DNA of 30,818 bases from an uncultured delta proteobacterium (GCA_963840855.1 CAWJBB010000063.1:1-30818), one strand, 5' to 3'; shown: positions 1 through 30,818, counted from the first letter of the stretch. Notes: generated from the sequence alone by a model not told the origin. Numbers and translations are program-made.

Positions 1-392
1 CCGCGCTAATTCCAGACACATGTCTCACGTTTCGTCGGTGGCCGATTTCGTGAGTTGAAGCCTATGGTTTTCCCCGAGCGGAGAACACCGGTAAAAAATA
101 AAGCCCATACCATGACCATGCACTATGCCTCGCGAAGAGCCGGCTCTATACAATTAATTTCGTTCCCTTGCTGAAGCCTGCAACAGCATCATGCTGATAT
201 TCGGCTGATCGCCGGCAGAAACCTTGCTACCTCGCATACCTACCCTCGCATGGAAATGTCTCTGGTGCTATAGAGGATTCGAGTCCGGAGTCTCTTGTCT
301 ATGCGCCTTTCGCTTTAACGTAGACCCCCATGGCCGTGGCGGTTCGGTCGAGCACGATCAGCCGCCGATACCAAGGCCGATAGGAGGAGGCC

Positions 393-1487
393 GTGATGCT
401 TAGAGCAATGTTTCTTCTCTTGCTCCTGCCGTCAGCTGCATACGCTCAAAAGGGATGGGAAAAGGAGTGGAACGAAACCCTTGCGGCGGCGAAAAAGGAG
501 GGGCGCGTTAGCGTCGCAGGATCACCGGACCCGGTGATGCGCAACGATGTCATTCCAAAATTTACTTCCCGGTTCGGAATTCAAGTCGAATTCATTGCAG
601 GGCGCGCGAGTCAATACATCGCAAAAGTGCAAACCGAGCGCTCCGCCGGCATCTATTCCGTGGACATTTTCATGACCGGCGTGGACAGCACAGTCAATAC
701 GCTGTATCCGGAAAAACTGATCGATCCTTTGCGGCCGCTGATGATTCTTCCGGAGGTGCTTGATCCATCCAAGTGGAAATCAGGAAAGCCGTGGTTTATT
801 GATCCCGAGCAACGATTTGTGCTCAGGGTCTTTCGCTCCGTGACGGGGCTTTTCTTCTATAATGGCGATCAAGTAAAGGGCGAAGAAATACGCTCGTCCA
901 AGGACCTACTCAATCCCAAATGGCGCGGCAAGATTTCGACCGACGATCCCATGGTAGCCGGAACTGGCGCGGCGAACGCGGCAATGCTCTACGTGGAACT
1001 CGGCGGAGAGTTTGTAAAACGACTATATATCGACCAAAAGCCGGTCTTTTCTCGTGAACGGCGTCAGTACGCGGATTGGCTGGCGCGGGGCACGTATCCG
1101 ATCTGTTTGAGCTGTCGCGAAGACGACGTGAAATCGCTCCGCCAAGAAGGGTTCAAACTTGTGGAGGTTTTTGAGATGTCGGACATAAGCCCGCGGGTGA
1201 ACGGTTCACCGTGGCTTCTTTCCCTCGCTAATAAGGCTCCGCATCCGAACGCGGCGCGCGTGTTTGCGAATTGGATTGCATCCAAGGAGGGGCTTGAAAC
1301 CTACTCCCGAGGCTACGGGACGGCCACGCTGCGCACGGACGTAGACGATTCCTTTCTGGAGCGCGGAACGGTTCCACGCGTCGGCGTCAAATATTTCGAC
1401 GACACGGAATGGAACTGGACTGTCACTGGTAGGAGAGAGGCACGCGAGAAGGTACAGCAATTGTTGAGAGAACATGGCAAAAAATAG
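393..1487 (+). CDS. ABC transporter periplasmic solute-binding protein (Fe3+/thiamine/polyamine-type SBP), orphan
   Basis: Signal peptide (MFLLLLLPSAAYA), AAAKKEGRV N-terminal motif, LLNPKWRGKI and APHPNAARVFANWIASKEG motifs. RBS AGGAGG precedes GTG393/ATG396. No permease or ATPase in the window. Confidence 0.85.
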   Translation: MMLRAMFLLLLLPSAAYAQKGWEKEWNETLAAAKKEGRVSVAGSPDPVMRNDVIPKFTSRFGIQVEFIAGRASQYIAKVQTERSAGIYSVDIFMTGVDSTVNTLYPEKLIDPLRPLMILPEVLDPSKWKSGKPWFIDPEQRFVLRVFRSVTGLFFYNGDQVKGEEIRSSKDLLNPKWRGKISTDDPMVAGTGAANAAMLYVELGGEFVKRLYIDQKPVFSRERRQYADWLARGTYPICLSCREDDVKSLRQEGFKLVEVFEMSDISPRVNGSPWLLSLANKAPHPNAARVFANWIASKEGLETYSRGYGTATLRTDVDDSFLERGTVPRVGVKYFDDTEWNWTVTGRREAREKVQQLLREHGKK

Positions 1488-1492
1488 AAGAG

Positions 1493-1523
1493 AAAAGGGG
1501 TCGGGAGTGGTCGGGAGTCTTTT
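1493..1523. repeat. Left terminal inverted repeat of the RAYT-like element, with internal tandem duplication of GGTCGGGAGT
   Basis: GGTCGGGAGT occurs at 1499-1508 and 1509-1518. The sequence is the reverse complement of 1809-1827 apart from one indel. Confidence 0.8.
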
Positions 1524-1808
1524 CTTGAGAGGGTAGGCCTGGGTGCGATAGATGCCATGGCGAAAATGCCGCGACGACCTCGTCTTGCAACCGGTGGCAT
1601 AGCGTACCATGTCCTGAACCGACGGGTCGGTCGGTTGTCCGTGGCCAATGGAGCGACCACGGGCGTGGATTGACTTCGTAAACGGATTTACGCTCCAGCG
1701 CGCAGCGCGGCCGCCCGTTTGGTAATGAAGAATGGATGATCGAAATTGCACAACAACTTGGCCTTGAATCCTCGCTGCATTCCCGCGGCCGTCCGAAACG
1801 TTCCTAAA

Positions 1809-1827
1809 AAAAGACTCCCACCCCTTT
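1809..1827. repeat. Right terminal inverted repeat of the RAYT-like element
   Basis: AAAAGACTCCCACCCCTTT, immediately after the relic transposase stop codon; inverted partner of 1493-1523. Confidence 0.8.
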
Positions 1828-1887
1828 AATCTCAAGCAAGTCTGATACGGCAGACCACCCCTAAGTGCCCGAGAGGGGATAACGACC

Positions 1888-1965
1888 ATCGCAGGGACAT
1901 CCAGAAATCTGATCGTTCTTTCGGACGGAACCGGCAATAGGGGACTTCTTGTAATCGCGAGTTAA
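1888..1965 (+). pseudogene. 5' relic of a DUF2235 (Tle1-like alpha/beta hydrolase) gene
   Basis: Reads (ATC)AGTSRNLIVLSDGTGN then degenerates to a stop at 1963-1965. xxIVxSDGTGN is the N-terminal DUF2235 motif. GAGAGGGG lies 9 nt upstream of an ATC that looks like a decayed ATG. Confidence 0.5.
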
Positions 1966-2013
1966 CTATGGGATGTACCGTGAAAGCACGAAAATTTTTC
2001 GGGAGGTGATCTT

Positions 2014-2733
2014 ATGGACGCCGCAAAAAAGGCTCACATTGGACTACTGACATCTCGCAGCGGCGACCGGCCCCACTTCGACGACTTGCGCGGCCTGGTT
2101 CCCGCGGAAGTCGGACTTACGATCGAGAGCGTCGGCGTTGGCCCGGAGGCGACTGTTGATGCCAGAACCGAAGCGGTCCTGCGCCGCGCCACGGAAATAG
2201 CGCGGGATCACCCGATCGAAGGCTTGATCATCACCGGCGCGCCGCTCACGGTTCTCAACCCTGATATCGAGAAGAAACTTGCCGAGGCCATCACGATTCC
2301 CGTGACGACCCCCGTTCGCGCCGCCACAGCGGCGTTGCATGCGATTAATGCGCAGAGATTGATTCTCATGACACCGTTCGACGACGAGATCAATTCCCGG
2401 ATCCAAGATAGGCTAAAGCGATCAGGCTTGACCGTGCTTTCGTGCCCTTCCCTTGAATATCTCGGCGCCCGCACGGGAACGCACGTGGCAGCGGATAAGA
2501 TCTTTGGCATCATGGAGAAAATCGTCCATGAAACGCCAGGCGCGGATGCCATCTATTTTCAAGGCGCGCCATTCAATCCCTTGCCCATCATCGACAGAAT
2601 AGAAAGCGAGCTGAAGCTACCTGTCATCGCTAGCAACCCCGCGATGCTGTGGCACATCCTGTCACGCTTGGGTCATAAGTTCTCGATTCAAGGCTATGGC
2701 AGGCTGCTGGCGTCTTGGCCGCCGCTCAATTGA
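2014..2733 (+). CDS. Maleate cis-trans isomerase / arylmalonate decarboxylase-like protein (Asp/Glu racemase superfamily), catalytic Cys apparently absent
   Basis: IPVTT...AALHAINAQRLILMTPFDDEIN, PGADAIYF and ELKLPVIASNPAMLWHIL are collinear with the AMDase/MaiA family. RBS GGAGGTG. Confidence 0.8.
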   Translation: MDAAKKAHIGLLTSRSGDRPHFDDLRGLVPAEVGLTIESVGVGPEATVDARTEAVLRRATEIARDHPIEGLIITGAPLTVLNPDIEKKLAEAITIPVTTPVRAATAALHAINAQRLILMTPFDDEINSRIQDRLKRSGLTVLSCPSLEYLGARTGTHVAADKIFGIMEKIVHETPGADAIYFQGAPFNPLPIIDRIESELKLPVIASNPAMLWHILSRLGHKFSIQGYGRLLASWPPLN

Positions 2734-2956
2734 CTCCAATAGTGAAGCATCAAGGAAAAGTGTGATTTGTCGGGAGCTAGGGGGCAGCGATAACAGGAGT
2801 ACGCTGGAGGATCAAGTCTTGTACTTTGACGTTCTGGTTGGGGTATACCTTTTTCAAAACGATATTCAGCAACCACGCTGACCTAATTCCGGCGGCGCCG
2901 CTGTTGGGGTCATTCAAGAAACTCCACTCAATAAAGCAAAACGTTCCCAGATTGCT

Positions 2957-4915
2957 TCACCGGGCGAGGACCCCGAGAGGTCGAACTCCGACGGGCGAAG
3001 CCCGTGAAGATGGGTCTGTGAACAGAGCGGCCCTCGCGGAGCGTGCAATCTCCGCATACCGCGGGCAACCTGAGGCACGTATATCCGAGCCACAGCTGGC
3101 GAAGGCAAGAAAGTTTATCGGTAGATAGAGGTCGTCATAGGAACGCGCTACGAACGCGCTCACGAGGGTGGGAAGAAGGGACGCTGGCGGTGGCTTTGTG
3201 AAGCGACTCCGGACAACCGTATTGTCTGACGCCAACAAGTGAAAGAATGTGTGATACCCATCGGCACTGGTTCTAACACCGGAGAAATTCTTGAAGCCCT
3301 GCTCGGCGGCGGTCCCTCCTGCTACGGAATAGACACCCTCGGTGAAGGACCATGGTTGATGGTCACCATAGACCAGTAAGACGAAAGGCCTCCCCGTCAG
3401 TCTCTCGATTTGCTTTAACTCTTTCAGCACGAGCTCAAACGCATCAGACGTGGAGATAGCCCGTCTCAGATATTCATTCAGCTGGCAGTTTTCCTCGAAG
3501 GACGCCATCGCCGCGAACGTCGTCAGAAATTGCTGATCATTCTCAAAAGACCGGCAAGGGTGCGGGCCGTGATTCTCGGAGGTACTGATGAAGTAAAAGA
3601 ATGGACCGGAGCTCTTGAAGGCACCATGCTCGATGACCGCCTTGATGATGTCGCGATCAATGAGACTTCCCCAGTCCGCCGGCAAGCGAAGCGCCCGGCC
3701 GTCAATAAATTCCTTGAAGCCATAGGAATTGAACGCCTTCTCCACATTGTAGAAACTACCTTCGACAGGATAAAACGCCGCCGTCTTATATCCCTTCCTT
3801 CCCAGATACTCTACGAAGGAGTTCTTCACCTTCGGTGCGATGTAGAAATGCGTGTAAAAACCCTGGTACCCGAAGATTCTGGAGTCGACTCCGGTGATCA
3901 CCTCGAATTCCGTGACCCAGCTCCCGCCGCCAATGACGTTCACGCGCAGAGGGCCAAGTACCCTCGTCTCGCTTTGTTTGGACCATAACGGCAACTCGAC
4001 ACGTGCAGAAAGTCTGAAAGCGACAGCGGGATCGAAAGTCGATTCTGCATGAAAGAATACGATGTTGGGCAAGAGCGCTTTTGAGGGATGAACTGAGCTG
4101 TTGACGAACGCGGCAGTCGCTAGCCTCAATTCCTTGACGGTGGGAGCATGCCCATGTTCGAGACGGATGTCGGCGCCCACGTCGGCGGCGAAGGAGAATG
4201 CCACATATTCAAGAACGCCTAGCTCCCGGGATAGGGTAACCTGGCTCGACGGTAACCAAAGTTCCCGCCATAGTTTCGATTCCTTGGTGTTAAGGTTGGC
4301 ATGGACAAATCTCCCATACCTTGCCAGGGAAGTCTGGGCAGCGATAAGGACGACCAGAAAAGCAATGGCATTCAAAACGAAGGAAGGTCGCGTCCGGGTT
4401 TCGCCGCGTGATCGCGAAAGCTTGAGATGGTCTAGAAAAGAGTAACCCTTAATCTTATAGAAAACGGACGCGACGAGCGTAAAGGCGAGGATACCGACAG
4501 TGATGGATACGATTCTGTAAAGATCATCGCGTATGCCGACGGCGTTCACAAGAACCGTAGGGTCGGCGATGACCGTTTTCACATCGAAGAATGTTATGGG
4601 CAAAAAAACTCCGGAAATCTTGAGTTCGTTCACGCGACTGAGTGCCTCTAATGCCCCAACTGCGAGCGGAATGCTCAGAAGAAGGAGTCTTGCGGGCAGC
4701 ACCAGCGCGAATAGCATGACAAGAAAGCAGAATGAGTATATTGAGGCGAACTGATTCAGAAAGGTGAGTATGAGTTCGCTGTAGCTGGTCGCCACGAGCG
4801 TGCAGCACGCCACTAGAATGCTCAACGGCTTCGCCTGCGCACGGCACAGATCGGCGTATCCAGGACTGGCCGCCTCCTGGCGATGAGTGTTTGTCGAGGC
4901 TGGCCGGCCCTGCAT
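2957..4915 (-). CDS. LTA synthase/sulfatase-like membrane protein (alkaline phosphatase superfamily phosphoglycerol-transferase type)
   Basis: N-terminal transmembrane segments followed by PNIVFFHAESTFDP, GGGSWVTEFEVITG, ENHGPH and VYGDHQP motifs. True start could lie somewhat downstream of 4915. Confidence 0.8.
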   Translation of the reverse strand: MQGRPASTNTHRQEAASPGYADLCRAQAKPLSILVACCTLVATSYSELILTFLNQFASIYSFCFLVMLFALVLPARLLLLSIPLAVGALEALSRVNELKISGVFLPITFFDVKTVIADPTVLVNAVGIRDDLYRIVSITVGILAFTLVASVFYKIKGYSFLDHLKLSRSRGETRTRPSFVLNAIAFLVVLIAAQTSLARYGRFVHANLNTKESKLWRELWLPSSQVTLSRELGVLEYVAFSFAADVGADIRLEHGHAPTVKELRLATAAFVNSSVHPSKALLPNIVFFHAESTFDPAVAFRLSARVELPLWSKQSETRVLGPLRVNVIGGGSWVTEFEVITGVDSRIFGYQGFYTHFYIAPKVKNSFVEYLGRKGYKTAAFYPVEGSFYNVEKAFNSYGFKEFIDGRALRLPADWGSLIDRDIIKAVIEHGAFKSSGPFFYFISTSENHGPHPCRSFENDQQFLTTFAAMASFEENCQLNEYLRRAISTSDAFELVLKELKQIERLTGRPFVLLVYGDHQPWSFTEGVYSVAGGTAAEQGFKNFSGVRTSADGYHTFFHLLASDNTVVRSRFTKPPPASLLPTLVSAFVARSYDDLYLPINFLAFASCGSDIRASGCPRYAEIARSARAALFTDPSSRASPVGVRPLGVLAR

Positions 4916-5149
4916 CTGTCTAATCTGTCACTCCCGCGCGGATGAAATCCAGAAGCAGGTGATCAATAACTGCAATAACTTCATCTGTCAAGATGTCCTA
5001 GGCGTTCAAGTTTCATCGTGCCTGAATTTCTTGCGCTCCGAACTTGAAACTGATCCAGTTAAGCTTATATACAACCTCCTACATCCCGGTATAATCCCGC
5101 CAACTGGCAAGCTTGAAAACCCAAAAGCTGGAAATAAAGGAGGTACACG

Positions 5150-6052
5150 GTGCCTGAAAACCTGTCCAACATATTCGAGTCCACCGAGCCCACGTTACTT
5201 ACTTCTGGCTGGGGTCGTGCCGAAGGGCCACTCTGGCATGCCGAGGGTTACGTTACCTTTGTGGATCTAGAGGGGAACCGGCTTCTGCGCTGGGAGCCGA
5301 ACGGAACAGTTACGGTGCTGCGGGAGAATACCGGCGAGGGCAACGGCTGCACCCTCGACCGCCAGGGCCGTCTCATCATGTGCGAAGGCGCCGATCACCG
5401 GCGCATTACCCGGATGGAGGCAGATGGCACGGTCACAGCCGTTGCCGAGCGCTGGCAAGGCAAACGGTTCAATAAACCTAATGACGTGGTGTGCCGATCC
5501 GATGGCAGCATCTATTTCACCGACCCCGGGCTGCGCCTTCCCGCAGAGCTGCGGGAGATCGGATTCTCCGGCGTATTTCGCATCGACCCGACGGGGCAAG
5601 TGCACCTGGCCACCGACGAGTGTGAGTACCCCAATGGGCTGGCGTTCTCTCCCGATGAGTCGGTTCTGTACGTAGCGATCAGCCGGCTGGACGAGCGCTG
5701 CTTCCAGGAGGCTGAGCGTGGCGAGGTTTGTAGGCATCGGCGTATCCGAGCGTTCGACGTGGCCCCGGACGGGTCCCTGAGCAACAATCGCGTGTTCTGT
5801 GATATGTCCTCTGCGGATCCCGGCGTCCCCGATGGCATGAAAGTCGATACCGAGGGTCGAGTGTTTTGCGTGGGCTCCGGCGGCATCTGGGTTATTGCTC
5901 CTTCGGGTGAGGTCATCGGCATCGTCCGAATGCCAGACGTGGTTCGCAACCTTGCTTTCGGCGGACCGGATTTTCGCACCCTGTATCTCACCCCACGTGG
6001 TTCCCTCGCCAAACTCGAGGTCAAAACACCGGGGATAGGGGCATTCATCTAG
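5150..6052 (+). CDS. SMP-30/gluconolactonase/LRE family protein
   Basis: AEGPLW, FNKPNDVV..DGSIYFTDP, YPNGLAFSPDE, PDGMKVDTEG and NLAFGGPD motifs. RBS AAAGGAGGT before GTG. Confidence 0.92.
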   Translation: MPENLSNIFESTEPTLLTSGWGRAEGPLWHAEGYVTFVDLEGNRLLRWEPNGTVTVLRENTGEGNGCTLDRQGRLIMCEGADHRRITRMEADGTVTAVAERWQGKRFNKPNDVVCRSDGSIYFTDPGLRLPAELREIGFSGVFRIDPTGQVHLATDECEYPNGLAFSPDESVLYVAISRLDERCFQEAERGEVCRHRRIRAFDVAPDGSLSNNRVFCDMSSADPGVPDGMKVDTEGRVFCVGSGGIWVIAPSGEVIGIVRMPDVVRNLAFGGPDFRTLYLTPRGSLAKLEVKTPGIGAFI

Positions 6053-6385
6053 ATGGACACTGGGTAACAAATTACGCGGTCGTCTCGTGCTCCTCCGGCT
6101 CGGCTGCTAATTTGAATAGTTATCTATGCTTCCTGGTGCTCGACGGCGCTAGCCGCAGAGGATCTCTGCCGAGAGAGTTCAACTTTTTCTTGCGCTCAGG
6201 ACGCCTAGTCGGGTATGTTCCCAAACTCAAGGGTGCGAGGGTTCTCCGTGTCTTGGGCGCGCCGCAGCGCTCGATGGTCGACTCTAGGTGCTGCAGCCAA
6301 TACGAGAGAGGTGCCTTGGCGCCACGGTCCTGGTCGTGTCATGCATGAAAGCGCAACAACACAATGAGAAAGAAAGGAACAGATC

Positions 6386-7147
6386 ATGAGAATTATGTTT
6401 TTGAATAAAGCGCCGAAGTCCGTTTACGACGTCACAGAGATAGAGAAGCTTTTGAACAGCTATGCTTCTCCCGGCACTCGGGTGGAGGTGAACTTTCCCG
6501 ATAATTTCGAGGGTGCGCGGGTCGAGCAAGTGCTCGGCGACCAGATGATGCTCAACGGCCTCGATCATATCATGGAAGCCCCCGCCATCATCCGCAAGAT
6601 CGTCTGGGCCGCGGAAAACGGCTACGATGCGGTGATTCAGAGCAACACCTTTGATCCCGGCGTCGACGGCGCCCGGCTGTGCGTTTCCATCCCCGTCCTC
6701 GGTCCATTTCGCACGACCATCCACGCGGTGGCCAACCTCGTCGATCGGATCGGCATCATCGTGCCGCTCGCGCCGCACATCCCTTACACGTGGCGGCTGC
6801 TGCGTACGATGGGCATGGACGGGTTTGTCACGGGTATCAAAACTCTCGGCGTCTACGGTCCGGACCTCAAGAAACGCCGCCCGGAGATCACCGAGAAAAC
6901 CGCCGGTCTGGTTCGCGCGCTGGTCGATGAAACCGGAGCGCAGGCAGTGCTGCCCTTGGGCGGGGCGCTCATTCCCTATGTGGTAGACCCGGCGGAAGTT
7001 CAGAAGATGACCAACGTGCAGGTATTCAACACCAAGGCGATCTCGATCCGCGTTGCCGAGATGTGCGTAGCACTGGGGCTGAGCCACAGCCAGCTCACCT
7101 ACCCGCGCGGCAAGCTCGCGTATCAGGATTTTCTCTCCAAGGTATAA
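6386..7147 (+). CDS. Hydantoin/allantoin racemase-like protein (Asp/Glu/hydantoin racemase family), catalytic Cys apparently absent
   Basis: ASPGTRV, AAENGYDAVIQSNTFDPGVDGAR..VSIPVLGP and GAQAVLPLGG. RBS AAAGGA. Confidence 0.8.
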   Translation: MRIMFLNKAPKSVYDVTEIEKLLNSYASPGTRVEVNFPDNFEGARVEQVLGDQMMLNGLDHIMEAPAIIRKIVWAAENGYDAVIQSNTFDPGVDGARLCVSIPVLGPFRTTIHAVANLVDRIGIIVPLAPHIPYTWRLLRTMGMDGFVTGIKTLGVYGPDLKKRRPEITEKTAGLVRALVDETGAQAVLPLGGALIPYVVDPAEVQKMTNVQVFNTKAISIRVAEMCVALGLSHSQLTYPRGKLAYQDFLSKV

Positions 7148-7227
7148 CGCGCAGCCGCATCAACCGATACGCAGGATTGTACTGTTGGTAGCCTCCGCAT
7201 CAAACTAGTATCGCAGGAGGGACGACT

Positions 7228-9126
7228 ATGACTGCTCTTTGTCAGCTTGAGGTTTTCAGGATACCTGCTGTTCTTTTGTCCATCGTCTTTCTTGCTTTCG
7301 GCTTGGCTGCGACTGCCGGCGCTCAAATCCTGCTTCCTGAAGAAGTCGTGCGCTTTGCCGACGTCGTCCTCTACAACGGAAAGGTACTAACCGTCGATAG
7401 GGACGATGCAAATTTTAGCGTGCAACAAGCAGTCGCAATCCGGGACGGGAAGTTTTTGGCCGTGGGCGATTCCGACCGCATTTTATCTATGGCCGGGCCG
7501 AGCACGCGGAAAATCGACCTGCAAGGGAAGACCGTCGTTCCCGGGTTTGTCAATTCGGGCTCCGGCGCTTTCGCTTCGGGAGATTGGTCCAAAACGACTC
7601 AGGTGGGGTCACAAATCATGCTGGAGTCGGATTCTGAGGAGGGTGCGCCGAGCCTGCAAAAGATTATCGCCAGTATACGATCACTAGCGGCGCGCGCGAA
7701 GCCGGGCGATCTGATTTATTTTGCGGCACCGGATGCGTACCCGGCGGAACTCCGCGCTTGGACGTTTCGCGATCTCGATAACGTTGTGAACAACAACCCT
7801 ATGGCAATCGTCATGGGTGGAAGCAATGTGGTGGCGAACTCCGCGATGATGCAGCTGGCGTTCCGCAAGGGCCTCTCTGAGGAGATGTTCTGCGTCATCA
7901 AAGACAAGAGCGGAAAACCGACGGGACAGTTTTGCCAAAAGGCGGCCGGCTTTATTCTAAGTCAGCTCCGGCCGTGGCCGGATCGGCAGACCTTGGAATC
8001 CATGGCAGAACGCTTTCGCAAGCGGCTTTCCGTCAGAAGCGGCGTCGGGATTACCTCGCAGATCGGATGGTCCACGGCGCTCGATTTCCTGGTTGCTCAG
8101 TCCCTTTATCGCAAGAACGATCTCCCCATGCGCTTGTTTATGACGGTGGATCTGCGCACGGATCCTAACCTGGATTCTTTATTGAAGCGCGTCGGCAACA
8201 TTGTGGATTTCTCATTAGGAGACCGGGTGCAGATTGTGGGAGCGAATATTCGAGGGATGGATACTTCTCCCGACTCGCCGGACAACATCCTGAGCGACGC
8301 GCCGCGCGGCAAAGTTGCGAGCGTTCCTGATTTACCTGGAGATCCAAAAAGGATGGGAGAAAACCAGATGGTGTCCACTACCTGGACCGGGAAGACATGG
8401 GAAGAGCTTACCCATGAAGAAAGGCGCCAAACGGAATGGGGTACGATTATGGATGCGGCGAAATTGGGTTGGAATTTTGTCGCCGTCCACAACCAGGGCG
8501 CTCGGGCGCGCGAGATTTTCCTGGAGATCTTCGAAGCTGCCGACGGCCAGGAGAATATCTTGCTACCGCGGTTTCATCCGCAAGCGCTTGACCGCAATGT
8601 CCAGTGGAACCCGAAAGTCATCGATCGTGCCGGTCAGCTGAAAGATCGTCTTCGCTTCGGATTGAACAATGTGCTGTTTGATCCCAGGCGGCGAAGAGAA
8701 CTGCTCGTGGAGCAATGGGGGGAACGGCTGCCCTCTATGCAACCCGCTAAAGATCTTTTAGAAAAGGGGGTGCGGATTCATCTGGAACTGGGAGAAAGTC
8801 GCACGCGGATGCCGCTGGCGGTCATTCAACAGGTCGTGACACGAAAAGATCAAAACGGGAAGGTTTGGGGCGCTCAACAAGCAATCGACAGGAAGACCGC
8901 CTTGTTGCTCTGTACCCGCCGGGCGGCCGACTTCATCGACAGAACTCAAACCATAGGATCGATCGAGCCCGGAAAGTTGGCCGACCTGGTCGTATTAGGT
9001 GGAGATTTTTTGGCAGTGCCGGACGACCAGATTGCGTCGATTCCTGTCGACATGACCATGGTCGGCGGCACGGTCGTGCATGAGCGAGGAAGCCCTAAGC
9101 CAGCGCCGGTACGAAATCCAAAATAG
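7228..9126 (+). CDS. Exported amidohydrolase family 3 (YtcJ-like) protein with degenerate metal site
   Basis: Signal peptide ending ATAGA-Q; ADVVLYNGKVLTVD, AVAIRDGKFLAVG, IDLQGKTVVPGF; C-terminal GSIEPGKLADLVVL..TMVGGTVV. RBS GGAGG. Confidence 0.85.
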   Translation: MTALCQLEVFRIPAVLLSIVFLAFGLAATAGAQILLPEEVVRFADVVLYNGKVLTVDRDDANFSVQQAVAIRDGKFLAVGDSDRILSMAGPSTRKIDLQGKTVVPGFVNSGSGAFASGDWSKTTQVGSQIMLESDSEEGAPSLQKIIASIRSLAARAKPGDLIYFAAPDAYPAELRAWTFRDLDNVVNNNPMAIVMGGSNVVANSAMMQLAFRKGLSEEMFCVIKDKSGKPTGQFCQKAAGFILSQLRPWPDRQTLESMAERFRKRLSVRSGVGITSQIGWSTALDFLVAQSLYRKNDLPMRLFMTVDLRTDPNLDSLLKRVGNIVDFSLGDRVQIVGANIRGMDTSPDSPDNILSDAPRGKVASVPDLPGDPKRMGENQMVSTTWTGKTWEELTHEERRQTEWGTIMDAAKLGWNFVAVHNQGARAREIFLEIFEAADGQENILLPRFHPQALDRNVQWNPKVIDRAGQLKDRLRFGLNNVLFDPRRRRELLVEQWGERLPSMQPAKDLLEKGVRIHLELGESRTRMPLAVIQQVVTRKDQNGKVWGAQQAIDRKTALLLCTRRAADFIDRTQTIGSIEPGKLADLVVLGGDFLAVPDDQIASIPVDMTMVGGTVVHERGSPKPAPVRNPK

Positions 9127-9432
9127 CTTGCGCGCTCTTCTTGGGGGGAGAAGACTGATTACGGCAAGATGCTAAATGCTGGGCTAGAGTCTTGACTCAG
9201 GTGCTTACCCTCGCGAGATCCTGAAACCACTTGCGGATCTTCGGTGCAGTCTCGATCTTTTCCCGGATCGCTCTGCGATCGCGGCTCATCAACCCCCTCA
9301 TCCAAACCTCCAAACCGCTCACCGATCGAGCGCTGCGTACAGGATCGTAGAATGGGCTGAGCCCCGCGCGGCGCCAACCGGCGCGCGCGGAGCGACAATA
9401 TCGTTACGGCCAGCTTGGAGGACGGTGGTGCG

Positions 9433-9999
9433 TCATTTTGGCCTGAGGTATTTTTCTTTGACCTCTGCTAAAGGCAAGACCTCGCCTTTCAAAACGTTGC
9501 GGATAATTCGCAGCGCGCCTTCCTTGGCTCCCGGCGGCTCTTTCTCGCGATGTACAATCGTGCAGTCCTCGACCACGACGACTTTGTAGCGATACTGGTG
9601 GGCGTCGGCACAGGTCCAAAGCACGGTATTGTCGGTCGATGCTCCGGATACGATTACCGTCTCGCAACCCATCGTTCTGAGGGTGTAGTCCAGATCGTTG
9701 TGTGAGAAGCCGCTCAAGTAGCGCTTGTAGACGATGATGTCTTTGTCCACCGGCTGGAGCTCCGGGATCACTTCAAGCCCCTCGCTTCCCACCATCATGC
9801 GGGAGTTTTCATTGACGTGGTCCGTCGGACGGCGCATGCTATTGACATGAACCACTTGAACGCTGGCGGCGTACGCTGCGTCTTTGAGCTGACGCACCTG
9901 CGCCACCATCTCGTAGCCAAAACTTCCGGGCTTCCAGCCGTAACCTTTGGCCATATCGAGAATGATAACGGCGGTTTTTTGCGGTGTAATGTCTGCCAT
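9433..9999 (-). CDS. Isochorismatase/cysteine hydrolase family protein (nucleophile position Thr)
   Basis: KTAVIILDM, IPELQPVDKDIIVYKRYLSGF, LDYTLRTMGCETVIVSGASTDNTV and KVVVVEDC. RBS AGGAG. Confidence 0.88.
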   Translation of the reverse strand: MADITPQKTAVIILDMAKGYGWKPGSFGYEMVAQVRQLKDAAYAASVQVVHVNSMRRPTDHVNENSRMMVGSEGLEVIPELQPVDKDIIVYKRYLSGFSHNDLDYTLRTMGCETVIVSGASTDNTVLWTCADAHQYRYKVVVVEDCTIVHREKEPPGAKEGALRIIRNVLKGEVLPLAEVKEKYLRPK

Positions 10000-10138
10000 A
10001 CCAGGATCTCCTTCCTAAATCTTTTAGAGAAAACAACTTAATCAAAATAGGCGACTGAAAAGCACGTCCATCATTGCGCATGCGTAATGAGGCAGTTGTA
10101 CGAGATGGCTAATCAGGAACAGCGCGGCCATGGCCTAG

Positions 10139-10450
10139 ATGGACCGAGGACCCAAGACCGAAAAGACTTACGGCATCGGACTGCCGCGGGATCACGCGTC
10201 ACAGCTGTTTTCCGACACCGACTTTCCCGTATTCCCGCTGAAGCCCGGGCAAGAAGCATATAAGGACATCGACGGCGCCCGTATGAAAAAGGATGTCATT
10301 GCCCTGTCCCAGATCGCGCTGCGCTACCGGGACACTGTCAACAAGCAGTGGTGGGGTCGCTTTCCCGGCACCGACGCCGACAGGGCCGGCATGAAGTACA
10401 TGACCGATGAATCAACCCCACCAACGTCGATGGGGACCGCCGGTTGTTAG
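10139..10450 (+). pseudogene. Truncated N-terminal fragment of a probable M28-type peptidase-like exported protein
   Basis: Protein-like coding signal (YKDIDGARMKKDVIALSQIALRYRD..QWWGRFPGTDADRAGMKYMTDE) resembles the N-terminal helix plus GRxxGT motif of M28 peptidases. It turns to noise at about 10410 and collides with the convergent gene; an in-frame TAG sits directly before the ATG. Confidence 0.5.
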
Positions 10451-11526
10451 ACCGGACTTGGAACTGGAATGTCGTAAAGTCGAGCGACGTTTTCGCGCAC
10501 CAGTTTAGCGCGCAGCCCGGCGGGTAGATCGCCTAGGTCCCGGGCTACGATCTGGCGAGAATGGGGCCAGGTCGAGTTGCCGTGCGGGAAGTCGTTGGAC
10601 CACATGCAGTTGTCGGCTCCCCACCACGACAGGATATGGCCGCCGACAGCATCGTTAAAGAAAGTGGCGTAAACCTGGCCGTGGAAATATTCGCTCGGAA
10701 GTTTTCTTATTGCGAGCCCTTCACGCTTGGTGCCATGGCGCTTGAAGTAGTAGTCCCACTGTTCGAGTAGAAACGGAATCCAGCCGATCTCGTTTTCGAC
10801 CAAGACGAGCTTCAGCCGCGGATAGCGCTCCAATACGCCGGAGAAGATGAGTTCGTAGAGGCTGTTGATAGACTGGAACAACTTCATGTTGACGCTGTTG
10901 CTCTCCTGTGTGAGGCCGCCTTCGGTAGAAGGGCTAACCCCGAAGGTGCGGGTGCGGCTGTAGCCGTGGCCGCTCAAGATGTGCAGGTTGACGGGCATAT
11001 CGAGATCCTGAGCCGATGCCCAGAACTTGTCATAGTGCGCAGAGGCGAAGGGCAGTTCGGGCGGCGGGACCTGCCATATCACCGAGCCGCGCAGACCGGC
11101 CTTGCGGCAGCGCTCCTGCTCTTTCACGGCGCCGTCGATATCGTACATGGAGAGCATGGCGATGCCGATGAGACGGTCGGGCGCGGCCTCGCAGTAGTCG
11201 ATGAGCCAGTCGTTGTAAACGCGGGCGCAGGCCGCCTCCAGCTCGGGATCGTCCAGGCTCAGCGCCTTTAACCCATGGGTAGGATAGAGAACTTCCGCGC
11301 TGACGCCGTCGGCGGCCATTTCAGCGACGCGCTTTGTCTTATCCATGGCGCCGGGCGAATCGTTGGGCCTTTGCCCGCCAAATCCGGGGGCGCGGTCCTG
11401 AAATGATTTAGGCAGTTGTTTTTTCCAAAGACCTTCCGGCTCAATGACGTGCGAGTCCGACGAGATCAAAACTTCATCGATGACGGCGTTGGTCTCTTTC
11501 CCATAGGTTCGTTCAATAATGGCCAT
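10447..11526 (-). CDS. Amidohydrolase family 2 (ACMSD/LigW-like TIM-barrel metal hydrolase/decarboxylase)
   Basis: ISSDSHVIEP, DGVSAEVLYPT, YNDWLIDYC, PVNLHI, GVLERYPRLK..ENEIGWIP and MWSNDFPH. Confidence 0.92.
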   Translation of the reverse strand: MAIIERTYGKETNAVIDEVLISSDSHVIEPEGLWKKQLPKSFQDRAPGFGGQRPNDSPGAMDKTKRVAEMAADGVSAEVLYPTHGLKALSLDDPELEAACARVYNDWLIDYCEAAPDRLIGIAMLSMYDIDGAVKEQERCRKAGLRGSVIWQVPPPELPFASAHYDKFWASAQDLDMPVNLHILSGHGYSRTRTFGVSPSTEGGLTQESNSVNMKLFQSINSLYELIFSGVLERYPRLKLVLVENEIGWIPFLLEQWDYYFKRHGTKREGLAIRKLPSEYFHGQVYATFFNDAVGGHILSWWGADNCMWSNDFPHGNSTWPHSRQIVARDLGDLPAGLRAKLVRENVARLYDIPVPSPV

Positions 11527-11582
11527 CGTTTTGACTCCTTTGTATTGTGAAAACTGCCCGAGCTAGCGCTCGGATTCTCGCC

Positions 11583-12340
11583 TCAGAGATACTTGGTCGG
11601 ACGCCGGATCGTGCGCCACATGTGCGAAACCGGGCTGTTGTCGAAGCCCAAGCCCTCGTCCGGCTGCCTGAAGTTACGTCCGACGATGTCAATGAAGGGT
11701 TCCCAGCTCACCACCGCGTTGGGGTCGAAGGAGTAGATGTCGTGGACGGTAATCATGCGCGCAGTCATGTACCACTTGTGATTCCGGGCGCGCTTGTACG
11801 CTTCCTTGATGTAGTCGTCGGGCTCGTAGTCCGGCCCGAAATTCTTGACGTACGCTTCCGGATACGAGTAACCGACCGACTCGTCAGGGAAGAAACGCAG
11901 CGCCTGGTGCGCGCGGACCGCCCAGCATACCTCCTCGTCGACGTAGGGCTCGATCAGCTGCGCGCCCCAGTAGCCGTGGTCGCTCTTGATGAAGATTGCA
12001 TTGGCGATATCGTGCACAAGGCAGGCGAGAATCGTTTTCTCGGGCATGGACGCCTTCAGCGCATGGGTCGCGCTTTGCAGCAGATGGTTGATGCCCTTCG
12101 CGCGGTACTCGAAATAGTCGAGGAGCGTCGGCTTCGCCGGCATTTTCGGCAGCCGCGGATCGTCGTCCATCAGATAATACTGCCGTGTGTAGCCGTGCGG
12201 TCAGAACCCATGTTGGACGCGCCGAGCTTGCCGTCCGCCATATTGAACAGCGCCGATTTCGAAAGGAGCACATCGAGCTCGTCGCTCATCTTCCGCTCAA
12301 GGGCATCTGCGCGCTCGTTAAGCGATGTATTCTCAGCCAT
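11583..12340 (-). CDS. HD-domain protein of the PhnZ/TmpB/MIOX-like type; 5' part frameshifted (about 12200)
   Basis: HLLQSATHA...LACLVHDIA...SDHG...RAHQ...VHDIYSFDP. A strong RBS (AGGAGG) precedes ATG12340, whose frame stops at about 12170. Adding one base near 12200 gives a continuous ...GSDPHGYTRQYYLMDDDPRLP. Confidence 0.72.
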
Positions 12341-12627
12341 GGTTTGATCCTCCTAATTGAGTCGCCCGACTATCGAGCGTTCTGCAGACTCTACTCCCGC
12401 ACGGATACCCGCGCAACACATAAACTCACCGGAAATTTAAGGACACCGGCTACTTTTCTCTTGATCTGCGCATCTCATTCGGTCGGCCCCCGAGAAAAAA
12501 CCAGGGATCAGACCTTTACAAATTGATATCTTCGAAAATCGGTGGAGTTGCGAACTCTCGCGGAGGAATCGTGTAAGCGCGCGGCCGGCAACGACACAAT
12601 CATTTTGAGGCCACAATGCTTTCTTGA

Positions 12628-13389
12628 TCACCCCGCCCGCATCTTCAGCAGCGTCGGAACATCTATTTTTTCCTGATACGGTCGGAGTTCTTTTTCTTTA
12701 CGCTGCACGCCGAGCATGGCCATGCGGTCGGCGAGTTCGTTGCCTTCGGTGCCGACGTGGGCGGCGACGTGGGTGAGCTTCAGTTCTTCTTTAATGCGTC
12801 GGTAGATCGCGTAACATTCCTGGATAATTTCCAGGTTCTTGATCTCGCCGCCAGGTTTTTTCCAGCCTTTCTTTTCCCAGTTCGGTGCCCAACTGCGAAT
12901 GCAGTTGATGGAGTACGCCGAGTCGCTGCACACCTCGACGGTGTTGCCGGCCTTGAGTTCTGCTTCGGCCATGCGCAATGCGTGATAGAGCGCGTTCAGT
13001 TCGGCGCTGTTGTTGGTCCCCCTGGGGTTGTACAGGCCAAACCACAATTGCGCGAGTTTGCCGTCTCGATACACCACGATGCCGGAGCCGGCATTGCCGG
13101 GGTTGGGTTCACAGGCGCCATCGCAATAAATACTGACATCGAACTTGCGAGAGGGATGGGTGAAGTTGCTTTCGCTTCTGCCCGGCATGCCGGTTTTATG
13201 CCTGCTGGCCGTTTTAGGCGGAATGCTTGCGTAGCCGCCGCGACCAAATGCTTGCTCTGCTTCCGCACGGGTCGCGAAGGACTTGAAGCGCGCTCCGGCA
13301 TACTTGTCCACGGCCCGCTGGGTGATCGCCCAATCCGTGAATATACCGGTCTGCCGTCCTGACCAAACCACGTAAAATTTTTGCGCCAT
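12628..13389 (-). CDS. rnhA: Ribonuclease HI with N-terminal caulimovirus-viroplasmin-like hybrid-binding domain
   Basis: KFYVVWSGRQTGIFTDW..GARFKSFATRAEAEQAF (hybrid-binding domain); IYCDGACEPNPG, TNNSAEL, SDSAY and HVAAHVGTEGNELADRMA (complete DEDD set). Confidence 0.93.
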   Translation of the reverse strand: MAQKFYVVWSGRQTGIFTDWAITQRAVDKYAGARFKSFATRAEAEQAFGRGGYASIPPKTASRHKTGMPGRSESNFTHPSRKFDVSIYCDGACEPNPGNAGSGIVVYRDGKLAQLWFGLYNPRGTNNSAELNALYHALRMAEAELKAGNTVEVCSDSAYSINCIRSWAPNWEKKGWKKPGGEIKNLEIIQECYAIYRRIKEELKLTHVAAHVGTEGNELADRMAMLGVQRKEKELRPYQEKIDVPTLLKMRAG

Positions 13390-13527
13390 GCTGAGTCGAT
13401 GTGCCTCCTTTTTGAATTAAACGCGAGAGCATCTAATAGTGTCAAATCTTGGATTTGGCATTTTATAGCCGCTCTCCTCTTGAGACAATTGATTACGGCG
13501 ATTGTCGCTAACAACTTTCCCGAATCT

Positions 13528-13641
13528 CTAAAAGTTGAGCAGCGCCATGGCTTTGAGCCTCATCCGTCCGTCCGGGTTGTCGTGCAGATAGTTGGTCGCA
13601 AACAGAAAGTGTTCTTGCTTGCGAAGTTGGTGGAAGTTTGG
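13528..13641 (-). pseudogene. Possible decayed C-terminal fragment of an amidohydrolase family 2 gene
   Basis: Minus strand reads ..EHFLFATNYLHDNPDGRMRLK.., resembling the xxFATDYPHxD motif; no start codon context. Confidence 0.25.
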
Positions 13642-13659
13642 CGTCCCCTGACTCGTCAC

Positions 13660-15159
13660 TCAGGTGCCGCAGAAGGTTTGGTAGCACCCTCGCCCTTCCG
13701 GCGCCGGTTCGGCAAAGGCGGCAAACTCCGGCTGATCGTCGAAAGGGCGCGATAGGATATTCAGCAAGGTCGCGAAAGGCGCGTAATCGCCGCGTTCCAC
13801 TGCAGCACTCAAGGCTTCCTCGACTCGATGATTGCGCGGGATGAACGCGGGATTGGCACGCCGCATCGCCTGCGCGCGTGCCAACGGTGCCACCGCCTCG
13901 CGCGCAAGCCGCGCCCGCCAGTGTCCACTCCAGCGATCGTAGGCCGACGGATCGGCAAACAGCGCGCGCAGCGGTTCCTCCTGGCCCAAGGCCGCATCGG
14001 CGAGGTAACGGAAAGCCAGCGTGTAGTCGACGTTCTTGCCCTCCATCGCGGTGAGAAACCCGGTGGCGAGGTTGAGATCGGCCTCGTCCTCACTGACCAG
14101 TCCTAGCTTCGCGCGCATGCCTTTGAGCCAGTGGCGTTCGTATTGTTCCGGAAAGGCATTGACCACCTCAGTGGCGCGTGCGATAGCGCGGTTTCGATCG
14201 GCATCGATCAGCGACAGCAGCGTCTCCGCGAACCGCGCCAGGTTCCAATGCGCGATCCTTGACTGATTGGCGTAGGCGTAGCGGCCCTGAGTGTCGATGG
14301 AGCTGAAGACCGTGGCCGGATCATAATGATCCATGAAGGCGCACGGGCCGTAGTCGATAGTCTCACCGGAGATGGCCATATTGTCGGTGTTCATCACGCC
14401 ATGGATGAATCCCACATGCATCCAGCGGGCAATGAGCGCCGCTTGTTTGTCGCGCACGCGCTCGAGCAATCCGAGGTAGGGGTTCGCGTGGCCCTTCAGC
14501 TCCGGGTAATGGCGATCGATGACGTAATCGGCCAGGCGACGCACCTCGGCCTGCTCACCGCGGGCGGCGAAAAATTGGAAGGTGCCCACACGGATGTGGC
14601 TGGCAGCAACGCGCGTCAAAACCGCGCCCGGCAGCGCGCCGTCCTCGCGAAAGACGGGCTCTCCTGTGACGACCGCGGCAAGCGCCCGGGTCGTCGGGAT
14701 ACCCAGCGCGTGCATCGCTTCGCCGATCAGATATTCACGCAACACGGGCCCGAGCGCTGCCCGGCCGTCGCCAGCGCGCGAAAAGGGAGTGGGACCCGAG
14801 CCTTTGAGCTGAATGTCGCGACGACGTCCGTTGCGGTCGATCACCTCGCCCAGGAGCAGCGCCCGCCCGTCGCCAAGTTGGGGGACGAAGCCCCCGAACT
14901 GGTGGCCGGCGTACGCTTGGGCCAGCGGCATCGCTCCCTCGGGTGTCTCATTGCCCGCAAAGATCCGCGCGCCTTCCTCGGAATCGAGAGCATCGGCATC
15001 CAGCCCCAATTCTTCAGCCAACTCACGGTTGAACTTAACCAAACTAGGCCGCGCGACTTGCGCCGCCTTCCAGGTCACGTAGAAGCCCTCAAGTTCGCGC
15101 GCATACGTATTGTCGAAGGCGAATCGGGCTGCGGCAGAGTTGTTAGGGACGTGCGTCAT
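13660..15159 (-). CDS. selO: Protein adenylyltransferase SelO (YdiU/UPF0061)
   Basis: [68 protein letters not shown] and C-terminal TFCGT. Confidence 0.96.
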
Positions 15160-15315
15160 CGTGTGACTTCCTTGGTCAGGGGGAATTGGTGATCATCGGC
15201 TATCATTCTTCTCGATATCGTGCAAAACCTAAAACAGATCGTGGAATCAGCAGCGCTGAGCAGTGGAGAAGAACGTTCTGGCTCTTCAATCACTGAGCGT
15301 CTGCGTAATGTGCGT

Positions 15316-16041
15316 CTATCCTGAACCGGCAAGTTCGAGAAATTCTCCGGCCAGCTTCGGACCGATCCCTTCATCCTCGTGCTTGAAGAATATGTAGGCA
15401 TGATCCCATTGCTGCGATAGGATTCGTTCTTTCCAATTCATCAGATCAGCGCGGCTGTATTCGGAGCGCCGGAGCCGAACGTAGCCCCATGTTGCGGTCG
15501 GGATCAGATTGGAACTTTCCGTCTCATCCATTTCGGCCATACAGAGCGCACAATTATGCTCCCGCAGGCAGCCGAAGATTTCGTCATCGAACCAGGACGC
15601 ATGGCGGAACTCAAAAGCCACCGCTCGGTTCGCCGGCAAAATGGACAAGAAATTTTGGAGTGTCGGCAAATTTTTTCGGAGATAGGGCGGGAGCTGAAAA
15701 AGAACGGCACCCGTGTGCGAGCCCAACGCGGTTGCCACGCGAAATAGATACTCGACTTCGCTTGCGGCGTCTTTGAGCCGTTTCTGATGAGTAATTCTCT
15801 GCGGCGCTTTAAGGACAAAACGAAACTCCGCCGGCACCCGTTCCGCCCAGGACTGAAGCATGCTTTCTTTGGGCAGCCGATAAAAAGTGTTGTTGATCTC
15901 GACGGCAGGCAGCCGCGAGGCGTAAAACTGCAGCATCTCCTTTGCCGCGAGACGCTCGGGATAAAAATTTCCCAGCCAGGCTTTGTAACTATAACCGCTG
16001 GTTCCCACCCATAGCTTCACGGCAGTTTTCGCCTCGGACAA
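15316..16041 (-). CDS. DUF72 (YecE-like) TIM-barrel protein
   Basis: VGTSGYSYKAW..FYP, VEINNTFYRLP, LKAPQRITH, LFQLPP, AFEFRHASW and YVRLR. Start may be TTG16041 or GTG about 16020. Confidence 0.92.
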   Translation of the reverse strand: MSEAKTAVKLWVGTSGYSYKAWLGNFYPERLAAKEMLQFYASRLPAVEINNTFYRLPKESMLQSWAERVPAEFRFVLKAPQRITHQKRLKDAASEVEYLFRVATALGSHTGAVLFQLPPYLRKNLPTLQNFLSILPANRAVAFEFRHASWFDDEIFGCLREHNCALCMAEMDETESSNLIPTATWGYVRLRRSEYSRADLMNWKERILSQQWDHAYIFFKHEDEGIGPKLAGEFLELAGSG

Positions 16042-16148
16042 CTTTTAACAACCCATGTGCAGACGCTGCGTTGAATTGTATTATTGTAGCCGGCACGGTT
16101 CATATCGGCAATCGCCGCACCGCCGATAATCCGCTTGCGCTTCTTTCG

Positions 16149-16916
16149 CTAACTAACCTTCTTTGGCCGATAAAACTCAATGGCGTTTTTGTAGAAAACA
16201 TTAGCCGCCTTTTCCTCTCCCAATGTCTCCAGAACCAGCGTGTAATCGTCATCTCGATACGGCCTTGGCGCGCGGGTGGACGGCAGATCGGTGCCAAACA
16301 TGAGCGCCCGGGGGTTGGCCGCATAGAGGTCAGTCAGGGCGGAGCGAACATCAAAGTCTACTCGTCCAAAGCCGGTGGCCTTTACCCGCACACCTTTTTC
16401 CGCGAGTTTGAGCAGCGTCGGAAAACCCGCTTTGGAGAGACCGAGATGGTCGATACTGACCGCCGGCAACGCCACCAGCGTATCGAAAAGATCGGCAAGC
16501 TCCGTGGAATCGACATACAACTCGGTATGCCAGCCGACCAGTCTATGAACGCGCTGCGCCATGCTTTCCAGGTGGAGGATTTCTTCCGACCCGCCGCGCT
16601 TGACGTTGAAACGAACGGCGCGAACCCCTGCGCCGTTGAGTTCCTGCAACTCCTGATCCGAAACGGTCTGCGCCACCTGGGTGACTCCGACAAAAGAAGG
16701 CCCAAGCACTTTCAAAGCATGGAAAAGATAAGATTGATCGAAAGCCTGGAACGAGCCGGACACGACCGCGCCGCCGCAGAGATCAACCGCTTTCAAGCGG
16801 TCTAAATAATCCTCGCTCGTAAACGCGTCGGGCATGAATCCTTGATTCGGCACGACGGGAAAGTTTTTGTCGATGATATGAAAATGGCAATCGAAATACT
16901 TTGCTTTAGAGTTCAA
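16149..16916 (-). CDS. Amidohydrolase family 2, 2-pyrone-4,6-dicarboxylate lactonase (LigI)-like
   Basis: FDCHFHII, GVRAVRFN, SIDHLG, VKATGFGR and MFGTDLPST. RBS GAGGAG before TTG. Confidence 0.85.
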   Translation of the reverse strand: MNSKAKYFDCHFHIIDKNFPVVPNQGFMPDAFTSEDYLDRLKAVDLCGGAVVSGSFQAFDQSYLFHALKVLGPSFVGVTQVAQTVSDQELQELNGAGVRAVRFNVKRGGSEEILHLESMAQRVHRLVGWHTELYVDSTELADLFDTLVALPAVSIDHLGLSKAGFPTLLKLAEKGVRVKATGFGRVDFDVRSALTDLYAANPRALMFGTDLPSTRAPRPYRDDDYTLVLETLGEEKAANVFYKNAIEFYRPKKVS

Positions 16917-17267
16917 CGCATCTCTCCTCTCAAATTTCGGCTAACCGCCATTGCTAAATCGAACGGCGCTGCCAATTCCCTATATGAATAAATTCAATGC
17001 TCTTGCAAACCTACTAATTCTGCCGGCGGTGCACAAGAATAATTTTTCAGGCAATGCTGCATTCTGGCCAGGATTGAGGGTACAATAATCGAAGCTCGCA
17101 TTGTAACATTAGAGTTCGTGCTTTTACTTTTAGAGCCAGTTTGTGGAGACGTTGCTGACTAGATGGGCAAACTCCATCTTCCCATCGCGAGGCTCCCGAA
17201 GCATGAACGGATTTGTTTCACACACTCTCAGTGCGACAAACTGGACCATCAAAGGAGACAACTAAGC

Positions 17268-18416
17268 ATGGCGCAAGACTTTGTTGGCACCAAGCGCTGG
17301 GTACGCCCGGCCACTCCTTATGAGATTTACATGGAGGAGCAAAGTCTCCCTATCCATCGTGGCACGGTGGGGTTCTGCGACATCCGCGACCTGACTTTGG
17401 GATCTTGGAAGCGCATGGGCGCTCAAGGCGCGTTCATCGAGCTTAACGGCTGCGGCGGGCTCCAGGGGATGTACGTTATCGAGGTGCCCGGTGCAGGTGC
17501 GATCACTCCGGAAAAGCACATGTATGAGGAGATCTTCTACGTGCTCGAGGGGCGCGGCACCACAGAGATCTGGAGCAGCGACGATGCTAACAAGAAGCAG
17601 ACTTTCGAGTGGCAGCCGGGCAGCCTCTTCTCTCCACCGCTGAATACCTGGCACCGCATCGTCAACGCCACCTCCAGCCCTGCCTTACTACTTGGCGTGA
17701 CCAACGCGCCGCCGATCTTCCACATCTACCGGAGTCAGGACGCGCTGTTCAACAACCCGTACCATTTCAAGGATCGGTACGACGGGAGTGCGGATTATTT
17801 CAAAGCGCATACCGAGCTCGGAAAAGATCCGCGCCACGGCCGTGCGCGCAACTACGGTAATATTATCCCGGACGCTGACCGCGTGGAGCTGCCGCTAGAT
17901 GGCCAGCGCGGCGTGGGGCACCGAACTTTCTTTTGGAATCTGTCCGGTAATAGTTATCAGGGGTTCATTGCGCAATACGCGCCCGGCCGCTACTCCCGAT
18001 GTCACGCCCATGAAGCCGGCCCGGTGCTGCTGTGTCTAGGCGGCAAGGGCTACACCATCACGTGGCCTGGCGAGGCGGGAACGACGCCGTGGGCTGACGG
18101 CAAGGGCGAATTGGTGCAGCGACAGGACTACAAGCCTGGCGGCATCGTGAGCGCTGCCCCGGGCGATGCCGGCTGGTTCCACGGCCACTTTGGCGCATCT
18201 AAGGAACCTTTGCGTGTGCTGGCCTTCCTGGGCGGCTATCCTAGGCGGGTCAAGGGTGTCCCTGGAGCAGATTGGTGGGGTTTGAATCTCGACATCAAAC
18301 AGGGCGGCCACACCATCGAGTACCGTGACGAAGACCCGCATATCCGCAAGCTGTTTCAAGAGCAATTGGCAAAAGAAGGCGCAGCCTTCAATATGCCTGA
18401 CGAAGTATATCTGTAA
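17268..18416 (+). CDS. Bicupin protein (gentisate-1,2-dioxygenase-like fold, uncharacterised)
   Basis: Two cupin motifs: EKHMYEEIFYVLEGRG..PLNTWH and CHAHEAGPV..WFHGHF. Start moved from 17163 to ATG17268 because AAAGGAG precedes it. Confidence 0.8.
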   Translation: MAQDFVGTKRWVRPATPYEIYMEEQSLPIHRGTVGFCDIRDLTLGSWKRMGAQGAFIELNGCGGLQGMYVIEVPGAGAITPEKHMYEEIFYVLEGRGTTEIWSSDDANKKQTFEWQPGSLFSPPLNTWHRIVNATSSPALLLGVTNAPPIFHIYRSQDALFNNPYHFKDRYDGSADYFKAHTELGKDPRHGRARNYGNIIPDADRVELPLDGQRGVGHRTFFWNLSGNSYQGFIAQYAPGRYSRCHAHEAGPVLLCLGGKGYTITWPGEAGTTPWADGKGELVQRQDYKPGGIVSAAPGDAGWFHGHFGASKEPLRVLAFLGGYPRRVKGVPGADWWGLNLDIKQGGHTIEYRDEDPHIRKLFQEQLAKEGAAFNMPDEVYL

Positions 18417-18478
18417 GCTGTTCGAGCACGCTATTCTAGGAGCGGTGTAACAGTTGATTCGCGCCTAAGTTCGAAGCA

Positions 18479-18537
18479 CCCTTCGACAGCTCAGGGTGAA
18501 CGGTCAAGGCACAGGCCGGTCGTGGTGAGGCTCTCAC
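18479..18537. repeat. Degenerate REP-like palindromic element (CCCTTCGACAGGCTCAGGGnGAACGG type)
   Basis: CCCTTCGACAGCTCAGGGTGAACGG...CCGGTCGTGGTGAG lies between the convergent cupin and frc genes; the two arms are partly complementary. Confidence 0.55.
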
Positions 18538-18576
18538 CGCCGCCTCTGTCCCTCAATTCGCGAAGCATTTTGTCGT

Positions 18577-19818
18577 TCAAATCGCCCCTTCTTTGTGCGC
18601 CTCTTCGATTTCATCGTCGTCGAATCCCAGAATAGATCTCAATATCTCGCCGGTGTGCTCCCCTAAGTACGGTGAACGTTTCACGTCCGTCGGCGAATCC
18701 GAGAGCTTGATCGGGTTGCCCACCGTCAAAAATTTTCCCCGCTTCGAATGATCCACTTCGACAATCGTACCAGTCGCGCGCAATGCCTGTTCCTCGGCTA
18801 GCTCGCGCATATCGAGGACTGGGCCGCAGGGAACATCGTGATCGTTGAGCTTGCGCATCACTTCGAGTTTATTGAGGGTCATGGTCCATTGCTCAATAAT
18901 TTCAAAACACTTGTCGAGCTTGGGCAAACGCGCTTCCGGCGTCGCCCACTCCGGATCGGTGATTAGTTCGGGCCGCCCGCACAGTTTCATCAACGGCTCC
19001 CAGCCGACGGGCTGGATGATGACGTAGATGTAATCGTTGGGGCCACCGCCTTTGGTGCGAACCGCCCAGCCGGGCTGACCTCCGCCGGACGAATTGCCGG
19101 CGCGCGGCACGGCATCGCCAAAGACGCCGTTAGGATATTGGGGATATTCTTCAAGGGGACCAGCGGCGAGCCGCTGCTGATCCCGCAACTTGACGCGGCA
19201 GAGATTGAGTACGGCATCTTGCATGGCGCAGGTCACGCGCTGCCCTCTGCCGGTTTTCTCCCGCTGCAAGAGCGCCGCGAGAATTCCTGCGGCCAGATGG
19301 ATGCCCGTGCCGGAATCACCGATCTGCGCGCCGCTCACGATCGGCGGGCCGTCCTCGAAGCCTGTGGTACTGGCCGATCCGCCGGTAAACTGGGCGACGT
19401 TTTCGTAAACTTTACAGTCTTCGTAAGGACCCGGGCCAAAGCCCTTTACCGAAGCGTAAATGATGCGCGGATTAAGTCCTTGAATCGCTTCCCAAGTAAA
19501 GCCCTGGCGGTCGAGGGCACCGGGGGAAAAGTTTTCGACTAGAACGTCGCAACACCTGATCAGCTCGCGAAATATTTCTTTGCCTTTCTTCGTCTTGGTA
19601 TTGAGTGTAATGCTCCGCTTATTGCAGTTGAGCATCGTAAAATAGAGGCTGTCGGCATTGGGCTTGTCGCGCAGCTGGCCGCGCGTGATATCGCCGCGGC
19701 CTGGCAGCTCGACTTTGATCACGTCCGCGCCGAACCATGCCAGAAGCTGCGTGCAGGTCGGTCCCGATTGCACATGCGTCATGTCGAGGATTCGAATTCC
19801 GTCAAGCGCTTTTCCCAT
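18577..19818 (-). CDS. frc: Formyl-CoA:oxalate CoA-transferase (family III CoA-transferase)
   Basis: [61 protein letters not shown], catalytic Asp in [23 protein letters not shown] and glycine loop GGGQPGW. Confidence 0.96.
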
Positions 19819-19887
19819 AGTTTTCCTATCGAAATTGTTCGTCGCTCACACAAATTTTCCGCTCACCCCTCACACGAGAAGGAGTTA

Positions 19888-20014
19888 CTCGCGCCAAGGC
19901 GCGCCAAGTGACTGGCCTCCGCCCGTCATCCCGAGCGGATGCGAGGGATCTAAGAAAGATTTCTCCCTTCGGTCGAAATGACGCTCTCTGCGGCCTTGGC
20001 CTCTTTGCGCGAGA
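19888..20014. repeat. Nested palindromic intergenic repeat (outer CTCGCGCnAAG/CTTTGCGCGAG arms enclosing a GTCAT...ATGAC REP-like unit)
   Basis: Outer arms 19888-19908 and 19995-20014. Inner 19925-19982 reads GTCATCCCGAGCGGATGCGAGGGATCT..AGATTTCTCCCTTCGGTCGAAATGAC. Confidence 0.7.
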
Positions 20015-20053
20015 TATTCCTAGTTCCGGTTCCGGATTCGCCGCTGCTCAACT

Positions 20054-21769
20054 TCATTTGTACATCGTCTGCGCCCTGGTGCCCGGCGCGTACTCATTGA
20101 TATCGACCCAGATGTTGACGATGGCGCACTGGCCGCCGGCCACTCGTTCGCGGGCTTTTTCTAATGCCGGGCGAATCTGACTTGGCTCGCGCACTGCGAT
20201 GCCCCAGCCGCCGAAGCATTCGGCAAATTTTTCGAAATCGACATCTCCTAGCTTGTTGCCGACCGAGCCGCGCTCCGGCCCGTATTTGCCGATCTGGCCG
20301 CAGCGGATCTGGTTCATCGCCGAGTTGTTGCCGATGACAGCGATATAGGGCAGTCCGAAGCGTTGGGCGGTTTCCATATCCCATGCGGTCATGCCGAATG
20401 AACCGTCGCCATAGTAACAGAGCACTTCTTTTTTCGGGTGAACGAACTTGGCCGCCATGGCGAACGCAGTGCCGACGCCTAAGGTGCCCAGCGGTCCGGG
20501 GTCCATCCAGTTGCCGGCTTTGCGCGGCTCCACTGCCGTTGCCGTGATCGTTACGACGTCGCCGCCGTCGCCGATGTACACCGTATTGTCCGTCAAAAAT
20601 TCGTTGATCTCATATGCAACCCGGTAAGGATTGACCGGCACAGATTCCGATTTGAACGACGGCAGGAGTTTTTCATATGCCTTGACCTCGGCGGCGCGGA
20701 GATCCTTCATCCATTCAGCCCGCTTGTCGTTGCCCTTCGATGCTCGGCCCGTCGCGGCCTGCGCCACAGCTTTCAGAATCGCGCCGCAGTCGCCCACGAG
20801 GCCCAGCGAGATATCGCGGTTTTTGCCGACGTTGCGGTAGTCGAGATCGATCTGCACGACGATGGCGTCGGATCGCAGCCGGCGCCCATAGCCCAAGCGA
20901 AAATCGAACGGGCAACCGACGATCAAAATCACGTCGGCTTTGTCGAACGCGAGCCCGCGCGTGCGGTTGAAACCATGGGGATCGCCGGGCGCAAAGATGC
21001 CGCGGCCCGAACCATTCATATAGCCCGGAATATTTAACCCACGGCAGAATTCCACCGCCGCGTCATGCCCACGGCTCGTCCAGACCTGGGTGCCGAACAA
21101 CGCGCAGGGCCGCTCGGCCTTGACCAGAATATCCGCGAGCCGTTCAACGTCCGCCGGGTCGCCAACGGACTTCGTCGAAGCGCGATAAGCACCGGGCTTT
21201 GGAACACGCGCCCGCTCCAGCGGAACTTTGGCATCGAGCACGTCACGGGGGATCTCGAGATAGACCGGACCCGGCGCACCGTTGACCGCCTCGCGAAACG
21301 CCATGGAGACCATATCGGCGACCCGCTCGGTGTGCGGTACGCTGGCGGCGAATTTCGTAATCGGCGCCATGATGTCCACGTGCGGCAAGTCTTGCAGCGA
21401 TCCCATCTTGTGCTGGGACAGCGCGCCCTGCCCACCAATCATCAACAGCGGGCTTTCGGCGCGAAACGCATTGGCTATGCCGGTCATCGCATTGGTCGTG
21501 CCCGGTCCCGCCGTCGTCACCACGCAACCGATCTTGCCGCTTTGCCGCGAGTAGCCGTCGGCGGCGTGAGCCGCGACTTGTTCATGGCGCACATCGATAA
21601 TCTTTATGCCTTCATCGAGACAGCCGTCATAAATGTCGATGATATGGCCGCCGCAGAGCGTCCAGATGACCTCGACGCCTTCGTTCTTGAGCGCCTTGGC
21701 CACCAGATGGCCGCCGGAAATCACTGGGCCGGAAGGCTCTTTGTTATCGCTTTTCGTTGGCGTTGCCAT
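20054..21769 (-). CDS. ThDP-dependent enzyme, acetolactate synthase/2-hydroxyacyl-CoA lyase superfamily; probable non-canonical oxalyl-CoA decarboxylase
   Basis: DVRHEQVAAHAADGY, TTAGPG, GPLGTLGVG and ThDP motif GDGSFG..GNNS. Co-oriented directly upstream of frc. N-terminal TLCGGHI differs from canonical Oxc GxxGIP. Confidence 0.85.
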   Translation of the reverse strand: MATPTKSDNKEPSGPVISGGHLVAKALKNEGVEVIWTLCGGHIIDIYDGCLDEGIKIIDVRHEQVAAHAADGYSRQSGKIGCVVTTAGPGTTNAMTGIANAFRAESPLLMIGGQGALSQHKMGSLQDLPHVDIMAPITKFAASVPHTERVADMVSMAFREAVNGAPGPVYLEIPRDVLDAKVPLERARVPKPGAYRASTKSVGDPADVERLADILVKAERPCALFGTQVWTSRGHDAAVEFCRGLNIPGYMNGSGRGIFAPGDPHGFNRTRGLAFDKADVILIVGCPFDFRLGYGRRLRSDAIVVQIDLDYRNVGKNRDISLGLVGDCGAILKAVAQAATGRASKGNDKRAEWMKDLRAAEVKAYEKLLPSFKSESVPVNPYRVAYEINEFLTDNTVYIGDGGDVVTITATAVEPRKAGNWMDPGPLGTLGVGTAFAMAAKFVHPKKEVLCYYGDGSFGMTAWDMETAQRFGLPYIAVIGNNSAMNQIRCGQIGKYGPERGSVGNKLGDVDFEKFAECFGGWGIAVREPSQIRPALEKARERVAGGQCAIVNIWVDINEYAPGTRAQTMYK

Positions 21770-22149
21770 GCTTTCCTCCCTATGACACCGGTTACAATCC
21801 CACGGGCCTGGGCAACATCTTTTTGCGCGAGGTCACGGATCGACTCAGCGTTTCTTAACCTTGTAGAAAGCTGAAACCCAGATCGAGCGGCTTAGCCGTC
21901 AGACGCAAGTCAAAAATCGTCTTATCTGTCGGCCAAGGCAGAGGCCGTTTATGGCCTCGGCAGGTTTTTCCCAACATACAAAATAGTTGGCCCGTGCTCA
22001 AGACTTTGGTCTTCGCGGCGCTGTGAATTGACGTTCTCAACAGCGCATAGCAATATCTCCTGGGCTTTTGTGTAACCAACGCCCTTTAGGAGAGCGCCCA
22101 ACGCGCCTTGACTAATTTTTCCGCTATGATATGGGGCATGTTCCTAGGA

Positions 22150-22166
22150 GCCGAATAGTATTCGGC
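22150..22166. promoter_or_regulatory. Perfect 8-bp inverted repeat (operator or RNA hairpin) in the tctC leader
   Basis: GCCGAATA-G-TATTCGGC, downstream of a TATGAT -10-like hexamer at 22125-22130. Confidence 0.45.
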
Positions 22167-22196
22167 GGAGATGTGACACCCCCGATGCCAACAACC

Positions 22197-22236
22197 AAGC
22201 CCAACTGATTGTAAAATCAGTCGGGCTTTTTGTTTT
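22197..22236 (+). terminator. Intrinsic terminator-like hairpin within the 5' leader of the tct operon
   Basis: AAGCCCAACTGATT-GTAA-AATCAGTCGGGCTT (14 bp with one A-C mismatch, GNRA loop) followed by TTTGTTTT. Ends 37 nt before tctC ATG. Confidence 0.7.
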
Positions 22237-22273
22237 ACGAACATGAAAACTATCAGTACCAAAGGAGGATCAT

Positions 22274-23273
22274 ATGCAGATAGTCGCACGCCCCTATCAT
22301 TGGTTGCTTTGCGCACTTTTCCTAGTTGGGCTCTTGCCTGTCAAGGTTGAGGGTCAAACCTGGGAGCCCACCAAGCCCATCGAGTTCGTTATACCTGCCG
22401 GCACCGGCGGCGGCGCCGACCAGATGGCGCGTTTGATCGCCGGTATTACGGAAAAAAATAAGCTCTCTCCGCGCCCCTTGATCCCGGTCAATAAATCGGG
22501 TGGTGCCGGCGCTGAAGGATTTCTTCATGTCAAAGAGAAAAAAGGCGACCCGCATGTCATCATCATAACGCTTTCCAATCTCTTCACGACCCCTCTGCAC
22601 ACCGGGGTGCCGTTCAACTGGAAAGATTTGACGCCGCTGGCGCGCTTGGCGCTCGACCAATTTATCCTGTGGGTCAACGCCGAGACGCCATACAAGACCG
22701 CCAAAGATTATATCGATGCGGTGAAAGCTCAGTCGGGCGGAGCGTCGCGCATGAAGATGGGCGGCACGGGCTCGGCCCAGGAAGATCAAATCATCACCAT
22801 CCAGCTGGAGCAAAACCTGGGGGTCAAATTCACCTATGTTCCGTTTAAAGGCGGGGGTGAAGTTTGCGTGAACCTGGTCGGCAAGCATGTCGATTCGACG
22901 GTCAATAATCCCGCCGAATGCGTCAGTCACTGGAGAGCCGACCGGGTCCGTCCGCTGGCGGTGTTCGATACGCGCTAGAATTCCTGAAGGAGACTGGAAA
23001 GCCATCCCAACCGTCAAAGAAGCCCTGGGAACCGATATTCACTATCTTATGCTCAGGGGAATCTTCGGCGCGCCCGGGATAGCCAAAGAAGCGGTTGCCT
23101 GGCACACAGATTTTTTGAAGAAGGTTTACGAGACGCCGGATTTCAAGAAATATCTTTCGGAGGGAGCCTTGAAACCGGCATTCTCCACCGGACCCGAATA
23201 TGTCAAATGGGTTGACGAGAATGAAAAACTCCATAGAGAGCTGATGGCGAAGGAAGGCTTGCTCAAAAAGTAG
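22274..23273 (+). CDS. tctC: Tripartite tricarboxylate transporter substrate-binding protein (TctC/Bug), frameshifted near 22972
   Basis: Signal peptide, PTKPIEFVIPAGTGGGADQMAR, NKSGGAGAEG and YVPFKGGGEV. Continues in the +1 frame as ARIPEGDWKAIPTVKE..MLRGIFGAPG..KEGLLKK*. RBS AAAGGAGG. Confidence 0.88.
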
Positions 23274-23274
23274 C

Positions 23275-23736
23275 ATGCGCGCGGCGGACCAGATCACGGC
23301 ATCGATACTCATCGCGCTGGGCGCGCTGGTGCTTCTCGATGCCGTGCGCCTTGGCATCGGCTGGGGCACGGACGGGCCCAACAGCGGTTTTTTTCCATTT
23401 TGGCTCGCGCTCATCATGGTCGCGTCCTGCGCCGTGATCATCGTCCAGGAATCCAGCAGAAAGGCGCGCCGGAATTTCGTCACGCGGGAAAGGCTGGCGC
23501 CAGTCCACAAAGTCTTGTGGCCCGCCGTCACGGCGGTGGCGGCGATGCACTTTATCGGCCTGTACGTCGCTGCGGCGCTGTACCTGGCTTTCTACATGCG
23601 CTGGGTTGGACGCCATCGGTGGAGCACCGTTGTGATCCTCGCCCTGGGAATCCCAGTCGTCACTTTTTTGATTTTTGAGACATGGTTTCTCGTGCCGATG
23701 CCCAAAGGCCCTCTGGAAGCATGGTTGGGTTACTGA
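23275..23736 (+). CDS. tctB: Tripartite tricarboxylate transporter small membrane subunit TctB
   Basis: Four to five hydrophobic helices, GPNSGFFPFW and C-terminal FETWFLVPMPKGP; lies between tctC and tctA. Confidence 0.9.
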   Translation: MRAADQITASILIALGALVLLDAVRLGIGWGTDGPNSGFFPFWLALIMVASCAVIIVQESSRKARRNFVTRERLAPVHKVLWPAVTAVAAMHFIGLYVAAALYLAFYMRWVGRHRWSTVVILALGIPVVTFLIFETWFLVPMPKGPLEAWLGY

Positions 23737-23739
23737 TCC

Positions 23740-25260
23740 ATGGGCGTCGAAAACATCCTGCTGGGATTTCAAGTCGCGATCACCCCATTCAATCTCGCCG
23801 TCGCCGTCATCGGCATTCTGCTGGGGACGATCATCGGTGTCCTGCCGGGGCTTGGCGGCGCTAACGGAGTGGCGATCCTTCTTCCCGTTACGTTTACGAT
23901 GCCGCCGACTTCGGCGATCATTCTCTTGACCTCGATCTACTGGGGCGCTCTCTTCGGCGGCGCCATTACCTCGGTGCTCTTCAACATACCGGGCGAGCCT
24001 TGGTCGGTGGCAACAACTTTCGACGGCTACCCGATGGCGCGGGATGGTCGAGGCGGGCAGGCGCTTACCGCCGCCTTTACGTCTTCCTTCGTGGGCGCCT
24101 TGTTTTCCATCGTGCTCATCACGTTTTTTGCGCCGGTGCTGGCCGAGATCGCTCTTAAGTTCGGGCCGCCGGAATTTTTTGCCATTCAGCTCCTCACCTT
24201 TTCCAGTTTCATCGGCCTCGGCGGCGGCAATCCACTGAAGTCTCTCGTCGCGATTCTCTTGGGATTCATCTTGGCCACGGTCGGGCTGGACATCGTCACT
24301 GGACAATTGCGCCTGACCTTCGGCTTTACCGGCATGATGAAAGGATTTGATTTCATCATCGCCGTCATCGGACTTTTCGGCATCGGCGAGATGCTGCTGA
24401 GCGTCGAGGAAGGACTGAGTTTCAGGGGAACGAAGACCGGCATGAACCTGCGGGTGGTATTCGACACCTGGAAAGTTCTGCCCCGCTTTTGGCGCACCTT
24501 CGTGCGCAGCGCGTTCATTGGATTCTGGATGGGGTTCAAGCCGGGCGGGGCGACGCCGGCTTCATTTATGAGCTATGCCTTTGCCAAGCGTTTTTCGAAA
24601 AACAGCGACAAATTTGGCAAAGGTGAGATTGAAGGGGTAGTCGCTCCGGAGACGGCGGCACATGCCGCGGGCGTCGCCGCGATCCTCCCCATGATTACGC
24701 TGGGTATTCCCGGCTCGCCCACCGCGGCGGTGATGCTCGGCGGCCTCATCGTTTGGGGATTGCAGCCGGGCCCCCTGCTGTTCAAGGAAAAGCCCGATTT
24801 TGTTTGGGGACTGATCGCTAGCATGTACACTGGAAATATCATCGGTGTGCTCATGGTCTTGGCCTTCGTCCCCTTCTTCGCCGCCATTCTGCGCATCCCT
24901 TTCGCGATCCTTACGCCCTTGATCATCGTAGTATGCGCCATCGGATCGTACGCCGTGCATAACAGCATGCTCGACGTATGGTACATGCTGATCTTCGGCG
25001 TGATCGGTTATGTCTTCAAGAAGCTGGATTATCCCCTGGCGCCGCTCGTGTTGGCGTTGGTGCTGGGCGACATGGCCGAGAGCGCGCTGCGTCAAAGCTT
25101 GATTATATCGCAGGGATCGTTGGCGATATTTTTCAACCGGCCGATTTCCGGGGTGATTACGATTCTGGCGCTCTTCTTCTTCGCCATGCCAGTGGTGACC
25201 CCGTGGTGGCGCAAACTGCGCGGGTTGCCCAGCCATACACCGGCGGCGTTACGCGAATAG
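23740..25260 (+). CDS. tctA: Tripartite tricarboxylate transporter large membrane subunit TctA
   Basis: GTIIGVLPGLG, FNIPGEP..TTFDGYPMA, EGVVAPETA, LGIPGSPTAAVMLG, LQPGPLLF and PLVLALVLG. Confidence 0.95.
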   Translation: MGVENILLGFQVAITPFNLAVAVIGILLGTIIGVLPGLGGANGVAILLPVTFTMPPTSAIILLTSIYWGALFGGAITSVLFNIPGEPWSVATTFDGYPMARDGRGGQALTAAFTSSFVGALFSIVLITFFAPVLAEIALKFGPPEFFAIQLLTFSSFIGLGGGNPLKSLVAILLGFILATVGLDIVTGQLRLTFGFTGMMKGFDFIIAVIGLFGIGEMLLSVEEGLSFRGTKTGMNLRVVFDTWKVLPRFWRTFVRSAFIGFWMGFKPGGATPASFMSYAFAKRFSKNSDKFGKGEIEGVVAPETAAHAAGVAAILPMITLGIPGSPTAAVMLGGLIVWGLQPGPLLFKEKPDFVWGLIASMYTGNIIGVLMVLAFVPFFAAILRIPFAILTPLIIVVCAIGSYAVHNSMLDVWYMLIFGVIGYVFKKLDYPLAPLVLALVLGDMAESALRQSLIISQGSLAIFFNRPISGVITILALFFFAMPVVTPWWRKLRGLPSHTPAALRE

Positions 25261-25312
25261 CTGGCTCGTGTGATGTCCAGCAAGCCGGCGGGGCCAATTT
25301 CTCTAGCAAGAC

Positions 25313-25369
25313 TTGACAGCTAATGAGTAATTCGGTAGGTACTGGTCAGACCATTAGACAGCTAGACCA
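25313..25369 (+). promoter_or_regulatory. Putative sigma70 promoter with FadR-subfamily operator upstream of the GntR-oxidoreductase operon
   Basis: Perfect TTGACA at 25313-25318, weak -10 near 25336, palindrome TGGTCAGACCA at 25343-25353 (TGGT-N3-ACCA consensus) and a degenerate second copy ..CTAGACCA at about 25360-25369. Confidence 0.7.
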
Positions 25370-25371
25370 AA

Positions 25372-26112
25372 ATGCTGAAAGCGATTAAAAAGACCCGCAT
25401 TTACGAAGAAGTGGTCAGCCAGGTCCATCAGCTTATCAGGGAAGGAAGACTGAAAGCTGGCGATCAGCTGCCTTCCGAGCGAGAACTCTCGGAGACTTTT
25501 AAGGTGAGCCGGACGTCCGTGCGTGAAGCTCTGCGAACGCTGGAAACCAAGGGGCTGGTTATCAGCCGAACGGGGATGGGCAATTTCGTCGCCGATTTAC
25601 CCATCGAATCGTTGGTCGCACCGTTGGCGAAACTTCTTCTTGAAGAAAAGACCGCCCTAGCTGACGTTTTTGAGCTGCGTAAGCTGATTGAACCCCATAT
25701 CGCGGCGTTGGCGGCCGAGCGGGCAACAAACATAGATATTGCGCGGATGAAAAGGATTCTGGAAAAACAGAGCGTAGCGGTCAGTCGCGGGGAGACCGGA
25801 GTGGAAGCCGATGCGCAGCTCCATTTTGCCATTGGTCAGGCAACCCAAAATCAGGCGCTGGAGAAGCTGGTTTCCGGCTTGATGGAAATATTGAGCCACA
25901 GTCGCGAAGAATCCCTCCAAACACCCGATCGAAGGAAGGCTTCCATAGAGTCCCACCGAGTAATTCTTTCGGCAATTGAACGCCACGATAAGACAGCGGC
26001 GCAAGAGGCGATGTTCCACCACATCGAGCAGGTCGAAGAAAATGTGCTTTCATCGCGGAAAACAGCGGGCGATTATAACGAGACCCGATTAGAAGAGAGG
26101 AGTATTTCATGA
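25372..26112 (+). CDS. GntR family transcriptional regulator, FadR subfamily (PdhR/LldR/GlcC-like)
   Basis: wHTH LKAGDQLPSERELSETFKVSRTSVREALRTLE..GMGNFV. FCD domain with ADAQLHFAI..ATQN, SHRVILSAI and MFHHI. ATGA overlap with the next gene. Confidence 0.94.
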   Translation: MLKAIKKTRIYEEVVSQVHQLIREGRLKAGDQLPSERELSETFKVSRTSVREALRTLETKGLVISRTGMGNFVADLPIESLVAPLAKLLLEEKTALADVFELRKLIEPHIAALAAERATNIDIARMKRILEKQSVAVSRGETGVEADAQLHFAIGQATQNQALEKLVSGLMEILSHSREESLQTPDRRKASIESHRVILSAIERHDKTAAQEAMFHHIEQVEENVLSSRKTAGDYNETRLEERSIS

Positions 26113-27310
26113 TCAAGCGCGTAGAGGTCAACTATCGAGGCATTTTTCAGAAGAACCTGGGCAAAAAGATCGGCAGCGACATCGTCATGATCGCCAGCCG
26201 CATGGGTCAGAAGGCTTTTTCCAACGGGCGGTACAGCGATTCGCCGGAGAGAAACGGCATCCCGTGCAAATATTTCGCCTTTGTTTCCCCGGACCTCGCC
26301 GAGGAGGAATTGGAAGCGGAATGCGGCGCCAAGCTGGAGATCGACGAGGCCAACATCTCCGTCGTGCTCGACGACACGATGTGCAAGGGCGTCGAGCCCT
26401 GGGGCTGGCACGGCATCCGTCCCATCAACGAAAGAGTAGTGAAAGACGGCTGCCTGTTCGTTTTTTCCAGAAAGAGTCCGGCCGAGCTTCTCAAGTTCAT
26501 CGGAAAAAAACCTTATAACTACCGTCTGGCGATCCTTGACGGAGACGCAAGTCTCGCCGGACTTTGGGTGAACAAGGACGACTATGACCCACGAGCGGAC
26601 GCTGGGCGGCATCGCCGCCATCGAACCCGAGTATGATCAGCATCGAGGCGGTCGAGGCCTATCTGCTGGAAAAGACCAAGGAGAAACGACGGGCGGAGGC
26701 GGCGCGCGCCGCGTATGAGTCGCTTAGACAGGAGTCCAAGCCCCCGAGGGTAAGAACGGTCACGCCCGAAGACGGCATCGAATGGACCCACGAGATACCC
26801 GTGCTGCCCAAATGGTTCGAGATGCAAGAGGGCGCCGTGGTTCCGGCCGTAAAGCGCGGCTTCGAGATGGGCCCCAGAGGACAAACGAGAAACCCGGGCT
26901 TCAAGCGCGGCACCACCAAGACGCAGCGGCCTGCCGTGCGATTCGATCTTTGTACCAAGTGTACTCTCTGCTGGGCCGAGTGTCCGGACGAGTGTTTCGA
27001 TCCGACCACGGACGGACTCTACGACATCGACTATCAGTATTGCGTGGGTTGCGGGAAATGCGCCCAAGTCTGTCCGGTTAAAGAGTGCATCGTCATGGTC
27101 GACGAGCTCCGATTCCAGGACGACGCGAGCCCGTGGGAACACTGGAAGAAGGACTCCAACGACTACATTCAGTGGGTCGAGGACAAAAAAGGCAAAGACC
27201 GGGTTTCTTACCCCTTCGTCACCGGCAAGGGCATCACTGTCACTCAGGGAGAAGTGATGCCCGAGGGAAAGATCGTGCCGGTTAGAAAAACCGAGGAGGT
27301 CGAAGTATGA
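26109..27310 (+). CDS. 2-oxoacid:ferredoxin oxidoreductase fused gamma+ferredoxin subunit (oxalate oxidoreductase delta-like; PorC/PorD-like), interrupted by two +1 frameshifts (about 26583, about 26632)
   Basis: N-terminal gamma-domain-like YRGIFQ..YSDSPERNGIP; bridging frame reads MTHERTLGGIAAIEPE; two 4Fe-4S motifs CTKCTLCWAECP and CVGCGKCAQVCP. Confidence 0.82.
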
Positions 27311-28548
27311 GTGTCGCAGTTGCAACAGCCAAATCAGATCAATCAGGCGTCTACGAGCGGGAAGACCTTTTGAACGGCTGCCAGGCCGTCGCGCAGGGCG
27401 TGCGTCTCGCCGACGTGGACGTGATCGCCGCCTATCCGATCCGTCCCTATACCGAGGTGATGGACGCCTTCTCGAAGCTGATCGCCGACGGGCAATTCGA
27501 CGCCGAGTATATCATCGCCGACAGCGAACACTCGCAGTTTGAGATCGTCAAGCACGCCAGTTCCGTGAACGCCCGCGCCTTCGGCGGATCGAGCGGCACG
27601 GGTTGGATGTACGGCATGGAAGCGCTGGTGGTTACCGCCACCGACCGTCTCCCGCCTCTTTTCGTGGTGGGCAACCGCGCTCTGGACGATCCGGGCGCCT
27701 TCGGCGTCGAGCACAACGACGCAATGTCCGTCCGGGACATGGGCTGGCTTCTCTGCTGGGTCACGACGCCGCAGGAAGCGCTGGAGCACGTGCTGATCGG
27801 CTACCGCATCGCCGAGGACAAGAAAGTCAGGATGCCGATGGGATTGGCGATGGACGGCGCCTTTCTCACCCACTCGCAGCACATTGTGAAGATCCCGTCC
27901 GTAGAAGCCGCCAAGAGATTTCTCCCGCAGTATGACCTTGCCGAGCGCCGCCTCCATCCCGACAACCCCATCTCCGTCGCGCCGCAAGCCAATGAGGATT
28001 GGGTCATGGAGATCCGCCGGCAGAACTGGGAAGCCGCCAAGCGGGCGCGCGTAATCATCAAAGATGCCTATAAAGAATTCAATGACATCTTCGGCGAGCG
28101 CTACGCCGCGCCTTATTACTTCGACGAATTCATGACCGACGACGCGGAAGTGGTCCTGATCGGCATCGGCACGGTGGCGGCTCCGGCGCGCACCGCGGTC
28201 AGACGCTTGCGCGAGAAGGGTCAGAAGGTCGGCTACGTGAACCTGCGCTGGTTCCGCCCCTTCCCGACGGTGGAGCTGCGCGAGTGCTTGAGCCGCTTTA
28301 AAGCGGTCGGCGTCGTCGACAGGGACTTCGCCCACGGCTCGCCCGATAATTGCGGCATCTTGATGCACGAGATCCGCTCGTGTCTCTATCCGGCGAAGAA
28401 CCGGCCGGCAATCGTCAATTTCATTGGCGGCCTGGGCGGGCGCGATCTGTCCATCGCCGATGCCCAGAAGATGTACGAAACCACTCAACAGGCGGCCAAG
28501 AATGATTCCATGGATGAATTCATAACCTGGATCGGCCTAAGAGAGTAA
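27307..28548 (+). CDS. 2-oxoacid:ferredoxin oxidoreductase alpha subunit (PorA-like), oxalate-oxidoreductase type
   Basis: GCQAVAQGVRLADVDVIAAYPIRPYT (YPIRP rather than YPITP), SEHS, NRALDDPGAFGVEHND, LRWFRPFP and GGLGGRD. Confidence 0.9.
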   Translation: MSVAVATAKSDQSGVYEREDLLNGCQAVAQGVRLADVDVIAAYPIRPYTEVMDAFSKLIADGQFDAEYIIADSEHSQFEIVKHASSVNARAFGGSSGTGWMYGMEALVVTATDRLPPLFVVGNRALDDPGAFGVEHNDAMSVRDMGWLLCWVTTPQEALEHVLIGYRIAEDKKVRMPMGLAMDGAFLTHSQHIVKIPSVEAAKRFLPQYDLAERRLHPDNPISVAPQANEDWVMEIRRQNWEAAKRARVIIKDAYKEFNDIFGERYAAPYYFDEFMTDDAEVVLIGIGTVAAPARTAVRRLREKGQKVGYVNLRWFRPFPTVELRECLSRFKAVGVVDRDFAHGSPDNCGILMHEIRSCLYPAKNRPAIVNFIGGLGGRDLSIADAQKMYETTQQAAKNDSMDEFITWIGLRE

Positions 28549-28563
28549 ACAGGAGGAACAATC

Positions 28564-29559
28564 ATGTCGACTGTACCGACCATCGATTACGAAAGAATCA
28601 AAGGGGTTCACAAAATCCCGCTGGAAGAACTCTATACCTCCGGCCACCGCACCTGCCAGGGCTGCGAGTCGGCAACGACGATGCGCGGCTTTATCAAGGC
28701 GGCGGGTTCGCGCACCGTTGTGACGGGATCCACAGGCTGTATGTATGTGGCCAACACCTCTTACATGACCACGCCCTGGATCGTGCCGTGGATGCACACC
28801 CAGCTCGGCGCCGGCGGCTCCTCAGCCGTGGGCATGGCCGCGGGCCTGCGGGCGCTCAAGCGCAAAGGCAAGATCAAAGACGAGAAGATCAACGTCATCA
28901 ATTTCTCCGGCGATCTCGGCGCCGGCGACATGGGCATCGGTGGCATTTCCGCCGCGCTGCAGAGCGATTACGACTTGCTGATTATCATGTACGACAACGA
29001 ATCGGCCGCCAATACCGATATCCAAGCAACAGGCTCGACGACTTTCGGCGCGCAGACGACGTTCACGCCGCCGGGGACGAAGCATTCCATCATGCAGCGG
29101 CGCTGGAAAAAGAACGTTGCCGGCATGCTGGCGGTCGGCCATCCGACCTGCCGCTATGTCGCCACCGCCTGCGCGACTTTTCCGCCGACGGATTATTTGA
29201 ACAAGGTGCGCAAGGCGCTCGAGATCGGCGGTCCGACTTTCATCCATACCTACGATCCCTGTCCGAAGGGATGGGACTATCACCCCCGTTTTTCCAACGA
29301 GCTAGGCGAGTTGGGAATCAAGTGCGGCCTCTACCCGCTCTACGAGATCGTGGACGGCAACATCATTTACACCTGGGACGCGCGCAAGACGGGCAAGGGA
29401 AGAATCCCGGTAAAGGAGTTTCTCACCAAACAGGGCCGCTTCGACCATCTCAAAGAAGAGCACTTCACCTACATTCAGAAGATGGTGGACGAGATGTGGG
29501 ACGAGTGGCAGATGCCGGGCGTCGCGCCGATCAAGGGTACCTTGAGGGCCAGAATTTGA
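28564..29559 (+). CDS. 2-oxoacid:ferredoxin oxidoreductase beta subunit (PorB-like, ThDP and 4Fe-4S binding), oxalate-oxidoreductase type
   Basis: GHRTCQGC, TGCMYVANTSY, ThDP motif GDLG..YDNESAANT, TTFTPPG and PCPKGW. RBS AGGAGG. Confidence 0.9.
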   Translation: MSTVPTIDYERIKGVHKIPLEELYTSGHRTCQGCESATTMRGFIKAAGSRTVVTGSTGCMYVANTSYMTTPWIVPWMHTQLGAGGSSAVGMAAGLRALKRKGKIKDEKINVINFSGDLGAGDMGIGGISAALQSDYDLLIIMYDNESAANTDIQATGSTTFGAQTTFTPPGTKHSIMQRRWKKNVAGMLAVGHPTCRYVATACATFPPTDYLNKVRKALEIGGPTFIHTYDPCPKGWDYHPRFSNELGELGIKCGLYPLYEIVDGNIIYTWDARKTGKGRIPVKEFLTKQGRFDHLKEEHFTYIQKMVDEMWDEWQMPGVAPIKGTLRARI

Positions 29560-29589
29560 TGCTGGCAAGCTGACGATCAGGATAGCAAC

Positions 29590-29622
29590 AAAAAAGGCCT
29601 CAACGAGTTGGGGCCTTTTTTT
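29590..29622 (+). terminator. Rho-independent terminator (bidirectional form) closing the oxidoreductase operon
   Basis: AAAAAA-GGCCTCAA-CGAG-TTGGGGCC-TTTTTTT, 30 nt after the beta-subunit stop. Confidence 0.85.
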
Positions 29623-29726
29623 ATGGCGCTGCGTGAGCTTTCGTAGTATGAAAACAATCGTCCAGAATTTCTCGAGGATAACGATTTGACATTGCGTCTG
29701 ATGCATTAGACGTTCGTGGAAACAGT

Positions 29727-29774
29727 CGGAATGCCGAATTCGTCGTTCCCGCGGAAGCGGGAATCCAGGCATTC
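29727..29774. repeat. REP-like palindrome of the GTCATTCCCGCG-N-GCGGGAATCCAG type
   Basis: GTCGTTCCCGCGGAAGCGGGAATCCAG at 29742-29768, preceded by a partial counter-arm CGGAATGCCG. Confidence 0.6.
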
Positions 29775-29862
29775 TTAATTTTCTTGATTGATGATAGTAT
29801 CTGTTCTTGTTCGTACTCGTAAGCTTACGGTCATTTCGAATTCGGCAAATTGAGGAGTTTGT

Positions 29863-30818
29863 ATGAATTCACATTGGTCACGTCGTGAGTTTTTGAAATC
29901 CACCACTGCTGCCTTAGTGTTCGGCGCCGCGGAACAAGCCTTGGGCGCCGCTTCAACCACTCTGCAAAAACGCCGCCTGGGAAAGACCGGCGAGATGGTG
30001 TCGTGCATCGGCTTCGGCGCTGGCAGCCGATACTGCTCCATCCCGGACGAGGACGCGGCACAAGCGCTCCTCGAGCGCGCGTTTGATCGCGGCGTTAACT
30101 ACTTCGACACCGTCGGCCTCTTACACGCGGCGGCCGCTGGAGCGATTGAGCGAAAAACGCCTCGGGGAATTTTCCAAAAAGCGCCGCAAGGAAATCTTCC
30201 TGGCAACCAAGATCGATCCCAGAGACCGGGACGGCGCGCTTCGCTCGGTTGAAACGAGTCTCAAATTCCTGCAAACGGACTATATAGATTTGATTCAAAT
30301 CCACAGTCTGAGCAACCTCGACGACCTTGCGCGCATCGGCAGCCCGGACGGCGTTCTCGCCGCCATCCAACAATTGAAACAGCAAAAAGTCGTCCGCTTC
30401 ATCGGCATCACCGGCCATAACGACGGCGCGGCTATGGCCGAGGCGCTGCGCCGCCACGACTTCGATACCGTGTTAATGGCGCTCAACGCCGCCCAATCCG
30501 CCAATCCCGTCGCGCAGCGCAAGATGGAGCCGATCCCCGCCTTCGAGCAGTCTGCCTTGCCGGTGGCGCTACAGAAAAATCTCGGTGTCCTTTCCATGAA
30601 GGTCATGGGCCAGGGCATGATCGTCGGCAGCGGCCCCGGCCGCGCGTCTTATTCGGAGCTTTTACAGTTCAATCTCAGCCAGCCCGTCGCCTCTGTGGTC
30701 ATTGGCTGCGAGCAAATGGCGCGCCTGGAAGAGAACGTGCAAGCTGCGCTCAACTTCACCCCGATCAGCGAAAACGGCAAGCAGCAGCTTCAAGAAAAAG
30801 TCGCCCCTTCCCGCTCCG
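29863..30818 (+). CDS. Aldo/keto reductase with twin-arginine (Tat-like) leader; +1 frameshift about 30113; runs off window end
   Basis: SRREFLK leader, KRRLGKTG..VSCIGFG and GVNYFDT. Shifted frame continues ASY..SEKRLG..IFLATK..SLKFLQTDYIDLIQIH..VRFIGITGH..SMKVMGQG, giving the D-Y-K-H tetrad. Confidence 0.88.

Follow-up and report, generated by a model that had tools for sequence, protein, structure and literature searches.

A probable oxalate-catabolism island with two unusual enzyme sets in an uncultured soil bacterium

The closest described counterparts of the locus presented here belong to the two known bacterial routes of oxalate degradation. In the Frc/Oxc pathway of Oxalobacter formigenes and Escherichia coli (yfdW-yfdU), formyl-CoA:oxalate CoA-transferase (Frc) works beside oxalyl-CoA decarboxylase (Oxc), a ThDP enzyme whose key residues are listed as E56, Y120, E121, Y483, S553 and R555 (PMC10192776). 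The other route is the oxalate oxidoreductase (OOR; EC 1.2.7.10; PDB 5c4i, 5exd, 5exe) of the acetogen Moorella thermoacetica, for which excerpts of PMC5020499 describe the roles of Arg31, Arg109 and Asp116, the Arg31 of its YPIRP motif replacing the Thr of YPITP. Two further systems are relevant for comparison, namely the 2-hydroxyacyl-CoA lyases (HACL) and synthases (8vza, 7pt1, 6xn8; NF058623) and the TctCBA transporter of Salmonella and relatives. Here, we present a locus in a window of 30,818 nucleotides (the whole stretch of DNA analysed; GCA_963840855.1, CAWJBB010000063.1) from an uncultured delta proteobacterium, whose relatives carry the labels Candidatus Binatia or 'Deltaproteobacteria'. 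The locus is probably an island for oxalate catabolism in an uncultured soil bacterium (Table 1), in which, by sequence, both enzyme sets are unusual versions of known oxalate-degrading enzymes. Every gene named in the original prediction was found where it had been placed, using Pfam and NCBIfam profile searches. The prediction of two oxalate routes at one locus held in that two enzyme sets related to both known routes occur together, but the ThDP enzyme falls short of the Oxc model, and the oxidoreductase represents a sister clade of the Moorella OOR. The view that the combination was previously undescribed stands, as our literature searches returned no description of both arms combined at one locus.

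Table 1 Features of the locus, with positions counted from the first nucleotide of the window.
Feature	Position	Strand	Evidence or remark
frc, formyl-CoA:oxalate CoA-transferase, 413 aa	18577..19818	-	NF003809, TIGR03253
ThDP enzyme, unnamed frc-linked family, 571 aa	20054..21769	-	three TPP_enzyme domains (Pfam)
Divergent intergenic region with conserved CTTGACT box	21770..22273		TTGACT at 22108-22113
Stable hairpin and U-run, tctC leader	22197..22238	+	46 nt 5' of start codon
tctC, periplasmic binding protein of TTT transporter, frameshifted	22274..23273	+	Pfam TctC
tctB, small membrane subunit	23275..23736	+	Pfam TctB, 67.1 bits
tctA, large membrane subunit	23740..25260	+	Pfam TctA, 509.2 bits
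GntR-family regulator, FadR (FCD) subfamily	25372..26112	+	Pfam GntR 81 bits, FCD 97.6 bits
OFOR genes together	26109-29559	+	OOR profile matches
OOR-like gamma-delta subunit, split	26109..27310	+	ORFs 26109-26636 and 26633-27310
OOR-like alpha subunit, 413 aa, YPIRP	27307..28548	+	NF045791, 376.9 bits (cut-off 500)
OOR-like beta subunit, 331 aa, ThDP-binding	28564..29559	+	NF045792, 332.2 bits (cut-off 590)
Intrinsic terminator, end of rightward operon	29590..29622	+	hairpin, A-run 5', U-run 3'

The leftward arm, predicted to consist of frc and a ThDP enzyme, was borne out by the equivalog match of the former and the three TPP_enzyme domains of the latter. With 704.3 bits for NF003809 (cut-off 442) and 683.9 bits for TIGR03253 (cut-off 504.2), the transferase passes the Frc equivalog cut-off, and it is 60% identical to E. 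coli Frc over the full length. Aligned to the E. coli enzyme, it retains Q17, Q48, the catalytic Asp (D169) and the GGGQ Gly loop, all from the key-residue list in PMC10192776. On these grounds we assign it as a true Frc, and a profile search of the whole genome returned no second frc above cut-off.

As in the Frc/Oxc pathway, this Frc is encoded beside a three-domain ThDP enzyme sharing the wider fold of Oxc, HACL and acetolactate synthase. The enzyme lies below the cut-off of every NCBIfam model searched, including NF004516 (433 bits, cut-off 587), HACL (NF058623; 327 against 600) and oxalyl-CoA decarboxylase (TIGR03254, 223.5 against 739.4, and a further value of 236.9 against 557). The HACL model thus outscores the Oxc model, and HACL/synthases are also the top-scoring solved relatives, led by 8vza (260 bits; E. 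coli Oxc scores 181). Identity to E. coli Oxc is 25%, and of the six Oxc key residues, whose numbering was mapped via the E. coli enzyme and counted by hand, only E56 is retained, while Tyr120, Glu121, Tyr483, Ser553 and Arg555 are missing. Leu-Gln occupies the Tyr120-Glu121 position (GSLQDL for the GDYEEL of Oxc), and both the Tyr of the NNGGIYR motif and the ESGH/R tail are absent. A canonical Oxc identity was ruled out by the failed TIGR03254 model together with the loss of five of the six residues. The Gln at the Glu121 position is shared with HACL/synthases, whose product would likewise be formyl-CoA, but the family differs from HACL in its sub-threshold score, in its own features (an invariant GSLQDLPHVD motif and a YAPGTxxQTMYK tail) and in having an oxalate-type Frc as constant partner.

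This partnership is widespread. In 75 of 80 ThDP loci, frc comes directly after the ThDP gene in the same orientation, the other five having a contig end within 650 bases, and the paired loci come from Binatia, Actinomycetota, Alpha- and Gammaproteobacteria and Gemmatimonadota. The order is the reverse of that in E. coli (frc-oxc), and in many relatives the pair is followed by an ADP-forming acyl-CoA synthetase, again unlike E. coli. In relatives and in other phyla, an NAD-type formate dehydrogenase flanks the pair; OFA-family MFS or TTT transporters do so as well. The OFA-type neighbours match the L-lactate transporter model too. The proximity, in relatives, of formate dehydrogenase and of carboxylate transporters of the OFA or other types adds to the likeness with the Frc/Oxc pathway. 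A profile search for a canonical oxc elsewhere in the window genome found none (best match 286.2), and none was found in the two Kribbella and two Streptomyces genomes searched, in which the best match to the Oxc model was the frc-linked ThDP gene itself. Both genera include proven oxalotrophs, and Kribbella is said, in the portion of PMC13409138 at hand, to lack oxc. The Streptomyces ipomoeae orthologue resembles the window enzyme in scoring 368.5 bits against the HACL cut-off of 600. Genomic context thereby makes the ThDP enzyme a candidate non-canonical oxalyl-CoA decarboxylase.

The rightward operon begins with tctCBA and a FadR-type regulator, as the Pfam matches to TctC, TctB, TctA, GntR and FCD confirmed. 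The TctC match (69.3 bits) covers the first 234 residues of the window tctC, and the three families stand in the order C-B-A known from Salmonella and relatives. The locus departs from these known systems in its frameshifted tctC and in its proposed substrate, since a literature search on TTT transporters and oxalate, judged by titles, returned no TTT system reported to carry oxalate. In other phyla, the same TTT type joins either arm alone. Upstream, in an alignment of eight tctC upstream regions, the CTTGACT box is common to the window and three further loci (L010, L016 and L029), and a consensus promoter scan of the divergent intergenic region passed no candidate. The hairpin in the tctC leader (-20.5 kcal/mol, z -5.82; inverted repeat 22197-22210 / 22215-22228) persists in L010, where its changes are G-U-compatible, but is missing from the other six aligned leaders. 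It has no match in Rfam, and it is possibly an attenuator. The regulator combines an N-terminal GntR helix-turn-helix with a C-terminal FCD domain, reaches the cut-off of no named NCBIfam regulator and shares 4 bases with the next gene; in 53 of 80 OOR loci, a homologue lies 5' of the OOR-like operon.

For the oxidoreductase, predicted as a delta-alpha-beta enzyme with a YPIRP motif, the three subunits and the motif (alpha subunit residues 43-47) were confirmed, but the composition has to be amended, as a gamma part is also present (ORF 26109-26636). The gamma-delta subunit comprises domain III and a 2x[4Fe-4S] ferredoxin domain with two CxxCxxCxxxCP motifs. The OOR delta model NF045790 aligns to the two halves over its positions 12-140 and 238-316 and is top or near-top among models for both, with 25.9 and 63.8 bits, compared with 89.5 for the intact L010 protein (cut-off 230). 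In relatives gamma-delta is one gene (399 aa at 8805-10004 of L010; 400 aa at 8739-9941 of L078), fused as in Moorella but about 400 aa long instead of 316. For alpha and beta, the Moorella OOR provides the best model and the best structure: NF045791 and NF045792 lead all models, and 5c4i_A and 5c4i_C score 334.2 and 268 bits, where the best PFOR reaches 210.1 and PFOR beta 180.3. All window subunits nevertheless miss the equivalog cut-offs of the Moorella-type OOR (NF045790-92).

Like Moorella OOR, the window enzyme has two ferredoxin-type cluster motifs and, by alignment, the conserved beta Cys, and AAYPIRPYT and GNR of the alpha subunit align to SYPIRPYT and ADR(109) of Moorella, so that Arg31 and Arg109 are retained. 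PIRP is present in 7 of 86 full-length cluster representatives. The plug loop ALDDPGAFGVEH aligns without gaps to Moorella TLDPPGDFGEEH, but the two differ (ALDDPGAF against TLDPPGDF), with Ala at the position of Asp116 in this plug or switch loop ('bait and switch') and an Asp at position 113 in the window. The DDPGAF loop also occurs in P0242, P0243 and P0255, DDPGNF in P0247, and the Moorella-type loop in P0250 and P0301. We place the oxidoreductase in a sister clade of the Moorella OOR. Its hosts belong to soil lineages rather than acetogens, and its neighbours, unlike those in Moorella, include a GntR regulator, TTT or OxlT and, in the window lineage, frc. A true OxlT (TIGR04259, 571.7 bits; cut-off 335) follows the OOR-like operon in L073, with homologues, by clustering, in L058 and L067, and tctCBA follows it in four loci of other lineages, such as Armatimonadota. 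Oxalate as the substrate is supported because OxlT or TTT adjoins OOR-like operons in other phyla, and also because an NAD-type formate dehydrogenase adjoins the island in close relatives (in the window genome it lies on contig C67). The predicted terminator was likewise recovered, as a hairpin with a U-run (-20.2 kcal/mol, z -4.28; 0 of 200 shuffles equally stable). A simple terminator scan missed this element.

The linkage of the two arms is conserved in part: it recurs in close relatives, but it is not general, and the arms mostly occur apart. Of 80 OOR loci, 9 have frc as well as the ThDP gene within 10 kb of the OOR-like operon. Two arrangements occur, divergently upstream in the window and L010 and downstream of oorB in eight other loci. 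Conversely, 72 of 80 ThDP loci have no OOR. Among 81 sampled genomes of the class, five of the seven OOR-positive ones have no ThDP orthologue, and only two (G000 and G011) have both arms, adjacent in each. From these distributions we infer that arm linkage exceeds chance and that the arms are independent modules, clustered when both occur in one genome. Additionally, soil RNA libraries from two studies contained contigs that resemble the OOR and frc/ThDP genes at 90-100%, which is weak evidence for the island. A coincidental neighbourhood, with two unrelated carboxylate modules in one lineage and neither a shared substrate nor shared control, would fit the separation of the arms in most genomes and the close kinship of all joint loci (OorA at least 84% identical). 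We hold it to be very improbable, as adjacency survives rearrangement between the two arrangements, either arm on its own is found with the same TTT type in other phyla, and relatives have formate dehydrogenase added to the island.

The assignment to oxalate and the integrity of the locus have alternatives of their own. The leftward pair could form a 2-hydroxyacid alpha-cleavage cycle, with the ThDP enzyme acting as a 2-hydroxyacyl-CoA lyase that yields formyl-CoA and an aldehyde, the Frc-like transferase using formyl-CoA as CoA donor for a 2-hydroxyacid (glycolate or lactate, for example), and the OFOR acting on a related 2-oxoacid such as glyoxylate. The model and structure scores leaning towards HACL, the resemblance of Leu-Gln to the Phe-Gln of 8vza in the alignment and the L-lactate fit of the OFA-type neighbours all speak for such a cycle. 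It is nonetheless unlikely in our judgement, given that the HACL model fails as well, that Frc passes an oxalate-specific cut-off and shares 60% identity with a characterised enzyme, that a true OxlT adjoins the OOR-like operon elsewhere, that the extra Arg of YPIRP, as far as the excerpted source goes, suits a second carboxylate, and that genera with proven oxalotrophs have the ThDP-frc pair and, on the cited portion and the genomes searched, no canonical oxc. The other alternative is decay, in which the frameshifts are real, uptake and the oxidoreductase arm are impaired in the window organism, and the system works in relatives only. There are four single-base indels within about 8 kb in three genes: the frame of tctC changes at about 22971-22974, the gamma-delta gene is split by one extra base near 26582 and another near 26626 (frame 3 to 1 to 2), and the downstream aldo-keto reductase is likewise frameshifted. 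The 17 kb upstream have no frameshift sign and apparently complete Pfam coverage, and close-strain contigs in runs X1 and X6 are without one base at 22971, both of which would suit decay. Against this, frc, the ThDP gene, tctA, tctB, gntR and the genes for alpha and beta run to their full length and resemble their counterparts in relatives at 92-97%, the metagenome-assembled genome has 8% contamination and 93 contigs, and strain variation in this region is seen in many runs, favouring consensus errors. A search for the sequencing run holding the source reads found none, the best run containing 31% of the words. We therefore regard assembly errors as more likely, and decay as a minority view with an appreciable chance; the intact form of the window arrangement is L010, with a tctC of 328 aa.

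Overall, the best explanation, to which we give somewhat better than even chances, is an oxalate island with an Frc/ThDP arm, an OOR-like arm, a TTT transporter and a GntR/FCD regulator. A redox switch between the arms, raised in the original prediction, is unsupported. In the mechanism we propose, TctCBA would take up oxalate, and the regulator would respond to oxalate or a product in controlling the locus. Frc would, by homology, transfer CoA from formyl-CoA onto oxalate, and the ThDP enzyme, judging from its context only, may decarboxylate oxalyl-CoA back to formyl-CoA, giving a net conversion of oxalate to formate and CO2, with the NAD-type formate dehydrogenase then oxidising the formate. 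In the second arm, the OOR-like enzyme would oxidise oxalate to 2 CO2 and reduce ferredoxin, probably without CoA.

The window is the entire contig C63 of a 7.1-Mb metagenome-assembled genome (MAG; G000, 93 contigs, 94% complete and 8% contaminated), and its oxidoreductase genes are nearest to those of soil and sediment MAGs labelled Candidatus Binatia, 'Deltaproteobacteria' or Syntrophobacteraceae. Unrelated genes for a solute-binding protein, a sulfatase, amidohydrolases, SelO, an RNase H and a DUF72 protein fill the first 17 kb; the RNase H gene encodes an N-terminal domain of the Cauli_VI type (RNase H1 N-terminal). All genes named in the original prediction were found, both the leftward pair of frc and the gene of a ThDP enzyme (the CoA arm) and the rightward tctCBA transporter (TTT), regulator and oxidoreductase genes (the oxidoreductase arm), as was the terminator of the rightward operon. 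The oxidoreductase had been described as delta-alpha-beta; those parts are present, and a gamma part had been overlooked.

Coordinates of features in the window and in related sequences
Sequence	Feature	Position	Orientation or context
Window	RNase H gene	12628-13389	
Window	Bicupin gene	17163-18416	convergent with frc
Window	frc	18577-19818	leftward
Window	ThDP enzyme gene, three-domain	20054-21769	leftward
Window	Divergent spacer, 504 bp (21770-22273)		between leftward and rightward genes
Window	Terminator-like hairpin and U-run	22197-22238	tctC leader
Window	tctC, tctB, tctA	22274-25260	rightward
Window	GntR+FCD regulator gene	25372-26112	rightward
Window	Oxidoreductase genes	26109-29559	rightward
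Window	ORF of the gamma part	26109-26636	
Window	Terminator, strong hairpin and U-run	29590-29622	end of rightward operon
Window	Aldo-keto reductase gene	29854-30817	3' of terminator
C67, another contig of G000	NuoEF-like gene and FdhA gene	27961-32566	NuoEF-like gene directly 5' of FdhA
L045, homologous locus	ADP-forming acyl-CoA synthetase gene, ~710 aa	6337-8463	directly 3' of frc
L147, homologous locus	ADP-forming acyl-CoA synthetase gene, ~710 aa	10971-13118	directly 3' of frc
L136, homologous locus	ADP-forming acyl-CoA synthetase gene, ~710 aa	11010-13154	directly 3' of frc

Several reading frames in the window are interrupted. In the homologous loci L010 and L078 gamma and delta form a single gene of 399-400 aa, fused as in Moorella, and the window's gamma-delta gene holds two surplus bases, near 26582 and 26626 (about 45 nt apart), which shift its frame from 3 to 1 and then to 2; frame changes also occur in tctC (near 22971) and in the aldo-keto reductase gene (near 30115; 30113-30117). 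Locus L010 has the gene order of the window with every frame open, and the base at 22971 is missing from close-strain contigs in two public runs. The source reads were not found among public sequencing runs, the best of which holds 31% of the words, and the gamma-delta junction (bin 26354-26727) is barely covered in them. These frameshifts are more likely to be assembly errors than signs of decay.

For both the alpha and beta subunits, the best-scoring models are those of oxalate oxidoreductase (OOR; alpha 376.9 bits against 327.3 for archaeal PorA, beta 332.2 bits against 263.9 for archaeal PorB), and the closest solved structures are the OOR chains of Moorella thermoacetica (334 and 268 bits; 210 and 180 for PFOR). 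Excerpts from PMC5020499 describe how, in the Moorella enzyme, Arg31 of the YPIRP motif provides the site for the charged substrate and acts with Asp116 in a 'bait and switch' plug-loop mechanism. The window's oxidoreductase retains YPIRP and the equivalent of Arg109, yet its subunits score below the curated OOR cut-offs (500 for alpha and 590 for beta) and alpha has Ala at the Asp116 position, with an Asp at 113; we therefore assign it, from sequence comparison, to a sister clade of OOR and not to OOR itself. The prediction of an OOR-type enzyme thus holds for motif and best matches, and strict membership has to be given up. Among the 86 full-length proteins in our alpha alignment, drawn from the best 150 matches in a search of all cluster representatives, PIRP is present in 7. 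The plug loop is of the DDPGAF/DDPGNF type in the window and in representatives P0242, P0243, P0255 and P0247, of the Moorella-like DPPGDF type in P0250 and P0301, and DQPGSF in the single case of P0376. OOR-like oxidoreductases are highly abundant, with 7,844 clusters (90% identity) passing E 1e-20, and the source databases label them pyruvate ferredoxin oxidoreductase.

Genomic neighbours were surveyed in 80 OOR loci, found by tblastn (E-value no higher than 1e-10, at least half of the query aligned). A GntR/FCD homologue is present in 53 of these, at least one TTT gene in 18, frc in 10, the ThDP gene in 10 and both of the latter in 9. Four of the 18 TTT-holding loci, including that of the Armatimonadota MAG L043, belong to distant lineages (alpha protein, OorA, <84% identity) and carry tctCBA directly 3' of the beta gene, oorB. 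Apart from frc alone in L069, frc or the ThDP gene is confined to the 38 loci with OorA identity of at least 84%. Locus L073 has a true oxalate/formate antiporter 3' of oorB (TIGR04259, 571.7 bits, cut-off 335), whose cluster takes in L058 and L067 according to neighbour-protein clustering and family scans. Other genes recurring beside the OOR-like operon encode an AMP-forming ligase (L067, L072, L076), a formate-dehydrogenase-like molybdoenzyme (L079, L081, L086) and a NuoEF-like protein (L011, L025, L044). The NuoEF-like gene is part of an NAD-type formate dehydrogenase: it stands beside FdhA in G000, where this is the only FdhA above cut-off, and both genes adjoin the proposed oxalate island in L011, L025, L092 and L095.

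The bicupin gene encodes a protein of 417 aa with two cupins and no named family; it was rejected as an oxalate decarboxylase, with no NCBIfam match and only a weak auxin-binding protein match in a PDB search. Its homologue adjoins the island in 3 of the 80 OOR loci (L011, L016, L022), and that of the aldo-keto reductase gene in 5. The hairpin in the tctC leader lies 46 nt before the start codon, has no Rfam match, is present in L010 and absent from six other tctC leaders, and could be an attenuator. No RNA family scored above chance at 18000-30818, a consensus promoter scan gave fewer promoter-like sites than shuffled sequences, and a consensus terminator scan overlooked the real terminator.

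In the CoA arm, Frc scores above the model cut-off, shares 60% identity with E. coli Frc, and retains Q17, the catalytic Asp and the glycine loop; on this strong homology we take it to be a genuine Frc, and its gene is the sole one above cut-off in G000. The accompanying ThDP enzyme is not a canonical oxalyl-CoA decarboxylase (Oxc): it falls far short of the model (223.5 bits, cut-off 739.4), identity to E. coli Oxc is 25%, and of six Oxc residues listed in a section of PMC10192776 only the universal Glu is retained. Its nearest solved relatives are 2-hydroxyacyl-CoA lyases (HACL) and synthases. The enzyme also falls below the cut-offs of actinobacterial HACL (327 against 600) and NF004516 (433 against 587). 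Even so, frc lies directly 3' of the ThDP gene on the same strand in 75 of 80 ThDP loci, the other five being cut by contig ends. Cultured Streptomyces, Kribbella, Lentzea and Thermoactinospora are among the hosts of these loci (65-68% identity), and in all Kribbella loci taken (L130, L135, L136, L141, L142, L148, L149, L165) the ThDP gene is just 5' of frc. In the sections cited here, the review PMC13409138 lists oxalotrophic Streptomyces and describes for Kribbella a pathway without oxc, with frc present in some species and having no part in oxalotrophy. Canonical oxc was not found in four genomes, two each of Kribbella and Streptomyces, and their best match to the Oxc model is the frc-linked ThDP gene. 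Given this constant pairing and its context in oxc-less genera, we read the ThDP enzyme as a probable functional stand-in for Oxc, with a 2-hydroxyacyl-CoA lyase as the less likely alternative.

Further genes accompany the ThDP-frc pair. An ADP-forming acyl-CoA synthetase gene is located 3' of frc in both actinobacterial loci examined (Streptomyces, Kribbella) and in six loci of the Binatia type, and its enzyme might supply the formyl- or oxalyl-CoA that starts the cycle; a search of G000 (94% complete) gave no orthologue. OFA-family MFS genes are found near the pair in relatives, TTT genes 5' of it in six proteobacterial loci, and formate dehydrogenase adjoins it in two loci from Alphaproteobacteria and two from Actinomycetota, all of them more distant.

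Of 81 genomes sampled from the class, 7 carry the OOR-like alpha gene, among them 4 of the 5 further members of the window's family, and 5 carry a ThDP orthologue (at least 68% identity); both arms occur only in G000 and in one other genome, G011, and are adjacent in each. In 8 of the 80 ThDP loci, no more than 8 kb separates OOR from the ThDP gene. The joint loci have two arrangements, either divergent arms (the window and L010) or an frc/ThDP pair 3' of oorB (eight others); contigs common to both surveys are L010/L090, L011/L104, L018/L102, L025/L097 and L045/L091. As the joint loci are all kin, these counts do not represent independent events. The two arms are independent modules that, where both occur, stay together through rearrangement. 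The proposed linkage recurs among kin and is not a general one; in most genomes the arms are apart.

In the proposed mechanism, the TTT system would take up oxalate and the FCD regulator would control the locus. The Frc/ThDP cycle would convert oxalate to formate and CO2, with a putative ThDP step and formate dehydrogenase yielding NADH, and the OOR-like enzyme would convert oxalate to 2 CO2 and reduced ferredoxin. Strong homology supports the identity of Frc among these steps, and the others we infer. No evidence emerged for or against the suggested switching between the arms with redox state. Searches of G000 (94% complete) with Pfam families gave no match to haem-copper oxidase subunit I, cytochrome bd or NiFe hydrogenase, and no OxlT above cut-off was found there; the genome has about 30 ThDP-enzyme and 18 family-III CoA-transferase matches. 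Soil RNA libraries from two studies hold contigs 90-100% like the OOR genes, a weak hint of their expression.

Both arms are variants of routes already known. In titles, abstracts and some passages of the literature, we found no paper on OOR and frc at one locus, on OOR in Binatia or on oxalate transport by TTT, in agreement with the original view of the locus as a candidate for an undescribed system. We tentatively consider, as a possible but rather unlikely joint reading, that the locus brings together three components of oxalate metabolism in soil that have gone unrecognised. The large OOR sister clade labelled 'pyruvate ferredoxin oxidoreductase' would carry out CoA-independent oxalate oxidation in Binatia, Acidobacteriota, Chloroflexota, Armatimonadota and others; the ThDP family labelled 'acetolactate synthase' would be a working oxalyl-CoA decarboxylase with a different active-site residue set in many bacteria, including 'oxc-less' oxalotrophs (Kribbella, Streptomyces); and the transporter would be the first oxalate-specific TTT system. 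A single regulator and a single transporter would feed both routes in the window's lineage, and oxalate could be split between low-potential ferredoxin through OOR and formate/NADH through the Frc cycle and formate dehydrogenase.

Oxalate in soil is a major product of plants and fungi. Surveys of its turnover rely on the marker genes frc, oxc, oxdC and oxlT, according to sections of PMC10192776 and PMC13409138, and a passage of PMC8062136 indicates that one large survey omitted OOR since information was lacking. More than 7,800 clusters (90% identity) matched each of our queries, for the OOR-like and the ThDP enzyme. If both enzyme families act on oxalate, marker-gene surveys overlook a large share of oxalate degraders, and the ThDP family would account for the oxalotrophy of genera reported to lack oxc.
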